Shown here: in pieces, positions 1 to 64,000 of the stretch
How the letters are laid out: each line of letters starts with the position of its first letter
Position numbering within the stretch: position 1 is the first letter of the stretch
From: Escherichia phage BYEP01
DNA length: 64,000 nucleotides
Reading direction: 5' to 3' (one strand)
Sequence record: OR757453.1
Notes under the pieces: generated by a model
What the model was told of the DNA's origin: nothing
Seen by the model: the letters and a program-made list of their open reading frames with translations, nothing else
The model's database searches: none
Translations under genes and position numbers: made by a program

Positions 1-58
1 TACTATCAAATACATATGACGAAGAATTATATAATTCGTTTTTTGCTGCAATAAATGA

Positions 59-847
<789 letters not shown>

Positions 848-907
848 CTGCTTATATATTCAAATGATATAATTATTTAACTTATTAATGAATTGAAAGG
901 AAAAATA

Positions 908-1423
908 ATGGCATACTTTAATGAATGTTCACAACTGATCGAAGGCGCTGATAAAGCTCAAAATGAATACTGGGATATTCTCGGTGATGAAAAAGACCCA
1001 CTACAGGTTATGCTTGATATGCAGAAATCTTTGCAGGTTCGTTTAGCAAATGACCGCGAATACTGCTATCATCCAGATAAATTAGAAACTGCCGGTGATG
1101 TTGTTTCTTGGATGCGTGAACAAAAAGACTGTATTGATGATGAATTCCGCGAACTTCTGACTTCTCTTGGTGAAATGTCACGTGGTGAAAAAGATGCATC
1201 GGCAGTTTGGAAAAAATGGAAAGCACGTTATATTGAAGCGCAAGAAAAACGCATTGATGAAATGTCCCCAGAAGATCAGCTCGAAATTAAATTTGAGCTT
1301 GTGGATATATTTCATTTCGTATTAAATATGTTTGCTGGCCTTGGAATGAATGCGGAAGAAATTTTTAAACTTTATTATTTGAAAAATAAACATAATTTTG
1401 AACGTCAAGATAATGGGTATTAA
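908..1423 (+). CDS. 56: dCTP pyrophosphatase (dCTPase) gp56
   Basis: 171 aa from ATG at 908 with upstream AAAGG; sequence matches T4 gp56 as remembered. Confidence 0.85.
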   Translation: MAYFNECSQLIEGADKAQNEYWDILGDEKDPLQVMLDMQKSLQVRLANDREYCYHPDKLETAGDVVSWMREQKDCIDDEFRELLTSLGEMSRGEKDASAVWKKWKARYIEAQEKRIDEMSPEDQLEIKFELVDIFHFVLNMFAGLGMNAEEIFKLYYLKNKHNFERQDNGY

Positions 1424-2087
1424 ACAAAAATTTTATAGAACATATATAGTAAAAGTTAGGACGCCGAAAGGCGTCTTTTGGTACGCTGGGAAACATGAAT
1501 CATTTATTGTAAATCCATATGATGATAAATATCCGGGTTCAGGCAAAATACTATGGAACATATATCGTAAGTATGGTTTTAATTATAAAATACGTTGGTC
1601 AAAATGCCATGGTTCTAGAGAAAAATCATATGAAGTTGAACGCGAGCTAATATCTGCATTAAAACGTAAACACCCAGATACTTGCATTAATATTTCTCCT
1701 GGTGGTCAGGGTGGAGAAGGAAGAAAATGGACTGAGCAACAACGATTAGAACATAAACTTAGATTAAACAACCCTGAAACAAAAACTCGGATGAAGAATT
1801 CACAACGTATAGCCCAAAATAGAGCAGAACGAAAAGCTCGGCAATCTGAAGTAATGAAAAAGTTTTATTCAAATGGCGGAAATAAAAAGATTTCAGAAGG
1901 AACTTCAAGGGCGCAAAGAAAAGCACCGCATTGGCATGAACCACTTAAAAGCGAAATACACGAGTTATGGGTTTCTTTAGGTAAACCAGCAACAGGCCCG
2001 GTTGTAAAGGCGCTTAAAGGAAAATATGATGTAACAAGTTCAGCTCTTAAGAATTTAATTTACTTATTCAGAAAAGAAGATGTATAA
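1413..2087 (+). CDS. segF: GIY-YIG-type homing endonuclease, SegF-like
   Basis: 224 aa; start overlaps 56 stop; sits between 56 and soc as T4 segF does; basic C-terminal half. Confidence 0.55.
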   Translation: MGIKQKFYRTYIVKVRTPKGVFWYAGKHESFIVNPYDDKYPGSGKILWNIYRKYGFNYKIRWSKCHGSREKSYEVERELISALKRKHPDTCINISPGGQGGEGRKWTEQQRLEHKLRLNNPETKTRMKNSQRIAQNRAERKARQSEVMKKFYSNGGNKKISEGTSRAQRKAPHWHEPLKSEIHELWVSLGKPATGPVVKALKGKYDVTSSALKNLIYLFRKEDV

Positions 2088-2090
2088 ATA
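2083..2090 (+). promoter_or_regulatory. T4 late promoter TATAAATA upstream of soc
   Basis: exact TATAAATA about 30 nt upstream of the soc ATG. Confidence 0.55.
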
Positions 2091-2120
2091 ATCATGTAAT
2101 TTAAATAAAAGGAGAATTAC

Positions 2121-2366
2121 ATGGCTAGTACTCGCGGTTATGTTAATATCAAAACATTTGAGCAGAAATTAGATGGAAATAAGAAAATTGAAGGAAAGGA
2201 AATTTCAGTAGCTTTCCCTCTTTATTCTGACGTTCACAAAATTTCTGGCGCTCATTACCAGACATTCCCTTCAGAAAAAGCAGCATATACTACTGTATAT
2301 GAAGAAAATCAGCGTACTGAATGGATTGCTGCAAACGAAGATTTGTGGAAAGTAACTGGCGGTTAA
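2121..2366 (+). CDS. soc: small outer capsid protein Soc
   Basis: 81 aa ORF matching T4 Soc as remembered. Confidence 0.9.
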   Translation: MASTRGYVNIKTFEQKLDGNKKIEGKEISVAFPLYSDVHKISGAHYQTFPSEKAAYTTVYEENQRTEWIAANEDLWKVTGG

Positions 2367-2374
2367 TAATTCAA

Positions 2375-2398
2375 GGACTCCTTCGGGAGTCCTTTTTT
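2375..2398 (+). terminator. rho-independent terminator (UUCG hairpin plus T-run)
   Basis: GGACTCC-TTCG-GGAGTCC followed by TTTTTT. Confidence 0.8.
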
Positions 2399-2408
2399 CA
2401 TTTTACCG

Positions 2409-2438
2409 GTTTACTTTCCAAAACAAGTATGGTATAAT
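2409..2438 (+). promoter_or_regulatory. early promoter (GTTTAC ... TATAAT)
   Basis: GTTTAC at 2409, TATAAT at 2433, 18-nt spacer. Confidence 0.6.
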
Positions 2439-2464
2439 AGAATTATCTTATAGAGGAGAGCACT

Positions 2465-2671
2465 ATGTTAAATCGTTGGATTAAACCAAATGAAGATTTA
2501 GATATTATCATTTCACGGCATGTAATGAAGAAATATGAACTACAGCCATGGTCTACAGAAGTTGTTGTGCATTCATTTATGATGTATGCAGATGGTTCTG
2601 TCGAATTTAATGCAGAGATTCGATATGATTATGGTGAGAAGCAAGTCGAATTCAAGAGAGGCTTTTTGTAA
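2465..2671 (+). CDS. hypothetical protein (mrh.2 position)
   Basis: 68 aa ORF directly after early promoter. Confidence 0.4.
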   Translation: MLNRWIKPNEDLDIIISRHVMKKYELQPWSTEVVVHSFMMYADGSVEFNAEIRYDYGEKQVEFKRGFL

Positions 2672-3012
2672 TGTTTATCTTTAATTGGTTTAAAAGTTTC
2701 TTTACGGATTTTTTCTCTACAACTCCCGGAGAAGGTGTAGTTCCTATTTCAAATGACTACCTTCCTTTAACTGTAGTTGAATATGTTTATATGGGAGATG
2801 GAACAGTAGAAGCAGTTACTATGACTTATGAAGAAGCCCAAGAATATTATAAAAATCCTTGGCGCTGGTCAACACCTGCTGCATCATCTAATACGCAGAA
2901 TACACAGTCTAGTTCTGATTCATATGACACTAATGTTCCTGTTCATGTATGGACGGGCGATTCGTGTGGAAGTTCTTGTGATTCTAGTTGTTCATCTGCA
3001 TCTTGTGATTGA
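2671..3012 (+). CDS. hypothetical protein with Cys/Ser-rich C-terminus
   Basis: 113 aa ORF; C-terminal [15 protein letters not shown]; start overlaps previous stop. Confidence 0.4.
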
Positions 3013-3020
3013 GGAAAATT

Positions 3021-3506
3021 ATGGAAGCGATTTTGTTTGAAATGTATATTAGCAGTAATAGTATGTCGTTTGCTAAAGACGTTCCAATTACTGTAGCAGT
3101 AATGATTGATAAGGGTTATTGTGACCCAATGTATCTTGTAGAAAATTTCGTTTCAATGCCAGTTCCAGAAGATGCTGAAATAAAACTTAAAAAGATCGGA
3201 ATTATTGAAACTGTACCAAATATTCCGTTTAGAGCAATTGAAGCATTTACTAAATCCGAATACATTAATGTTAGCGCAGAACAATATAATGATAAGCCTT
3301 TATCTTTTTATTCGTACGATTCACTATATAGTTGGAAAATAGATAAAGGAAATAAATTTATAATTGCAAGTGAAGATGCTTTATCATACTTTATTTCTTC
3401 TATATGGAATAGTTTACATCCAAATTTGCTAAAAATTCATGAATTTGATGATGCTCCTACTGTTGTTTTGGGTAAAGTAAATGAAAGTTCTGAAGAAAAT
3501 GTTTGA
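3021..3506 (+). CDS. mrh: Mrh-like protein (modifier of rpoH phenotype)
   Basis: 161 aa from ATG 3021 with GAGG RBS; position and length consistent with T4 mrh. Confidence 0.45.
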
Positions 3507-3684
3507 ATGGTTCAATAGACCAAACTCAATGTACATTGATGATGGTTGGGTTGAACAAGCAAATAAAGAAATGCAGAACGAACCAGAAGAATGGATGAAA
3601 TCAATGATTAGAATTGAGAAAGAAAAGAAATTAGAACGCTCAGCGCTTAAATTGATGAGAGACATCTATGGGGATAAATCATGA
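3481..3684 (+). CDS. hypothetical protein
   Basis: 67 aa ORF. Confidence 0.3.
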
Positions 3685-3845
3685 ACAGAGATATGACGTT
3701 AGAAGAGGCCAAGGCTAAAGCAAATGAAGCATTGGATTTGCTTCTCAAAATTGGCAGTAAAATGATGGAAGAAAATGAGAAATATATCCAGGAAAACAAA
3801 ATTCCTGACGGCCCATTAGTAGGCAAGAGGAAATCGCATGATTGA
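3681..3845 (+). CDS. hypothetical small protein
   Basis: 54 aa ORF read from sequence; ATGA overlap with previous ORF. Confidence 0.3.
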
Positions 3846-4308
3846 AGTAGCAAAACATTATTCAATAGAATTTATGTCTAAAGAAGGTAAATCAGTAAAT
3901 ACACTTGATAAAGAGTGCTCATTAATTATTCCTTTAGCAGAAAATCCGGATCTTTTAATTAAAGATATAAAAGAAAGAAAATATCCAGAAAATGTTATTC
4001 TAATTATAAAGCATACTGAAGATATTTTGCAGAATACTGATTCACCGTTTTCTTCTTCTGAAGCTTTAACTATTAAAGGCTATAAAAGAGCTCATGAATA
4101 TGGTCTTTTTGACCTGTTTGAAGACGATAAAGTTAAATTAGCGAGTCAACCTTCTAAAAGTAAAACATTCATTATTGAAGATATTAAAGATATAAATGCA
4201 TTTGTTAAGATGGTCTGGGCTCATTTTGATGTTGGACTACGCTGGAGAATGTCCGAAGAAGAAAGAAAGATTATTGAAACTAATCGTTATTTTGGTTTTT
4301 ATCGCTAG
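3838..4308 (+). CDS. hypothetical protein
   Basis: 156 aa ORF. Confidence 0.4.
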
Positions 4309-4316
4309 GAATTAAT

Positions 4317-4499
4317 ATGGATTTATTTGAGATGTTAGAAGATAATCATTCTACGAATATCCAGAATGATTCTAGTGATTATAAGAAAGAGTACCGTATA
4401 GTATTACAGAATTATGGAATTGAAGCCCCAGATGCTCTTCTAGAAGAACTAGCTTCATACCATCTTGACCCTCCGCCTTGGGCTCCCTGGGCAAAATAA
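4317..4499 (+). CDS. hypothetical protein
   Basis: 60 aa ORF. Confidence 0.3.
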   Translation: MDLFEMLEDNHSTNIQNDSSDYKKEYRIVLQNYGIEAPDALLEELASYHLDPPPWAPWAK

Positions 4500-4507
4500 T
4501 TCAAAAA

Positions 4508-4540
4508 GTTGTTTACTTTCCTTCCTAACAATGATATGAT
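4508..4540 (+). promoter_or_regulatory. early promoter
   Basis: GTTGTTTAC then TATGAT after about 17 nt. Confidence 0.55.
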
Positions 4541-4566
4541 AGCTTCTGAAGTATATGGAGGCTATC

Positions 4567-5190
4567 ATGATTATTAATCTTGCAGATGTTGAACAGTTAT
4601 CTATAAAAGCTGAAAGCGTTGATTTTCAATATGATATGTATAAAAAGGTCTGTGAAAAATTTACTGACTTTGAACAGTCAGTTCTTTGGCAATGCATGGA
4701 AGCCAAAAAGAATGAAGCTCTTCATCAGCAGTTGAATAAAATCGTTAAAAAGCATTTAACTAAATCGCCTTATCAGCTATATCGTGGTATATCAAAATCG
4801 ACAAAAGAACTCATTAAAGATTTACAAGTCGGAGAAGTGTTTTCAACGAACAGAGTAGATTCATTTACTACTAGTTTGCACACAGCATGTGGTTTTTCTT
4901 ATGTTGAGTATTTCACTGAAATAATATTTCGCTTAAAAACTGATAAAGCTTTTAATTATTCTGACCATATCAGCGATATTATACTTTCTTCTCCTAATAC
5001 TGAGTTTAAGTATACATATGAAGATACTGATGGATTAGATTCAGAACGTACTGATAACTTAATGATGATTGTGCGTGAACAAGAATGGATGATTCCAATT
5101 GGAAAGTATAAAATAACTTCTATTTCAAAAGAAAAATTACACGATTCATTTGGAACATTTAAAGTGTATGATATTGAGGTAGTTGAATGA
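4567..5190 (+). CDS. modB: ADP-ribosyltransferase ModB
   Basis: 207 aa from second ATG; R / S-T-x / E-Q-E ART motifs (YRG, STN, EQEWMIP). Confidence 0.7.
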   Translation: MIINLADVEQLSIKAESVDFQYDMYKKVCEKFTDFEQSVLWQCMEAKKNEALHQQLNKIVKKHLTKSPYQLYRGISKSTKELIKDLQVGEVFSTNRVDSFTTSLHTACGFSYVEYFTEIIFRLKTDKAFNYSDHISDIILSSPNTEFKYTYEDTDGLDSERTDNLMMIVREQEWMIPIGKYKITSISKEKLHDSFGTFKVYDIEVVE

Positions 5191-5789
5191 AATATTCAGC
5201 AATGCAATTAAAAGATTTTAAAATCAAATCAATGGATGCATCGGTGCGTGCTTCTATTCGTGAAGAATTACTTTCTGAAGGATTTAATTTATCTGAAATT
5301 GAACTTTTAATTCATTGTATTACTAATAAGCCAGACGATCATTCTTGGTTAAATGAAATAATCAAATCTCGTTTGGTTCCAAACGATAAACCTCTTTGGA
5401 GAGGTGTTCCAGTTGAGACTAAACAGGTGTTAAATCAAGGAATTGATATTATTACATTCGATAAAGTAGTATCAGCTTCATATGATAAAAATATAGCTCT
5501 GCATTTTGCTTCTGGATTAGAATACAACACACAAGTTATTTTTGAATTCAAAGCTCCTATGGTATTTAATTTTCAGGAGTATGCTATAAAAGCTCTACGT
5601 TGTAAAGAATATAGTCCGAGTTTTAAATTTCCAGATAGCCATCGCTATCGTAATATGGAATTAGTTTCAGATGAACAGGAAGTAATGATACCAGCTGGAA
5701 GTGTATTTAGAATTGCGGATAGATATGAATATAAAAAGTATTCAACATACACTATCTATACTCTTGATTTTGAAGGATTTAATCTATAA
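5187..5789 (+). CDS. modA: ADP-ribosyltransferase ModA
   Basis: 200 aa; ART motifs (WRG, SAS, EQEVMIP); paralog of the upstream ORF. Confidence 0.7.
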   Translation: MKYSAMQLKDFKIKSMDASVRASIREELLSEGFNLSEIELLIHCITNKPDDHSWLNEIIKSRLVPNDKPLWRGVPVETKQVLNQGIDIITFDKVVSASYDKNIALHFASGLEYNTQVIFEFKAPMVFNFQEYAIKALRCKEYSPSFKFPDSHRYRNMELVSDEQEVMIPAGSVFRIADRYEYKKYSTYTIYTLDFEGFNL

Positions 5790-5845
5790 TGGAAGGACTT
5801 AGATTCATTATACAATGAAAGTTTTAAAGCATTTTTCATAAAGTT

Positions 5846-5877
5846 GTTTACAAGCTGAAGTAAAAATGTTATAGTAT
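5846..5877 (+). promoter_or_regulatory. early promoter
   Basis: GTTTAC ... TATAGTAT. Confidence 0.55.
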
Positions 5878-5904
5878 AAGTAGTTAACCGTCCGTGAGAA
5901 AAAT

Positions 5905-6654
5905 ATGAAACTGTCTAAAAATCAAATTCGTAAAATTACACGTCGTCTAGAGCACACTCAGGCATCTGCTAAAAGACGCTCTAAAGATTTTAACTTAGAC
6001 TTCAATTACATTAAGAACATTTTAGATCAGAAAGTTTGCGCTTACTCGGGAGAACCTTTTGATAATCGTATTGAAGGAGAGAAATTATCATTAGAACGTT
6101 TTAATAACGATATCGGCTACATTAAAGGTAATGTTATCCCAGTTAAGAAAAAATATAACACGGCTCGTTCTGATTTAACATTAGAAGAACTTATTGAGAA
6201 ACGTGACGCTATTGCAAGACGTATTGCTAATCCTTCTGCTCGTAAAGTAGAGAAACTTAATCTCGACGAGAAGAAATGGGCCCAAATTAAAAAGGTTTAT
6301 GGTACTATTTTAAAAATCCGAGCAAAGCGTGAAAATCGTGTTAAGCATATGGCGAACATGATGAAAAATCAACCTTTATCTAACGAATCTAAACTTAAAA
6401 TTGTTGCTTTGAAAGCACGCATTAATGGCTCACATCAAGCAGAAGGCCATGAACTTACTAAACTCAACGTTCTTCTTAAAGGCTCTGATTGGAAAACTAA
6501 AACTAAATTAACTGACGCTGAATCGCTTTTCGATACATATGATAAAGTTATCAAAGGTCTGCAACGTTTTGAAAAGATTGGTTTCATTGGTAAATTAAAA
6601 TTGAAACGTGGCTTACCACTTAGTGCATCATTATTCCAACTGATTAAAGGTTAA
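5905..6654 (+). CDS. srd: Srd-like protein (sigma-related early protein)
   Basis: 249 aa ORF between modA and dda.1/dda; length and position fit T4 srd. Confidence 0.5.
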   Translation: MKLSKNQIRKITRRLEHTQASAKRRSKDFNLDFNYIKNILDQKVCAYSGEPFDNRIEGEKLSLERFNNDIGYIKGNVIPVKKKYNTARSDLTLEELIEKRDAIARRIANPSARKVEKLNLDEKKWAQIKKVYGTILKIRAKRENRVKHMANMMKNQPLSNESKLKIVALKARINGSHQAEGHELTKLNVLLKGSDWKTKTKLTDAESLFDTYDKVIKGLQRFEKIGFIGKLKLKRGLPLSASLFQLIKG

Positions 6655-6656
6655 TT

Positions 6657-6968
6657 ATGGTTTATGTATATGCAATAGTTTATCGAGATATGGAAGGATT
6701 TACTGTCCCGGTTCCGCTTGATGAGCATCGTCCTGCAGTATTTTTTAGAAAGGATATTGCAGATAAAGTTTTCGATACTTTGAAAACACAGTATAAAACA
6801 GATTTAAAAATGGGAGTTCTAAGAATGGTCGAAACTCCGCGTAAGTTCTGGTTTAATAAGCTTGAAATGAAACACGTTAAACTAGATGCGGAGACGCAAA
6901 GATTATATCGGCGAATTTTAGATACTGGGCGTATTGTTAGTATACCAATTGCAGGGAATTTACGATGA
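6657..6968 (+). CDS. hypothetical protein (dda.1 position)
   Basis: 103 aa ORF. Confidence 0.4.
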   Translation: MVYVYAIVYRDMEGFTVPVPLDEHRPAVFFRKDIADKVFDTLKTQYKTDLKMGVLRMVETPRKFWFNKLEMKHVKLDAETQRLYRRILDTGRIVSIPIAGNLR

Positions 6969-8284
6969 CATTTGATGATTTGACAGAAGGCCAGAAAAAT
7001 GCCTTTAACATCGTTATGAGGGCTATTAAAGAAAAGAAACATCATGTAACTATTAATGGACCTGCTGGTACTGGTAAAACTACTCTTACTAAGTTCATCA
7101 TTGAAGCCTTAATATCTACGGGCGAAACTGGCATTATTTTAGCAGCTCCTACTCATGCAGCTAAAAAGATTCTTTCAAAACTGTCAGGGAAAGAAGCGAG
7201 TACTATTCACAGTATTCTTAAAATTAACCCAGTAACATACGAAGAAAACGTTCTTTTTGAACAAAAAGAAGTACCGGATTTGGCTAAATGCAGAGTATTA
7301 ATCTGCGACGAAGTGTCAATGTACGATAGAAAGCTATTTAAAATTCTGCTTTCAACTATCCCGCCGTGGTGTACTATAATTGGAATAGGCGATAATAAGC
7401 AAATTAGACCTGTTGACCCAGGAGAAAACACTGCTTATATTAGTCCATTCTTTACACATAAAGATTTTTATCAGTGTGAACTCACTGAAGTTAAACGCAG
7501 TAATGCTCCTATTATTGATGTAGCTACTGATGTTCGTAATGGTAAGTGGATTTATGATAAAATTGTTGACGGACATGGAGTACGTGGATTTACTGGTGAT
7601 ACCGCTTTACGCGATTTTATGGTAAATTATTTTTCAATCGTAAAATCACTAGATGATTTGTTTGAAAATCGCGTAATGGCATTTACGAATAAATCTGTTG
7701 ATAAGTTAAATAGCATTATTCGTAAAAAGATTTTTGAAACTGATAAAGATTTTATTGTCGGTGAAATTATTGTAATGCAGGAACCATTAATTAAAACATA
7801 TAAAATTGATGGAAAGCCTGTGTCAGAAATTATTTTTAATAACGGACAATTAGTTCGTATTATAGAAGCAGAGTATACATCGACGTTTGTTAAAGCTCGT
7901 GGTGTTCCTGGAGAATATCTAATTCGTCATTGGGATTTAACAGTAGAAACTTACGGCGATGATGAATATTATCGTGAAAAGATTAAAATAATTTCATCTG
8001 ATGAAGAGCTATATAAGTTTAACTTATTTTTAGGTAAAACGGCAGAAACTTATAAGAACTGGAATAAAGGCGGAAAAGCTCCGTGGAGTGATTTTTGGGA
8101 TGCTAAATCACAGTTCAGTAAAGTGAAAGCACTTCCTGCATCAACATTCCATAAAGCTCAGGGTATGTCTGTAGACCGTGCTTTCATTTATACGCCTTGT
8201 ATTCATTATGCAGATGCTGAATTGGCCCAACAACTTCTTTATGTTGGTGTAACACGTGGTCGTTATGATGTATTTTATGTATGA
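6965..8284 (+). CDS. dda: Dda DNA helicase (SF1B)
   Basis: 439 aa; Walker A GPAGTGKTT; matches T4 Dda length. Confidence 0.9.
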   Translation: MTFDDLTEGQKNAFNIVMRAIKEKKHHVTINGPAGTGKTTLTKFIIEALISTGETGIILAAPTHAAKKILSKLSGKEASTIHSILKINPVTYEENVLFEQKEVPDLAKCRVLICDEVSMYDRKLFKILLSTIPPWCTIIGIGDNKQIRPVDPGENTAYISPFFTHKDFYQCELTEVKRSNAPIIDVATDVRNGKWIYDKIVDGHGVRGFTGDTALRDFMVNYFSIVKSLDDLFENRVMAFTNKSVDKLNSIIRKKIFETDKDFIVGEIIVMQEPLIKTYKIDGKPVSEIIFNNGQLVRIIEAEYTSTFVKARGVPGEYLIRHWDLTVETYGDDEYYREKIKIISSDEELYKFNLFLGKTAETYKNWNKGGKAPWSDFWDAKSQFSKVKALPASTFHKAQGMSVDRAFIYTPCIHYADAELAQQLLYVGVTRGRYDVFYV

Positions 8285-8305
8285 TTAAATTTGAGGAAGC
8301 TATTC

Positions 8306-8551
8306 GTGGAAATAACTAAAGATCAGTTTTATCTTCTTCAAGATAAAGTAAGCGAAATTTATGAAATTGCTCATGGTAAAAATCGTAAAACTGTAAAAAT
8401 TGAATCTAGTAAGTTGATGCTTCAATTAGAAGAAATTGAACGAGATTTAATTGCGTTAGAATTCTTTTGCGGTGAAGTGAAAACTGTTACAATCAATGAT
8501 TACGTTTTAGGCGAAATTAGCTATCTTTATGAGGCGATTATTAATGATTGA
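8306..8551 (+). CDS. hypothetical protein (dexA.2 position), paralog of next ORF
   Basis: GTG start with GAGGAAG RBS; about 81 aa. Confidence 0.4.
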   Translation: MEITKDQFYLLQDKVSEIYEIAHGKNRKTVKIESSKLMLQLEEIERDLIALEFFCGEVKTVTINDYVLGEISYLYEAIIND

Positions 8552-8786
8552 ATTAAGTTGGTGGCAGTTTAAATCTCTTATGACAAGTGTTAAAGATGTC
8601 ATTGAAGAAAATCCAGGTCCTGAAAATATTACTATTCGCGAAAAAGCTTCAAAGATAGTATACAGTCTTGAAGAGATACAAAAAGACATTGAATCTGTGG
8701 CAAAATTTATTGATGAGCCCATTAATAAAGTTTATATTCAAGACTATACTGTAGGTCAAATTCGCGATTTAGCAAGGAAAATTTAA
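8544..8786 (+). CDS. hypothetical protein (dexA.1 position), paralog of previous ORF
   Basis: about 80 aa; shared LEEI-x-(R/K)D and DY-x-(L/V)G-(E/Q)I motifs with 8306..8551. Confidence 0.4.
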   Translation: MIELSWWQFKSLMTSVKDVIEENPGPENITIREKASKIVYSLEEIQKDIESVAKFIDEPINKVYIQDYTVGQIRDLARKI

Positions 8787-9469
8787 TGTTTGATTTTATT
8801 ATAGATTTTGAAACAATGGGAAGTGGTGAAAAAGCAGCTGTTATTGATTTGGCTGTAATTGCTTTTGACCCTAATCCAGAAGTCGTTGAAACATTCGATG
8901 AATTAGTTTCACGTGGCATTAAAATCAAATTTGATTTAAAAAGCCAAAAAGGACATCGTCTTTTTACTAAAAGCACTATCGAATGGTGGAAGAATCAATC
9001 TCCTGAAGCTAGAAAAAATATTGCACCATCAGATGAAGATGTAAGCACTATCGATGGTATTGCAAAATTTAATGATTACATCAATGCACATAATATTGAT
9101 CCTTGGAAATCTCAAGGCTGGTGCCGTGGAATGTCGTTTGATTTTCCAATTTTAGTCGATCTCATTCGCGATATTCAACGTCTTAATGGCGTTTCTGAGA
9201 ATGAGCTTGATACGTTTAAGTTAGAACCATGTAAATTTTGGAATCAGCGTGATATTCGTACCAGAATTGAAGCACTTCTGCTTGTTCGTGATATGACCAC
9301 GTGTCCTCTTCCAAAAGGAACTTTAGATGGATTCGTTGCACATGATTCTATTCATGACTGTGCGAAAGACATCCTGATGATGAAGTATGCTTTGCGCTAT
9401 GCCATGGGTCTTGAAGATGCTCCGTCAGAGGAAGAATGCGATCCTCTATCTCTTCCAACAAAACGATAA
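8786..9469 (+). CDS. dexA: exonuclease A (DexA, DEDD-type)
   Basis: 227 aa; matches T4 DexA length and position. Confidence 0.8.
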   Translation: MFDFIIDFETMGSGEKAAVIDLAVIAFDPNPEVVETFDELVSRGIKIKFDLKSQKGHRLFTKSTIEWWKNQSPEARKNIAPSDEDVSTIDGIAKFNDYINAHNIDPWKSQGWCRGMSFDFPILVDLIRDIQRLNGVSENELDTFKLEPCKFWNQRDIRTRIEALLLVRDMTTCPLPKGTLDGFVAHDSIHDCAKDILMMKYALRYAMGLEDAPSEEECDPLSLPTKR

Positions 9470-9475
9470 AAAGTT

Positions 9476-9508
9476 GTTTACTTCCTCGGTTAGTTGTGGT
9501 ATTATAAC
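9476..9508 (+). promoter_or_regulatory. early promoter
   Basis: GTTTAC ... GGTATTATAAC. Confidence 0.5.
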
Positions 9509-9532
9509 ACCATAGCTACTGAGGATAATAAA

Positions 9533-9664
9533 ATGAAAATTTATCGTGTTGAATCATCGTTTAGTATTCTTGATTATGAAGATGGTGTTGAACTTCTGAA
9601 TGTTGTTCATGCAGGTGATTTTAGTGTAGTACCTCGTAGTGCAGTGGTAGCTATTTTGAATTAA
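9533..9664 (+). CDS. hypothetical small protein
   Basis: 43 aa ORF with GAGGATAAT RBS. Confidence 0.3.
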   Translation: MKIYRVESSFSILDYEDGVELLNVVHAGDFSVVPRSAVVAILN

Positions 9665-9666
9665 TA

Positions 9667-9696
9667 GTTTACAAACTCTTGGGACCAGAGTATAAT
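9667..9696 (+). promoter_or_regulatory. early promoter with -10 inside an inverted repeat
   Basis: GTTTAC, 18 nt, TATAAT; GGGACCA / TGGTCCC arms flank the -10. Confidence 0.55.
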
Positions 9697-9742
9697 GGTC
9701 CCTCGTGGAGTATAAAATCTTTTTAACAAGTGAGAGATAACT

Positions 9743-10231
9743 ATGATTATTAATATTGGCGAAATTGCTCGTGTATCTGATAAATCCCGCTCTAAAGCAG
9801 CAGGAAAATTGGTCGAAATTGTAAGCATTCAGCTTAAACATGGCGTTAAAGATGAAGATTCTGAAGTAAAAGTGCGTATCATTCCTAAAGATGGAAAGTC
9901 TAAACCTCAGTTTGGCTATGTTCGTGCGAAATTTCTTGAGTCTGCGTTTTTGAAAGCTGTTCCTGCTAAAGGAATTGAAACGATTGATACTTCGCATGTA
10001 GGTGTAGACTTTAAGTGGAAACTCGGTCAAGCTATCAAGTTCGTTGCTCCTTGTGAATTTAACTTTATCAAAGACGATGGAAGGGTTGTTTATACTCGTG
10101 CTATGTGTGGATACATTACCGATCAATGGGTAGAAGATGGTGTTAAGCTGTACAATGTGGTATTTTTAGGAACATACAAAGTCATTCCTGAAAGTTGGAT
10201 TAAACACTATAGCAATGCTCTCTATGCATAA
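9743..10231 (+). CDS. motB: MotB-like protein
   Basis: 162 aa; length and position fit T4 motB. Confidence 0.55.
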   Translation: MIINIGEIARVSDKSRSKAAGKLVEIVSIQLKHGVKDEDSEVKVRIIPKDGKSKPQFGYVRAKFLESAFLKAVPAKGIETIDTSHVGVDFKWKLGQAIKFVAPCEFNFIKDDGRVVYTRAMCGYITDQWVEDGVKLYNVVFLGTYKVIPESWIKHYSNALYA

Positions 10232-10401
10232 AGTTTAAATTTTTTCATAAAACTATATACATCAGTAGTTGATTATGGTACTATATCAATATCAACTACT
10301 GATACAGAAAACAACTTGGAGAATAAAATGGAAATTCGCTAAAGGTGTTGATACTCTTCTGAAACGTATCGCTCCACTGTTCAATTAATGAGGAAATTGT
10401 A

Positions 10402-10617
10402 ATGAAACGTAAAATTGTTCAGAACTGCACTAATGACGAATTTGAAGATGTATTATTCGATCCAGATTTAGTAGTGGTTCAAAAGGAACATACTGTTAAG
10501 TTTACTCACTTGACTTCGGTTTATGTGTATGAAAAGGTTGGTGATAAACAACCGATTTACGGTGTATTTCGTGAAATTACTGAAGATGGCACAACTTACT
10601 GGAAGGAAATTTATTAA
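10402..10617 (+). CDS. hypothetical protein (cef position)
   Basis: 71 aa ORF. Confidence 0.4.
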
Positions 10618-11036
10618 TGGCTATTAAATTTGAAGTTAATAAATGGTATCAATTTAAAAATAAACAAGCTCAAGAAAATTTTATTAAAGACCATACTGAT
10701 AACGGAATCTATGCACGACGTTTAGGTATGGAACCTTTTAAAATTTTAGATGTTGACTATTACGGGCGTCCTACTAAAATTGTGACATCTACTGGCACAA
10801 TTGGATATTCAACATGTGGTACAGTCATTGACGAAAACTTTATCTGGCTCTCTTCTAACGAAGCTGGGTTCTTTGATGAAGTTGAAAATCCATATCAGGC
10901 TGCTGAAGAACAAGAGCAGGAAGAGCAAGAACAAATAGAAGATTTCACAGAATTCCCGGTAATGAAAGTTACTATTGAAAATAATGAACAAGCATGGTCT
11001 TTGTATCAGATGTTGAAAGCTCACTTTAAGGAATAA
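10617..11036 (+). CDS. hypothetical acidic protein (goF position)
   Basis: 139 aa; [10 protein letters not shown] stretch. Confidence 0.4.
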
Positions 11037-11038
11037 TT

Positions 11039-11215
11039 ATGCCTCTTTATGATTATAAATGTCAATCCAAAGACTGCGCAAAAGAATACGAAAAAATCAA
11101 GAAAATTTCTGAAAGGGATACTGATGTATGTCCTGATTGTCATCGGATTGCTATTCGGTTAGTTTCCGCTCCTAAGCATGTGAATGGTGGATTTTACGAC
11201 TTACTTAAAGGGTAA
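11039..11215 (+). CDS. zinc-ribbon protein (FmdB-like CxxC...CxxC)
   Basis: 58 aa; MPLYDYKCQSKDC ... CPDCH. Confidence 0.45.
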   Translation: MPLYDYKCQSKDCAKEYEKIKKISERDTDVCPDCHRIAIRLVSAPKHVNGGFYDLLKG

Positions 11216-11217
11216 TT

Positions 11218-11589
11218 ATGTTTAAAATCGGTAAGAAATATCGTGTTCGCGAAGGTGAAGAAAAGAAATATCTGCTTTCTTCTATTTATAGGAATGGTTC
11301 TATTAATGCTGTAATATCTACAAGCGAATTTATCGTTGAAGATATGAAAGGCCATAATGTTACAATGATTAGTACCGCATCTGGAAATGATGGAAAAATT
11401 CTTCACAGTTTTCAGAGTAATGTTCTAATTTATGATGAAGAATTTGACTTCTTCGAAGAAGTTCCCGAAAATTTTGATTTTGGATGCACTATCACTATGA
11501 AATCTGGCGACCCTCTTTCTTTTACAGTTAAAGATGAAAGAAGTCGCTTGAGAATTATTAGTCTTCTTCAAGCCATTAAATTTAAGTGA
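11218..11589 (+). CDS. hypothetical protein
   Basis: 123 aa ORF. Confidence 0.4.
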   Translation: MFKIGKKYRVREGEEKKYLLSSIYRNGSINAVISTSEFIVEDMKGHNVTMISTASGNDGKILHSFQSNVLIYDEEFDFFEEVPENFDFGCTITMKSGDPLSFTVKDERSRLRIISLLQAIKFK

Positions 11590-11594
11590 AAATT

Positions 11595-11855
11595 ATGAAA
11601 TATGTTAATCGTTCTATCGCGGCGTTAGTATTAGCAGTATCTTTAGTAGGATGTACTGATGCTGATAATGCAACCAAAGTTTTGTCTTCGAGTGGTTTTA
11701 CTAATATTGAAATCACTGGATACAATTGGTTCGGTTGTTCTGAAAATGATTTCCAACATACTGGATTTCGTGCTATTGGACCTACCGGGCAGAAAGTAGA
11801 AGGAACAGTATGTTCTGGTCTATTCTTCAAGGATTCGACTATCCGTTTTAAATAA
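11595..11855 (+). CDS. putative lipoprotein
   Basis: signal peptide and lipobox LVGC (MKYVNRSIAALVLAVSLVGCTD). Confidence 0.45.
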   Translation: MKYVNRSIAALVLAVSLVGCTDADNATKVLSSSGFTNIEITGYNWFGCSENDFQHTGFRAIGPTGQKVEGTVCSGLFFKDSTIRFK

Positions 11856-11873
11856 AAGGCCTTCGGGCCTTTA
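11856..11873 (+). terminator. UUCG-loop hairpin terminator
   Basis: AAGGCC-TTCG-GGCCTT then TT. Confidence 0.6.
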
Positions 11874-11924
11874 GCTTTATGATTACCGGAGTATAATATT
11901 CCCGAAACCAAACGAGGATAAGTG

Positions 11925-13742
11925 ATGATTAAGAATGAAATTAAAATTCTGAGCGATATTGAACATATCAAAAAGCGTAGCGGCATGTACATTGGCTCTT
12001 CAGCTAATGAAATGCATGAGCGCTTTCTGTTTGGTAAATGGGAAAGTGTTCAGTATGTACCTGGTCTTGTTAAGCTTATTGATGAAATTATCGATAACTC
12101 AGTAGATGAAGGTATTCGTACTAAGTTTAAATTCGCAAATAAAATTAATGTTACCATTAAAAATAATCAGGTAACAGTTGAAGATAACGGTCGTGGTATT
12201 CCACAAGCGATGGTTAAAACACCTACCGGTGAAGAAATTCCTGGTCCTGTTGCTGCCTGGACTATTCCAAAAGCAGGTGGTAACTTTGGTGATGATAAAG
12301 AACGCGTCACCGGCGGTATGAATGGTGTTGGTTCTAGTTTAACTAACATTTTTTCTGTGATGTTTGTCGGTGAAACTGGCGACGGTCAAAATAATATTGT
12401 AGTTCGTTGTTCAAATGGCATGGAAAATAAATCATGGGAAACTATTCCTGGAAAATGGAAAGGAACTCGCGTTACTTTCATTCCTGATTTTATGTCATTT
12501 GAAACTAATGAGCTATCTCAGGTTTATCTTGACATTACACTGGATCGTCTCCAGACACTTGCAGTAGTTTATCCTGATATTCAATTTACCTTTAATGGTA
12601 AAAAGGTTCAGGGTAATTTTAAGAAATATGCACGTCAATATGATGAACATGCTATCGTTCAAGAACAAGAAAACTGTTCTATTGCGGTTGGTCGTTCGCC
12701 GGATGGTTTTCGTCAATTAACATACGTCAATAACATTCATACTAAGAATGGTGGCCATCACATTGACTGTGTTATGGATGATATTTGTGAAGACCTTATT
12801 CCACAAATCAAACGTAAATTTAAAATTGACGTAACTAAAGCACGTGTTAAAGAATGTTTGACTATCGTTATGTTTGTTCGTGATATGAAAAACATGCGAT
12901 TTGATTCTCAAACTAAAGAACGACTTACTTCTCCTTTTGGTGAAATTCGTAGTCATATTCAGCTTGATGCTAAAAAGATTTCACGTGCTATTTTAAATAA
13001 TGAAGCAATTTTAATGCCAATTATTGAAGCTGCCTTGGCTCGTAAATTGGCGGCAGAAAAAGCAGCAGAAACTAAAGCAGCTAAAAAGGCTTCTAAAGCT
13101 AAGGTTCATAAACATATTAAAGCGAATCTTTGCGGTAAAGATGCTGATACTACTCTTTTCTTGACTGAGGGTGATTCTGCTATCGGATATCTTATTGATG
13201 TTCGTGATAAAGAACTTCATGGTGGTTATCCATTGCGCGGTAAAGTTCTTAATAGCTGGGGTATGTCATATGCTGATATGCTTAAAAACAAAGAACTGTT
13301 TGATATTTGCGCAATCACTGGATTAGTTCTTGGCGAAAAGGCAGAGAATACGAACTATCGTAATATTGCAATTATGACTGACGCAGATCACGACGGTCTT
13401 GGAAGTATCTATCCGGCTTTGCTTGCTTTCTTTAGTAATTGGCCTGAATTGTTTGAACAAGGACGTATTCGCTTTGTTAAAACGCCTGTAATTATTGCAC
13501 AAATTGGCAAAACTCAAAAATGGTTTTATACTGTAGCTGAGTATGAAGAAGCTAAAGATGCTCTACCTAAGCATAGTATTCGATACATCAAGGGATTGGG
13601 CTCACTTCAGCGGGATGAATATAAAGAAATGATTCAAAACCCTGTGTACGACGTAGTTAAACTTCCTGAAAATTGGAAAGAACTATTTGAAATGCTCATG
13701 GGTAACGACCCTGAACTCCGTAAAGATTGGATGCTAGGATAA
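11925..13742 (+). CDS. 39: DNA topoisomerase II large subunit gp39, contiguous (no gene 60 split)
   Basis: 605 aa continuous ORF; GHKL ATPase N-terminus; Toprim-like region with DHDG; no internal stop or coding gap. Confidence 0.9.
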   Translation: MIKNEIKILSDIEHIKKRSGMYIGSSANEMHERFLFGKWESVQYVPGLVKLIDEIIDNSVDEGIRTKFKFANKINVTIKNNQVTVEDNGRGIPQAMVKTPTGEEIPGPVAAWTIPKAGGNFGDDKERVTGGMNGVGSSLTNIFSVMFVGETGDGQNNIVVRCSNGMENKSWETIPGKWKGTRVTFIPDFMSFETNELSQVYLDITLDRLQTLAVVYPDIQFTFNGKKVQGNFKKYARQYDEHAIVQEQENCSIAVGRSPDGFRQLTYVNNIHTKNGGHHIDCVMDDICEDLIPQIKRKFKIDVTKARVKECLTIVMFVRDMKNMRFDSQTKERLTSPFGEIRSHIQLDAKKISRAILNNEAILMPIIEAALARKLAAEKAAETKAAKKASKAKVHKHIKANLCGKDADTTLFLTEGDSAIGYLIDVRDKELHGGYPLRGKVLNSWGMSYADMLKNKELFDICAITGLVLGEKAENTNYRNIAIMTDADHDGLGSIYPALLAFFSNWPELFEQGRIRFVKTPVIIAQIGKTQKWFYTVAEYEEAKDALPKHSIRYIKGLGSLQRDEYKEMIQNPVYDVVKLPENWKELFEMLMGNDPELRKDWMLG

Positions 13743-14539
13743 TGAATTATCGTAAAATTTATGATAAACTTATCGCTGCGGCTAAAAACCGCAGCACTAT
13801 TCCTAATTATACTGAAACTCACCATATTTTGCCTAAATCTATGGGCGGGAGTAATGCTAAATCAAATCTAGTTAAAATGACCCCTAGAGAGCATTTTATC
13901 GCCCATTTATTGCTTTATAAAATTCATAAGAACCGTTCTATGCTTATGGCTATTAGAGCTTTTTACATGGGAGCTAGAAATTCTAGAGATTATGATTGGC
14001 TTAAACAAGAATTCTCTAAAGAGCACTCTAGATTTATGAAAGAATGGATTGCTAAAAATGGCAACCCATTTAAAGGTAAAAAACATACTAAAGCAACAAG
14101 AGAATTAATGTCACATATTGCTTCACAACGTATAGGCGAATTAAATCCATTTTATGGTAAAACTCATACGCAAGAAGCAATAGATAAAATAATACAGGCT
14201 AACAAGTTATCTTGGGAGAATGGGCGAAAAGCACCTGTAAAAACAAAAGAACACCAGGATAAAATAACTAAATCAAGAATGGAAACATTTAAAACAAAAG
14301 GATTTAAACCATACACTCCTAGGTCAGAAGAAACTAAAGCTAAGACTAGAGAGTTGTATAAATCTAAATATGAAAGAAGGCCTATAAGAATCACAAGTGT
14401 AAAAACAGGTGAAACTATTGATTTTAACTATCTTTATGAATTAAGGGAGTATTTAGATATAGGGTCTTCTAATATATTGAAAGCATTAAATAATCCTAAC
14501 AGAACCTGCAAAGGTTATAAAATGTGTTGGATGTCCTAA
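13742..14539 (+). CDS. HNH homing endonuclease (MobA-like, with NUMOD-like repeats)
   Basis: 265 aa; HNH core ETHHILPKSMGGSNAKSNLVKMTPREH; ATG overlaps the gene 39 stop (TAATG). Confidence 0.75.
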   Translation: MNYRKIYDKLIAAAKNRSTIPNYTETHHILPKSMGGSNAKSNLVKMTPREHFIAHLLLYKIHKNRSMLMAIRAFYMGARNSRDYDWLKQEFSKEHSRFMKEWIAKNGNPFKGKKHTKATRELMSHIASQRIGELNPFYGKTHTQEAIDKIIQANKLSWENGRKAPVKTKEHQDKITKSRMETFKTKGFKPYTPRSEETKAKTRELYKSKYERRPIRITSVKTGETIDFNYLYELREYLDIGSSNILKALNNPNRTCKGYKMCWMS

Positions 14540-14561
14540 GCTCCTTCGGGAGCTTCATTTT
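14539..14561 (+). terminator. UUCG-loop hairpin terminator
   Basis: AGCTCC-TTCG-GGAGCT then TCATTTT. Confidence 0.6.
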
Positions 14562-14656
14562 AATTTTAATAAGGCTTAATTATGAAAGTTATGTTTATCC
14601 CATCTCGTGCAGTCCCATTTAATCCTGACCTTCGTAAAGAATGGATGAGCCAATAG

Positions 14657-14685
14657 TTTACTTTACCACAAGGATGTGGTATAAT
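14657..14685 (+). promoter_or_regulatory. early promoter
   Basis: GTTTAC, 17-nt spacer, TATAAT. Confidence 0.65.
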
Positions 14686-14710
14686 TAATTGGGCAAATGA
14701 GGATATTGAA

Positions 14711-14914
14711 ATGAAATCATATAGAGTAAATTTAGAACTTTTTGATAAAGCAGTTCATCGAGAATATAGAATCATTCAACGCTTTTTCGATATGGGAGAA
14801 GCCGAAGAGTTTAAAAACCGCTTTAAGGATATTAGAGATAAAATTCAATCCGACACTGCAACTAAAGACGAACTACTAGAAGTTGCTGAAGTTATTAAGC
14901 GTAATATGAATTAA
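14711..14914 (+). CDS. hypothetical protein (rIIA.1 position)
   Basis: 67 aa ORF. Confidence 0.4.
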
Positions 14915-14924
14915 TGAGGAAATT

Positions 14925-17102
14925 ATGATTATCACCACTGAAAAAGAAACAATTCTTGGTAATGGTTCTAAATCAAAAGCATTTAGCATCACAGCATCTC
15001 CTAAAGTATTTAAAATTCTATCATCTGATTTGTATACAAACAAGATTCGCGCAGTAGTCCGTGAATTGATTACTAATATGATTGATGCCCATGCTCTTAA
15101 TGGAAATCCTGAAAAATTTATCATTCAAGTTCCTGGACGTTTAGATCCACGATTTGTTTGCCGAGATTTTGGTCCGGGTATGAGTGATTTTGATATTCAG
15201 GGTGATGATAATTCTCCTGGTTTGTATAATTCATACTTCAGTTCATCTAAGGCTGAATCTAACGATTTCATTGGCGGATTTGGTTTAGGTTCTAAATCTC
15301 CGTTTAGTTATACTGATACATTTAGTATTACTTCATATCATAAAGGTGAAATTCGTGGTTATGTAGCTTACATGGATGGTGACGGTCCACAGATTAAACC
15401 TACATTCGTAAAAGAAATGGGTCCAAATGATAAAACTGGTATTGAAATCGTAGTTCCAGTTGAAGAAAAAGACTTTAGAAACTTTGCTTATGAAGTTTCT
15501 TATATCATGCGACCATTCAAAGATTTGGCTATCATTAATGGTCTTGACCGCGAAATTGATTATTTTCCGGATTTTGATGACTATTACGGTGTAAATCCAG
15601 AAAGATACTGGCCAGATCGCGGTGGATTATATGCTATCTATGGTGGTATTGTTTATCCTATCGATGGCGTTATTAGAGACCGTAACTGGTTAAGCATCCG
15701 CAATGAAGTGAATTACATTAAGTTTCCAATGGGTTCACTTGATATTGCCCCATCGCGTGAGGCTCTTTCATTAGATGATCGTACTCGTAAAAATATTATT
15801 GAGCGTGTTAAAGAGCTCAGTGAGCAGGCATTTAATGAAGATGTAAAACGATTTAAAGAATCTACATCTCCTCGTCATACATATCGCGAATTAATGAAGA
15901 TGGGATATTCTGCTCGAGATTATATGATTAGTAATTCAGTCAAATTCACGACTAAAAATCTGTCATATAAGAAGATGCAAAGCATGTTTGAACCTGACAG
16001 TAAGTTATGCAATGCAGGGGTTGTGTATGAAGTAAATCTTGACCCTCGACTGAAACGCATTAAGCAAAGCCATGAAACTTCAGCCGTTGCATCAAGTTAT
16101 CGTCTGTTTGGTATTAATACGACAAAAATTAATATTGTTATTGATAATACTAAAAATCGTGTTAATATTGTCCGTGGATTAGCACGTGCATTAGATGATA
16201 GCGAATTTAATAACACCTTAAATATTCATCACAATGAGCGGCTTCTGTTTATTAATCCAGAAGTAGAATCGCAGATTGATTTGCTTCCTGATATTATGGC
16301 AATGTTTGAAAGTGATGAAGTTAACATTCATTATTTGTCAGAAATCGAAGCTTTAGTTAAAAGTTATATTCCAAAGGCAGTAAAAAGTACAGCTCCTCGT
16401 CCTAAAACTGCTACTGCATTTAAGTTTGAAATTAAAGACGGGCGCTGGGAAAAAGAGGAATTGTTTACACTTACGTCAGAAGCAGATGAAATTACTGGTT
16501 ATGTAGCATACATGCATCGTTCTGATATTTTCTCTATGGATGGTACTACATCGCTTTGTCATCCATCTACGAATATTTTGATTCGTATGGCTAATCTTAT
16601 TGGCATTAATGAATTTTATGTTATTCGTCCACTTTTACAGAAAAAGGTAAAAGAACTTGGTCAGTGCCAATGTATTTTTGAAACTTTGCGTGATTTATAT
16701 GTAGATGCTTTTGATGATGTAGATTATGATAAGTATGTAGGTTATTCAAGTTCAGCTAAACGATATATTGATAAAATTATCAAGTATCCTGAGTTAGATT
16801 TTATGATGAAGTACTTCAGTGTAGATGAAGTTTCTGAAGAATATACACGACTCGCTAATATGGTTAGTTCATTACAGGGTGTATATTTTAATGGTGGAAA
16901 AGGTACCATTGGTCATGACATCTGGACAGTAACTAATCTTTTTGAAACACTATCATATAATGCTTCAAAAAACAGTGATAAAATGGTTGCTGAGTTTACC
17001 AAGAAATTCCGTATTGTTTCCGACTTCATCGGTTATCGCAATTCTTTAAGTGATGATGAAGTTTCCCAAATCGCTAAAACTATGAAGGCCCTTGCGGCCT
17101 AA
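14925..17102 (+). CDS. rIIA: rIIA protein
   Basis: 725 aa; GHKL-type ATPase-like N-terminus; length matches T4 rIIA. Confidence 0.9.
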
Positions 17103-17113
17103 TAAGGAAAATT

Positions 17114-18053
17114 ATGTACAATATTAAATGCCTGACCAAAAACGAACAAGCTGAAATTGTCAAACTGTATTCAAGTGGTAATTACACCCAACAGGAATTG
17201 GCTGATTGGCAAGGTGTATCGGTGGACACAATCCGTCGTGTTTTGAAAAATGCTGAAGAAGCTGAGCGCTCCAAAGTTACCATTAGCGGTGACATTACAG
17301 TTACAGTTAAGAGCGATGCAGCTATTGCTCCAGTTGCTAAATCTGACATTATTTGGAATGCATCTAAAAAATTCATTTCAATTACTGTTGACGGTGTAAC
17401 TTATAACGCAACTCCTAATACTCATTCAAACTTCCAAGAAATTCTTAATCTGCTTGTTGCAGATAAATTGGAAGAAGCGGCGCAAAAAATTAACGTTCGT
17501 CGCGCTGTTGAAAAATATATTTCCGGTGATGTTCGAATTGAAGGTGGAAGCTTGTTCTATCAAAATATTGAATTGCGGTCTGGTTTAGTTGATCGTATTC
17601 TCGATTCGATGGAAAAAGGTGAAAACTTTGAATTTTATTTTCCGTTCCTGGAAAATCTGTTAGAAAACCCAAGCCAAAAAGCGGTAATCTCGACTCTTTG
17701 ATTTCTTGGTAGCAAACGATATTGAAATTACAGAAGACGGTTACTTCTATGCTTGGAAAGTAGTTCGCAGTAATTACTTTGACTGCCATTCAAATACTTT
17801 TGATAACAGTCCTGGTAAAGTAGTTAAAATGCCACGTACTCGTGTGAATGACGATGATACACAAACTTGTTCTCGTGGTCTGCATGTGTGTTCTAAATCT
17901 TATATTCGTCACTTTGGCAGTTCAACCAGCCGAGTTGTAAAAGTTAAAGTACATCCTCGCGATGTAGTATCAATTCCGATTGATTACAACGATGCTAAAA
18001 TGCGTACCTGCCAATACGAAGTAGTTGAAGACGTTACTGAACAATTCAAATAA
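17114..18053 (+). pseudogene. rIIB: rIIB interrupted by an apparent +1 frameshift (ORFs 17114..17701 and 17706..18053)
   Basis: 195 aa and 115 aa ORFs in adjacent frames; joining the frames near 17686 gives exactly 312 aa, the T4 rIIB length. Confidence 0.7.
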
Positions 18054-18066
18054 GGGCTTCGGCCCT
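18053..18066 (+). other. UUCG-loop RNA hairpin (no T-run)
   Basis: AGGGC-TTCG-GCCCT directly after the rIIB stop. Confidence 0.5.
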
Positions 18067-18081
18067 TAACTAAGGAAAATT

Positions 18082-18276
18082 ATGTTAGGTTATCAAGCAC
18101 GAGTAAAAGAAGAATACGATCAATTAATGCTCAAAATTAATGCACTGAGCAAATTTTTAGAAAGCACAAAGTTTCTAACGATTAATGAAGTCGAGCAAGA
18201 ATTACTGCTTTCACAGTTCATCTCAATGAAATCTTACGCAGATTGTTTAGAGAAAAGAATTGCACAATTCAAATAA
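18082..18276 (+). CDS. hypothetical protein
   Basis: 64 aa ORF flanked by two near-identical hairpins. Confidence 0.4.
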   Translation: MLGYQARVKEEYDQLMLKINALSKFLESTKFLTINEVEQELLLSQFISMKSYADCLEKRIAQFK

Positions 18277-18280
18277 AATA

Positions 18281-18304
18281 AAGGGCTTCGGCCCTTTTGT
18301 TTTA
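18281..18304 (+). terminator. UUCG-loop hairpin terminator
   Basis: AAGGGC-TTCG-GCCCTT then TTGTTTT. Confidence 0.7.
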
Positions 18305-18362
18305 AGGGAAACTATGATTTATTATATTAACATCAGTGATTCCGACGTAAAAGGAAAGTTTA

Positions 18363-18920
18363 ATGCAGAAAACGAATCCGGGTTTACAGAGACTATTTCA
18401 GATTCCGACATTTACCCTATCGAACAGTGACTTGACTAGTGAAATGAAGGTCAAAATTGCTGATACAGCAAGATACTCTTTAAAACAAAATCCAAATCAG
18501 GATAAAGCAGAAGTTATCGAAAGATGCCGTATCGCGGTGTACGCAGAGTTTTTTGTAGCAGATTGGCTAAGCGGGTATGTTAACAAAGGCCAAGAGGATG
18601 TTAATGACCCGTATACATACGCATGGGATGTATTGGCGCATCCAAGATATTGCGGGCTTCGTGTAGAAGTTAAGACACACCAAACTGACTCACGTTGGAT
18701 TTCGGTAACAACCGGATGCAGCGGAGAGTATCCATACGGTTCTGGAATAAATCTAGGGCCCATTCTGAATCACCAAGTCGCTGACTGTATAATTATATTC
18801 AACACTAAAGAAATTCATCCAGGTGTCATCCAGTACACTCCGAAGTTCATCGGTGATAGAGAAGACCTTCGTAAGGTTGTAAGAAAAAGCAACTACAACG
18901 GATGGTATCTTTCCATTTAA
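18363..18920 (+). CDS. denB: endonuclease IV DenB
   Basis: 185 aa; length and position match T4 denB. Confidence 0.75.
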   Translation: MQKTNPGLQRLFQIPTFTLSNSDLTSEMKVKIADTARYSLKQNPNQDKAEVIERCRIAVYAEFFVADWLSGYVNKGQEDVNDPYTYAWDVLAHPRYCGLRVEVKTHQTDSRWISVTTGCSGEYPYGSGINLGPILNHQVADCIIIFNTKEIHPGVIQYTPKFIGDREDLRKVVRKSNYNGWYLSI

Positions 18921-18936
18921 AAATTTTCATAAAACG

Positions 18937-18967
18937 GTTTACATACCACAAGGACTGTGGTACTATA
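18937..18967 (+). promoter_or_regulatory. early promoter
   Basis: GTTTAC ... TGTGGTACTAT. Confidence 0.55.
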
Positions 18968-19000
18968 CAACTATCAACTGATACAGATTTGGAGAATAAA

Positions 19001-19207
19001 ATGTTTACTACAGCTGAATTAAAACGAGCAAAAGCTAAGAAAGGGCAAGGAAAATATAAAGCTGAATTAGTCAAAGAACTTCAGTTTGCTGAGGCTGAAT
19101 TGAATTCAATGATTATTCAAAATGCCCCAGAAACTGAAATTGCTCTTAAGCGTATTGCGAATAAGTGTCTTCGTGATGCAATCGTCGATCTTTTAGCGGA
19201 TTATTGA
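19001..19207 (+). CDS. hypothetical protein
   Basis: 68 aa from ATG with GGAGAATAAA RBS. Confidence 0.4.
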   Translation: MFTTAELKRAKAKKGQGKYKAELVKELQFAEAELNSMIIQNAPETEIALKRIANKCLRDAIVDLLADY

Positions 19208-19476
19208 GTAAAATGAAATTTAAATTTTATTACGCTAAACATAAAATAACTGATGAGTTTGTGTCAGTTGAATATTCTAGCGATGATGAAGGTATGATTT
19301 ATACTCGCTTGGGACTATCGCATTGGGAGTCTGATACGCCTTATTTTTCAACTCCCGAAGAAATTACACGTTTAGTTAATGGTCATATGAATGACCACTG
19401 GAATGTAATTCTTTCAGATAGTCTTAAAGCGGCTATTAATAGTAATGAAATGAAAATCGCTGAGATTGAACTATGA
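19204..19476 (+). CDS. hypothetical protein
   Basis: 90 aa ORF. Confidence 0.4.
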   Translation: MSKMKFKFYYAKHKITDEFVSVEYSSDDEGMIYTRLGLSHWESDTPYFSTPEEITRLVNGHMNDHWNVILSDSLKAAINSNEMKIAEIEL

Positions 19477-19661
19477 GTTCATTATGGTGGTGTTTTGTTT
19501 GGTTAATTAGTATTCCATTAATTTGTTTAGTATTTACTTTTGTGATGAGGTTATTATGAAAATTTTGAATTCTGTACTTATTGCTTGTGCATGGTGGGTT
19601 GCGCAAGTTTCAGCAGTAGTAGTTGGTATTCACATTTATTACGAATATTTTTAAAAAAGTT

Positions 19662-19691
19662 GTTTACAAGACTGTTCCTCTGTGGTATTAT
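19662..19691 (+). promoter_or_regulatory. early promoter
   Basis: GTTTAC ... TGTGGTATTAT. Confidence 0.55.
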
Positions 19692-19719
19692 TACCCTATC
19701 AACTACGGAGGAACAGAAA

Positions 19720-19833
19720 ATGAAAAAGATTGTTAAAGCTATATGGAATGTAGTTATAATACTAATAGTTTTGAGTATATTCCCAATCGTTTTAATGATT
19801 GATGTATTAAACGCTTACTTTGGATTTATGTGA
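19720..19833 (+). CDS. small hydrophobic membrane peptide
   Basis: 37 aa; single predicted transmembrane helix. Confidence 0.35.
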   Translation: MKKIVKAIWNVVIILIVLSIFPIVLMIDVLNAYFGFM

Positions 19834-19840
19834 GGAAAAT

Positions 19841-20038
19841 ATGAAGCGTAAACGCAGTGCTTTTACATTTATGGAATGGTTTTTCGATAATATTTTTCCA
19901 GCTTTATTCATTTTCATGCTGATTTTCGCCTTGGGTTCAGTTGTGGTTGGAATCTATTTGATGGCAGTTGTCGGAATGGATATTCACCAAAATGGTTTGA
20001 AATCTGTGGTTGAAACAATTTGGAATGGCGTAAAATGA
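19841..20038 (+). CDS. small membrane protein
   Basis: 65 aa with hydrophobic core; GAGGAAAAT RBS. Confidence 0.4.
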   Translation: MKRKRSAFTFMEWFFDNIFPALFIFMLIFALGSVVVGIYLMAVVGMDIHQNGLKSVVETIWNGVK

Positions 20039-20153
20039 TGAATTTGCTGAGTGGTTGGTTTTATATTCTTATGTTTTACATTGGCGCAAATTTCCCATAT
20101 TGGATGGGATGGTCAACAACTGCATTTGGATTTTATACTCCTTGAGGTGAATT

Positions 20154-20369
20154 ATGAAAATCTTTAAAGATGTAAAAGTTGGTGAAATTTTTTGCTTAGA
20201 TAGCGGTGATCAGTTAATTCGTATTTCACCTCTTAAGAGCACTAGCGAGAAAATGACAGTTAATGCTACTTTAGCAAACAATAGCAATGAACGTTTCTGT
20301 ATTGAAAATGATACTGAAACTTATACTGTAGAAGAGTTCTGGGAATTAAGCGTCGACTGCGACGATTAA
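20154..20369 (+). CDS. hypothetical protein
   Basis: 71 aa ORF. Confidence 0.35.
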   Translation: MKIFKDVKVGEIFCLDSGDQLIRISPLKSTSEKMTVNATLANNSNERFCIENDTETYTVEEFWELSVDCDD

Positions 20370-20429
20370 TTTAATGGCCGTGTGTATTCATGCGGCCTTG
20401 GAGTAGAAAATAATTTAGAGGAAATTAAT

Positions 20430-20888
20430 ATGAAATATATGACTGTTACTGATCTGAACAATGCAGGCGCTACCGTTATTGGTACAATCAAGAACGGTGA
20501 ATGGGTTTTTGGAACTCCACATAAAGACATTTTGTCTAACCCTGGATTTTACTTTTTAGTAGGTAAATTAGATGGTCGTCTATTTAGTAATCCATGTGTG
20601 TCTGCACGATTTTATGTAGGTAATCAACGTTCTAAGCAAGGATTCAGCGCAGTTCTAAGTCATATTCGTCAACGTCGGTCTCAGCTTGCGCGTACTATTG
20701 CAAATAACAATGTTCCATACGCGGTATTTTATTTACCTGCTTCTAAGATGAAACCTCTGACGACGGGATTTGGAAAAGGTCAGTTAGCTTTGGCGTTTAC
20801 TCGTAATCATCATTCTGAGTATCAAACGCTTGAAGAAATGAATCGTATGTTGGCTGATAACTTTAAATTTGTTTTGCAGGCATACTAA
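20430..20888 (+). CDS. ndd: nucleoid disruption protein Ndd
   Basis: 152 aa from ATG after GAGGAAATTAAT; length and position fit T4 ndd. Confidence 0.6.
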
Positions 20889-20968
20889 TGAGTAATTTCC
20901 ATAACGAACATGTAATGCAGTTTTATCGTAACAATCTTAAAACTAAAGGCGTCTTCGGACGCCAGTGA
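20888..20968 (+). CDS. stp: Stp peptide
   Basis: 26 aa ORF ([26 protein letters not shown]); start overlaps the ndd stop. Confidence 0.6.
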
Positions 20969-20975
20969 GGAAAAT

Positions 20976-21134
20976 ATGAATATTGCAAAACTATTAGGAG
21001 TTATTTCATTTATTTGTTGGATAGTAGCATGTGTTTTAACTATCTGTATCGATGTTAGCAGTGTGTTTTCACAAGCTTTAGCCCAGGGTATGTGTGCATA
21101 TTTAACATTTGTGTTGTTATCTACCAATGATTAA
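20976..21134 (+). CDS. ac: Ac-like small membrane protein (acriflavine sensitivity)
   Basis: 52 aa hydrophobic ORF. Confidence 0.45.
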   Translation: MNIAKLLGVISFICWIVACVLTICIDVSSVFSQALAQGMCAYLTFVLLSTND

Positions 21135-21271
21135 GAAAATCTTGGGCTATTCATTAGCCCTTGCTACTTTATTGGTAGCGTTATATTATGGAGTAATGTT
21201 CGGATTAATTCAAGTCGTGCTTTTCATTTCTGATGTTATTATGGCACTACATTCACTAGTATGGTAAATTT

Positions 21272-22600
21272 ATGCAACTGAATAATCGCGATTTAAAAAG
21301 TATCATTGATAATGAAGCACTGGCTTATGCTATGTACACGGTTGAAAATCGTGCTATTCCAAATATGATTGATGGATTTAAGCCAGTCCAACGATTTGTT
21401 ATTGCTCGAGCTCTTGATTTGGCGCGAGGAAATAAAGATAAGTTTCACAAACTCGCTTCTATTGCAGGCGGTGTAGCTGACCTTGGATATCATCATGGTG
21501 AAAACTCTGCGCAAGACGCGGGGGCTTTGATGGCTAATACTTGGAATAATAACTTTCCTCTGTTAGATGGTCAAGGAAACTTTGGTTCTCGTACCGTTCA
21601 AAAAGCAGCGGCAAGTCGTTATATTTTTGCTCGTGTAAGTAAAAATTTCTATAACGTATATAAAGATACTGAATATGCTCCGGTACATCAAGATAAAGAA
21701 CACATTCCGCCTGCTTTCTATTTGCCTATTATTCCTACCGTTCTTCTTAATGGTGTTTCCGGTATTGCAACTGGTTATGCAACTTACATTCTTCCTCATA
21801 GTGTTTCTTCTGTCAAGAAAGCTGTACTACAAGCTCTTCAAGGAAAGAAAGTAACTAAACCGAAGGTAGAATTCCCAGAATTTCGTGGTGAAGTCGTTGA
21901 AATTGATGGACAATATGAAATTCGTGGAACATATAAGTTTACTTCACGAACTCAAATGCATATCACTGAGATTCCGTATAAGTATGATCGTGAAACTTAT
22001 GTGAGTAAAATCTTAGACCCACTTGAAGATAAAGGCTTCATTACATGGGATGATGCTTGTGGTGAGCATGGTTTTGGCTTTAAAGTTAAATTCCGTAAAG
22101 AATATTCTTTGAGCGATAATGAAGAAGAACGCCATGCAAAAATTATGAAAGACTTCGGGTTGATTGAGCGTCGTTCCCAGAATATTACCGTTATTAATGA
22201 GAAAGGAAAGCTACAAGTTTACGATAACGTAGTTGATTTAATCAAAGACTTCGTTGAAGTTCGTAAAACTTATGTCCAAAAACGAATTGATAACAAAATC
22301 AAAGAAACTGAGTCAGCTTTTCGTTTAGCCTTTGCCAAGGCACATTTCATTAAGAAAGTAATTTCAGGTGAAATTGTTGTACAGGGTAAAACTCGTAAAG
22401 AACTGACCGAAGAACTTTCTAAAATTGAGATGTATTCTTCTTATGTTGATAAACTAGTCGGTATGAATATTTTTCATATGACTTCTGATGAAGCAAAGAA
22501 ACTTGCTGAAGAAGCTAAAGCTAAGAAAGAAGAAAACGAATATTGGAAAACTACTGATGTAGTTACCGAATACACCAAAGATTTAGAGGAAATCAAATGA
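21272..22600 (+). CDS. 52: DNA topoisomerase II medium subunit gp52 (GyrA-like)
   Basis: 442 aa; matches T4 gp52 N-terminus and length. Confidence 0.9.
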   Translation: MQLNNRDLKSIIDNEALAYAMYTVENRAIPNMIDGFKPVQRFVIARALDLARGNKDKFHKLASIAGGVADLGYHHGENSAQDAGALMANTWNNNFPLLDGQGNFGSRTVQKAAASRYIFARVSKNFYNVYKDTEYAPVHQDKEHIPPAFYLPIIPTVLLNGVSGIATGYATYILPHSVSSVKKAVLQALQGKKVTKPKVEFPEFRGEVVEIDGQYEIRGTYKFTSRTQMHITEIPYKYDRETYVSKILDPLEDKGFITWDDACGEHGFGFKVKFRKEYSLSDNEEERHAKIMKDFGLIERRSQNITVINEKGKLQVYDNVVDLIKDFVEVRKTYVQKRIDNKIKETESAFRLAFAKAHFIKKVISGEIVVQGKTRKELTEELSKIEMYSSYVDKLVGMNIFHMTSDEAKKLAEEAKAKKEENEYWKTTDVVTEYTKDLEEIK

Positions 22601-22746
22601 GTCCATTCATTGGTATTACAAGCGCGGCGTTAGTATCTGGCGGCATTTTACTAGCGGGTTTAGGTGTTGTTCCAGCCGTAGCAGGAGGTCTTCTTGCGTT
22701 CGGCATTCAACGCGTTATCATGACAGTTATCACAGTCATGCAGTAA
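22597..22746 (+). CDS. small membrane protein
   Basis: 49 aa Gly/Ala-rich hydrophobic ORF; ATGA overlap with gene 52. Confidence 0.35.
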   Translation: MSPFIGITSAALVSGGILLAGLGVVPAVAGGLLAFGIQRVIMTVITVMQ

Positions 22747-22751
22747 TTTTA

Positions 22752-22779
22752 GGGAGAGCCTCGGCTCTCCCTTTTTTAT
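22752..22779 (+). terminator. rho-independent terminator
   Basis: GGGAGAGCC-TCG-GCTCTCCC then TTTTTT. Confidence 0.8.
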
Positions 22780-22831
22780 TTCAAAAATTTTTTCACAAAA
22801 ACTACTGATACAGAATTACGGAGATTAGAAA

Positions 22832-23467
22832 ATGTCTAAAGTAACTTACATCATCAAAGCTTCTAACGATGTTCTGAATGAAAAAACTGCTGCGATTTTA
22901 ATTACCATTGCTAAGAAAGATTTCATTACAGCTGCAGAAGTTCGTGAGGTGCATCCAGATTTAGGTAATGCAGTAGTTAATAGTAATATTGGGGTATTGA
23001 TTAAAAAAGGCCTGGTGGAGAAATCTGGTGATGGATTAATCATTACTGGTGAAGCTCAGGATATTATTTCAAATGCAGCAACTTTATACGCACAGGAAAA
23101 CGCTCCGGAACTGCTGAAAAAACGAGCAACTCGTAAAGCTCGCGAGATTACTTCTGATATGGAAGAAGATAAAGACTTCATGTTAAAACTTTTAGATGAA
23201 AATGGATTTGTTCTTAAAAAGGTTGAAACTTATCGTAGTAACTATCTCGCTATTTTAGAAAAACGCACTCACGGAATTCGTAATTTTGAAATTAACAACA
23301 ATGGAAATATGCGAATTTTTGGATACAAAATGATGGAACATCATATTCAGAAATTTACTGATATCGGAATGTCATGTAAAATCGCTAAAAATGGTAATGT
23401 GTATCTTGACATTAAACGCTCAGCAGAAAACATTGAAGCTGTAATTACTGTAGCATCTGAACTGTGA
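22832..23467 (+). CDS. motA: middle transcription activator MotA
   Basis: 211 aa; matches T4 MotA. Confidence 0.85.
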   Translation: MSKVTYIIKASNDVLNEKTAAILITIAKKDFITAAEVREVHPDLGNAVVNSNIGVLIKKGLVEKSGDGLIITGEAQDIISNAATLYAQENAPELLKKRATRKAREITSDMEEDKDFMLKLLDENGFVLKKVETYRSNYLAILEKRTHGIRNFEINNNGNMRIFGYKMMEHHIQKFTDIGMSCKIAKNGNVYLDIKRSAENIEAVITVASEL

Positions 23468-23477
23468 GGAATAAATA

Positions 23478-23807
23478 ATGAACAAGTTAGAAATTGTTAA
23501 TGAACTTCGTCGTTGTGCAGAACCCACTCAAGAGGGGTGGGACATCTGGTACCATGGAGCTTATCTTGGAACTATCGTAAAGATTAAGACTAGTAAATAC
23601 ATGATTATTCGTGAAAGTAAAGATGCTCCAGTAGGTATTCGCAATAATTTCATGGCAGCGATAAGTTCCTTTACAGATTCAGCTTACGAAATTTACCTTG
23701 CTGATTATAAAGAATTCCAGGAATCTCAACCGGTTATTCGCTCAATTGGTGTTAACAAAGCTCAACAGAAAACTTTGTGGCAACGTATTAAAGGATGGTT
23801 TAAATGA
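23478..23807 (+). CDS. hypothetical protein
   Basis: 109 aa ORF. Confidence 0.4.
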
Positions 23808-24265
23808 ACCCATTTATTAATCGTTTAAAAATGCTGAATGTTCCTTTATCTCGTGAAACTCCAGAAAGTCTTGTTGAAAAATTTAAAGCGCATGGTTATA
23901 AATGCACAGAAGAAGATATTCTAAAAGAAGTTCCTGAAATCTGTTGGCAGTCTGCATACTGGGATGAAAACCAAAAGTATCAACGACGAATTGTTTGTGC
24001 AGCCAACCGTTTTAAATTAAAAGATGGACGAACTCTTGTTATTCCAGGTGCTCGTCATTATTCTAAAGATATGGCAGCAGTTTTAGATGTAGTTAAACCA
24101 CAATTAGTTACTCAACAAGTTTGTGATGATGACCAAGGGTTTATTGACCAATATAGTAATTATTGGACACGTGAAGAAGCAATGATTATTGCAACTTACG
24201 CTGGACAAGTACGTATTGAACGTGGTGGTAGTGAAAAAGAACTTTACTCTGAGGACCTTTACTAA
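23804..24265 (+). CDS. hypothetical protein
   Basis: 153 aa ORF. Confidence 0.4.
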
Positions 24266-24561
24266 TGAATATTAAAAAGTTTCAAATTGATGGAATTACG
24301 AATCAAATTAAGGCATTGGAATATGCTAATAAAATGATGTCAACTAATTGGGGAATTTATACCAATGAGCCGGGATTTAAGTTCTGCGATATGGAATTCG
24401 CCAAAAAGCTTGTAGGAAAAGATTATGTATGCCCATTTAGTTCTCCGGTAAATGGAATGCTAAAACCTGCTCTACGCGATCTTTATATTGCGATGAACGA
24501 AGAGATGATAAAAGAGCTAAAACGTCAACTGAAGGTGATTCAATTTGGCCAGGGAAATTAA
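24265..24561 (+). CDS. hypothetical protein
   Basis: 98 aa ORF. Confidence 0.4.
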   Translation: MNIKKFQIDGITNQIKALEYANKMMSTNWGIYTNEPGFKFCDMEFAKKLVGKDYVCPFSSPVNGMLKPALRDLYIAMNEEMIKELKRQLKVIQFGQGN

Positions 24562-24763
24562 TTCAAAATCCGATTATTTTAATTCTCTCAATGATAAAGA
24601 TAAAAATCTAATACGGCATTTTATCGTTGAGATGGGATATACTGATACACGTGATTTAAGAGAACATATATTTGAATGTGGTGTAGCTAAAAAGTTTTCA
24701 TTCACATGCAAATGTTTAAGAGAGGTAATTCAGCACTATGAACAATTTAGTCGCAAAACATAA
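24545..24763 (+). CDS. hypothetical protein
   Basis: 72 aa ORF. Confidence 0.35.
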   Translation: MAREINSKSDYFNSLNDKDKNLIRHFIVEMGYTDTRDLREHIFECGVAKKFSFTCKCLREVIQHYEQFSRKT

Positions 24764-24846
24764 TTTTAATAAAGCTTCTGTTCATAAAGATAAGAAGAAA
24801 GCGTTTAAAGAATCTAATCGCAAACAGAAACATAAGGGGAAGGTCT

Positions 24847-25125
24847 ATGATTATTGATTCTCAATCTGTGGTTCAATACACAATCAAAATTGATATTCTA
24901 GAAAAGCTATATAAGTTTCTACCAAATTTATACCACTCAATTGTCAATGAATTAGTTGAAGAACTACATCTTGAGAATAATGATTTCTTGATTGGAACTT
25001 ATAAAGACCTCTCAAAAGCAGGATATTTTTACGTAATTCCAGCTCCAGGAAAAAGTATTGATGATGTATTAAAAACTATAATGATTTATGTCCATGATTA
25101 TGAAATTGAAGATTATTTCGAATGA
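24847..25125 (+). CDS. arn: Arn-like anti-restriction protein (McrBC inhibitor)
   Basis: 92 aa acidic ORF; four small ORFs lie between it and motA and one before asiA, as in T4. Confidence 0.5.
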   Translation: MIIDSQSVVQYTIKIDILEKLYKFLPNLYHSIVNELVEELHLENNDFLIGTYKDLSKAGYFYVIPAPGKSIDDVLKTIMIYVHDYEIEDYFE

Positions 25126-25286
25126 GTCATAATCTTGAAAAGGTAATCGAGCATAATGTAGCTCAGGAACGTGAGTCGTTCAAAGAATTCGTAGAAAAAA
25201 TTTTTGAAGAAAATAACACAGACCAGTTTACAAATCAAGCGTCTGATGATATTATAATAAAGTCAACTAATTGAGTGGTATAGTTA

Positions 25287-25559
25287 ATGAATAAAAACAT
25301 TGATACAGTTCGTGAAATTATTACTGTTGCGTCTATTTTGATTAAATTTTCCAGAGAAGATATTGTTGAAAATCGTGCTAATTTTATTGCATTTCTGAAT
25401 GAGATTGGAGTAACGCATGAAGGTAGAAAATTAAATCAGAATTCATTCCGTAAAATTGTTTCTGAATTAACTCAAGAAGATAAGAAAACCCTCATCGACG
25501 AATTCAACGAGGGTTTTGAGGGTGTATATCGATATCTAGAGATGTATACGAACAAATAA
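25287..25559 (+). CDS. asiA: anti-sigma-70 factor AsiA
   Basis: 90 aa; matches T4 AsiA. Confidence 0.85.
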   Translation: MNKNIDTVREIITVASILIKFSREDIVENRANFIAFLNEIGVTHEGRKLNQNSFRKIVSELTQEDKKTLIDEFNEGFEGVYRYLEMYTNK

Positions 25560-26216
25560 TTATTTAGCCCTTCCTAATATTCTGGCCGCCTGAGCACATA
25601 TTGATTCAAGGCGGTCATTACTTATATGATCATTTCTATACCAGTACATGGTTATTGTTCCAGCATAGATATTATCCAAATTGAAATATGGACAACTGTA
25701 CATGTAATTTATTTCGGGAGTAGGCTTTTTGGTTGGTAAAAAAGCAAATTTTGAGTTGGAATAATAATGACGTCCATTTAAATGAACTGCATATTCATCC
25801 ATAGTTTTATCAACAGGATATCCTCCAAGTGATTTTTCACTTATTGTTGAAGGTAATCTTCCTTCGTATGCTATAATATCAACAAAATAGTTTAAGTTTT
25901 TAGGGCGGAAAGAATACACCGCACTAAAGTCTGCCTCAGATGATATATGAACTATCTGGAGTTGTTCCAGGGCGACAGATTCAAAGCGTGCATTTCTTTC
26001 CTTTTCAATAATTTCACTGTATGTTTCATACTTTGATTGCTTATAGTACTCAAAGAAACTATCTCCCCTATACCAAACAATCGCCATCATAAACAAAAGA
26101 ATTACGACAGCTACCCGGGAAGCAAGAACTTTCCCGGTAGCGTTATCTTTGAACACGCGATCTAGAACACCCAACAGAATATCAGAGGGCGAAAATGATA
26201 TTCTAGGTGCTGCCAT
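25560..26216 (-). CDS. t: holin T
   Basis: 218 aa; N-terminal transmembrane segment; matches T4 holin length. Confidence 0.85.
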   Translation of the reverse strand: MAAPRISFSPSDILLGVLDRVFKDNATGKVLASRVAVVILLFMMAIVWYRGDSFFEYYKQSKYETYSEIIEKERNARFESVALEQLQIVHISSEADFSAVYSFRPKNLNYFVDIIAYEGRLPSTISEKSLGGYPVDKTMDEYAVHLNGRHYYSNSKFAFLPTKKPTPEINYMYSCPYFNLDNIYAGTITMYWYRNDHISNDRLESICAQAARILGRAK

Positions 26217-26234
26217 AGACCCTCCTTTTTAAGA

Positions 26235-26242
26235 TATTTATA
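26235..26242 (-). promoter_or_regulatory. late promoter TATAAATA upstream of t
   Basis: TATTTATA on plus strand, 19 nt upstream of the t start. Confidence 0.5.
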
Positions 26243-26789
26243 CGTAATGCTTGAATAAACGCTTATACCAAGGCTTCCGTTCTTTTTCAGGCCATGCAGG
26301 GAATTCACCACCTAAATGCTCATGCTTTTCTAAAAGAGCAAAGAACCGTTTAAGGTTTTGATAATAGAATTTTTCCTTTTTATTTGCAGCTGAAGCTTCG
26401 ATCATATTACTCAATACTTGGAATTCTTTATATAATTCTTCAATTTTTCTATTACGAATTAAAACCCGTTTATATGTTTCATCTTCTTTCCAACCATCAT
26501 CAGTCCATATATCAAATTCGCCAGGCTCATCAAAAGTTATACCAACTGGGCTTCCAATGTCATTTATAAAAATTTCTTCTTTATTAAAAGTCCATGCCCG
26601 TTTGCCGCGATGGTCTTCTTCATAAACCCAATCCTGAATACGTTCATCAAATACAACTGCGTATCCTTCTTTAGGTTCTAAAGGTTTTTTAACTGTTGAA
26701 TGAGCAGGAAGACCGAGACCTTTAACCGGTTTGTAATTTTCTTCTTTGTAAAATTCTTTAGTGTCAAAATAATAATGATAGATTTTCAT
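26238..26789 (-). CDS. 38: gp38, T4-type tail fiber assembly factor
   Basis: 183 aa; matches T4 gp38. Confidence 0.8.
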   Translation of the reverse strand: MKIYHYYFDTKEFYKEENYKPVKGLGLPAHSTVKKPLEPKEGYAVVFDERIQDWVYEEDHRGKRAWTFNKEEIFINDIGSPVGITFDEPGEFDIWTDDGWKEDETYKRVLIRNRKIEELYKEFQVLSNMIEASAANKKEKFYYQNLKRFFALLEKHEHLGGEFPAWPEKERKPWYKRLFKHYV

Positions 26790-26816
26790 ATTTAGAAGGG
26801 GCCGAAGCCCCTCTCC

Positions 26817-29800
26817 TTATGCTAAACGAACGATATAGTTAAAAGCAATGTTTTTAACCGTGTTTTCTGTATTACCTGTACTATTTACAGTGATAGTATG
26901 ACCATGCGAACCAATCGCTACCGTGTGGGTATGAGCACCAATACCTACAGAGTGGGAATGGTTACCAGCATCGCTTGTAGTACCAGACCATGTGTGTGTA
27001 TGGTTACCAGTTGTGTTAGTGTTAGGGAACTTGTTATCACGTCTGTCAAGCCAGTCAAGTGTTCTAGGCAGACTGTTGCCAACGGTTGTATACCCGTACA
27101 AAGCATCACCGCCGTTAACTAATAGTAGACCTAAGTGATGAGCGTGGTTACCAGCAGCACTTGTTGTACCACTTACAGAGTGAGTGTGAGCACCAGTACT
27201 ATTAGTGTTCTTCGTACCATAGTCAAAGCTTGATGTGGTTTTAGTGCCTAAGTCAGTACTTGAAGCAGATGCACTATGGCTATGAGCCTTAACACCATCT
27301 TCTTCTGTGCTCAAAACAGCACGACCACTTGGTTTACCTTTGATAGTTTGCCCGCGCATATCTGGAATAACACCGCTAGGATATGCAACAGCTAGCTTTG
27401 GATATGCAGACTTATCAAAGGTCTGACCTTCCATAATAGCGTAACCGTTAGGAGGAGTATCTGTAGGCCATGGAATTGGAGCTCCAATAGGATAACTTGA
27501 AACAATATCAGTTTTAAGTGATTCAATTGTACTGTTTAAGTTAGCAAAATTACCAGAACCACCAGTAATATTACCATCAGTGCCAAGAGTGGCAGCGCCG
27601 GCAATAATTTTACCTGCCGCGCGGAAATCGCCTGTGCGACGGAATTCCCAACTCAAATCTACTCCATTGGTGCTAGTTCCCTGGTGATAATGGACGCGGA
27701 AGTCTCCCTGAGAAATCAAGGTACCAATAGAATAAGTACTATCTCCTTGAACGTAACGTTGCTTCAAAATTGGAATATAAGTACTATTATCACCACGGTC
27801 GATATTCATATAGAACGGTGCACGAACATTTTCGTTATTCTGTGAAGCAAACGAACCAGCACCTGCCGGGCGAACAGAGTTAGTGCATTCAACATCAATA
27901 TAAGACGAGTGGCCTATTTGCATGCGGAAATTAGGGCTTAATCTGGTATTAGAAGTTATCACAACAAGTTTACTATCATTATCAATAGTAACCATATTGC
28001 CGCCTAATCCATCGTCGCCTAATGTAACCGAATGACGCATTTGTACCATACCATTATTAAGACTAATACTTAATGGGCGGAGATTACTTATTCCACCACT
28101 TTCACCAGCATCTTTAGGAGTCGGGATAATATGTAATGCTGCTTCTGAACGACGGAAAATAGCACCGTATTCAGCATTCCAAATTCTCAATGCATCAGCT
28201 GTTCCACCAATTTTTACTTGGCCTGTAATAGAAGAACTCCCAGTTAAATTAAGCCCATTGCTCATTGTAACTGCGCCGACTAAAGTGCTCAATCCATTAA
28301 CTTTAAGATTTCCTGCAGTGCTAATAGAGCCGTTAGCATTAACTGGTCCATTGAACTGGGTTACAACGGGCCCAACAGTTTCAGAACCTTCTGGGCGCTG
28401 GCGTTGTGAATAAAAATAATAACCTTGTGAATCATATACTTCAAATACAGTTTCTCTAATACCGGGAACTGAGTTAAAGGCATTACCCCATGCTTTAATT
28501 GAAACAGTATTTTTATTCTGTCCGTTACGAGTGCCTGCATCCCAGTTAATAGTTTTGGTACCATCTACACCGGAAGGAGCTTTAAACGATAAAGCATTAG
28601 TATTATCATCACCATTTAAAAACAAGCCCGTACGCATAGAAATACGTTGGGTTGAGTCAAATGTACCATCTGCTCTAATAGCAACTCTATTAGACCCAGT
28701 TTTAATATCTAAAATACCTGGCTCAACAAGAAGTCCATCGCCCATGCTAACAGACATACGACCCGTGCCACGGAAATAGTGATACATTTTAGAATTACTG
28801 TTATAACCGATATGAGTTTGCCCATCACCGTTATTATTGCCATCAACATCAGTACGCGCAGTAAACATTGCTTGGTTGTTATTTGGGAAAACCCAAGTAG
28901 AACCGGAATCTCGACTATAACCAACCATCAATTTTTTAGTACTGTTAATACCATTATTAATAATAGTCGCCGCAGAAATACCGTTAGCCATTAGGTCATA
29001 AACACCGTCACGGACCCATTTAATACCGGTATCGTTATCGCCAATTGCAATACCAATGGAAATGGCAGACTCTAAAGGATAACGCCCATTTGTACCATTA
29101 TCAGGAAGACCTACTGAAATAGATTTACCTGCGGTAATACGTCCAGAGTTATCAAACGCCCACTGGAAAGATGAAGGTCCTACGCCGGTCCACCAAGAAA
29201 TTTCTTGCGGCTTACCTTTTCGACAATCGGCAATTTCATGGAAAATACTTGATGCACTTGATGCACGTAATTTACGCAAATAGTTCAATCCATTTGTAGT
29301 ATTGTCGGAACCATCAGCCGGTGGGTTATAAACCCAGGTAGGTAAAGAAACAATGTCATAACCCGTGTCATTATTCGGTATAAAGGTTTTAGAACTCAGG
29401 TTAATATTTTTTGTATTGACGCGCGGTGCAGAAACAAATCCAGTTGCCGAGTTAATATTACCTGAAGCCGAAATATTACCTGCACGGACTTCAATACTGC
29501 CAGAATCTACAATAAAATTACCGTTACGGTTAAAGACCCAGTGTTTAGAATTGTCTGGAGCTGTAGAATCAATGTAATGAACTCTAAATGAGCCTTCGCT
29601 TACTAATGTACCTACTGAAAAAGTACCGTCTTTATAACGTTGCTTAATCAAAGGGTGGTATTCAGAAGTTGAAGTAGTTGAACTCAAATCGGTAAAGATA
29701 GGAGCTTTATTTTTATGTTGGTTTGCCCAAGCACCATTACCCGCGGTTTTAGGCAGGAATTCAATATATTTACCAGCATAAACAAACTGGTTTCCATTAA

Positions 29801-30026
29801 GATTATATGTTCCATTTTGTAAATAATCACCAGTTTGAGTGATATTTCCACTGATATTACCGCCAGCGGAAATACTTAAATCAATGATATTTCCTGAATC
29901 ATCTTTAGTAAAAATTGTTCTATCTTTTAAGTTTATAGCCAATTCACCTTCGGCTAATACTGAAGCAGCAGGACGTGCACCTGCGGTTTTGCTTCTTTTA
30001 AATTGTATTTGTTTTAAAGTAGCCAT
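26817..30026 (-). CDS. 37: long tail fiber distal subunit gp37 (receptor recognition)
   Basis: 1069 aa; C-terminal His-x-His boxes ([27 protein letters not shown]). Confidence 0.9.
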
Positions 30027-30034
30027 AAGTCCTC

Positions 30035-30700
30035 TTAATAATAGCCGAAATCTTGAACAGAATCCTTAATTACGATTTGGTCAAATCGTGGAACATGTGA
30101 AGGTTGAGATGCGGGATTCTGCGAGAAAAAGTTTGGCGCGGTTAAATTACCTGTCATAGTGTCGCCAGAACGCAACACTCTAGAGTTCGCATTTGCTGTA
30201 ACAGTATTTATTGCTCCATCAACATAGTCCTTTCTAGTAAGGTCATTTGCTGATACAGGAGAAACTGCATTACTTCTTATTTGACCTACTGCTGTCACAA
30301 CGCCTTTTGTACTAATATCACCATTACGTGCATTAATTACAACATTTCGTTCCGCTGAACCTTGTGATGATTTAAAACCAATACCATTCCACGAAACAAT
30401 ATCAATATTTGCTACAGCAAAAGTAGCATTATCACCGTTACCTGGATAAATACCGCATTGGTTTGTGTTGTTTATAGCATACGGAACTTGTACGCCACCG
30501 TTAAATGTTACCTTTGATGCATAAGTACCACCATTAGCTTTAGAAACGAAATCGTTATCAGTTGCCTGTGGTTTATTATATTCTGAATATATTTTAAATG
30601 ATTTATAGAGTACATCGTCACCGGCTGGATTCAATGGAAAATTTCCTTGATGCCAAATGACAGAGCCTCCGGTTGTTGAACCTACTTTTAAATCAGCCAT
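30035..30700 (-). CDS. 36: long tail fiber distal connector gp36
   Basis: 221 aa. Confidence 0.8.
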
Positions 30701-30723
30701 TGTATGCCCCTTTATTTTAATAG

Positions 30724-30731
30724 TATTTATA
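30724..30731 (-). promoter_or_regulatory. late promoter TATAAATA upstream of gene 36
   Basis: TATTTATA on plus strand, just upstream of the minus-strand gene 36 start. Confidence 0.55.
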
Positions 30732-30740
30732 AAGAAAAAG

Positions 30741-30758
30741 GGAGCCCGAAGGCTCCCT
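30741..30758 (-). terminator. hairpin terminator after gene 35
   Basis: GGGAGCC-CGAA-GGCTCCC with T-run on the minus strand. Confidence 0.6.
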
Positions 30759-30762
30759 CAAT

Positions 30763-31878
30763 TTATACTTCTCTAAATTCTTGTCCAAACACTTTACCAG
30801 TTTTAGACGATGCTTGTGTAGGAAGTACCATTATATCCGGAGGTGAAGCGGATTCACAGATATAATTAACACGAATACCATTGACGCCAAATTCAGCAGG
30901 TTTCGAAATGCCGCCATTTCTTGATACTTCAGAAAAGCTTAAATTTCTCATGCCACCTTGGCCAGCTTGTGCAGTTCTTTGTGCATATATCGTAAATCCT
31001 ACTGCGTTTTCTGGAACAACTACATAATCTTCCTTTAATTCCCATGACCCAGCTTGCCCAGTAAATTCAGCCTGCGTTGAAGAAATATATCTGTTAGATG
31101 CATCATAAAATCGAATGGATATATTCGTAGTTCCAAGAGCAAGTAAATCAGCATCGGCGTATAGCTGTGTTTTAAGATAAAGAACATCACCAGGAATTAA
31201 ATTATAATCAGAGAGTTTACTTATTGCAGCCGAAGTTGGTAAACGCGCGATTTCGTTATTAGTTCCACCAACCGCTGACATAAATTGCTCAACGCTTTCA
31301 TACGTTCTTCTTGGAAACCCGGTAGCTCCAACATCTTCTAAACTGTCAAATACAACATCTAAAATAGTTTGATAATCATCTGTGCTTTTTCTATTACTCA
31401 GTTTAACATGCTCTAATGCAATAGCTCTTTTAGAAGAAGTATAAAAAGCAGCATATGATACGTCAAATCTTGACAATATAGAGTCAGATGGAAAAGCAGA
31501 CGTTCCTGCGGTTCTTAACCAAGATACTACTTCAGGAGGAAAATTAACCTTTCCGTTAGTTAATATAGCAACAAGTCTATTGCTTGAAATAGAATTCATG
31601 AAGCTAACAAAAGCGGCAGATGTAGTATCATTTGAAGTCGAAAAAGCATATGACTTACTATCAACTAATGCTCCGGTGGAAGGGTCAAAAACTCTTAAAT
31701 GAAGGCCTGCGCTAAATGTTTGATTTCCGATAGGATTATCCTGAAATTTAACGTATGGTCCTGCTGTAGAAAGCGGGCAAGAACCCGCTATGCTTATTTT
31801 GTATCTTACTGAATTGCTTTCCGATAAAAATGGCGTTTGGACATATCCTTGTCCAAACTCTGCCATAAATTTTTCCAT
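30763..31878 (-). CDS. 35: long tail fiber hinge protein gp35
   Basis: 371 aa. Confidence 0.8.
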   Translation of the reverse strand: MEKFMAEFGQGYVQTPFLSESNSVRYKISIAGSCPLSTAGPYVKFQDNPIGNQTFSAGLHLRVFDPSTGALVDSKSYAFSTSNDTTSAAFVSFMNSISSNRLVAILTNGKVNFPPEVVSWLRTAGTSAFPSDSILSRFDVSYAAFYTSSKRAIALEHVKLSNRKSTDDYQTILDVVFDSLEDVGATGFPRRTYESVEQFMSAVGGTNNEIARLPTSAAISKLSDYNLIPGDVLYLKTQLYADADLLALGTTNISIRFYDASNRYISSTQAEFTGQAGSWELKEDYVVVPENAVGFTIYAQRTAQAGQGGMRNLSFSEVSRNGGISKPAEFGVNGIRVNYICESASPPDIMVLPTQASSKTGKVFGQEFREV

Positions 31879-31886
31879 AATACCTC

Positions 31887-34800
31887 TTATTCAACCCATT
31901 CAAATTTAACAGATTTATTCACTGGGTCAGGAACAATGCGAACATTACCAATTCGTAAGAAATCACGAATAGTAAGATTCCCCATTGTAGCATTATCAGA
32001 TGGTAAAGCACCGATATCAGATGGTTGAGGAGGGTTACCTCCATCAAATACCTGAACAAAACTCGACCAAGAGTTTTTGGTTTTCTGCCATGTACGTGTC
32101 CAACGGGTTGTACGTGCTTCTGGAGTTGTTGGATAAGTAATCCAATCTTGGTAAAGCGAATCAAGTGTGTTACCAAACTGAGTCAGTGTACCAGGAGATT
32201 TAACTTCTTCGCCACGTTCTAAGTATGGAAGCCCAGTCACTTCATTAGTTTTTTCAACCATTTTAAAATAACCCGGGAACTGGTTATAAGTGGCCGAATC
32301 GTTAATATCAATTGACCAGAATCCTACAGTATCAGATGTTGGTGCACGGGTATATAAATCAGATGTTTTATTACCCTGAGAACGAATTCTCGAGTTAACA
32401 GTTAAGCCACCTGAGTTTATAGTAACACCTTTGGCAACGATTAAGCCTTCACCAATCGTTACTTGACCAGATGCATTGTTAATAGCTAAAGGACGTAATC
32501 CATTAAATCCGCCAGTCTGATCACCAGATGTAGTGAGCATAAAATATGTGCTCACGCCATCATTCCTGATAAAGAATCCATAATTACCATTTATTGCTCT
32601 AAAGGCATTTGCTGATTTACTGGTGAATTCGCCATTAGCAGTAACTGAACGACCGAATGTTGCAACGCCATTCACATTCATCAAACCGGAAGCATTAATA
32701 TTTATTGGCATTACAGTACCATTAATGCTAAACGCTATATTCCCGTCTTTATTACGTTGAGAATAAAAGTGATAAGATGTTTCATCACCAACTTCAAATA
32801 CAGTAGAACGTGCTGTATCTGATCCGCCACCAAACTGATTTCCCCAAACTTTGATAGCCATCGTCTGCGCTGGGTTAGTTCCAGTCTGAGGTCCTTTCTC
32901 AAAAATCAGACGAGTTGCCGTTCCAGTATTAGAAATAGTTAATGTACTATTTGCCGAAACTGATCCACCAAACGTAGCAGTACTAAATGATACAAGAGGG
33001 GCACTCAGATTCATTTGTTGGGTTAAGGTTAGTGAACCATTAACCGTCTGTGCAATATCCCTACGAATGAACTGAGATGAATCTAGACCATCCAATAAAT
33101 TTGTATCAGCAGCTTTTGCTTTTAACGGCAAATAATTTGCTAATACACGGTTTAATTCATATGGTGATACCGCATAGCTATTTTTCTCATATGATTCTAA
33201 TGGCTGTGTTGAACCTACCGTATCATTACCAACGAATGTAATTGAACCAGATGAAGTTTTAACAAAACCTCTTATCGCAGTAGTAGCTGCCCAGGTAGGT
33301 TCACTCTGCACAATCCATTTTAAATTTTTTGGAGATACAGCAGTATTTGCTGACGTTCCAGTCACAGTTTCAGACTGAGTTGCAACTTTAATAACACCTT
33401 CTTGTGCTTCAGTAGATTTAGTACCTAAAAGCTTTTTAGGAGTTATTAAAACATTATCTAATTTTCCTGCAGCAGCTTCAACTTGTGTAGCTACGCGAAG
33501 TGTACCACGCTGTGTCTCATTTGCTTCAAGAATATTAAGTGTATAATGGTCCCAGAGAGTTCCTGATTCAACTAATCCAGATAGAGCAACAACAGAAGTA
33601 CGATCAGTACTATTAAATCTGGTTTTAATTTTTAATGGTGTAGAGATACGAGTATCGTCGACGCCTGCGTCGAATTCAACTTGTGTAGCAATTTCAGCTA
33701 TACCGCTTAAACTTTCAGTTGCTTTACGGTCATTTAAAGTTTTAGGAGTGACTGCACGAGTATAATCAGTTCCTGTATTAACTTCACTTTGCGTAGCAAT
33801 TTCAATTAAACCAATTCTTCCATCAGTTGATGTCTTTTTATGTAACGTTTCTGGCGTTACAACAGCATTTGCCCATCCTTGCTGACTTTGTCCAGCAATT
33901 ACTTCACTTTCAACTGCTAAAATTACTGCACCTTGCTGTGTTGGAGTAGCTTTATACTGATCCAAAGCTTTAGGTGAAACAACTAAATTATTAGTGTTTT
34001 TATTATAAACATTCGTACCATTTAATTCACGGCTAGAAGCTGGAGTAGCACCTGCAGTAGATACAAAAGTTACAATACCAGATAATGATTCAGAACCTTG
34101 ACGAGCTTGAAGCTTTTTAGGAGTGATGATTGTAGTATCATCAGTACCTGCGTTAGTTTCTTGCTGCGTCGCAATTTCAGCAACACCTCTGCGAGTTTCT
34201 GTAGCAGTTCTTTCATTCAGCTTTTTAGGAGTAATGATAAGATCATCAGCAAAAGAGAATGTGGTGTTCTGATTCACTTGAGCAGTAGTTGCTATTCTTG
34301 CAATACCTCTACGAGTTTCAGTAGCAGTACGATTAGCTAACGTTTCTGGAGTAATTGCTAATTCTTTTTGTGGAGAATTTTCTAAATCGACATTAGCTTG
34401 AGCTTGTGTAGCTAAAGCAATTACGCCTAATCTCGCTCTAGTAGAATCATTTAAAGAATCAACTCTTTCTACGGTTGGAACGTTTTGCTGTACTACCCAG
34501 TATTTTCCGTCAGAATCTTCTATATAAGCAAGCTCTAAAACTGGAACATAATTAGTTTCACCGTTAAAAACTAATTCTTGAACAGTTACCCATTCAGCTT
34601 CAGGTGGATATTCTGAACGTTTTGGGAATTGCAGCAATTGAACTGAAGAAGCAATTTTATCTTCACCGGCAGCTTTGATTTTAACTGTTTGTCCTTTTCT
34701 CATGTAATTCATGGAAATTTTAACAGTATCACCAACAGAAATATTAGTTGGAAGCTTAAGCTCAATTGTCTGAGCTGTTCCGTTATTCGCACCAAATACC

Positions 34801-35756
34801 ATAACTTCTTCATTTGGACGAATATTTGAATTAGTTGTTATAATACGTAAACGTGCTTTATTATCCCCGTCAAACAATCTCCACAATTTTTCATTATCAT
34901 CAAACATCAAGAAACCGTCAATCGTTGTACGGCCTTCAATGGAATGAGTTCCAACTTCTTGTATTGAAGTCGTTTCATCGTATGTAGTAACAATTGTATG
35001 ATAAAGCGGATTTAGTTTATCTAAATCGACGAAATTAATAATATCGCCATGATTAGCAAATCTTGGAAGTTTAACATTAATTGGTGCAGCAGAAGTAAAT
35101 CTACGCACGATAAAATCGTTGGATTGCGCTTGATAAGTATTCGCTGGTGTTACAACTACAGCTTCTCTACTATAATCAGCAACATACATTTGCCACAGAC
35201 GATTACTAAAAATTAAAACTATCTGCGATTTTGGATGAGTCATTAGTACTGAACGTACTTGCTCGCCTCTAAAGTTTACAATACTTTGCACTGGAGCTAC
35301 AATTAAAACTTGGTTAACTCCAGGTTTTCCTCCAATATCTTGGAGAATGATAGTATCACCATCAATTGGGGTAGATGGCAAAGTAAATGTAATATCATTA
35401 CCAGCTGCAGTGTTAACCGAAATAGCTTCACCAGATTTTAATTGATATGAACCAGATGAAACTGTAATCCAGTTAGCATCAGTACGCAATGCTCTCCAGC
35501 GTCCGCTATTAAAAGCTCCTGCCGGTTTTGGAATATCATTTATAGCAGCCCAAAAGCGGTTATCATAAATGATTACAAAATCTTTTAAATATCCACGAGT
35601 TGGATCATATTGTTGAACTGTGTTTTCTTGAATTAAGTAATCAACGTTAACACCGTCAGTTCCTACGGTACGATCAGCTAAAGCTACGTTGATTATTTTA
35701 TCGCCACCTGCGTCCAGACCATCTTCTGCTCTGAACTTTCTTTTAATCTCGGCCAT
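31887..35756 (-). CDS. 34: long tail fiber proximal subunit gp34
   Basis: 1289 aa, the same length as T4 gp34; internal sequence repeats. Confidence 0.9.
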   Translation of the reverse strand: MAEIKRKFRAEDGLDAGGDKIINVALADRTVGTDGVNVDYLIQENTVQQYDPTRGYLKDFVIIYDNRFWAAINDIPKPAGAFNSGRWRALRTDANWITVSSGSYQLKSGEAISVNTAAGNDITFTLPSTPIDGDTIILQDIGGKPGVNQVLIVAPVQSIVNFRGEQVRSVLMTHPKSQIVLIFSNRLWQMYVADYSREAVVVTPANTYQAQSNDFIVRRFTSAAPINVKLPRFANHGDIINFVDLDKLNPLYHTIVTTYDETTSIQEVGTHSIEGRTTIDGFLMFDDNEKLWRLFDGDNKARLRIITTNSNIRPNEEVMVFGANNGTAQTIELKLPTNISVGDTVKISMNYMRKGQTVKIKAAGEDKIASSVQLLQFPKRSEYPPEAEWVTVQELVFNGETNYVPVLELAYIEDSDGKYWVVQQNVPTVERVDSLNDSTRARLGVIALATQAQANVDLENSPQKELAITPETLANRTATETRRGIARIATTAQVNQNTTFSFADDLIITPKKLNERTATETRRGVAEIATQQETNAGTDDTTIITPKKLQARQGSESLSGIVTFVSTAGATPASSRELNGTNVYNKNTNNLVVSPKALDQYKATPTQQGAVILAVESEVIAGQSQQGWANAVVTPETLHKKTSTDGRIGLIEIATQSEVNTGTDYTRAVTPKTLNDRKATESLSGIAEIATQVEFDAGVDDTRISTPLKIKTRFNSTDRTSVVALSGLVESGTLWDHYTLNILEANETQRGTLRVATQVEAAAGKLDNVLITPKKLLGTKSTEAQEGVIKVATQSETVTGTSANTAVSPKNLKWIVQSEPTWAATTAIRGFVKTSSGSITFVGNDTVGSTQPLESYEKNSYAVSPYELNRVLANYLPLKAKAADTNLLDGLDSSQFIRRDIAQTVNGSLTLTQQMNLSAPLVSFSTATFGGSVSANSTLTISNTGTATRLIFEKGPQTGTNPAQTMAIKVWGNQFGGGSDTARSTVFEVGDETSYHFYSQRNKDGNIAFSINGTVMPININASGLMNVNGVATFGRSVTANGEFTSKSANAFRAINGNYGFFIRNDGVSTYFMLTTSGDQTGGFNGLRPLAINNASGQVTIGEGLIVAKGVTINSGGLTVNSRIRSQGNKTSDLYTRAPTSDTVGFWSIDINDSATYNQFPGYFKMVEKTNEVTGLPYLERGEEVKSPGTLTQFGNTLDSLYQDWITYPTTPEARTTRWTRTWQKTKNSWSSFVQVFDGGNPPQPSDIGALPSDNATMGNLTIRDFLRIGNVRIVPDPVNKSVKFEWVE

Positions 35757-35790
35757 TCTCCCGGGCTCCTATTGTGTTTTCAATAATAAG

Positions 35791-35798
35791 TATTTATA
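35791..35798 (-). promoter_or_regulatory. late promoter TATAAATA upstream of gene 34
   Basis: TATTTATA on plus strand, about 35 nt upstream of the gene 34 start. Confidence 0.55.
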
Positions 35799-35801
35799 CT
35801 T

Positions 35802-35829
35802 GTTTACTTTAAGATTTGGATGGTATAAT
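35802..35829 (+). promoter_or_regulatory. early promoter for rnh
   Basis: GTTTAC ... TATAAT. Confidence 0.6.
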
Positions 35830-35858
35830 AGAAATCTCACTAATTGAACGAGGTTCAT

Positions 35859-36776
35859 ATGGATTTAGAAATGATGCTGGATGAAGATTACAAAGAAGGA
35901 ATCTGCTTAATTGACTTTAGTCAAATTGCGCTTTCAACTGCTCTGGTAAACTTCCCAGATAAAGAAAAAATTAATTTATCAATGGTTCGTCATTTGATAT
36001 TGAACTCAATTAAGTTTAATGTCAAAAAAGCAAAAACTCTTGGATACACTAAGATTGTATTGTGTATTGATAACGCGAAATCTGGATACTGGCGTCGTGA
36101 TTTCGCTTATTATTATAAGAAAAACCGTGGAAAAGCACGAGAAGAATCTACTTGGGACTGGGAAGGTTATTTTGAATCCAGTCATAAAGTTATAGATGAA
36201 TTGAAAGCTTATATGCCATACATTGTTATGGATATTGATAAGTATGAAGCAGATGACCATATTGCCGTGCTTGTTAAAAAGTTCTCCTTAGAAGGACATA
36301 AAATTTTAATCATTTCATCGGATGGTGACTTTACTCAACTTCACAAATATCCAAATGTTAAGCAATGGTCACCGATGCACAAGAAATGGGTTAAAATTAA
36401 AAGCGGTTCTGCTGAAATTGACTGTATGACTAAAATCCTTAAAGGCGACAAAAAGGATAACGTTGCTTCAGTTAAAGTACGATCTGACTTTTGGTTTACC
36501 AGAGTTGAAGGTGAACGAACTCCTTCAATGAAAACCTCTATTGTTGAAGCTATTGCTAATGACCGCGAGCAAGCTAAGGTGCTTCTCACTGAATCTGAAT
36601 ATAATCGATATAAAGAAAATTTAGTTCTAATTGATTTTGATTATATTCCTGATAATATTGCTTCAAACATTGTGAATTACTATAATTCATATAAATTACC
36701 ACCGCGTGGCAAAATTTATTCATATTTTGTAAAAGCGGGTCTTTCTAAATTAACTAATAGCATTAACGAATTTTGA
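35859..36776 (+). CDS. rnh: RNase H (5'-3' exonuclease, FEN family)
   Basis: 305 aa from MDLEMMLDEDYKEG; matches T4 RNase H. Confidence 0.85.
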   Translation: MDLEMMLDEDYKEGICLIDFSQIALSTALVNFPDKEKINLSMVRHLILNSIKFNVKKAKTLGYTKIVLCIDNAKSGYWRRDFAYYYKKNRGKAREESTWDWEGYFESSHKVIDELKAYMPYIVMDIDKYEADDHIAVLVKKFSLEGHKILIISSDGDFTQLHKYPNVKQWSPMHKKWVKIKSGSAEIDCMTKILKGDKKDNVASVKVRSDFWFTRVEGERTPSMKTSIVEAIANDREQAKVLLTESEYNRYKENLVLIDFDYIPDNIASNIVNYYNSYKLPPRGKIYSYFVKAGLSKLTNSINEF

Positions 36777-36784
36777 GGTGAATA

Positions 36785-37054
36785 ATGGCTAAAAAAGAAA
36801 TGGTTGAATTTGATGAAGCTATCCACGGCGAAGATTTAGCTAAATTTATTAAAGAAGCATCTGACCATAAACTGAAAATTTCTGGTTATAATGAATTGAT
36901 TAAAGATATTCGAATTCGTGCCAAAGATGAACTTGGTGTTGATGGCAAGATGTTTAATCGTTTGTTAGCTTTGTATCATAAAGATAACCGTGATGTGTTT
37001 GAAGCTGAAACTGAAGAGGTAGTTGAACTTTATGACACAGTTTTCTCTAAATGA
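36785..37054 (+). CDS. dsbA: double-stranded DNA binding protein DsbA
   Basis: 89 aa. Confidence 0.7.
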   Translation: MAKKEMVEFDEAIHGEDLAKFIKEASDHKLKISGYNELIKDIRIRAKDELGVDGKMFNRLLALYHKDNRDVFEAETEEVVELYDTVFSK

Positions 37055-37370
37055 TATTCGTCCGGTCGATGAGACCGGTCTTTCAGAAAAAGAACTTTCA
37101 ATTAAGAAAGAAAAGGATGAAATAGCAAAACTTCTTGACCGCCAAGAAAATGGATTTATTATTGAAAAAATGGTAGAAGAGTTTGGAATGAGTTATCTTG
37201 AAGCTACAACAGCATTCTTAGAAGAAAATTCTATTCCTGAAACTCAATTTGCTAAATTTATTCCTTCAGGTATAATTGAAAAAATTCAGTCAGAAGCTAT
37301 TGACGAAAATCTTTTACGTCCTTCTGTTGTTCGTTGTGAAAAAACTAATACATTAGATTTTCTACTATGA
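37032..37370 (+). CDS. 33: late transcription co-activator gp33
   Basis: 112 aa from MTQFSLNDIRP. Confidence 0.7.
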   Translation: MTQFSLNDIRPVDETGLSEKELSIKKEKDEIAKLLDRQENGFIIEKMVEEFGMSYLEATTAFLEENSIPETQFAKFIPSGIIEKIQSEAIDENLLRPSVVRCEKTNTLDFLL

Positions 37371-38020
37371 TTAAACTCCGCATGCCTGCTGGTGGTGAAA
37401 GATACATTGATGGTAAATCAGTTTATAAATTATACTTAATGATAAAACAACATATGAATGGAAAGTATGATGTAATTAAGTATAATTGGTGCATGCGGGT
37501 GTCTGATGCCGCTTATCAAAAGCGAAGGGATAAGTATTTTTTCCAGAAGTTATCAGAAAAATATAAATTAAAGGAACTTGCTTTAATCTTTATAAGCAAT
37601 CTTGTTGCTAACCAAGATGCTTGGATTGGTGACATCTCTGACGCTGATGCACTTGTGTTTTATCGTGAATATATCGGACGCTTAAAGCAAATTAAATTTA
37701 AGTTTGAAGAAGATATTCGCAACATTTATTATTTTAGTAAAAAAGTTGAAGTTTCTGCTTTTAAAGAAATTTTTGAATATAATCCAAAAGTTCAATCAAG
37801 TTATATTTTTAAACTACTTCAATCGAATATAATTTCGTTTGAGACGTTTATCTTGCTTGATTCGTTTTTAAATATAATTGATAAACATGATGAACAGACT
37901 GATAATTTAGTCTGGAATAATTATTCTATAAAGTTAAAAGCTTATAGAAAAATTTTAAATATTGATTCACAGAAAGCTAAAAGTGTTTTTATTGAAACTG
38001 TGAAATCTTGTAAGTACTAA
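37367..38020 (+). CDS. 59: helicase loader gp59
   Basis: 217 aa. Confidence 0.8.
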   Translation: MIKLRMPAGGERYIDGKSVYKLYLMIKQHMNGKYDVIKYNWCMRVSDAAYQKRRDKYFFQKLSEKYKLKELALIFISNLVANQDAWIGDISDADALVFYREYIGRLKQIKFKFEEDIRNIYYFSKKVEVSAFKEIFEYNPKVQSSYIFKLLQSNIISFETFILLDSFLNIIDKHDEQTDNLVWNNYSIKLKAYRKILNIDSQKAKSVFIETVKSCKY

Positions 38021-38119
38021 TTGCTTATTATAAATAGATTATAATTATCTCACTGACCAGCTATGAGGTCATACATCGTCATAGCACCAACTGTTAATTA
38101 AATTAAAAAGGAAATAAAA
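38009..38119 (+). promoter_or_regulatory. gene 32 control region: MotA-box middle promoter, late promoter, translational operator pseudoknot and A/U-rich tract
   Basis: AATTGCTT box; TATAAATA at 38018; pseudoknot TGACCAGCTATGAGGTCATACATCGTCATAGCA; TTAATTAAATTAAAAAGG before the ATG. Confidence 0.8.
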
Positions 38120-39265
38120 ATGTTTAAACGTAAATCTACTGCTGAACTCGCTGCACAAATGGCTAAACTGGCTGGAAATAAAGGTGGTTTTTCTTCTGAA
38201 GATAAAGGCGAGTGGAAACTGAAACTCGATAATGCGGGTAACGGTCAAGCAGTAATTCGTTTTCTTCCGTCTAAAAATGATGAACAAGCACCATTCGCAC
38301 TTCTTGTAAATCACGGTTTCAAGAAAAATGGTAAATGGTATATTGAAACATGCTCATCTACCTACGGTGATTACGATTCTTGCCCAGTATGTCAGTACAT
38401 CAGTAAAAATGATTTGTATAACACTGACAATAAAGAGTACGGTCTTGTTAAACGTAAAACTTCTTACTGGGCTAACATTCTTGTAGTAAAAGACCCAGCT
38501 GCTCCAGAAAATGAAGGTAAAGTATTTAAATACCGTTTCGGTAAGAAAATCTGGGATAAAATCAATGCAATGATTGCAGTTGATGTTGAAATGGGTGAAA
38601 CTCCGGTTGATGTAACTTGTCCGTGGGAAGGTGCTAACTTTGTACTGAAAGTTAAACAGGTTTCTGGATTTAGTAACTACGATGAATCTAAATTCCTGAA
38701 TCAATCTGCGATTCCAAACATTGACGATAAATCTTTCCAGAAAGAACTGTTCGAACAAATGGTTGACCTTTCTGAAATGACTTCTAAAGATAAATTCAAA
38801 TCATTTGAAGAACTGAGCACTAAATTCGGTCAAGTCATGGGAACTGCTGTGATGGGCGGTGCCGCTGCAACTGCTGCTAAGAAAGCTGATAAAGTTGCTG
38901 ATGATTTGGATGCATTCAATGTTGATGACTTCAAAACAAAAACTGAAGATGATTTTATGAGCTCAAGCTCTGGCAGTTCATCTAGTGCTGATGACACGGA
39001 CCTGGCAATACTGCTGATAGTTAAAGAGGAAAATAATATGGCTAAAGTTGATATTGACATCGTTGATTTTGAATATATTGAAGAAATTATTCGTAATCGT
39101 TATCCTGAACTTAGTATCACAAGCGTGCAAGATTCTAAGTTTTGGAGTATTCAAATCGTTATTGAAGGTCCTCTTGAAGACCTCACCCGTTTTATGGCTA
39201 ATGAATATTGTGATGGCATGGATTCTGAAGACGCAGAATTTTACATGGGACTGATTGAACAATAA
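38120..39265 (+). CDS. 32: ssDNA-binding protein gp32; ORF has no stop at the expected end and continues in frame into the next ORF
   Basis: first 295 aa match T4 gp32; after SSADDTDL the frame reads [11 protein letters not shown] and continues through an RBS and ATG at 39038. Confidence 0.8.
39038..39265 (+). CDS. hypothetical acidic protein (frd.3 position), in frame with gene 32
   Basis: 75 aa from ATG preceded by AAAGAGGAAAAT. Confidence 0.45.
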
Positions 39266-39310
39266 TTATCAAGGGGCTATTAAGCCCCTATTAAAATGAG
39301 GAAAATCAAA

Positions 39311-39697
39311 ATGGAAATCGGCAAAAAATATGAGTTAAATCCACACCGTATTAAATCTTTCATTGATATTAGTTCATCAAATGCTAGTATGGTCGGCATC
39401 ATTCAAGAAAATGGTGGTTGGTTTGAAGTTAAATCAATATCAAGTTTAGATGGCTTTGATTATGTAACCGAAATCATTTGTGCTAACGGTGAAATCTATA
39501 ATGATGATGGTATGGGTGATGATTATTTTGAACTTAGTGAAGAAGAGTTTTATTGTTTCCGCGAATATAAAGAACCGACTTCTGAAGAGGATGAAGTTAA
39601 AGACAAGGTTTCTGGCGTAACAAAAATTCACTGCATTGTTGACGAAAACAATGTAGATGAAATCATTGAACTTTTGCGAAAAACTTTTAAGGCCTAA
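39311..39697 (+). CDS. hypothetical protein
   Basis: 128 aa from ATG after GAGGAAAATCAAA. Confidence 0.4.
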   Translation: MEIGKKYELNPHRIKSFIDISSSNASMVGIIQENGGWFEVKSISSLDGFDYVTEIICANGEIYNDDGMGDDYFELSEEEFYCFREYKEPTSEEDEVKDKVSGVTKIHCIVDENNVDEIIELLRKTFKA

Positions 39698-39698
39698 T

Positions 39699-39959
39699 AT
39701 GACTAAAGATGATTTCCTGGATGCGGTAGAAAAAGCTAGTGAGAAATTTGAAGTGATGGGTGTACGGGTCCATAAAGACAGAAATTACGGGCTCGATATT
39801 CAAACGTATTCGTTATGGCTTGTGGGTGAACACAGTCTTGTAACCAGTTTAGTTATGGGTGTCGATACCTATCCTCTATTGGTTAAGTTCAGAAGTATGG
39901 AAAAGGCTACTAAAGAAATGATTAAGCTTGGTAAGTGGCTCGATAAAATTCAAAAATAA
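39699..39959 (+). CDS. hypothetical protein
   Basis: 86 aa ORF. Confidence 0.35.
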   Translation: MTKDDFLDAVEKASEKFEVMGVRVHKDRNYGLDIQTYSLWLVGEHSLVTSLVMGVDTYPLLVKFRSMEKATKEMIKLGKWLDKIQK

Positions 39960-39961
39960 TT

Positions 39962-39991
39962 GTTTACAACAGGCTATGGTAGTGATACTAT
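39962..39991 (+). promoter_or_regulatory. early promoter with inverted repeat around -10
   Basis: GTTTAC; AGGCTAT / ATAGCCT arms. Confidence 0.5.
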
Positions 39992-40016
39992 AGCCTTATC
40001 AACTAAGGAGAATAAA

Positions 40017-40259
40017 ATGAGATTACAACGTCAGAGCATTAAAGATTCAGAAGTTAGAGGTAAATGGTATTTTAATATCATCGGTAAAGATTCTGAACTT
40101 GTTGAAAAAGCTGAACATCTTTTACGTGGTATGGGATGGGAAGATGAATGTGATGGATGCCCTCTTTATGAGGATGGAGAAAGCGCAGGATTCTGGATTT
40201 ACCATTCTGACGTTGAACAGTTTAAAGCTGATTGGAAAATTGTGAAAAGGTCTGTTTAA
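40017..40259 (+). CDS. hypothetical protein
   Basis: 80 aa with AAGGAGAATAAA RBS. Confidence 0.4.
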   Translation: MRLQRQSIKDSEVRGKWYFNIIGKDSELVEKAEHLLRGMGWEDECDGCPLYEDGESAGFWIYHSDVEQFKADWKIVKRSV

Positions 40260-40269
40260 GGAAAATAAT

Positions 40270-41298
<1,029 letters not shown>

Positions 41299-41299
<1 letters not shown>

Positions 41300-41847
41300 T
41301 GAAACAATACCAATTTTTAATTAAAGATATCCTGGAAAATGGCTATGAAACTGATGATCGAACAGGCACAGGAACAATTGCTCTGTTCGGTACTAAATTA
41401 CGCTGGGATTTAACTAAAGGTTTTCCTGCAGTAACGACTAAGAAGCTCGCCTGGAAAGCTTGTATTGCTGAGCTCCTTTGGTTTTTATCAGGAAGTACTA
41501 ACGTAAATGATTTACGATTAATTCAGCATAATTCATTAATTCAAGGTAAAACAGTCTGGGATGAAAATTACGAAAACCAAGCAAAAGATTTAGGATATCA
41601 TAGTGGTGAACTTGGTCCAATTTATGGAAAACAATGGCGTGATTTTGGTGGTGTAGATCAAATTGTAGAAGTTATTGATCGTATTAAAAAACTACCAAAT
41701 GATAGGCGTCAAATCGTTTCAGCATGGAATCCAGCTGAACTTAAATATATGGCATTACCGCCCTGTCATATGTTCTATCAGTTTAATGTGCGTAATGGTT
41801 ATCTTGACCTTCAGTGGTATCAACGATCAGTAGATGTTTTCTTGGGT
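41299..41847 (+). CDS. td: thymidylate synthase, exon 1
   Basis: 183 codons ending FLG at the group I 5' splice site. Confidence 0.9.
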
Positions 41848-42110
41848 TAATTGAGGCCTGAGTATAAGGTGACTTATACTTGTAATCTATCTAAACGGGG
41901 GACCTCTCTAGTAGACAATCCCGTGCTAAATGTGTAGGACTTTGGTTCTACCTAAATGCCTAACGACTATCCCTTTAGGGAGTAGGGTCAAGTGACTCGA
42001 AACGATAGACATCTTGCTTCATCAAGATGGAGATATAGTCTGATCTGTATGGTGACATGCAGCTGGATATAATTCCGGGATAAGATTAACGACCTTATCT
42101 GAACATAATG
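41848..42110 (+). ncRNA. group I self-splicing intron in td, compact, no endonuclease ORF
   Basis: starts TAATTGAGGCCTGAGTATAAGG, contains GGGTCAAGTGACTCGAAACGATAGACA core, ends ACATAATG; 263 nt. Confidence 0.85.
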
Positions 42111-42422
42111 CTTCCATTTAATATTGCATCATATGCTGCATTAGTTCATATTGTAGCTAAGATGTGTAATCTTATTCCAGGAGATTTGATATTTTCTGGC
42201 GGTAATACTCATATCTATATGAATCACGTAGAACAATGTAAAGAAATTTTGCGTCGTGAACCTAAAGAGCTTTGTGAACTGGTAATAGGCGGATTGCCTT
42301 ATAAATTCCGCTATCTTTCTACTAAAGAACAATTGGAATATGTTCTTAAACTCAGGCCTAAAGATTTCGTTCTTAAAGGTTACGAATCACACCCTCCTAT
42401 TAAAGGAAAAATGGCGGTGTAA
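42111..42422 (+). CDS. td: thymidylate synthase, exon 2
   Basis: in frame after splicing: ...FLG|LPFNIASYAALV... Confidence 0.9.
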   Translation, partial: LPFNIASYAALVHIVAKMCNLIPGDLIFSGGNTHIYMNHVEQCKEILRREPKELCELVIGGLPYKFRYLSTKEQLEYVLKLRPKDFVLKGYESHPPIKGKMAV

Positions 42423-42445
42423 TTAATTATTAATTGTGAGGATAT

Positions 42446-42709
42446 ATGATTTTACGATTTAAGGATACTTCTGGCGTCGTTCTTTTTACACTTCCTAATC
42501 CAAGTGAGTTAGAAGTTCCAGGACCAGAACAGCCTATTATTATTTATGGCAAAAAATATTATACTCATAAAATGACTCGTGAGTATTTTGATAATAAAAT
42601 TTCCACAGTTAAAACTTCTTCTGATTGTTATTATGATATTACTGTTTTAACGGAAAAACAATATGACGAACTATTACCGCGCGGGCCGTCTATGCCGGGT
42701 AGTGAATAA
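42446..42709 (+). CDS. hypothetical protein (nrdA.2 position)
   Basis: 87 aa ORF. Confidence 0.4.
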
Positions 42710-42989
42710 ATATAAATCCGACTTTGATGTTAATATTCACCGTGGTACATTTTGGGGAAATTACGTCGGTAAAGATGCTGGCAGCCGGGAGGCTGCCATT
42801 GAATTATTCAAAAAAGATTTTATACGTCGAATTAAATCCGGAGAAATAACTAAAGCACATTTAGAGCCTTTACGTGGAATGAGGCTAGGATGCACATGTA
42901 AACCAAAGCCGTGTCATGGTGATATAATAGCTCATATAGTTAACCGATTGTTTAAAGACGATTTTCAAGTTGAGGACTTATGCAATTAA
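42663..42989 (+). CDS. hypothetical protein, possibly DUF4326-like (nrdA.1 position)
   Basis: 108 aa; C-terminal [12 protein letters not shown] motif. Confidence 0.4.
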
Positions 42990-44413
42990 TTAATGTTATC
43001 AAAAGTAGTGGTGTTTCTCAGAGCTTTGACCCACAAAAAATTATTAAAGTTTTATCTTGGGCAGCTGAAGGAACATCTGTAGATCCTTATGAATTATATG
43101 AAAATATTAAATCATATCTCCGTGATGGAATGACCACTGATGACATTCAGACTATTGTCATTAAGGCTGCTGCGAATTCTATTTCGGTTGAAGAGCCTGA
43201 TTATCAATATGTAGCTGCACGCTGTTTAATGTTTGCTCTTCGTAAGCATGTTTACGGGCAATATGAACCACGTTCATTTATTGACCATATTTCTTACTGC
43301 GTAAATGAAGGTAAATATGACCCTGAATTGTTGTCAAAATATTCAGCAGAAGAAATTACATTTTTAGAATCAAAAATTAAGCACGAGCGGGATATGGAAT
43401 TTACTTATTCCGGGGCGATGCAATTAAAAGAAAAATATCTAGTTAAAGATAAAACCACTGGTCAAATTTATGAAACTCCACAGTTTGCATTTATGGCTAT
43501 TGGAATGGCACTGCATCAAGATGAACCTGTTGATAGATTAAAACATGTCATTCGTTTTTATGAAGCAGTATCTACTCGACAGATTTCATTGCCAACTCCT
43601 ATTATGGCTGGTTGTCGTACTCCAACTCGACAGTTTAGTTCATGCGTTGTTATTGAAGCAGGTGATTCGCTGAAGTCTATCAATAAGGCTTCTGCTTCAA
43701 TTGTTGAGTATATTTCTAAACGAGCTGGAATTGGCATTAACGTTGGTATGATTCGTGCCGAAGGTTCTAAGATTAGCACAGGTGAAGTGCGTCATACTGG
43801 TGTTATTCCTTTTTGGAAACATTTTCAGACTGCAGTTAAATCATGCTCACAGGGTGGAATTCGTGGCGGCGCTGCTACTGCTTATTATCCTATTTGGCAT
43901 TTGGAAGTTGAAAATCTTCTCGTTTTGAAAAATAACAAAGGCGTAGAAGAAAACCGTATTCGTCATATGGATTATGGCGTCCAGCTGAATGATTTGATGA
44001 TGGAACGTTTTGGAAAGAACGACTACATTACTTTGTTCAGTCCACATGAAATGGGTGGTGAGCTTTATTATTCTTATTTTAAAGACCAAGACCGTTTCCG
44101 TGAATTATATGAAGCCGCAGAAAAAGACCCTAATATTCGTAAAAAGCGTATTAAAGCCCGTGAACTGTTTGAATTGCTCATGACTGAACGATCAGGAACA
44201 GCAAGGATTTATGTACAGTTCATAGATAATACGAATAACTATACTCCGTTTATTCGTGAAAAGGCACCTATTCGTCAGAGCAACTTGTGTTGTGAAATTG
44301 CTATTCCAACAAATGATGTGAATAGTCAACAAACCCGTTTAATCAAAATTAAGAAGTCGGATGTAGCTAAGTTTTATGAAGCTAATCCTGGCGGTATAAT
44401 TCAAAGCAAATAA
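42980..44413 (+). CDS. nrdA: ribonucleotide reductase large subunit, N-terminal fragment
   Basis: ATP cone; active-site NLCCEIAIPT; ends 28 aa after PTNDVNS in non-NrdA sequence. Confidence 0.85.
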   Translation: MQLINVIKSSGVSQSFDPQKIIKVLSWAAEGTSVDPYELYENIKSYLRDGMTTDDIQTIVIKAAANSISVEEPDYQYVAARCLMFALRKHVYGQYEPRSFIDHISYCVNEGKYDPELLSKYSAEEITFLESKIKHERDMEFTYSGAMQLKEKYLVKDKTTGQIYETPQFAFMAIGMALHQDEPVDRLKHVIRFYEAVSTRQISLPTPIMAGCRTPTRQFSSCVVIEAGDSLKSINKASASIVEYISKRAGIGINVGMIRAEGSKISTGEVRHTGVIPFWKHFQTAVKSCSQGGIRGGAATAYYPIWHLEVENLLVLKNNKGVEENRIRHMDYGVQLNDLMMERFGKNDYITLFSPHEMGGELYYSYFKDQDRFRELYEAAEKDPNIRKKRIKARELFELLMTERSGTARIYVQFIDNTNNYTPFIREKAPIRQSNLCCEIAIPTNDVNSQQTRLIKIKKSDVAKFYEANPGGIIQSK

Positions 44414-45227
44414 AGTACACAGACCGTTAATAATAAATAATCCATAACAAGAGGAAAAGTTATGGATTATTCTAAAATTTACAATAACCTTATTTCTAAA
44501 GCTAAGAATAGAAAATTAGATTGCTATACCGAATCACACCATATTATACCTCTGTGTATTGGCGGTTCTGATACAAAAGAAAACCTGGTAGATTTGACAC
44601 CAGAAGAGCATTACATAGCTCATCAATTATTAGTAAAGATATATCCAGATAATCATAAATTGATATTTGCCGCTAATATGATGTGTGTTTATTCTGAAGA
44701 TAATATTGAACGAAAGAACACCAATAAACGTCATGGGTGGCTTAGAAGAAAATTGGCTATTTCTGTATCTGAAAATAATAAAGGCAAACCGGCTTGGAAC
44801 AAAGGTATTCCTATGTCTCCAGAAGTTAAATCTCGACTTCAAACATCTTGGGTGTTTACATTTCCGGATGGTCATGAGGAAATTCATCGAGGTCTTAACG
44901 AATTTTGTAAAGAGCATAATTTAAATGCATCTGCGATGTCAGCCGTTTGTAAAGGTAAACGGGCGCATCACAAAGGATTTAAGTGTAAGAAATTGGATAA
45001 GATTTCAGAGCTTGATAATTTAGTTTTCGTCAGTAAACCTCATCCAAAGGGATTAAAACCCCATAACTTAATTGCTGTAAAAATAAACGGTATAGAATAT
45101 CAATCAATACATCGAGCATCTAAAGCTTTAGGAATTACTAGAAAAAAGGTAGAAGAATTAAATGAATATTGATTATGAATTTGTAGATGAATTTTACGAA
45201 GATGATGAGTATACTACAATAGAAGTT
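44327..45227 (+). mobile_element. homing endonuclease insertion splitting nrdA
   Basis: about 900 nt between NrdA-homologous segments; contains the HNH ORF; no group I core motifs; stops in all continuing frames. Confidence 0.7.
44462..45172 (+). CDS. HNH homing endonuclease (MobE-like)
   Basis: 236 aa; HNH core ESHHIIPLCIGGSDTKENLVDLTPEEH; AGAGGA RBS. Confidence 0.75.
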   Translation: MDYSKIYNNLISKAKNRKLDCYTESHHIIPLCIGGSDTKENLVDLTPEEHYIAHQLLVKIYPDNHKLIFAANMMCVYSEDNIERKNTNKRHGWLRRKLAISVSENNKGKPAWNKGIPMSPEVKSRLQTSWVFTFPDGHEEIHRGLNEFCKEHNLNASAMSAVCKGKRAHHKGFKCKKLDKISELDNLVFVSKPHPKGLKPHNLIAVKINGIEYQSIHRASKALGITRKKVEELNEY

Positions 45228-46151
45228 ATTGAAAACAGGGGAGAAGTGGGGCTTTGTACCCTTAGCGCATTTGTGTTGGATAACTTCGATTGGCAAGACC
45301 AAGACAAAATTAATGAATTAGCAGAAGTTCAAGTTCGTGCTCTTGATAATCTTTTGGACTACCAAGGATATCCAGTTCCTGAAGCAGAAAAAGCTAAAAA
45401 GCGTCGAAACCTTGGCGTAGGTGTTACTAACTATGCAGCTTGGCTGGCAAGTAACTTTGCTTCTTATGAAGATGCTAACGATTTAACACATGAACTATTT
45501 GAGAGATTGCAGTATGGACTCATTAAAGCATCCATTAAGCTCGCCAAAGAAAAAGGACCTTGCGAATATTATTCAGACACTCGTTGGTCTCGAGGCGAAT
45601 TACCTATCGACTGGTACAATAAAAAGATTGACCAAATCGCAGCTCCAAAATACGTTTGTGATTGGGACGAACTTCGATCTGAACTCAAACAGCATGGAAT
45701 TCGAAATTCTACTTTATCCGCGTTGATGCCGTGTGAATCATCCAGTCAGGTATCTAACAGTACAAACGGTATCGAGCCTCCACGTGGACCAGTCTCTGTT
45801 AAAGAATCAAAAGAGGGTTCCTTTAATCAAGTCGTGCCCAATATTGAGCATAACATAGACCTCTATGATTATACGTGGAAATTAGCTAAGAAAGGTAATA
45901 AACCTTATCTTACGCAGGTAGCTATTATGCTGAAATGGGTATGTCAATCAGCTTCAGCGAATACATATTATGACCCGCAGATTTTTCCAAAAGGAAAGGT
46001 TCCAATGTCTGTAATGATTGATGACATGCTATACGGATGGTATTATGGCATTAAAAACTTCTATTATCATAATACCCGTGATGGTTCTGGTACTGATGAT
46101 TATGAAATAGAAACTCCCAAAGCTGAAGATTGTTCATCCTGTAAATTATGA
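45162..46151 (+). CDS. nrdA: ribonucleotide reductase large subunit, C-terminal fragment
   Basis: aligns with E. coli NrdA from GEVGLCTLSAF to C-terminal CSSCKL; own ATG overlaps the HNH ORF end. Confidence 0.85.
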   Translation: MNIDYEFVDEFYEDDEYTTIEVIENRGEVGLCTLSAFVLDNFDWQDQDKINELAEVQVRALDNLLDYQGYPVPEAEKAKKRRNLGVGVTNYAAWLASNFASYEDANDLTHELFERLQYGLIKASIKLAKEKGPCEYYSDTRWSRGELPIDWYNKKIDQIAAPKYVCDWDELRSELKQHGIRNSTLSALMPCESSSQVSNSTNGIEPPRGPVSVKESKEGSFNQVVPNIEHNIDLYDYTWKLAKKGNKPYLTQVAIMLKWVCQSASANTYYDPQIFPKGKVPMSVMIDDMLYGWYYGIKNFYYHNTRDGSGTDDYEIETPKAEDCSSCKL

Positions 46152-46202
46152 TATAATTTGACTCATGGACGAGTCACCAACTATTAACTAAGTGGAAAAT
46201 TT

Positions 46203-46878
46203 ATGAGCACAGTTTTTAATACAAATCCAGTTGATGTTTTAACAGAACCTATGTTCTTCGGTTCAGGTCTTGGAATTGCACGTTATGATATTCAACGACA
46301 TAAGGTATTTGAAGAACTTATTGAACGTTCGCTCTCGTTTTTCTGGCGGCCTGAAGAAGTAAACTTAATGATGGATGCTGCACAATTTAACAAGCTCCCA
46401 GAACACCAAAAATCTATATTTATCAATAACTTAAAATACCAGTCATTGTTAGACTCCATCCAGGGGCGTGCACCATCTGCGGTACTTATGCCATTGCTTT
46501 CAGATCCAAGCCTTGATACATGGGTAGCAACATGGACTTTTAGCGAAACTATTCACAGTCGTTCATATACCCATATCATGCGTAACTTGTTCAATGACCC
46601 TGCTAAGGTATTTGATGAGATTGTACTAGATGAAGCTATCATGAAACGTGCTGAATCTATCGGTCGCTATTATGATGATGTTCTGACTAAAACCCGTGAA
46701 TGGGAAAATGCTAAAGAATTTACAGAACTAGCTAAAGAATCTCCTGATGCTGTTTTTCGTTTAAATCGAGCTATTAAACAAGAAGCCGAAGCTAAACGTG
46801 CTTTAATGAAATCTCTTTACCTCTGTTTGCACGTTATTAATGCCTTAGAAGCTATTCGTTTTTATGTATCTTTTGCGT
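46203..46878 (+). CDS. nrdB: ribonucleotide reductase small subunit, exon 1
   Basis: ends ...RFYVSFA plus one nt at the 5' splice site. Confidence 0.85.
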
Positions 46879-47182
46879 AAAATGCGCCTTTAAACGGTAA
46901 CGTTTATCGAAAACTCCTTTAATTGCTGGAAAGTCCTTTATAGGAAAACTAGCAGCCAAGGTTTTGCTTGCACCTTTAATTAGCATAATATAAATGATTA
47001 TACTTTTAAGAGGATGCACAATTGCAAAGCAAGGTTCAACGACTAGTCTTCGGACGTAGGGTCAAGCGACTCGAAATGGGGAGAATCCCTCTGGGATTGT
47101 GATATAGTCTGGTCTGCATAGTAATATGTAGCAGTTCATAAGAGAACGGGTTGAGAATTAGCGAGCTCAATCGAACATAACG
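46879..47182 (+). ncRNA. group I self-splicing intron in nrdB, compact, no endonuclease ORF
   Basis: 304 nt; core GGGTCAAGCGACTCGAAATGGGGAGAATCCC; ends with G; splicing restores FYVSFACTFNFHKNMEIMEGNAKI. Confidence 0.8.
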
Positions 47183-47685
47183 GTACCTTTAACTTCCATA
47201 AGAACATGGAAATCATGGAAGGTAATGCCAAGATTATGAAGTTCATTGCACGTGATGAGCAGCTTCACCTTAAAGGCACCCAATATATTATTCGTCAACT
47301 TCAATCCGGTACTGATGGCGATGAATGGGTTAAAATTGCTCAAGAGTGTGAACAAGAAGCAGTTGATATTTTCATGGAAGTTAACCGCCAAGAAAAAGAC
47401 TGGGCAGTTCATTTATTTAAAGATGGCGATGTTCCTGGATTAAATACAAATAGCATGTGGAGCTTTATTGATTACTTAACTGTATCTCGTATGAAACAGT
47501 GCGGTCTTCCATGCCCAATTACCGATGCTCCGGTTAAACATCCGTATCCTTGGATTCGTGAATACCTTAATTCTGATAATGTTCAATCCGCGCCACAAGA
47601 AGTAGAACTGTCATCTTACCTTGTTGCACAGATTGATAATGATGTTGATGATAAAGTTATGATGAGTTTTAAAAAATACTTTTAA
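47183..47685 (+). CDS. nrdB: ribonucleotide reductase small subunit, exon 2
   Basis: in-frame continuation; joined product about 392 aa. Confidence 0.85.
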
Positions 47686-47689
47686 GGAG

Positions 47690-47710
47690 TGGGCCGCAAG
47701 GCCCATTTTA
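47690..47710 (+). terminator. hairpin terminator
   Basis: TGGGCC-GCAA-GGCCCA then TTTTATT. Confidence 0.6.
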
Positions 47711-47712
47711 TT

Positions 47713-49300
<1,588 letters not shown>

Positions 49301-49303
49301 GCT

Positions 49304-49357
49304 GTTTACAAGTCCCTCATGTTGTGTTACAGTAGTCTTACTGACATAACATGAGGA
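49304..49357 (+). promoter_or_regulatory. early promoter within a long imperfect inverted repeat; second copy at 62898..62951
   Basis: GTTTACAAGTCCCTCATGTTGTGTTACAGTAGTCTTACTGACATAACATGAGGA. Confidence 0.55.
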
Positions 49358-49364
49358 CTTTATG

Positions 49365-49868
49365 ATGGATTTACAGCTTATTACTACTGAAATGGTCGTT
49401 GAAGCATACGGTGATACTACAGATGGGATTTTTGTATTTAAAGGAAATCGTCGAGTTGGATATATCACCGATCTTAAGAAAGATTTAGCTAAGCAAGTCA
49501 AGCGGAAAACGACCATTAAAGAATATCGAAATCGTCGTCTTGAGCAAGCCCGTGATATGCTTCCTGATGCAGTTGAGGAGATGAAAGTCTTTTTAGAAAA
49601 TCAGCTTGCGAAATATGATTGTGATGTGTTCATTAATCAGACTCAACCTAATGTTCATATCAATAATTGTAAATGCTACATCATCGTTAATCCTTTGACG
49701 GGAAAACATCGTCTTGGAATCAGTAATCCAAATCGTAGCGCATCGGATATGGCAGAAGATGTTGAGGCATGCTTTAAAATTTCTAAATCTCCTGCTGAAC
49801 ATCATATTTTAATTAACGGTCTTTCTCAAGACGATATTATAGAGGTTATTAAAACTTTATGCAATTAA
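49365..49868 (+). CDS. alc: Alc transcription terminator protein
   Basis: 167 aa; position between gene 63 and the pseT ORFs. Confidence 0.65.
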   Translation: MDLQLITTEMVVEAYGDTTDGIFVFKGNRRVGYITDLKKDLAKQVKRKTTIKEYRNRRLEQARDMLPDAVEEMKVFLENQLAKYDCDVFINQTQPNVHINNCKCYIIVNPLTGKHRLGISNPNRSASDMAEDVEACFKISKSPAEHHILINGLSQDDIIEVIKTLCN

Positions 49869-50212
49869 GTAATACGACAGCAGGCTTGCTATTAATTGTA
49901 ATTGCATTGGGCGGAACTTCTTTAATTTTAAAAAATAAAATTGAAAGATTAGAAACGTCTGTTGTAGAAATTACAAAAACGGCCAATGAAAACGCTTTAG
50001 CATTAAATAATTTGCGAATTCAGTATAATTATATTGATGCGATGAATAATAAAAATCGTGAGGCAATTGCTGCTATTGAGCGTGAAAATGAAAAACTGCG
50101 CAAAGACGCAAAGAAGGCGGATGTGGTGGCTCATAAGCCAGGATTGGTTGAAAAACAAATCAACAACTCCTTCAACAAGTTCGCAGAAGACATCCAGGAC
50201 CTTTCTAAATGA
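49859..50212 (+). CDS. i-spanin (pseT.3-like)
   Basis: 117 aa; N-terminal transmembrane helix then coiled-coil-like region. Confidence 0.55.
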   Translation: MQLSNTTAGLLLIVIALGGTSLILKNKIERLETSVVEITKTANENALALNNLRIQYNYIDAMNNKNREAIAAIERENEKLRKDAKKADVVAHKPGLVEKQINNSFNKFAEDIQDLSK

Positions 50213-50508
50213 TTAGACTATCAGCAGTAATATTATCTATTGGTCTTCTAGTTGGTTGTTCGACAAAGCCTCTAGAAGTAAAGAAAGAAACAGTTCATCC
50301 TAATTGGCCTGTACAAATAAAGTCATATGATGAAGCTAAACTATCTTGGCAAGTTAAAGTTATTGATGGTAAAGCTTGGGTTGGTATGCCATTTGAAGAT
50401 TCCCAGGAATTTCGTATTTGGCTTAATGATGTAAAACGATATGTACATGATCAGAAAACTATGATATGTTATTATCGCCAAGAGTTAAAAGAGGATAAAT
50501 GCAAATGA
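50209..50508 (+). CDS. o-spanin lipoprotein (pseT.2-like)
   Basis: 99 aa; signal peptide with lipobox LVGC. Confidence 0.6.
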   Translation: MIRLSAVILSIGLLVGCSTKPLEVKKETVHPNWPVQIKSYDEAKLSWQVKVIDGKAWVGMPFEDSQEFRIWLNDVKRYVHDQKTMICYYRQELKEDKCK

Positions 50509-50731
50509 TTTCATGGCATCAATTTGAACATCTCAAAGGATTGATTTATGAATCCGAGATGGCTGCAATGATTTATGGACGCCAGATTCAACGATTAGAA
50601 TCTTTACCTCCAACCAATGATGTTTTATTAGCTCAATCACGTGCTAATCTTAAAAATGAATATCAAAATAAGTGGGGTAAAGCATCTAAAGACCTGCATG
50701 ATTATATTCAATCATTAGTTGAGAAAAATAA

Positions 50732-50735
<4 letters not shown>
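50499..50735 (+). CDS. hypothetical protein
   Basis: 78 aa ORF. Confidence 0.4.
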
Positions 50736-51947
<1,212 letters not shown>

Positions 51948-51948
<1 letters not shown>

Positions 51949-52145
51949 TGGCTTTACATCATGAAACTTGGGCTATTATTATTGTAAATAGTGGTTTAGT
52001 TGGTACTAGTAATGGGCAATTTTGTGTATTCACTAGTGAAATCAGAGCTTGGGAGGAATGCCTTAAATTAAGAGAAAAGAATCCTGATGTTGAACTAACA
52101 GTAAAGAAAACTAAACTGCCTTTACCATGGAAAACTTATGAATAA
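51948..52145 (+). CDS. hypothetical protein
   Basis: 65 aa ORF. Confidence 0.35.
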
Positions 52146-52338
52146 CATAGAAAAGATTTATCAACTTTGCGATAAAATTGAAAAAGAAAAGAAATATCTA
52201 TTTTGTTTATGGCCTATTGTTGATGGAAGAATAGACTTAGATATTCTTGATTATGAAACAGAAGACATAGTAGATGGTTCAACTTTTGATAATGCGTTGG
52301 ATGTTATTAATTGGCTTGAAGAAAATTATGTGGGGTGA
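52138..52338 (+). CDS. hypothetical protein
   Basis: 66 aa ORF. Confidence 0.35.
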   Translation: MNNIEKIYQLCDKIEKEKKYLFCLWPIVDGRIDLDILDYETEDIVDGSTFDNALDVINWLEENYVG

Positions 52339-52616
52339 ATATGTTTCCGACTTATTCTAAAATCGTAGAAGTAGTGTTTAGTCAAATTATCGCTAATAAT
52401 ATGTTTGAAAAGCTTGATAACGCAGCCGAGCTTCGAATTCATGCTCAAGTGACTCATGTATTGAACACTTTGCTTCCAGACCAGGTGGATTCTATTGCAA
52501 TTACGCTGTATCCGGGTTCCGCGCATATCATTGTCGTATTTGGTCTTGATGCTGAGCTAGTCATCAAAGGCGATATTCGCTTTGAATCACAGACATCAGA
52601 ATTCAAAGCAATTTAA
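52335..52616 (+). CDS. hypothetical protein
   Basis: 93 aa ORF. Confidence 0.4.
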   Translation: MNMFPTYSKIVEVVFSQIIANNMFEKLDNAAELRIHAQVTHVLNTLLPDQVDSIAITLYPGSAHIIVVFGLDAELVIKGDIRFESQTSEFKAI

Positions 52617-52618
52617 TG

Positions 52619-52657
52619 GTTTACTTTATGGTAGAGTTGTGATATTATAGCTCTACC
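52619..52657 (+). promoter_or_regulatory. early promoter with inverted repeat around -10
   Basis: GTTTAC; GGTAGAG / CTCTACC arms around GATATTATAG. Confidence 0.5.
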
Positions 52658-52678
52658 AAAACAAATGAGGAAAACAAA

Positions 52679-52913
52679 ATGCTAAGTGAAAACCAATTAC
52701 TGTTAAAGAATTCCAAGAAAAAGTTAAACTATTTGCTCAGGAATTGGTAAATAAGGTTTCTGAACGATTTCCAGAAACATCGGTTCGTGTTATTACCGAA
52801 ACTCCTCGTTCAGTATTAGTAATTGTGAATCCAGGTGATGGTGACCAAATAACACATCTCAAATTGGATTTTGATGGATTAGTTGAAGCACAAAGGGTGT
52901 ATGGCGTACTATG
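52679..52913 (+). pseudogene. small gene with apparent 1-nt frameshift in an A-run
   Basis: ATG with GAGGAAAA RBS opens a frame that stops after 23 codons; adjacent frame has a 75-codon open frame with no start, ending in ATGA overlap with the next gene. Confidence 0.5.
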
Positions 52914-53249
52914 ATGAATTTAACTGATATAATTGATAATTGTCTTGAAAATGATACTGGCGATCATAGAGCGCTTGATTCTGAAACAGCACAGTTCATT
53001 AGAATAACTTTAATGAATGATACTCTAGTGAATAGTATTCATCCTTCTGTGTATGATGCTATTATTGTGACGAAGTATCCAGTTGAGCTTCACAAAAAGA
53101 TGGTTGGTGCAATTTTTATTGATAAGAAAAACCGCTTTAAAGATGGGCAGAATATAATTAGTTCTGTTATTAAAAGTATAACTAAACTTCGTCACGAAAT
53201 TTATCGTGTTGAAACTGCTAAATCTGCTTATCTGGTGATTATGAAATGA
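52911..53249 (+). CDS. hypothetical protein
   Basis: 112 aa ORF. Confidence 0.4.
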   Translation: MMNLTDIIDNCLENDTGDHRALDSETAQFIRITLMNDTLVNSIHPSVYDAIIVTKYPVELHKKMVGAIFIDKKNRFKDGQNIISSVIKSITKLRHEIYRVETAKSAYLVIMK

Positions 53250-53827
53250 AAGCGAGTACAGTACTTCAAATTGCATATTTAGTATCACAAGAATCCAAAT
53301 GTTGCTCCTGGAAGGTAGGAGCAGTAATTGAAAAGAATGGACGTATTATTTCTACCGGATATAATGGTTCACCTGCAGGTGGTGTGAACTGCTGTGATTA
53401 TGCTGCTGAGCAAGGTTGGTTGCTGAATAAGCCTAAACATACTATCATTCAAGGTCATAAGCCTGAATGTGTATCGTTTGGTTCAACTGATCGTTTTGTT
53501 TTGGCGAAAGAACACCGTAGTGCTCACTCTGAATGGTCGTCTAAAAATGAAATTCATGCTGAACTAAATGCGATTTTGTTTGCTGCGCGAAATGGTTCTT
53601 CAATTGAAGGTGCTACTATGTATGTAACACTTTCTCCTTGCCCAGATTGTGCAAAAGCGATAGCTCAATCTGGAATTAAAAAGTTGGTTTATTGCGAAAC
53701 ATACGATAAAAATAAACCTGGCTGGGATGATATTCTGCGAAATGCGGGTATTGAAGTGTTTAATGTTCCTAAGAAAAACTTGAATAAGTTAAACTGGGAA
53801 AATATCAACGAATTCTGTGGTGAATAA
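53246..53827 (+). CDS. cd: dCMP deaminase
   Basis: 193 aa; zinc-binding HAELNA and SPCPDCAK motifs. Confidence 0.9.
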   Translation: MKASTVLQIAYLVSQESKCCSWKVGAVIEKNGRIISTGYNGSPAGGVNCCDYAAEQGWLLNKPKHTIIQGHKPECVSFGSTDRFVLAKEHRSAHSEWSSKNEIHAELNAILFAARNGSSIEGATMYVTLSPCPDCAKAIAQSGIKKLVYCETYDKNKPGWDDILRNAGIEVFNVPKKNLNKLNWENINEFCGE

Positions 53828-54063
53828 TGAAATTTCGTTTGGTACAGCTCACAGCAATTAGTTCTTATTCCAACGAGAATATTTCATTTGCTGTAGAGTA
53901 TAAGAAGTATTTTTTCTCTAAATGGAAGCAGTATTATAAGTCAAACTGGGTTTGTATTGATAGACCGCATAGTTGGAAATCTGATTTAGAAAAATGCCAA
54001 AAATTGCTTTCCACTCTTAAAGAACGTGGAACAACCCATATTAAAACTGTGATAGGTAAATAA
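53827..54063 (+). CDS. hypothetical protein
   Basis: 78 aa ORF. Confidence 0.35.
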   Translation: MKFRLVQLTAISSYSNENISFAVEYKKYFFSKWKQYYKSNWVCIDRPHSWKSDLEKCQKLLSTLKERGTTHIKTVIGK

Positions 54064-54372
54064 ATGAAACTGACGACTGAACAAAAAGTAGCAATTCGTG
54101 AAATTTTGAAAACTAAATTGTCCATGGGTATTTCAAACGTGGTTTTTGAAAAGTCTGATGGTACTATTCGTACCATGAAAGGCACTCGTGATGCAGACTT
54201 TATGCCAACCATGCAAACTGGTAAATTGACTGAATCTACTCGGAAAGAATCTACTGATATGATTCCAGTATTTGATGTTGAGCTTGGTGCATGGCGAGGT
54301 TTTTCTATTGACAAATTGATTTCCGTTAATGGTATGAAAGTTGAGCATTTGCTTCAATTTATTGGTAAATAA
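54064..54372 (+). CDS. hypothetical protein
   Basis: 102 aa ORF. Confidence 0.4.
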   Translation: MKLTTEQKVAIREILKTKLSMGISNVVFEKSDGTIRTMKGTRDADFMPTMQTGKLTESTRKESTDMIPVFDVELGAWRGFSIDKLISVNGMKVEHLLQFIGK

Positions 54373-54428
54373 ATGCTTTAAGAATTATTTGTTATTATTA
54401 ATTTATCTGTTAACAAAAAGGAAAAACG

Positions 54429-54764
54429 ATGTCTGAAGTACAACAGCTACCAATTCGTGCTGTCGGTGAATATGTTATTTTAGTTTCTGAACCTGCACAA
54501 GCCGGTGATGAAGAAGTTACAGAATCAGGACTTATTATCGGTAAACGCGTTCAAGGTGAAGTTCCTGAACTGTGTGTAATTCACTCTGTCGGTCCTGATG
54601 TTCCTGAAGGTTTTTGTGAAGTTGGTGATTTGACTTCTCTTCCAGTTGGTCAAATTCGAAATGTTCCGCATCCTTTTGTAGCTCTGGGTCTTAAGCAGCC
54701 AAAAGAAATTAAACAAAAATTTGTTACCTGTCACTATAAAGCTATTCCGTGTCTTTATAAGTGA
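54429..54764 (+). CDS. 31: co-chaperonin gp31 (GroES analogue)
   Basis: 111 aa; matches T4 gp31. Confidence 0.85.
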
Positions 54765-54772
54765 TATAAATA
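54765..54772 (+). promoter_or_regulatory. late promoter TATAAATA
   Basis: exact TATAAATA immediately after the gene 31 stop, upstream of rIII. Confidence 0.5.
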
Positions 54773-54911
54773 ATAATATGAATTGGGTGTCGGAATAATA
54801 AGTTAACCGAACAATTCTATGTGGTAGTCTACAACTGAGAGATCTGTCGAAAGAAGATGAAATTCAGAAGAACGTGACTACCGAGTTTTAATCTCTAACG
54901 AGAATTTTTAA

Positions 54912-55160
54912 ATGATTAAACAATTACAACACGCTCTTGAACTGCAACGAAACGCATGGAATAATGGTCACGAAAACTATGGCGCATCTATTGATGTTGA
55001 AGCCGAAGCTCTTGAAATCCTGCGTTATTTCAAACATCTGAATCCTGCTCAAACTGCATTAGCTGCTGAGCTTCAGGAAAAAGATGAACTTAAATATGCT
55101 AAGCCTTTGGCTTCTGCTGCACGAAAAGCAGTTCGTCACTTTGTGGTAACACTGAAGTAA
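54912..55160 (+). CDS. rIII: rIII lysis inhibition accessory protein
   Basis: 82 aa; length and position fit T4 rIII. Confidence 0.65.
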   Translation: MIKQLQHALELQRNAWNNGHENYGASIDVEAEALEILRYFKHLNPAQTALAAELQEKDELKYAKPLASAARKAVRHFVVTLK

Positions 55161-55405
55161 TTTACTGGAGATTCACTGCCTTAGTGTGAGCTAAAATCGA
55201 GGAGCCGTCGAACTGTCTGATTAATGATTTGCGAATCATTATAGTTTTAAGACCCCGGCAGTTTTACGGTGTACCTCTTGAATGTGAATGATGACGGGTT
55301 TATGGTTATCCTGGTCGTTAAATATCCAAAAACCTATGTTCCCCTTGAGGGCTTGCGCAGGCAATGCCAATAAGTCCTGCATTTTCATTTAAAAGAGAAT
55401 TTATA

Positions 55406-55582
55406 ATGGCAAAACAAGCTAAAGCAAAGAAAGCAGTTGAAAAGAAAGTTGGTGATTCTAAACGCGCTGGCTACAAGCGTGGGTCGAACTCTCGTATCAA
55501 TCAAACTGTTGAGAAGATCATGCGCCGAGCACGTGCGGTTCTTCGAGATGATGCTTCTCGTTTTGGTAAGCAGAAAGCATAA
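55406..55582 (+). CDS. hypothetical basic protein
   Basis: 58 aa Lys/Arg-rich ORF. Confidence 0.35.
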   Translation: MAKQAKAKKAVEKKVGDSKRAGYKRGSNSRINQTVEKIMRRARAVLRDDASRFGKQKA

Positions 55583-55586
55583 GTTA

Positions 55587-55613
55587 AGGACTCCCGAAGG
55601 AGTCCTTTTTTAT
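55587..55613 (+). terminator. rho-independent terminator
   Basis: AGGACTCC-CGAA-GGAGTCCT then TTTTTT. Confidence 0.8.
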
Positions 55614-55635
55614 TTTCCAAAGATTGCACAAAGTT

Positions 55636-55668
55636 GTTTACAGTATGGTTCCTTTGTGATAGTATTAT
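55636..55668 (+). promoter_or_regulatory. early promoter
   Basis: GTTTAC ... GATAGTATTAT. Confidence 0.5.
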
Positions 55669-55692
55669 CTTACACAAACAAAGGAGAATAAA

Positions 55693-56025
55693 ATGAAAAC
55701 GATTAATCTGAACGCCACAGTTAAAACTAAATGCTTCAATGGTAAATATGATGAAACTATGTGGTTCTTAATGGCAGTTGAAGGTGATATTATTGAAGTA
55801 GAAACAACAGAAGGTATGGGAACAGATTTCACCTTTACAATTCAAGTTCATAATTTCTTTACTGGTTGGATTTATGAATTGAATACAGTAATCGTTGGAA
55901 AAATTGAACAAAATGAATTAGGCGAATGGTATTATGTTACAGCTCGCCAACGTGCCGAACGCTTAATTAAGAAGATGAAAAAAGTTGGTAAACTTGACAT
56001 GCAGCATTGGAAAGTAGTAAAATAA
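55693..56025 (+). CDS. hypothetical protein
   Basis: 110 aa ORF. Confidence 0.4.
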   Translation: MKTINLNATVKTKCFNGKYDETMWFLMAVEGDIIEVETTEGMGTDFTFTIQVHNFFTGWIYELNTVIVGKIEQNELGEWYYVTARQRAERLIKKMKKVGKLDMQHWKVVK

Positions 56026-56027
56026 TT

Positions 56028-56067
56028 GTTTACTTTGGTACAGGATATGATATTATATACCTGTACC
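56028..56067 (+). promoter_or_regulatory. early promoter with inverted repeat around -10
   Basis: GTTTAC, 17 nt, TATTAT; GGTACAGG / CCTGTACC arms. Confidence 0.55.
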
Positions 56068-56092
56068 GTAATTAAACATCTTGGAGAATAAA

Positions 56093-56458
56093 ATGAACTA
56101 CATTAACTTTGAACGTAAATATGTTTCTAATGGTATTGCAGGTTCTATTGATACTATTTGCCTTTGGAAACATCAAAACGGATCAGTATGCGAAATCGAT
56201 CAGTATATGACTCCTAACTACGTTTATATGCGATTTGAAAATGGCATCACGGTTTCAATCACGATGGAAGGTTCCAACTTCAAAATCGCTCTGGATGATG
56301 ATTTCCGTCAACGCGATTTAGGGACTCATCCTTGCTGGAATGGTGCTAATCGTAAACTCTTAGTTAAAACTTGGATTCGTCATATTCTGAGTAACAGAGC
56401 TAAACCTGAGCATCTTGAAGCAATCTTTGATGTAGTTCTTAACGAATTTGATATTTAA
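56093..56458 (+). CDS. hypothetical protein
   Basis: 121 aa from ATG after GGAGAATAAA. Confidence 0.4.
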   Translation: MNYINFERKYVSNGIAGSIDTICLWKHQNGSVCEIDQYMTPNYVYMRFENGITVSITMEGSNFKIALDDDFRQRDLGTHPCWNGANRKLLVKTWIRHILSNRAKPEHLEAIFDVVLNEFDI

Positions 56459-56499
56459 AATAAAAATGAGGGGCTTCGGCCCCTATTGAGGAAAATATT

Positions 56500-56787
56500 A
56501 TGTTTATGACTACTTATTTTGATACCCGCAAAAATTTCTGTGAAGTTGTTTTCTCTAAGGCGCCTAAAGACCTTCCTGCACATTTGCAACCTACTAGCGA
56601 ATCGATTAAAAACTACGTTGATGTGGTTTGTCCTTTAGAGTTTCGTACTGTAAATGGGCGCGATACTTTAGCTATCACTAAACTCAATCGTGAAATTGAC
56701 ATTGACCCTTCAATTGCGCGCGAAATTAATATCTCTGATATTGGTGGCGGTAATGTTAAATCGCACGGTTTTCAGATGAGGTTCTAA
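56500..56787 (+). CDS. hypothetical protein
   Basis: 95 aa ORF. Confidence 0.4.
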   Translation: MFMTTYFDTRKNFCEVVFSKAPKDLPAHLQPTSESIKNYVDVVCPLEFRTVNGRDTLAITKLNREIDIDPSIAREINISDIGGGNVKSHGFQMRF

Positions 56788-56984
56788 TGAAATTCTTTTT
56801 AGGTCAAACTGTTGAATTAAAGGGAGTTGGTATACCTGGATTAATTTCTAAGGTTCTACCTCCATTTAAATGGAGTGGTATTCAAATAAAAGAGGCTTAT
56901 ATTGTTTCCTGGGTAGATGGAAATGAAGACCTTCGTATGGGTGATGAATTATCTCCTATCTACGGATTAAAGGAATTAGTATGA
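56787..56984 (+). CDS. hypothetical protein
   Basis: 65 aa ORF. Confidence 0.35.
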   Translation: MKFFLGQTVELKGVGIPGLISKVLPPFKWSGIQIKEAYIVSWVDGNEDLRMGDELSPIYGLKELV

Positions 56985-57187
56985 ATATAATTAATAAGAT
57001 TTTTGGAATTCAGTACATTAAGGTCACATATAAAGTAACAGATAAAAATCCATATACTGATGAACATGAAGAACCACGAGTTGAGTCTATTATATTAGAA
57101 AAGGACCCTAACTGGCCAGTTGAATTTCGTCTTCCTTGCTATGGTCATTGGGCTGATGTTGAAATTATAAGCATTGAAAATGTCTGA
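56981..57187 (+). CDS. hypothetical protein
   Basis: 68 aa ORF. Confidence 0.35.
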   Translation: MNIINKIFGIQYIKVTYKVTDKNPYTDEHEEPRVESIILEKDPNWPVEFRLPCYGHWADVEIISIENV

Positions 57188-57638
57188 GTTAGAGATTAGA
57201 AGCAATTTTAGGTGGCCATCATGTGCATTAAGTAATTTCGCCCAATGGCCTTTCGTTATGGATGGTATTCAATTTGGAGGTCTTGAAGGATTCCTCCAAG
57301 GATGCAAGGTGAAAAACGTTGAACAACAACGTCGTATATTTGGGTTATCTGGGCTTGCCGCTCAACAAGCTGGAAGGTCTTATGCTAGAGCTCAGGACCG
57401 TGGGACCCTCTTCTGGCTTGGAGTTCCGTTTTCAAGATACTCCCCGGCGTGGAAAGAATTATACACAAATGCATATTTTGAAGCAGCGTTCCAAAACAAG
57501 GGTTTTCGCGATGCATTACAAGCCTCGAAAGGAAAAGTTTTGAAGCACAGCATGGCTAGTGGTCTAACAAAAGATGATACAATACTAACCGAAGCTGAAT
57601 TTATTGATGTGTTAAACCTATTAAGAGACTCTCTATGA
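57180..57638 (+). CDS. NADAR / YbiA-like (DUF1768) domain protein
   Basis: 152 aa; ALSNFAQWPFVMDGIQFGGLEGFLQGCK resembles the YbiA FSNFA...SEHYFQA signature. Confidence 0.45.
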   Translation: MSELEIRSNFRWPSCALSNFAQWPFVMDGIQFGGLEGFLQGCKVKNVEQQRRIFGLSGLAAQQAGRSYARAQDRGTLFWLGVPFSRYSPAWKELYTNAYFEAAFQNKGFRDALQASKGKVLKHSMASGLTKDDTILTEAEFIDVLNLLRDSL

Positions 57639-58522
57639 AGCCTACTATTTTAACTGATATTGATGGAGTATGTTTAAGCTGGCAATCAGGCCTTCCTTAT
57701 TTTGCTCAGAAATATAATCTTCCGTTAGAACATATTTTAAAAATGATCCAAGATGAGAAATTTATTTCTCCAGGTAAACTCTTTAATTGTGATGAAGAAC
57801 TTGGCGTCAAGTTAATTGAAAAATACAATCGTTCAGATTTTATTCGTTACTTGTCTCCGTATAAAGATGCCCTGTGTGTAATTAACAAATTAAAAGAAGA
57901 TTATAATTTTGTAGCTGTTACAGCATTGGGTGATTCTATTGACGCTCTGTTGAATCGTCAATTTAATTTGAATGCTCTTTTTCCTGGTGCCTTCTCAGAA
58001 GTAATGATGTGTGGCCATGATTCTTCAAAAGAAGAGTTGTTTAAAAAGGCAAAAGAGAAATATAACGTAATTTGTTATATTGACGATCTCGCTCACCACT
58101 GTGACCACGCGAGTGAAATATTAAATGTTCCGGTTTATTGGATGGCTCGAGGAGAGCGTGACAATATTCCAAAAACTGCGCAGCGAGTTTATACATGGAA
58201 TGATGTAGAAAATAAGCTTTTTTCACCAAAGGAAAATAAAGAAAGTTTTGATAGTGAAAAAGCTATAAAAGATGTAATTGAGAAGATGGTTAAAAACGAT
58301 TCTTTTCGTTGGAACACTACCTGGAGAACTCCTGGATTTAATCCGTATAATCCATATTATACACATCCATATAATCCATATTATACACATCCATATAATC
58401 CATATTATACACACCCGTATCATATGAATCCATTCCATACGTGGAGTTATACCAAGCCTGGCGATGCAGGGTATTTTAATAGATTTACTAGTGGTGATAA
58501 TATTTTCCAAGGAGCATTCTAA
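57635..58522 (+). CDS. HAD-superfamily phosphatase-like protein with C-terminal tandem repeats
   Basis: 295 aa; N-terminal DIDGV motif; three 24-nt repeats encoding NPYYTHPY. Confidence 0.5.
   Translation: MKPTILTDIDGVCLSWQSGLPYFAQKYNLPLEHILKMIQDEKFISPGKLFNCDEELGVKLIEKYNRSDFIRYLSPYKDALCVINKLKEDYNFVAVTALGDSIDALLNRQFNLNALFPGAFSEVMMCGHDSSKEELFKKAKEKYNVICYIDDLAHHCDHASEILNVPVYWMARGERDNIPKTAQRVYTWNDVENKLFSPKENKESFDSEKAIKDVIEKMVKNDSFRWNTTWRTPGFNPYNPYYTHPYNPYYTHPYNPYYTHPYHMNPFHTWSYTKPGDAGYFNRFTSGDNIFQGAF
58342..58420 (+). repeat. tandem 24-nt repeat, 3 copies
   Basis: CCATATAATCCATATTATACACAT repeated three times inside the coding sequence. Confidence 0.8.
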
Positions 58523-58788
58523 TGTTTGTCGTTCACACTATTTATGAAAATGAAGGTAATACTACACGTGATTACGGTCACGTAAATCAATTTTTTAGAT
58601 GCAATCCAGAATTCCGAGCTCAAAAAGACGAACGAATTTTTAAAAAATGTGTAGAGCAAGGTTTCATTTACGTCAAGCACTGGATGCAAGGAAATAAAGT
58701 TAGAACTACATATCATAAGTCTTTGCCTGAGCTTAATGATGAATTGATTTATAATAGAGCTGTAAACCAAACTCTGAAGGATGAATAA
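58522..58788 (+). CDS. hypothetical protein
   Basis: 88 aa ORF. Confidence 0.4.
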   Translation: MFVVHTIYENEGNTTRDYGHVNQFFRCNPEFRAQKDERIFKKCVEQGFIYVKHWMQGNKVRTTYHKSLPELNDELIYNRAVNQTLKDE

Positions 58789-60251
58789 TGATTCTTAAAA
58801 TTCTGAATGAAATAGCATCTATTGGTTCAACTAAGCAGAAGCAAGCAATTCTTGAAAAGAATAAAGATAATGAATTGCTTAAACGAGTATATCGTCTGAC
58901 TTATTCTCGTGGGTTGCAGTATTATATCAAGAAATGGCCTAAACCTGGTATTGCTACCCAGAGTTTTGGAATGCTGACCATTATCGATATGCTTGACTTC
59001 ATTGAATTCACGTTAGCTACTCGGAAATTGACTGGAAATGCTGCAATTGAGGAATTGACTGGATATATCACCGATGGTAAAAAGGATGATGTTGAAGTTT
59101 TGCGTCGAGTTATGATGCGAGACCTTGAATGCGGTGCTTCAGTATCTATTGCAAACAAAGTTTGGCCAGGTTTAATTCCTGAACAACCTCAAATGCTGGC
59201 AAGTTCTTATGATGAAAAAGGCATTAGTAAGAATATCAAGTTTCCAGCTTTTGCACAGTTAAAAGCAGATGGAGCTCGGTGTTTTGCTGAAGTCCGAGGT
59301 GATGAATTAGATGATGTTCGTCTTTTATCACGAGCTGGTAATGAATATCTAGGATTAGATCTTCTTAAGGAAGAATTAATCAAAATGACTGCTGAAGCCC
59401 GCCAGATTCATCCAGAAGGTGTGTTAATTGATGGCGAATTGGTATACCATGAGCAAGTTAAAAAGGAACCAGAAGGACTAGATTTTCTTTTTGATGCTTA
59501 TCCTGAAATTAGTAAAGCTAAAGAATTCGCCGAAGTAGCGGAATCTCGTACTACTTCTAATGGAATCGCCAATAAATCCTTAAAAGGAACCATTTCTGAA
59601 AAAGAAGCTCAATGTATGAAGTTTCAGGTCTGGGATTATGTCCCGTTGGTAGAAATATACGGTCTTCCGGCGTTTCGTTTAAAATATGATGTACGTTTTT
59701 CTAAACTAGAACAAATGACATCAGGATATGATAAAGTAATTTTAATTGAAAACCAGGTAGTAAATAACCTAGATGAAGCTAAGGTAATTTATAAAAAGTA
59801 TATTGACCAAGGTCTTGAAGGTATTATTCTCAAAAATATCGATGGATTATGGGAAAATGCTCGTTCAAAAAATCTCTATAAATTTAAAGAAGTAATTGAT
59901 GTTGATTTAAAAATTGTAGGAATTTATCCTCACCGTAAAGACCCTACTAAAGCAGGTGGATTTATTCTTGAGTCAGAGTGTGGAAAAATTAAGGTAAATG
60001 CTGGTTCAGGCTTAAAAGATAAAGCCGGTGTAAAATCGCATGAACTTGACCGTACTCGCATTATGGAAAACCAAAATTATTATATTGGAAAAATTCTAGA
60101 GTGCGAATGCAATGGTTGGTTAAAATCTGATGGCCGCACTGATTACGTTAAATTATTTCTTCCGATTGCGATTCGTTTACGTGAAGATAAAACTAAAGCT
60201 AATACGTTCGAAGATGTATTTGGCGATTTTCATGAGGTAACTGGTCTATGA
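58788..60251 (+). CDS. 30: ATP-dependent DNA ligase gp30
   Basis: 487 aa; KADGAR adenylation motif. Confidence 0.9.
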   Translation: MILKILNEIASIGSTKQKQAILEKNKDNELLKRVYRLTYSRGLQYYIKKWPKPGIATQSFGMLTIIDMLDFIEFTLATRKLTGNAAIEELTGYITDGKKDDVEVLRRVMMRDLECGASVSIANKVWPGLIPEQPQMLASSYDEKGISKNIKFPAFAQLKADGARCFAEVRGDELDDVRLLSRAGNEYLGLDLLKEELIKMTAEARQIHPEGVLIDGELVYHEQVKKEPEGLDFLFDAYPEISKAKEFAEVAESRTTSNGIANKSLKGTISEKEAQCMKFQVWDYVPLVEIYGLPAFRLKYDVRFSKLEQMTSGYDKVILIENQVVNNLDEAKVIYKKYIDQGLEGIILKNIDGLWENARSKNLYKFKEVIDVDLKIVGIYPHRKDPTKAGGFILESECGKIKVNAGSGLKDKAGVKSHELDRTRIMENQNYYIGKILECECNGWLKSDGRTDYVKLFLPIAIRLREDKTKANTFEDVFGDFHEVTGL

Positions 60252-60436
60252 AAGCTTACTTAGAAACAATTGTCGTGGCTCAAAAAGAAGGTGGAGATGT
60301 TTCTACTTCTGTATCACAAGTCATTCTCGAATTTGTAGATGCATACGCTTATAATAAATTTACAGAAACATTTGATGCTTATGAAAAAGGTCCAAAGTTT
60401 GAAATATATCGTACTCTCTTACCTATAGATTATTAA
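60248..60436 (+). CDS. hypothetical protein
   Basis: 62 aa ORF. Confidence 0.35.
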   Translation: MKAYLETIVVAQKEGGDVSTSVSQVILEFVDAYAYNKFTETFDAYEKGPKFEIYRTLLPIDY

Positions 60437-60456
60437 AGGCCTTCGGGCCTTTAATT
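60435..60456 (+). terminator. UUCG-loop hairpin terminator
   Basis: AAAGGCC-TTCG-GGCCTTT then AATTTTAT. Confidence 0.65.
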
Positions 60457-60457
60457 T

Positions 60458-60465
60458 TATAAATA
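60458..60465 (+). promoter_or_regulatory. late promoter TATAAATA upstream of alt
   Basis: exact TATAAATA about 25 nt upstream of the alt start. Confidence 0.55.
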
Positions 60466-60488
60466 GAATAAACACTAGAGAGGATATG

Positions 60489-62537
60489 ATGGAACTAATT
60501 ACAGAATTATTTGACGAAGATACTACTCTTCCGATTACAAACTTAAATCCAAAGAAGAAAATACCACAAATTTTTTCAGTTCATGTTGATGACGCAATTG
60601 AACAACCAGGCTTTCGTTTATGTACCTATACATCTGGAGGTGATACTAATCGTGATTTAAAGATGGGCGATAAAATGATGCACATTGTTCCTTTTACATT
60701 AACTGCTAAAGGTTCAATTGCTAAATTGAAAGGTCTTGGTCCAAGCCCAATTAATTATATCAATTCAGTTTTTACTGTTGCAATGCAAACAATGCGTCAG
60801 TATAAAATTGATGCCTGCATGCTTCGTATTCTTAAGTCTAAAACCGCTGGTCAAGCTCGACAAATTCAAGTTATTGCTGATAGACTTATCCGTAGTCGTT
60901 CAGGTGGCAGATACGTCCTTCTTAAGGAACTCTGGGATTATGATAAAAAGTATGCATATATTCTTATACATCGCAAAAATGTATCACTAGAAGACATTCC
61001 AGGAGTTCCGGAAATTAGTACCGAGCTCTTTACTAAAGTTGAATCGAAGGTCGGTGATGTTTATATCAATAAAGATACTGGAGCTCAAGTAACTAAAAAT
61101 GAGGCAATTGCAGCATCTATTGCGCAAGAAAACGATAAACGTTCTGACCAAGCTGTAATCGTTAAAGTTAAAATTTCCCGTAGAGCAATTGCACAAAGTC
61201 AGTCATTGGAATCTTCTAGATTTGAAACACCGATGTTTCAAAAATTTGAGGCTTCAGCGGCAGAATTAAATAAACCAGCGGACGCGCCTTTAATTTCTGA
61301 TTCTAATGAATTAACGGTAATTTCTACTTCAGGATTTGCACTAGAGAATGCTCTTAATAGTGTTACAGCTGGGATGGCATTCAGAGAAGCTTCTATAATT
61401 CCTGAAGATAAAGAATCTGATGTTAATGCAGAAATAAAAAATAAAGCTTTAGAAAGATTACGAAAAGAATCTATTACTTCAATAAAAACTTTAGAAACTA
61501 TTGCTTCTATCGTCGATGATACTTTAGAAAAATATAAAGGTGCTTGGTTTGAAAGAAATATTAACAGACATTCGCATTTAAACCAAGATGCTGCAAATGA
61601 GTTAGTACAAAATTCTTGGAATGCAATAAAAACAAAGATTATTCGAAGAGAATTACGTGGATATGCTCTTACCGCTGGATGGTCATTACATCCTATAGTC
61701 GAAAATAAAGATTCATCTAAATACACACCAGCGCAAAAACGCGGAATTCGTGAATATGTAGGTTCAGGATATGTAGACATAAATAATGCTCTTTTGGGAT
61801 TATATAATCCAGATGAGCGTACAAGTATTTTAACAGCACCTGAAATAGAACAAGCCATTGATAATTTAGATTCAGCCTTTAAAAATGGTGAACGATTACC
61901 AAAAGGTATTACTTTGTATCGTTCACAACGAATGTTACCTTCAATATATGAAGCAATGGTAAAAAATCGAGTTTTTTATTTTAGAAACTTTGTGTCAACA
62001 TCATTATATCCAAATATTTTTGGTACTTGGATGACTGATTCATCTATAGGTGTTTTACCAGACGAAAAGCGTCTAAGTGTTTCTATTGATAAAACTGATG
62101 AAGGGCTTGTTAATTCTAGCGATAATTTAGTCGGAATTGGATGGGTTATTACTGGGGCTGATAAGGTCAATGTTGTTTTACCCGGTGGAAGTTTAGCGCC
62201 TTCAAATGAAATGGAAGTCATTTTGCCACGTGGATTAATGGTCAAAGTTAATAAAATAACCGATGCATCTTACAACGATGGAACAGTTAGAACTAACAAC
62301 AAGCTTATTCAAGCTGAAGTTATGACTACAGAAGAACTCACCGAATCGGTAATTTATGACGGTGACCGTTTAATGGAAACTGGTGAATTGGTTACAATGA
62401 CAGGTGATATAGAAGATAGAGTTGACTTTGCATCATTTGTTTCATCAAATGTTAAACAGAAAGTAGAATCATCTCTTGGAATTATTGCGTCTTGCATAGA
62501 TATTGCAAACATGCCTTACAAGTTCGTTCAAGGATAA
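60489..62537 (+). CDS. alt: ADP-ribosyltransferase Alt
   Basis: 682 aa from second ATG; matches T4 Alt length and N-terminus. Confidence 0.85.
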   Translation: MELITELFDEDTTLPITNLNPKKKIPQIFSVHVDDAIEQPGFRLCTYTSGGDTNRDLKMGDKMMHIVPFTLTAKGSIAKLKGLGPSPINYINSVFTVAMQTMRQYKIDACMLRILKSKTAGQARQIQVIADRLIRSRSGGRYVLLKELWDYDKKYAYILIHRKNVSLEDIPGVPEISTELFTKVESKVGDVYINKDTGAQVTKNEAIAASIAQENDKRSDQAVIVKVKISRRAIAQSQSLESSRFETPMFQKFEASAAELNKPADAPLISDSNELTVISTSGFALENALNSVTAGMAFREASIIPEDKESDVNAEIKNKALERLRKESITSIKTLETIASIVDDTLEKYKGAWFERNINRHSHLNQDAANELVQNSWNAIKTKIIRRELRGYALTAGWSLHPIVENKDSSKYTPAQKRGIREYVGSGYVDINNALLGLYNPDERTSILTAPEIEQAIDNLDSAFKNGERLPKGITLYRSQRMLPSIYEAMVKNRVFYFRNFVSTSLYPNIFGTWMTDSSIGVLPDEKRLSVSIDKTDEGLVNSSDNLVGIGWVITGADKVNVVLPGGSLAPSNEMEVILPRGLMVKVNKITDASYNDGTVRTNNKLIQAEVMTTEELTESVIYDGDRLMETGELVTMTGDIEDRVDFASFVSSNVKQKVESSLGIIASCIDIANMPYKFVQG

Positions 62538-62540
62538 ATC

Positions 62541-62926
62541 ATGGAACTTATTACATAATTATTTGACGGCGCTTCGGCGCCGGTTGTTAACTTAAATCCT
62601 AAGCATAAAATACCACAAATTTTTGCTATTCAAGCCGGCGAAGAAAGCGTGCTTCCTGGATTTAGATTTTGTACATACACCTCTGGCGGTGATACAGATA
62701 AAACGTTAAACCAGGCGACAAAATGATGCATATCGTAATGATAGGTGTTAATGAGAAACTATCATTAGTTAAGCTTAAAAACTTGGGTGGAAATCCAATT
62801 GGTGTCATTAATGCTGTTTTTGATACTGCTCTTCAAACAATGAAACAGTATAAAATCGACGCATGCCTATTACGCGTACTAAAAAGTTCAAAATGTAGTT
62901 TACAAGTCCCTCGTGTTGTGTTATAG
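62541..62926 (+). pseudogene. decayed partial duplicate of the alt 5' region
   Basis: DNA homology to alt codons 1-130; nonsense at codon 6 (MELIT*), at least one frameshift; residual 67-aa ORF 62723..62926. Confidence 0.7.
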
Positions 62927-62951
62927 TAGTCTTACTGACATAACATGAGGA
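62898..62951 (+). promoter_or_regulatory. early promoter, second copy of the 49304..49357 element
   Basis: about 52 of 54 nt identical to the element upstream of alc. Confidence 0.55.
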
Positions 62952-62958
62952 ACACAAA

Positions 62959-63249
62959 ATGAAATCTTCTTTACGCTTTTTAGGTCAAGAACTTGTAGTT
63001 GAAGGCGTTATTCCTGCTGATAATGCTTTTAATGAAGCAGTTTATGATGAATTTATCAAAATTTTCGGAACAGATAAAAAGTTTGGAATTTTTCCTTCTG
63101 AAAATTTTTCAAAGCCAGAACAGACTGAAAGTATTTTTCAGGGTGTAGTAACAGGTAAATTTGAGTCAGAAGCTCCGGTAAAAATTGAAGTTTATATTGA
63201 AGACAGTTTAGTTGCTTCAGTTGCTGCTTTCATTTCATTCCGTAAATAA
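62959..63249 (+). CDS. hypothetical protein
   Basis: 96 aa ORF. Confidence 0.4.
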   Translation: MKSSLRFLGQELVVEGVIPADNAFNEAVYDEFIKIFGTDKKFGIFPSENFSKPEQTESIFQGVVTGKFESEAPVKIEVYIEDSLVASVAAFISFRK

Positions 63250-63256
63250 AAATATG

Positions 63257-63274
63257 GGGACCGAAAGGTCCCCG
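63257..63274. terminator. hairpin between convergent genes
   Basis: GGGGACC-GAAA-GGTCCCC; T-rich flank on the minus strand. Confidence 0.6.
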
Positions 63275-63321
63275 TTGTTATATTGCTCCTAATATTTTAC
63301 TCTGCGAATTGACAATCCCTG

Positions 63322-64000
63322 TCATAGTATACTAATATTTGAAATGCTTCCTGAGGTTCCTCCTAGTCTACTAAGTCGTGAAAGCGAATTAGATAGTCCA
63401 GTAACACCTCCACTATTTCCGAGAACGCTTTGAATACCATTTATAGCAGCAGATTCAAGCCATTCAAGCGCAGCTTGCCTATCAACTGCTCCAGCCTGCA
63501 TCACTCTGTACGCAAAAGTAACATCAAATGTAGTTATTTGGTTATCTCCATCATATGATAGCTCAGGAGCGCTCACTGATATTGGAATGCATCCGGTGAA
63601 CATCACCGCAGTATGAGGCAATCCATTGCGAGAATGAAGATTAACCTGAATATCTGCCTCGACATCTTGTGGCAAAGCACGTAATCCAGTTACTGGGTCT
63701 TGAACGGAGTTAACCCAGTCTTGCATTGCACGATAGTTACAAGCTTCTGAATCCATTCTAAATGAAATAACCAAAGGGTCTAATTCTCTCCCAGTTATAC
63801 GAATATTAGGAGAATTATAGTTCCAGTCAGTTTCATAGGATAATCTATTCTCTGGCATTTTTACAGAATATATCATCAATCCAGATGAGTTATATGCCAT
63901 GTTAAAGAAGTCAATTAAATATGTACCAACCGTAAATGAGCCTAATAAACTTTGAACTGTGCGTTGACTCATGGCACCAATAAGATATTTACTGACTCCT
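63322..64000 (-). CDS. baseplate / tail-tube family structural protein (gp54/gp48-like), 5' end beyond window
   Basis: frame remains open upstream of Met at 63972 to the window edge; C-terminal region resembles the tail-tube fold ending; Gly/Ser-rich tail. Confidence 0.45.
   Translation of the reverse strand, partial: GVSKYLIGAMSQRTVQSLLGSFTVGTYLIDFFNMAYNSSGLMIYSVKMPENRLSYETDWNYNSPNIRITGRELDPLVISFRMDSEACNYRAMQDWVNSVQDPVTGLRALPQDVEADIQVNLHSRNGLPHTAVMFTGCIPISVSAPELSYDGDNQITTFDVTFAYRVMQAGAVDRQAALEWLESAAINGIQSVLGNSGGVTGLSNSLSRLSRLGGTSGSISNISIL

Follow-up and report, generated by a model that had tools for sequence, protein, structure and literature searches.

An nrdB group I intron without a homing endonuclease gene in the T4-like Escherichia phage BYEP01

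The nrdB gene of the T4-like Escherichia phage BYEP01 (genus Tequatrovirus; sequence record OR757453.1), which codes for the ribonucleotide reductase small subunit, was found to be interrupted by a group I intron of 304 nt (46879..47182, plus strand) that carries no endonuclease gene. It is very probably the IA2 intron of the T-even nrdB lineage, having lost its homing endonuclease gene, I-TevIII, through one deletion of 785 nt from a form of the type found in phage RB3. The window, by which is meant the whole stretch of 64,000 nucleotides that was analysed and to which all positions refer, shares the gene order frd–td–nrdA–nrdB–denA–rnlA with phages T4, RB3, PD112 and fPS-2.

Boundaries of the intron and the spliced nrdB product

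The following features were identified at the nrdB locus:

46203..46878, plus strand: nrdB exon 1, 226 codons, ending ...TTTGCGT (open reading frame list, splice test, T4 join annotation)
46879..47182, plus strand: nrdB intron, group I, IA2-type, 304 nt, without an endonuclease ORF (Rfam RF00028 and blastn)
47182, plus strand: terminal G (omega-G) at the 3' splice site, the only G of a GG pair that restores the frame
47183..47685, plus strand: nrdB exon 2, starting GTACC and including the stop codon (open reading frame list, splice test, protein alignments)

Unspliced, the nrdB reading frame reaches a stop at position 46880 and is picked up again downstream. The intron begins with AAAATGCGCC and ends with CATAACG, and joining of the exons in silico rebuilds a Cys codon (TGT) from T46878 of exon 1 and the GT starting at 47183 in exon 2. 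The ligated junction is predicted as TTTGCGT followed directly by GTACCTTT, with the joined exons reading FYVSFA-C-TFNFHKNMEIMEGNAKI, and the product is an NrdB of 392 amino acids with zero internal stops. This protein was found to align with R2 of E. coli without a gap across the junction (AIRFYVSFACSFAF; AIRFYVSFAC-S/T-F; E 3e-130) and to share 90% identity with spliced T4 NrdB, again with no gap at the junction. The boundaries in the window are those of the annotated T4 nrdB join, with the same exon flanks (TTTGCGT before the intron and GTACC after it) in the window, T4 and RB3, and the insertion site falls between conserved iron-ligand motifs (…LEAIRFYVSFAC… and …ARDEQLH…).

A covariance search with Rfam RF00028 returned a match at 46862..47131 with a score of 68.7 bits (gathering score 50; E 2.6e-15) that spanned the full length of the model (positions 1-253 of 253). 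The only other RF00028 match in the 64-kb window was the td intron. The element at 46879..47182 was confirmed as a genuine group I intron, far beyond chance, its identity and boundaries being established directly; it combines the covariance score with the core helices, the U•G pair and terminal G of a group I intron, and restoration of the frame. An earlier note on this DNA, made from the sequence alone, had placed a 304-nt sequence with a group I core at exactly these coordinates, with a U ahead of the 5' splice site, a G at the 3' end, exons whose joining restores the frame and no endonuclease ORF, and all of this was borne out.

On the plus strand of the intron, no open frame was found to extend beyond approximately 35 codons. 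Two ORFs on the minus strand (55 aa, 46852..47019; 44 aa, 47036..47170) were considered as genes and rejected, with no match to Pfam or PHROGs for either.

Ribozyme structure and splicing

Helices were assigned from unconstrained MFE folds, one of the precursor and one of the intron alone, from the Rfam cmscan alignment and from comparison of natural variants. The unconstrained fold of the precursor recovers P1, P3, P4, P5, P6/6a/6b, P7.1, P7.2, P8, P9, P9.1 and P9.2, while P2 was recovered by folding the intron alone. The paired strands are as follows:

46875-78 (GCGU, exon) with 46884-87 (GCGC, internal guide), plus strand: P1, 4 bp (MFE fold; invariant in seven natural variants)
46891-96 with 46901-06, plus strand: P2, GUAA loop (intron-alone fold; covariation)
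46914-19 with 47078-83, plus strand: P3 (cmscan, fold, variants)
46924-29 with 46949-54, plus strand: P4 (cmscan, fold, variants)
46934-37 with 46942-45, plus strand: P5 (cmscan, fold, variants)
46955-57 with 47033-35, plus strand: P6 (folds, variants; the cmscan alignment has a 63-nt insert in P6)
46961-67 with 47024-30, plus strand: P6a (folds, variants)
46969-77 with 47009-18, plus strand: P6b extension, former entry point of the I-TevIII gene (folds, variants)
47041-45 (GACUA) with 47105-09 (UAGUC), plus strand: P7 (sequence; conserved GACUA and AUAGUC blocks in the cmscan alignment)
47046-48 with 47053-55, plus strand: P7.1 (folds, variants)
47059-63 with 47068-72, plus strand: P7.2 (folds, variants)
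47084-89 with 47093-98, plus strand: P8 (cmscan, fold, variants)
47114-20 with 47125-31, plus strand: P9, GUAA loop (cmscan, fold)
47134-37 with 47144-47, plus strand: P9.1 (folds, variants)
47149-55 with 47166-72, plus strand: P9.2 (folds, variants)

Within P1, U46878•G46884 forms the wobble pair at the splice site. Across the seven natural variants, both partners have changed in two pairs of P2, one of P5 and one of P9, and the helices are thereby maintained. In the introns of phages SG1 and CJY920, two P2 pairs are altered on both strands (A-U to G-C and G-C to A-U) and one P5 pair is switched on both sides (U-A to A-U), while one P9 pair is altered on both sides relative to T4 and SG1 (G-C to A-U). 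The more distant intron of phage DCP80 has a compensatory change in P7.2 (U-A to C-G) and compensated changes in P9.2. Every difference between the window and the RB3 and T4 introns is located in a loop or compensated. When compared with shuffled sequences, the whole-intron fold showed a modest excess of stability (z -1.93, with 3 of 100 shuffles folding equally well). A search for P10, in which the P1 loop would pair with the 3' exon, gave no convincing candidate; pairing of the P2 region with the 3' exon in the MFE fold of the precursor was set aside as a folding artefact, P2 itself being backed by covariation.

The P7.1/P7.2 region forms a 29-nt insert in the Rfam alignment. Subgroup IA2 was reportedly defined by Michel and Westhof in 1990 by two additional helices, P7.1 and P7.2, lying between P7 and the 3' strand of P3. 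Both are present in this intron, which on that reported definition belongs to IA2. All core helices (P1–P9, with P7.1/7.2 and P9.1/9.2) survive the loss of I-TevIII.

It is most likely that the intron still self-splices through the predicted guanosine-initiated two-step pathway. The transcript would adopt the intact P1-P9 core, with free guanosine bound in P7; cleavage would occur after U46878, and the exons would be joined after G47182 to give an uninterrupted mRNA for the 392-aa NrdB. Splicing of the T4 and RB3 nrdB introns is documented, and T4 intron constructs from which the ORF has been deleted splice well. The arrangement resembles T4 td delta1-3, a homing control (PMC1865063) in which the endonuclease ORF was removed from a peripheral loop and the core left whole, that deletion having been made in the laboratory whereas the one in the window is natural.

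It is very improbable that splicing has been lost, with nrdB now a pseudogene or expressed as two separate polypeptides in the manner of the split nrdA of this phage. The core helices and both splice-site signals are intact, with changes confined to loops or compensated as described above, and the exon sequence adjacent to the intron is undecayed, with 0-5 mismatches per 100 nt against six phages. Exon 2 does have an in-frame ATG at 47206, several database records give the two exons as separate CDSs, and the same phage tolerates a split nrdA, yet the break in nrdB lies between the iron-ligand motifs and, in contrast to the split NrdA, its fragments carry no added tail. The same allele is also present in five other separately named phage isolates.

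Deletion of the I-TevIII gene

The intron was identified by blastn as belonging to the T4/RB3 nrdB lineage, with 96.8% identity to the retained ends of the T4 intron. The introns of RB3 and of Yersinia phage fPS-2 are both 1091 nt long and interrupt nrdB at the same site with the same ribozyme as in the window; they differ in encoding a 269-aa H-N-H/zinc-finger I-TevIII, of which the window lacks the whole gene. The RB3 intron has copies of ACAATTG, a direct repeat of 7 nt, at positions 142 and 927, and multiple alignment together with in-silico deletion showed the intron of the window to be the RB3/fPS-2 intron minus the 785 nt between these copies. Deletion in silico from either the RB3 or the fPS-2 intron yields 306 nt, and the only two differences remaining between that product and the window are a T>C change at 46984 and a 2-nt loss (AT) near 46993. 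The end-points of the deletion are established directly by these alignments, and the following remnants were identified around them:

46989..46996, plus strand: TATAAATG box, remnant of TATAAATA upstream of I-TevIII in RB3 and T4 (alignments)
47009..47013, plus strand: AGAGG, Shine-Dalgarno sequence of the lost I-TevIII, paired with CCUUU at 46973-77 (fold, variants)
47018..47024, plus strand: deletion junction, a single ACAATTG copy in which TTG is the annotated I-TevIII start codon (alignments)
47020..47046, plus strand: last eight codons of I-TevIII and its stop, NCKARFND followed by the stop (RB3 I-TevIII translation and context)

The sequence spanning the junction is GGATGCACAATTGCAAAG. 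In the long form, copy 1 of the repeat ends in the TTG start of I-TevIII and copy 2 lies 27 nt ahead of the I-TevIII stop. The last base of the TATAAATG box has been altered by the 2-nt AT loss; TATAAATA itself we take to be the T4 late-promoter consensus. The 3' codons of I-TevIII have been kept because they overlap the 3' strand of P6a, J6/7 and P7. At its right end the deletion abuts the base with which the 3' strand of P6a opens, and at its left end it spares the whole P6b hairpin, so that no ribozyme helix was touched. A 10-codon ORF created by the deletion (ATG 47014 to TAG 47046, MHNCKARFND) was rejected as a by-product, its ATG lying inside the P6b stem. The I-TevIII coding sequence in the P6 extension is absent, and the window carries an endonuclease-less allele of the T-even nrdB lineage.

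At every difference between the RB3 and T4 introns, found in the loops of P5 and P8, in P6a, in P9 and at the base preceding the terminal G, the window has the RB3-type base and not the T4-type base, which argues for descent from a full-length RB3-like intron and not from the truncated one of T4. T4 has the same intron at the same site, likewise a deletion derivative that does not home by itself, but its 598-nt intron lost only the N-terminal H-N-H part of the endonuclease through a different microhomology-flanked deletion, which left a 97-codon ORF. Some substitutions are peculiar to the T4 intron and absent from the window; they lie in the P5 loop, P6a, the P8 loop and P9. The earlier note had contrasted the window with T4 on the ground that the T4 intron keeps I-TevIII sequence, and had proposed comparison with the T4 and RB3 introns; the contrast is correct, the T4 remnant being a truncated I-TevIII, and the comparison returned a single lineage, with the window being of RB3 type with the 785-nt deletion.

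A nrdB intron with full-length I-TevIII in RB3 was reportedly described by Eddy and Gold in 1991. Robbins et al. 2007 (PMC1865063) give the RB3 intron as carrying full-length I-TevIII and as able to home.

Direction of change

The proposed history is that an RB3-type intron of 1091 nt gave rise to the short intron by a single deletion between the ACAATTG copies, which may have proceeded by slipped-strand or microhomology-mediated illegitimate recombination. The long form has two copies of the repeat and the short form one, a pattern that is compatible with insertion as well as with deletion, and the repeat is not statistically remarkable in an AT-rich intron such as that of RB3, in which 73 different repeated 7-mers were counted. 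Deletion is favoured because the promoter-like box, the sequestered ribosome-binding site and the start codon persist directly upstream of the junction, because the flanks are nearly identical to those of present-day full-length introns, because the T4 (598 nt) and SG1 (418 nt) introns bear other partial deletions with imperfect short repeats at their ends, and because deletions with short direct repeats at their ends are a familiar kind of mutation in T4.

An ancestral empty intron, with I-TevIII having later entered an ORF-less nrdB intron at the tip of P6, appears improbable. The repeat pattern gives no direction, the most divergent nrdB intron found (that of DCP80, from a different genus, at approximately 91% identity) is empty with the same junction, and it is an accepted model that free-standing endonuclease genes invade introns lacking an ORF (PMC2988022). 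However, the sequence directly upstream of the junction already contains a TATAAAT box resembling a late promoter, the Shine-Dalgarno sequence within its hairpin and the TTG with which I-TevIII starts, so that an incoming gene, itself without a start codon or signals, would need to have landed exactly behind pre-existing ones. The flanks in the window moreover differ from those of RB3 and fPS-2 at three positions only, which points to recent derivation, and the T4 and SG1 introns provide known partial-deletion intermediates.

That the short intron is an artefact of assembly or sequencing, produced by collapse between the repeats, is next to negligible in probability. Assemblies may collapse at direct repeats, and the DCP80 record is itself imperfect, with a run of N in exon 1, but a repeat of 7 nt is far below the length needed for such collapse. 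The same junction was found in five other genomes with separate isolate names, and the td intron of the same phage is likewise empty.

With deletion as the preferred direction, the intron can be described as real but ordinary, a late decay stage of a selfish intron that will not surprise a specialist. With it, a selfish-element system that ranks among the best studied gains a natural allele of the end stage. The alleles form a series, in which I-TevIII is complete in RB3 (1091 nt), has lost its catalytic domain in T4 (598 nt), is almost entirely lost in SG1 (418 nt) and is wholly lost in the intron of the window (304 nt). A short direct repeat bounds the deletion at each step, in keeping with the cyclical model of endonuclease invasion, decay and loss.

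Distribution among phages

Approximately 606 phage records were found to contain nrdB at 80% identity or more, and 126 phage records match the junction region, i.e. carry the nrdB intron. The empty junction was identified in 6 of these 126, corresponding to five phages (PD112, CE1, SP21535, CJY920 and DCP80), while approximately 33 of the 126 have the T4-type truncated I-TevIII. The remaining intron-bearing records mostly appear to be of the full-length RB3 type, as judged from the matches listed, which cover the 3' half of the query only and mostly fall in two separate places. No record in the phage collection exceeded approximately 95-96% identity over the nrdB region of the window.

The empty junction occurs in three intron backgrounds and two genera (Tequatrovirus and Gaprivervirus). 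The first background is RB3-like and comprises the window, PD112, CE1 and SP21535; the second is a mosaic with an SG1-like 5' half (CJY920); and the third is approximately 9% diverged (DCP80, Gaprivervirus). PD112 (NC_054928) and CE1 (ON229909) have the same junction in an intron of 304 nt that differs from that of the window at 1 of 304 positions (99.7% identity), and PD112 also has an empty td intron; both phages differ from the window in having an unsplit nrdA, and CJY920 and DCP80 differ in their intron sequence backgrounds. The exons of all five phages are only approximately 94.5% identical to those of the window.

Two histories could explain the shared junction: the deletion may have recurred at this repeat, or it may have happened once, long ago, with recombination afterwards. 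A tentative extension, which we regard as rather doubtful, is that the endonuclease-less intron is a stable form, recurring at ACAATTG or spread by recombination from a single old deletion, and possibly a passenger mobilised in trans. Between approximately 46800 and the last base of exon 2, six other intron-bearing phages differ from the window at 0-5 positions per 100. Larger differences were seen near the 5' splice site (up to 14 per 100 for SG1 and 8-9 for CJY920), and in the 5' portion of exon 1 the differences reach 28 per 100. The low divergence around the intron would fit past co-conversion, in a comparison that comprises intron-bearing phages alone.

Exact-match scans, which detect exact copies only, were performed on two metagenomic collections. 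Zero matches were returned from IMG/VR for a 25-mer and a 21-mer of the junction, and the 21-mer gave one match in JGI metagenomes, an unrelated chance sequence and no true copy. In the records with the empty intron, two nrdB CDSs are annotated and no intron; annotation pipelines report such genes as two separate CDSs, leaving these introns unrecorded. Beyond this point and the allele series, current understanding is unchanged. Introns go unmentioned in the CE1 paper (PMC9978775), and according to a review from 2010 each of the three T-even introns encodes an endonuclease gene of its own (PMC2993671). No publication on an ORF-less nrdB intron was found in literature that did not include Sandegren & Sjöberg 2004 (J Biol Chem 279:22218) and Sandegren et al. 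2005.

Neighbouring endonuclease genes and mobility

Two further elements were identified upstream of the nrdB intron:

41848..42110, plus strand: td group I intron, 263 nt, without an endonuclease gene (Rfam 64.1 bits)
44462..45172, plus strand: HNH endonuclease gene splitting nrdA, MobE-like (Pfam HNH and I-HmuI NUMOD-like domains; PHROG 655)

A splice test of the td intron gave a thymidylate synthase of 286 aa. The nrdA-splitting gene was assigned to PHROG 655, homing endonuclease (E 9e-59), and its product was found to share 45% identity with T4 MobE (E 1e-31). The possibility that it is a transposed I-TevIII was rejected, the similarity to I-TevIII being not significant (E 0.11). The end of the HNH gene lies 1.7 kb upstream of the insertion site of the nrdB intron, and the td intron, the HNH gene and the nrdB intron all lie inside 5.3 kb. 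It had been claimed in the earlier note that the td intron is also empty, that a free-standing HNH gene has invaded nrdA and that the three events sit within 5.5 kb, all of which agrees with these measurements. The combination of empty introns with an HNH-split nrdA, to which the note drew attention, does exist, but it is less unusual than implied given the layouts of fPS-2 and PD112. In fPS-2, nrdA is likewise split by a MobE-like HNH gene and the spacer between nrdA and nrdB is 51 nt, the same locus layout as in the window, with the difference that both intron endonucleases are intact. The spacer in the window is also 51 nt and contains no mobE, which in T4 lies between nrdA and nrdB.

The nrdB intron does not encode a functional endonuclease of its own and in that sense has no autonomous homing. 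Without I-TevIII, intron-less nrdB alleles would remain uncut and the intron would not be mobile by itself. T4 MobE has been shown to mobilise the defunct T4 nrdB intron in trans, with co-conversion extending at most approximately 2 kb (PMC2790892), and the MobE homologue in the window lies within this range of the nrdB intron. The window therefore resembles the trans-homing of T4 in having a defective intron within approximately 2 kb of a free-standing MobE-family HNH gene, differing in that the gene is inside nrdA, as in Aeromonas phage Aeh1, and not between nrdA and nrdB. A cyanophage psbA intron and its free-standing endonuclease are cited as another case of trans or collaborative homing (PMC2988022). 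Co-conversion of the nrdB intron by the nrdA HNH gene is plausible by analogy with such systems, and the intron may ride on gene-conversion tracts begun by the MobE-like gene.

Most carriers of the empty junction have a free-standing endonuclease gene within 2 kb, this being the MobE-like gene in nrdA here and an ORF ahead of nrdB in SP21535 and CJY920. In these two phages and in SG1, a large ORF directly upstream of nrdB is labelled a homing endonuclease in RefSeq. PD112 and CE1 retain the empty nrdB intron with no endonuclease gene nearby, indicating that hitch-hiking is possible but not required for persistence. If mobilisation in trans does take place, neighbouring selfish genes would keep empty introns in T-even phages as their passengers. 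Persistence is simply accounted for by the position of the intron in an essential and conserved stretch of nrdB, which would tolerate exact excision only. Precise deletion of all three introns of T4 gave no detectable phenotype (PMC4371300), and thus no benefit to the phage need be invoked.

The footprint of I-TevIII covers both its cleavage site, 14 and 16 bp upstream, and the intron insertion site (PMC1865063). As the intron splits this recognition site, the allele should resist I-TevIII from co-infecting phages of the RB3 type, and resistance of the intron-bearing allele to cleavage is plausible on these grounds.

Sequence variation of the nrdB intron

Comparison of natural alleles showed the tip of the P6b hairpin (46979..47007) to be the most variable part of the nrdB intron of BYEP01. 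Indels of 2 to 9 nt at this tip disrupt or alter the TATAAATA box in BYEP01 and in phages SP21535 and SG1, while the tip in phages CJY920 and DCP80 carries a 5-nt insertion (TTATA) and an A>C substitution. This variability fits a relaxation of constraint following damage to, or loss of, the endonuclease gene.

An ORF-less nrdB intron was also identified in Escherichia phage DCP80, which is classified as a Gaprivervirus:

3405..3713 of locus L008 (PQ671644), ORF-less nrdB intron of DCP80, 309 nt

This intron shares the ACAATTG junction of the BYEP01 intron, and its changes in P7.2 and P9.2 are compensated. Identity between the two phages was approximately 91% for the intron and approximately 78% for the aligned nrdB-denA region including the intron, with the DCP80 record containing a run of N within nrdB exon 1.

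A mismatch profile of nrdB (46203..47685) was obtained against other intron-bearing phages (L001-L007). Exon 1 shows 7-28 mismatches per 100 nt to these phages across the greater part of its first two-thirds, with the density falling to 0-5 mismatches per 100 nt from approximately 46800 through exon 2; the exception lies near the 5' splice site, where SG1 and CJY920 remain at 8-14 mismatches per 100 nt. The low-mismatch zone around the intron could be a footprint of co-conversion, as read from a comparison within intron-bearing phages.

Introns and endonuclease genes neighbouring nrdB

The following elements were identified in the interrupted td gene (thymidylate synthase) and the split nrdA of BYEP01:

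41848..42110, td group I intron, 263 nt (Rfam, 64.1 bits)
42980..44413, NrdA-a, 477 aa
44462..45172, MobE-like HNH gene splitting nrdA
45162..46151, NrdA-b, 329 aa

The td intron lacks I-TevI, and its predicted splicing joins the td exons to restore a 286-aa Td. The td intron of T4 is 1016 nt in length. The td intron of phage PD112 is likewise empty, whereas that of fPS-2 possesses a full endonuclease gene.

Within the split nrdA locus (42980..46151), the HNH gene overlaps nrdA-b by 11 nt, and the break point falls between the residues that correspond to Cys439 (SNLCCEI) and Cys462 (GLCTLSA) of the E. coli protein. Aeromonas phage Aeh1 nrdA is broken at the same place (PMC3045599), and there, as in BYEP01, the two products possess tails of opposite charge, that of BYEP01 NrdA-a being basic (…RLIKIKKSDVAKF…) and that of NrdA-b acidic (MNIDYEFVDEFYEDDEY…). 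The same arrangement was identified in phages fPS-2, fPS-90, vB_EcoM_112, FL44, F26 and Manna.

A large ORF ends right at the start of nrdB in SG1, CJY920 and SP21535 (positions 1..524 of L004, L005 and L006, respectively), the position occupied by mobE in T4. In BYEP01, PD112 and fPS-2, nothing but a spacer of 51 nt lies at this site. The large ORF exceeds 500 codons in SG1 and SP21535, and that of SG1 is a homing endonuclease according to RefSeq. The nrdB intron is degenerate or empty in all three phages that carry it.

Directly downstream of nrdB lies an ORF with a GIY-YIG domain:

47689..48123, denA (endonuclease II gene; PHROG 1111, E 1.5e-64)

Its position and its match to PHROG 1111 identify this ORF as denA and not as a further homing endonuclease.

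Follow-up and report, generated by a model that had tools for sequence, protein, structure and literature searches.

A T-even gene 30.3 (adfN) ortholog of Escherichia phage BYEP01 encodes a NADAR-superfamily protein with a predicted role in reversing DarT1 modification of DNA

We have identified an open reading frame (ORF) of Escherichia phage BYEP01 as T-even gene 30.3 (adfN), which very probably encodes a DNA ADP-ribosylglycohydrolase that clears the guanine-ADP-ribose (guanine-ADPr) made by DarT1; this function is transferred from the phage T4 protein. The gene lies in a window of 64,000 nucleotides (sequence record OR757453.1), the whole stretch of DNA that was analysed; the window belongs to a T4-like Tequatrovirus, and its strand is the opposite of that in the T4 reference. 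For the window's adfN we establish orthology, fold, catalytic residues and an unshortened product, and the biochemistry and phenotype come from the literature on the 99%-identical T4 protein. The anti-DarT1 finding is already known (AdfN/gp30.3, published 2024-2025), and the window adds nothing mechanistic to it.

Background

NADAR proteins reverse the guanine ADP-ribosylation made by DarT1, and a His variant has been pointed out in phage NADARs (Schuller et al. 2023, PMC11543638). At the third catalytic position, the YbiA family has Glu, DarT1-linked NADARs have Asp and phage gp30.3 NADARs have His (PMC11543638, PMC11125620). The NADAR of an E. coli-infecting phage hydrolyses guanine-ADPr, not thymidine-ADPr, in vitro (Cihlova et al. 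2024, PMC11125620); according to its citation by Johannesman et al. (PMC11825919), this protein is T4 gp30.3. DarTG1 resistance of phages T2 and T4 has been mapped to gene 30.3, renamed adfN (Johannesman et al. 2025, PMC11825919). T4 or T2 phages from which adfN has been deleted no longer form plaques on DarTG1 cells, a phenotype described specifically for DarTG1 hosts and compared with empty-vector hosts, and expression of AdfN rescues phage RB69 (PMC11825919). For T-even phages to resist DarTG1 during infection, AdfN-T4 is both necessary and sufficient; DarTG2 is not countered by it (PMC11825919).

Purified wild-type AdfN-T4 strips ADPr from DarT1-modified DNA, and the E36A mutant does not; E36A (in vivo and in vitro), K43A and an RB69-like truncation all impair the protein (PMC11825919). 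In the RB69 allele, a T insertion at nt 411 causes a frameshift that truncates 15 residues and reduces activity (PMC11825919). Uninfected E. coli that expresses the T4 protein is not rescued from DarT1 toxicity (PMC11125620; PMC11825919 Fig. 4e), and the protein helps phages T5 and Bas25 weakly; it is fully active only during T-even infection, and a phage co-factor has been proposed (PMC11825919). The first-pass annotation of the window, made from the letters alone, had suggested that the ORF may remove ADP-ribose from guanine in DNA and so act against DarT. That suggestion is supported by what is published for the T4 ortholog, gp30.3 = AdfN (PMC11825919, PMC11125620).

Results

The ORF has the coordinates and length that the first-pass annotation gave it and is a real gene, as judged from a match of its product to PF08010 at E 8.6e-70, identity to T4 gp30.3 (NP_049816) at 150 of 152 residues, and homologues in 1510 phage records. 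The gene and an ORF nested within it are positioned as follows.

57180..57638 (stop codon included), + strand: adfN, T4 gene 30.3 ortholog; 152-aa NADAR-superfamily protein, very probably a DNA ADP-ribosylglycohydrolase
57319-57543, + strand: ORF 30.3', the internal ORF annotated in T4, inside adfN in another frame

The start codon is ATG 57180 and the stop codon TGA 57636-57638, giving a product of 152 aa (sequence and ORF list). An in-frame TTG is located two codons 5' of the ATG, and the ATG is the start in the T4 annotation. Relative to T4, the product carries I104F and I125M (I in T4, F104 and M125 here), which are conservative changes at positions that are both variable across the family in the 58-homologue alignment. 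At the nucleotide level the gene differs from that of T4 at 11 positions, eight synonymous and three non-synonymous; two of these three fall within one codon, so that two residues change. On sequence comparison, adfN is under purifying selection. The product is 100% identical to a phage phiC600P9 protein, and the surrounding 3 kb is 98.1% identical to phiC600P9 and is matched by 736 phage records. Homologues of adfN occur in deposited records of Escherichia, Klebsiella, Shigella, Aeromonas, Acinetobacter, Vibrio and other phages, and almost all of the 1510 annotate them as 'hypothetical protein'.

ORF 30.3' was considered as a second product of the locus and rejected; the ATG of T4 is ACG here, leaving only a TTG. 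Within the overlap, the differences from T4 amount to one synonymous and six non-synonymous in the 30.3' frame, versus five synonymous and two non-synonymous in the adfN frame. It is probably not a selected coding gene.

The match of the adfN product to Pfam family PF08010 (Phage_30_3) scores 233.4 bits, where the cut-off (gathering score) is 36 bits, and spans profile positions 1-138 of 138. PF08719 (NADAR) gave no direct match even at E<=10, an NCBIfam search gave no match, and a PDB search with the single sequence returned no NADAR, its best hit being a chance match (E 0.82). In PHROGs, the product belongs to phrog_652, annotated as function unknown. It covers only positions 126-272 of that 296-position profile, so some phrog_652 members seem to be longer at the N-terminus by about 125 residues, through an extension or a fusion.

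A family alignment was assembled from 58 full-length homologues of 34-87% identity. PF08719 is matched by 22 of these 58 (best E 1.5e-7), several homologues carry the JGI label 'YbiA (DUF1768 family)', and one of them, P0081, has both Pfam matches. The 58-member profile matches E. coli YbiA (2b3w, residues 29-82) at E 0.006, and it does so over the segment that had been flagged at first pass for its resemblance to the YbiA signature; the alignment sets LsnFa..F.vDG....sEgFlQ..Kf against FSNFAAWPIKVDGKTWPTSEHYFQAQKF. AlphaFold modelling of the product reached a pLDDT of 36 from the single sequence, and a pLDDT of 93.3 with a pTM of 0.88 from the 58-sequence alignment. Structural comparison gave the following values.

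8bau, Phytophthora NADAR with ADP-ribose: 11.9
2b3w, E. coli YbiA: 11.4
8bat, Geobacter lovleyi DarG1-type NADAR: 9.3

Membership of the adfN product in the NADAR superfamily is solid on the basis of family profile, transitive matches and fold, and the NADAR/YbiA-like domain proposed by the first-pass annotation is also published for the T4 ortholog. The missing PF08719 match does not exclude the superfamily, because the clade is divergent and has a model of its own, PF08010. We therefore rejected the absent PF08719 and NCBIfam matches as a refutation of NADAR identity, given that family profile, transitive matches and fold agree. A profile match to NADAR/DUF1768, to which the first-pass annotation had looked, is found by way of the family profile and the transitive matches and is not found directly; to take 'no significant profile match' as a refutation would have misfired, as a false negative for adfN.

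The features of the active site and of the C-terminus are listed below.

57225..57308, + strand: NADAR/YbiA signature segment ALSNFAQWPFVMDGIQFGGLEGFLQGCK (ALSNF...EGFLQGCK), residues 16-43, aligned to YbiA 29-82
57285..57287, + strand: catalytic Glu36, codon GAA, invariant in the family; equivalent to PnNADAR E43 and E. coli C7 NADAR E88
57306..57308, + strand: Lys43, phosphate-coordinating, codon AAG, conserved in at least 90%; equivalent to PnNADAR K50 and C7 K95
57546..57548, + strand: His123, codon CAC, replacing the YbiA-family Glu (Asp in DarG1-type), invariant in 58 homologues
57591..57635, + strand: C-terminal helix, residues 138-152 (helix 138-151 in the model); C-terminus identical to T4

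Within the signature segment, A16, L17, S18, N19, F20, F25, E36, G37, F38 and Q40 are invariant in the 58 homologues. The spacing of E36 and K43 (+7) is the same as that of E43/K50 in PnNADAR and E88/K95 in the C7 NADAR, the equivalence of these residues being as published (PMC11543638). His123 directly follows the last strand (120-122) of the AlphaFold model. An earlier remark that some YbiA-conserved residues differ in this protein was correct, and it is explained by H123 standing in place of the YbiA-family Glu (PMC11543638). The predicted catalytic triad E36, K43, H123 is intact in the window's adfN. The C-terminal helix, which the RB69 frameshift allele has lost, is present in full.

Gene order is as in T4, namely 30.4, 30.3, 30.2, 30.1, 30 (DNA ligase) and then alt, and adfN overlaps the gene on either side.

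56981..57187, + strand: gene 30.4 homologue; 8-nt overlap of its stop with the adfN start; phrog_2042, function unknown
57635..58522, + strand: gene 30.2 homologue with a product of 295 aa; overlap of its ATG with the adfN stop (ATGA); phrog_420

With 30.4 and 30.2 as its neighbours, adfN has no DarT-like gene in its flanks (ORF list, Pfam and PHROGs). The 30.4/adfN overlap suggests translational coupling. The gene probably lies within a co-directional 30.7-to-30 string with overlapping starts and stops, behind a promoter-like site. This site, at 55994-56023 (+), is near-consensus (TTGACA, 18 nt, TAAAAT; 11/12) and stands just 5' of the string; overall, the region holds no more promoter-like sites than shuffled sequence does. 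A terminator-like hairpin with a 9-bp stem and a T run precedes it at 55586-55607 (+).

The product of gene 30.2 is 88% identical to T4 gp30.2 and gave no Pfam match and no meaningful PDB sequence match; its N-terminal TDIDGV resembles what we take to be HAD-type motif I. A 24-nt tandem repeat at 58341-58420 (3.3 copies, 94% match) encodes NPYYTHPY units in this gene. T4 gp30.2 has 278 aa versus 295 here and lacks 18 residues at the repeat, so that repeat copy number varies between close relatives. Adjacency of the 30.2 and 30.3 genes, looked for as a sign of a conserved partnership, is not kept in Aeromonas phage 31, where the adfN homologue is within a tRNA cluster, in Phi1, where it is immediately 5' of the ligase gene, or in a 308-kb phage-like contig, where the ORF downstream of a distant adfN homologue is unrelated to gp30.2.

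On that metagenomic contig (L003), the Phage_30_3 homologue P0038 occupies 5001-5468 and is 38% identical. Contigs with P0038 are very large and phage-like, up to 424 kb, and the ORFs surrounding it have no Pfam match. A NUDIX hydrolase gene and a Thg1-family gene are found less than 5 kb from P0038 on L003; a NUDIX beside a NADAR fits a putative role in ADP-ribose handling.

The first-pass annotation had noted that ModA, ModB and Alt are encoded in the same window as adfN, and all three were recovered, ModA and ModB by record annotation and Alt by PF03496.

4555-5190 and 5187-5789: ModB and ModA, respectively; no Pfam match; NAD-protein ADP-ribosyltransferases in near-identical phage records; order as in T4
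60486-62537: Alt, PF03496, E 8.6e-35

Several other features of the window were recorded. The topoisomerase large-subunit gene 39 (11922-13742, +) is a single ORF of 606 aa with GyrB, HATPase and TOPRIM_C domains, unlike in T4, where this subunit is presumably split into genes 39 and 60. The ORF that follows it at 13727-14539 (+) has 270 aa and contains NUMOD3, a motif typical of homing endonucleases. Directly after a 725-aa rIIA-like ORF, a 195-aa ORF at 17114-17701 (+) has resolvase-type HTH matches (HTH_7, HTH_28, HTH_29), in the place that we take to be occupied by rIIB in T4. This 195-aa ORF could be a mobile-element gene or a regulator gene that was inserted here.

Discussion

In the mechanism that we propose for the window's gene, infection of a host with the DarTG1 toxin-antitoxin system would release DarT1, which would ADP-ribosylate guanines of the phage DNA and block its replication. 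AdfN, a small stand-alone enzyme of NADAR fold, would then hydrolyse the bond between guanine and ADP-ribose, in the same way as DarG1, the host antitoxin, and replicable phage DNA would be restored. On this reading, AdfN is an orphan, antitoxin-like counter-defence enzyme.

The closest known system is AdfN-T4 itself (gp30.3, PF08010), with which the window's gene shares length, E36/K43/H123, the C-terminal helix, the flanking 30.4 and 30.2 genes and the overlaps with them. The two differ in I104F, I125M and the longer tandem repeat of the window's gp30.2, and none of these suggests a functional difference. DarG1, a NADAR antitoxin of BC4488 type (8bat, E. coli C7 NADAR), is associated with DarT1, whereas adfN has no adjoining DarT gene and is an orphan rather than a DarTG1 member. 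DarG1 also has an N-terminal extension (219 aa in 8bat), in contrast to the 152-aa adfN product, which has about 13 residues before the first NADAR motif, and its catalytic Asp (D171 in C7) is replaced by His123; in cells that are not infected, the T4 ortholog cannot stand in for DarG1. E. coli YbiA and PnNADAR (PF08719) are 19-21% identical to the adfN product. The last-strand Glu of the YbiA family in the sense of de Souza & Aravind (PnNADAR E125; PMC11543638) is the invariant H123 in AdfN, and YbiA has housekeeping and riboflavin roles and gives no protection against DarT1. AdfN-Bas32 and AdfN-Bas60, from T5-like and Vequintavirinae phages, resemble AdfN-T4 in being phage-borne and guanine-specific and in reversing DarTG1, but they belong to other NADAR clades, were independently acquired and work without infection, whereas AdfN-T4 needs a T-even context (PMC11825919).

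Three other readings of the gene were weighed against a DNA ADP-ribosylglycohydrolase that counters DarT1. By listing the three transferases beside adfN, the first-pass annotation implied a link between them, and AdfN could on that reading limit or erase the modifications made by the phage's own Alt, ModA and ModB as the eraser of a self-regulating pair. The genes do share a 64-kb window, and NAD/ADPr-system genes often co-occur in phages, an observation attributed to Iyer et al. (2022). However, the distance from adfN to the transferase genes ranges from 3 kb to over 50 kb, these genes lie outside the overlapping 30.x cluster, and the neighbourhoods of distant Phage_30_3 homologues are unrelated. 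The T4 annotation describes Alt, ModA and ModB as protein ADP-ribosyltransferases that act on RNA polymerase and translation factors, whereas every NADAR tested, that of T4 included, acts on guanine-ADPr in DNA and not on thymidine-ADPr, and the published deletion phenotype is specific to DarTG1 hosts (PMC11825919). The implied link found no support, the demonstrated target being DarT1-made guanine-ADPr on DNA, and we consider such a pair very unlikely.

A block of DarT1 without catalysis, in which AdfN would bind the toxin as AdfA or type II antitoxins do, has some precedent, since AdfA of the same phage group works through DarT1 binding and another phage NADAR has been reported to be non-enzymatic; the partial rescue activity left in the E36A and K43A mutants of AdfN-T4 (PMC11825919) also speaks for it. 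The gene of AdfA, the other anti-DarT factor (T4 61.2), was looked for and would lie just upstream of the window, which begins at dam, downstream of 61.2. Against binding, AdfN-T4 and DarT1 showed no bacterial two-hybrid interaction, and it is the purified wild type, not E36A, that clears ADPr from DNA (PMC11825919); the catalytic residues are moreover invariant across the family. We regard this reading as extremely unlikely. There is next to no chance that AdfN is instead a housekeeping N-glycosidase of YbiA type with the second documented NADAR activity, detoxification of intermediates of the riboflavin pathway. In the adfN product His takes the place of the family-defining Glu, no riboflavin genes are found near adfN in the ORF list, published phylogeny sets the gp30.3 clade beside DarG1-type NADARs and not YbiA, and both the DarTG1 phenotype and DNA de-ADP-ribosylation have been demonstrated for the T4 protein (PMC11825919). 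Removal of DarT1-made guanine-ADPr from DNA is the reading that we retain.

A model in which this enzyme alone is enough is incomplete, because the T4 protein gives no rescue in uninfected E. coli and weak help to T5 and Bas25. The conserved overlapping neighbours of adfN are cheap candidates for the T-even co-factor, and if gp30.2 were that co-factor, adfN would be half of a two-gene counter-defence module. That the co-factor is encoded by a gene overlapping adfN, with gp30.2 as the best candidate, nevertheless appears improbable. Local gene overlap is the whole of the support for a partnership of gp30.2 with gp30.3, and their non-adjacency elsewhere neither supports nor excludes one in T-even phages.

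The family also bears on annotation practice. Plain PF08719 scans miss the PF08010 clade, so annotation pipelines should map PF08010 to AdfN/NADAR, and public annotation of the 1510 homologue records lags behind the 2024-2025 literature. Enzymes of the His123 clade may also remove the ADP-ribose that other defence ADP-ribosyltransferases, directed at guanine or RNA, leave behind. In adfN, a lytic phage would carry an orphan antitoxin-like enzyme for the chemical repair of its own DNA once a toxin-antitoxin defence has attacked it.

Follow-up and report, generated by a model that had tools for sequence, protein, structure and literature searches.

The DNA downstream of alt in Escherichia phage BYEP01 is very probably the decaying 5′ stump of a second full-length alt paralog

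Introduction

What is the DNA that separates alt from alt.-3 in T4-like phages? In T4 the place is taken by two short open reading frames, alt.-1 (NP_049810) and alt.-2 (NP_049809), and the locus is therefore already known; its annotation as a duplicate of alt dates back more than 20 years. The T4 RefSeq note interprets the pair as an old copy of the front part of alt that received a stop codon, and Nolan et al. 2006 counted alt.-1 and alt.-2 among the paralogous duplications of alt (PMC1524935). A sequence-only reading of the window, by which we mean the whole 64,000-nucleotide stretch of Escherichia phage BYEP01 (OR757453.1), likewise described a decayed partial duplicate of the alt 5′ region. 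The question is whether only the front of alt was ever copied here, or whether a complete second gene once occupied this position and was lost.

Results

The locus in the window

A megablast search with positions 62400–63300 returned 502 phage records at 90–100% identity, nearly all of them Tequatroviruses of Escherichia, Shigella and Yersinia, and the window is that of a Tequatrovirus, a T4-like phage. The gene order lig, alt.1, alt, remnant, alt.-3 and gene 54 matches that of T4, with the remnant lying on the same strand as alt and starting 3 nt past its stop (Table 1). By its sequence the remnant corresponds to T4 alt.-1 plus most of alt.-2. The alt product contains Pfam PF03496 at residues 374–614 (E 9e-35) and is 98.5% identical to T4 Alt. 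The motif TATAAATA upstream of alt is one that we take, from established T4 knowledge, to be a late-promoter motif. The possibility that alt.-3 is the 3′ end of a broken paralog was considered and rejected, with a best E of 0.056 in BLASTP of Alt.-3 against Alt and with Alt.-3 belonging to a family of its own.

Table 1. Features of the alt region and of the related cassette in the window
Feature	Position	Strand	Evidence or remark
Promoter/leader/SD cassette, second copy	49304–49357	+	52/54 nt identical to 62898–62951; between rnlA and alc
DNA ligase gene	58788–60251		
alt.1	60248–60436		
C(UUCG)G terminator hairpin after alt.1	60435–60452	+	fold -14.2 kcal/mol, z -3.3; terminator annotated here in relatives
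Motif TATAAATA upstream of alt	60458–60465	+	
alt	60489–62537	+	intact, 682 aa, packaged ADP-ribosyltransferase, T4 allele type
AltB remnant (very probable)	62541–62898	+	AltB codons 1–115, last 11 nt and original stop TAG (62896–62898)
TAA nonsense, codon 6	62556–62558	+	GAA in T4 and intact AltB; leaves only MELIT of the alt.-1 frame
C(UUCG)G tetraloop hairpin, CGGCGC-UUCG-GCGCCG	62567–62582	+	fold -12.8 kcal/mol; centroid structure, ensemble frequency 0.77
Frameshift site	62700–62703	+	AAAA, against AAAAA in intact AltB
Residual 67-aa ORF, equivalent of T4 alt.-2	62723–62926	+	AltB codons 62–115, then out-of-frame read-through into the promoter
Deletion junction, the one copy of the direct repeat CTAAAAAGT (9 bp) that was kept	62879–62887	+	alignment to RB18 and intact alleles
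Early promoter, leader and SD for alt.-3	62898–62951	+	promoter scan 10/12, extended -10
alt.-3 (DUF5498)	62959–63249	+	intact; Pfam PF17602, E 1e-64
GAAA-loop terminator, bidirectional, between alt.-3 and gene 54	63254–63275		
gene 54		opposite to alt genes	beyond the terminator at 63254–63275

Similarity to alt and its limits

Local DNA alignment of 60489–60900 with 62541–62930 gave a score of 114, with 229 of the 317 aligned bases identical, whereas 500 shuffles gave a mean of 20.2 (sd 2.5) and a maximum of 33. The homology between the segment and the 5′ end of alt, from which the sequence-only reading had started, is thus real. Its extent had been put too high, at about 390 nt or 130 codons; it stops near 62885, after approximately 345 nt or 115–116 codons. 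The bases at 62888–62898 are the 11 nt with which the ancestral paralog ended, an early promoter occupies the DNA from 62898 on, and the pairing of alt with the segment that MAFFT proposes past column ~355 is spurious. Every feature which that reading had listed was confirmed in its place, although the interpretation of some of them has changed, as described below.

An intact paralog at the same position in relatives

It had also been suggested that relatives be searched for an intact paralog at this position, and the answer is a clear yes. RB18, UFV-AREG1, RB32, APTC-EC-2A, T6, GADU22 and fPS-65 all have a gene of 2,058 nt that begins 3 nt past the alt stop, contains no internal stop in any of the seven, and is followed by alt.-3. 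Its 685-aa product, an Alt-like ADP-ribosyltransferase for which we coined the name AltB, shows the Pfam ADP-ribosyltransferase domain (PF03496) at residues 416–620 and is of the R-S-E type. AltB is colinear with Alt along its whole length, with ~41% protein identity over residues 1–683. Pairwise dN/dS among the seven intact alleles is 0.02–0.07, which signifies strong purifying selection, and taken together with the seven open frames this indicates that AltB is a working gene in those phages.

When compared by tblastn, the remnant and residues 1–116 of RB18 AltB share 87–98% protein identity, while the value against Alt is 56–61%; the segment is therefore the front of AltB and was not newly copied from the resident alt. 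The DNA comparison gives the same contrast, the first 345 nt of the remnant being 91–99% identical to full-length paralogs and ~70% identical to the resident alt. In blastn with the segment, the majority of records match bases 1–347 only, beneath a gene annotated as 'Alt-like RNA polymerase ADP-ribosyltransferase'. The start, the hairpin, the flanks, the terminal ...AAAATGTAG and the downstream promoter are shared between the remnant and the paralogs of RB18, RB32, T6 and UFV-AREG1. A past duplication does lie behind this decayed relative of alt, as had been proposed, but it was not a duplication of the 5′ region of the resident alt; the segment is in all likelihood what is left of a full-length paralog.

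A partial duplication of the first ~120–130 codons of alt followed by divergence, which is how both the sequence-only reading and the T4 GenBank note explain the segment, accords with a copy that begins 3 nt past the alt stop, has the same MELITE start and is homologous to the 5′ part of alt only. We nevertheless regard it as very improbable. The ~70% DNA identity to the resident alt compares with 94–99% to the 5′ end of the full-length paralog (407 records), the homology ends at a 9-bp repeat junction beyond which lie the terminal 11 nt of the paralog with its stop, and outgroup phages have two long paralogs. In Moonvirus CF1 there are two alt paralogs, the second of which is split in two, and a full-length alt duplicate was noted for phage 44RR (PMC1524935).

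Two allele classes of alt itself were observed, a T4-type of 682 aa and an RB18-type of 697 aa, which are ~71% identical overall; their ends are held in common while the middle and the catalytic region are divergent (window 60489–62537 versus RB18 locus 3904–5997). The AltB stump adjoins both classes, and the combination of an RB18-type alt with the stump occurs in F25, F26 and one IMG/VR contig.

The 1,699-bp deletion

Global alignment of the window to RB18 revealed one gap of 1,699 bp (RB18 locus 6340–8038), falling between 62878 and 62879 of the window, and one single-base gap. At the left edge of the missing segment most intact alleles read GTACTAAAAAGTAAA, the right edge reads GTCTAAAAAGTTCAAAATGTAG, and the window reads GTACTAAAAAGTTCAAAATGTAG. 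From these edge sequences the deletion is seen to lie between two direct copies of CTAAAAAGT, one of which was kept. Such a deletion would have arisen at the 9-bp repeat, through slippage during replication or through illegitimate recombination. The lost segment comprises AltB codons 116–682, including the whole catalytic domain, and was removed out of frame. A Pfam search with the 128-aa product of a remnant of this type gave no match, the ART catalytic domain of the Alt/VIP2 clade, with its R, S-T-S and E-x-E motifs, being absent. Because 1,699 is not divisible by three, the reading frame passes the AltB stop TAG and ends 28 nt later. A single origin of the deletion is assumed here; AV120 has the deletion on a different AltB haplotype.

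Did the window lose 1.7 kb, or did the others gain it? The RB32 GenBank note records an 'apparent insertion in alt.-2', by which the long RB-type gene would have arisen through insertion of ~1.7 kb into a short alt.-2 and the window would be ancestral. However, the 1,699 bp continue the frame, are colinear with Alt (41%, residues 1–683), carry the ART domain and are under purifying selection, and the exact rebuilding of a homologous enzyme by an insertion is implausible. The T4 form, moreover, also needs a frameshift and reads past the old stop. We find an insertion hardly conceivable. Deletion is to be preferred because the 1.7 kb are colinear with Alt and selectively constrained, because the outgroups Moonvirus CF1 and 44RR have two long paralogs, and because the remnant alleles fall inside the 5′ diversity that intact AltB genes display.

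Distribution among phage records

A 51-nt junction probe was contiguous in 90 of 497 records and split in the rest, and the 1,699-bp segment was present in 407 of the 497, nearly at full length in 402; the junction class (90) and the segment class (407) sum to the whole set of 497. These counts, like those that follow, are rough, as the GenBank phage collection includes GenBank/RefSeq duplicates and many T4 laboratory stocks. A 49-nt probe with the TAA codon matched exactly in 44 of 491 records and with one mismatch in 443. By means of a chimeric probe, in which a piece with the TAA was joined to a piece of the junction, at least 35 TAA records were found to carry the deletion, and no TAA record without the deletion was among the matches listed. 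A scan of IMG/VR viral contigs for the exact junction yielded 2 contigs only.

Later lesions in the remnant

The nonsense codon that had been reported at codon 6 is present, the frame reading ATG GAA CTT ATT ACA TAA (MELIT-stop). With this TAA the open 61-codon alt.-1 frame of T4 is absent from the window. The allele is common to F26, BYEP02, ACG-C40, HY03, SG1 and others, and the change from GAA to TAA is found in the window and in about half of the deletion carriers. A frameshift had been noticed as well, and it can be assigned to the loss of one A from a run of five. The shortened run leads to a TGA stop (62724–62726) that overlaps the ATG at 62723, and the resulting ATGA is the split between alt.-1 and alt.-2. 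The residual ORF of 67 aa was recovered as described. The likeness to T4 alt.-1/alt.-2 is close in every respect (same position, 98% DNA identity, same junction, same A4 frameshift and same ATGA overlap), the difference being the change from GAA to TAA at codon 6 in the window. Mean column identity of the segment with T4, e11/2, F25 and F26 is 98%.

Phage N2 (locus 1010–1396) has the deletion without the frameshift or the nonsense codon, and thus contains one ORF of 128 aa; it is apparently an intermediate state in which only the deletion has occurred. The A5 run is retained in the deletion carriers N2, SG1 and AV120, and in SG1 and AV120 it accompanies the TAA. As all four combinations of TAA or GAA with A4 or A5 exist among the aligned alleles, the order of the later lesions is not fixed, and recombination, recurrent homopolymer slippage or sequencing error may be responsible.

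Further indels have accumulated in the remnants. The spacing of the two pieces in the chimeric search varies (368, 376, 377, 378 and 384 nt). F1 has a 9-nt deletion, HY03 a 7-nt tandem duplication, and single bases are lost in a T run of PD112 and in an A run of F25. Six distinct disabling or indel lesions were counted among 13 remnants, and none in the same 345 nt of 7 intact genes. Variants private to the remnants are nonsynonymous or nonsense versus synonymous in a ratio of 9:4, compared with 2:32 for variants that are shared or occur in intact genes (Fisher's exact p = 2e-5 without one gene-conversion patch, p = 0.002 with the patch included), in what is a small sample of 13 remnants and 7 intact genes. 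At the level of sequence, this difference supports a relaxed constraint on the remnant.

The annotation of HY03 (locus 10–1006) shows of alt itself just a 645-nt 3′ fragment, preceded by an ORF on the opposite strand; this may be an artefact of the annotation, or the locus may have been disrupted a second time.

Are the short products kept as proteins?

The stump has a Shine-Dalgarno sequence, AAGGA, 6 nt before the ATG, and with so good a site the peptides are probably translated in T4-type phages. For T4 alt.-1 and alt.-2, RNA was detected and classed as 'middle' but protein was not (PMC9697503 Table S2); this proteomic non-detection, concerning products of 61 and 67 aa, is weak negative evidence. 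T4 Alt loses its six N-terminal residues through prohead-protease cleavage at ITE-6 (PMC5694885). The nonsense codon of the window replaces Glu6, the counterpart of that cleavage residue.

The small products could have been kept as proteins, either Alt.-1 and Alt.-2 or a 128-aa form of the N2 type with a gp21-cleavable MELITE propeptide, with possible roles as a fragment targeted to the capsid or in the modulation of Alt packaging. Besides the good ribosome-binding site, the ATGA overlap is typical of translational coupling in T4, the stump persists in 90 records, and the T4 stump keeps the ITE motif at which the Alt propeptide is cut (PMC5694885). In the window, however, alt.-1 is left with only 5 residues, and relatives have alt.-2 with frameshifting 1- and 7-nt indels and a 9-nt deletion. 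The 9:4 ratio of nonsynonymous or nonsense to synonymous variants and the missing T4 protein speak against such a role as well. So does the site of truncation, because residue 116 falls within a conserved block that Alt and AltB share to approximately residue 250. A function of these products as proteins is accordingly improbable in our judgment. A single-sequence AlphaFold model of Alt residues 1–270 reached a mean pLDDT of 43, and solved structures gave only weak matches, to the ART domain of CdtA-type toxins, with none for the N-terminal region of Alt.

The UUCG hairpin

The sequence GGCGCTTCGGCGCC is present, as had been pointed out, within a textbook hairpin that lies 26 nt into the stump and has a UUCG loop closed by a C-G pair on a G+C-rich stem. 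This hairpin is not a substitution acquired during decay, because intact AltB genes carry the same sequence. It is identical in the 7 intact AltB genes and the 13 remnants, codes for G-A-S-A-P in AltB, and is ancestral AltB coding sequence that predates the pseudogene. No terminator was called at 62567–62582, and there is no U-run 3′ of the hairpin.

The first ~100 nt of the stump, the hairpin included, are almost invariant in ~490 records. This invariance is inseparable from a wider trough of low diversity that extends from -150 to +100 of the alt/AltB boundary. Across 20 aligned loci, the trough at the alt 3′ and AltB 5′ ends shows 2–5 segregating sites per 50 nt, as against 13–26 further upstream in alt. 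Different inverted repeats were also observed ~26–35 nt after the start in alt (60516–60531), in AltB (62567–62582) and in the AltB of Moonvirus CF1 (locus 4476–4490); CF1 alt has no clear inverted repeat at the equivalent place, and the pattern could be due to chance.

Could the hairpin have been retained for a role of the RNA in cis, for instance as a 3′ stabiliser of the late alt message, a processing barrier, a partial terminator or a control of initiation? The hairpin is invariant in ~490 records and, with a fold energy of -12.8 kcal/mol, very stable considering the 35% GC of the genome; weaker hairpins occur in the corresponding place of alt and of the Moonvirus CF1 AltB, and the terminator that precedes alt is a hairpin of similar UUCG type. 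Nevertheless, it is followed by no U-run, is coding in intact AltB, has no clear equivalent in CF1 alt, and gave no credible match in an Rfam scan of 60200–63400, and its invariance does not stand out from the trough in diversity around it. Retention for such a role appears rather unlikely. A broader proposal, which we consider unlikely, is that the invariant first ~100 nt of the stump (RBS, MELITE start and hairpin) influence the late alt transcript in cis, either as a 3′ stabiliser or processing barrier or through termination and re-initiation at the alt stop. If true, this would explain why that piece is kept by every independent decay state while the rest erodes.

The 3′ end: the alt.-3 early promoter and its repeat

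The alt.-3 promoter consists of GTTTACA at -35 (62898–62904), a 17-nt spacer, a TGT-TATAGT -10 (62922–27) and the SD GAGGA. With TGTTATAGT following the -35 element and the 17-nt spacer, it is a strong early promoter of the sigma-70 type, and the annotations of fPS-65 and Lutter also put an early promoter here. Both the transcript and the protein of T4 alt.-3 belong to the early class (PMC9697503 Table S2), which a promoter at 62898 fits; statements on T4 promoter classes rest here on the omics paper, the annotations of relatives and general knowledge. Because the promoter begins at 62898, the last ten codons (30 nt) of the 67-aa ORF 'alt.-2' are promoter DNA read out of frame.

The 54-nt cassette of promoter, leader and SD occurs twice in the window, in direct orientation, upstream of alt.-3 and upstream of alc. 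No terminator-like hairpin was called on the + strand of 62860–62960. The arrangement resembles the PeSL cassettes of T4-type phages (PMC2839356, PMC4122927) in that a near-identical early-promoter cassette is found at two gene boundaries. It differs from them in that a stem-loop or terminator is not seen in the 54-nt repeat of the window, and the deletion junction uses the 9-bp coding repeat and not the cassette.

Discussion

We are highly confident that the segment downstream of alt is a unitary pseudogene and represents the 5′ stump of AltB, a full-length paralog that stood in tandem with alt. An intact ortholog lies at the same position in relatives, disabling lesions have occurred in several lineages, and the constraint on the remnant is relaxed. 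The order of alt, AltB 3 bases on, an early promoter and alt.-3 would be ancestral and is kept in most Tequatroviruses. An old duplication of the whole gene would have been followed, in a lineage that includes T4 and the window, by a recent 1,699-bp deletion at CTAAAAAGT. Stepwise decay would then have set in, with the change from A5 to A4 accidentally creating the TGA/ATG overlap that is annotated as alt.-1/alt.-2, the TAA arising in some phages, and indels of 1, 7 and 9 nt in others. The stump would have no protein function today and would serve as a transcribed spacer on the read-through message of alt. The sole functional element under the 67-aa ORF would be the early promoter of alt.-3 at its 3′ end. 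The object is an ordinary decaying pseudogene that had already been annotated, and it is the history that comparison refines.

The full-length paralog has been recorded under other labels, 'alt.-2' in RB32 and 'alt_1' in UFV-AREG1, from which the window differs in missing the 1,699 bp and the PF03496 domain and in having the frameshift and the nonsense codon. Two Alt-like paralogs of phage 6phi13 were remarked upon in a 2026 paper (PMC13600099). T4 Alt has the MELITE propeptide and 56–61% identity over the 116 residues in common with the remnant, yet it is an intact, catalytic and different paralog.

Deletion at the short repeat is not the only change that the pair has undergone. In ECML-134 (locus 4501–6561) there is a single hybrid gene whose first ~450 nt are 96–99% identical to alt and the rest 91–99% to AltB; judged by this mosaic, it is a product of unequal crossover between the tandem paralogs that removed one gene unit. 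In phage sutha (locus 6588–6704), only the last ~117 nt of AltB follow alt, and these are annotated as a tiny 'Alt-like' CDS. The AltB of APTC-EC-2A contains a patch of ~52 nt identical to its own alt, over the region of the A5 run (locus 2436–2500 versus 384–448), which indicates gene conversion between the tandem paralogs. Within one genus, the alt/AltB pair thus illustrates the change of tandem paralogs by deletion, unequal crossing-over and gene conversion.

For the annotation of T4, the correction is that the duplication was old and of the whole gene, that the truncation is a recent deletion of 1.7 kb, and that the short ORFs are by-products of decay. The alt.-1 and alt.-2 labels in ~90 records ('hypothetical protein', 'ADP-ribosyltransferase') can be merged into one pseudogene, in which the end of 'alt.-2' is the early promoter of alt.-3. 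T4 with its 'three ARTs' is the model phage for ADP-ribosylation, while most Tequatroviruses have a fourth, uncharacterised ART, which is probably packaged in the capsid. Our comparison has largely shown that T4 and the phage studied here are natural nulls for this fourth Alt-like ADP-ribosyltransferase, which is kept by ~80% of their sequenced close relatives.
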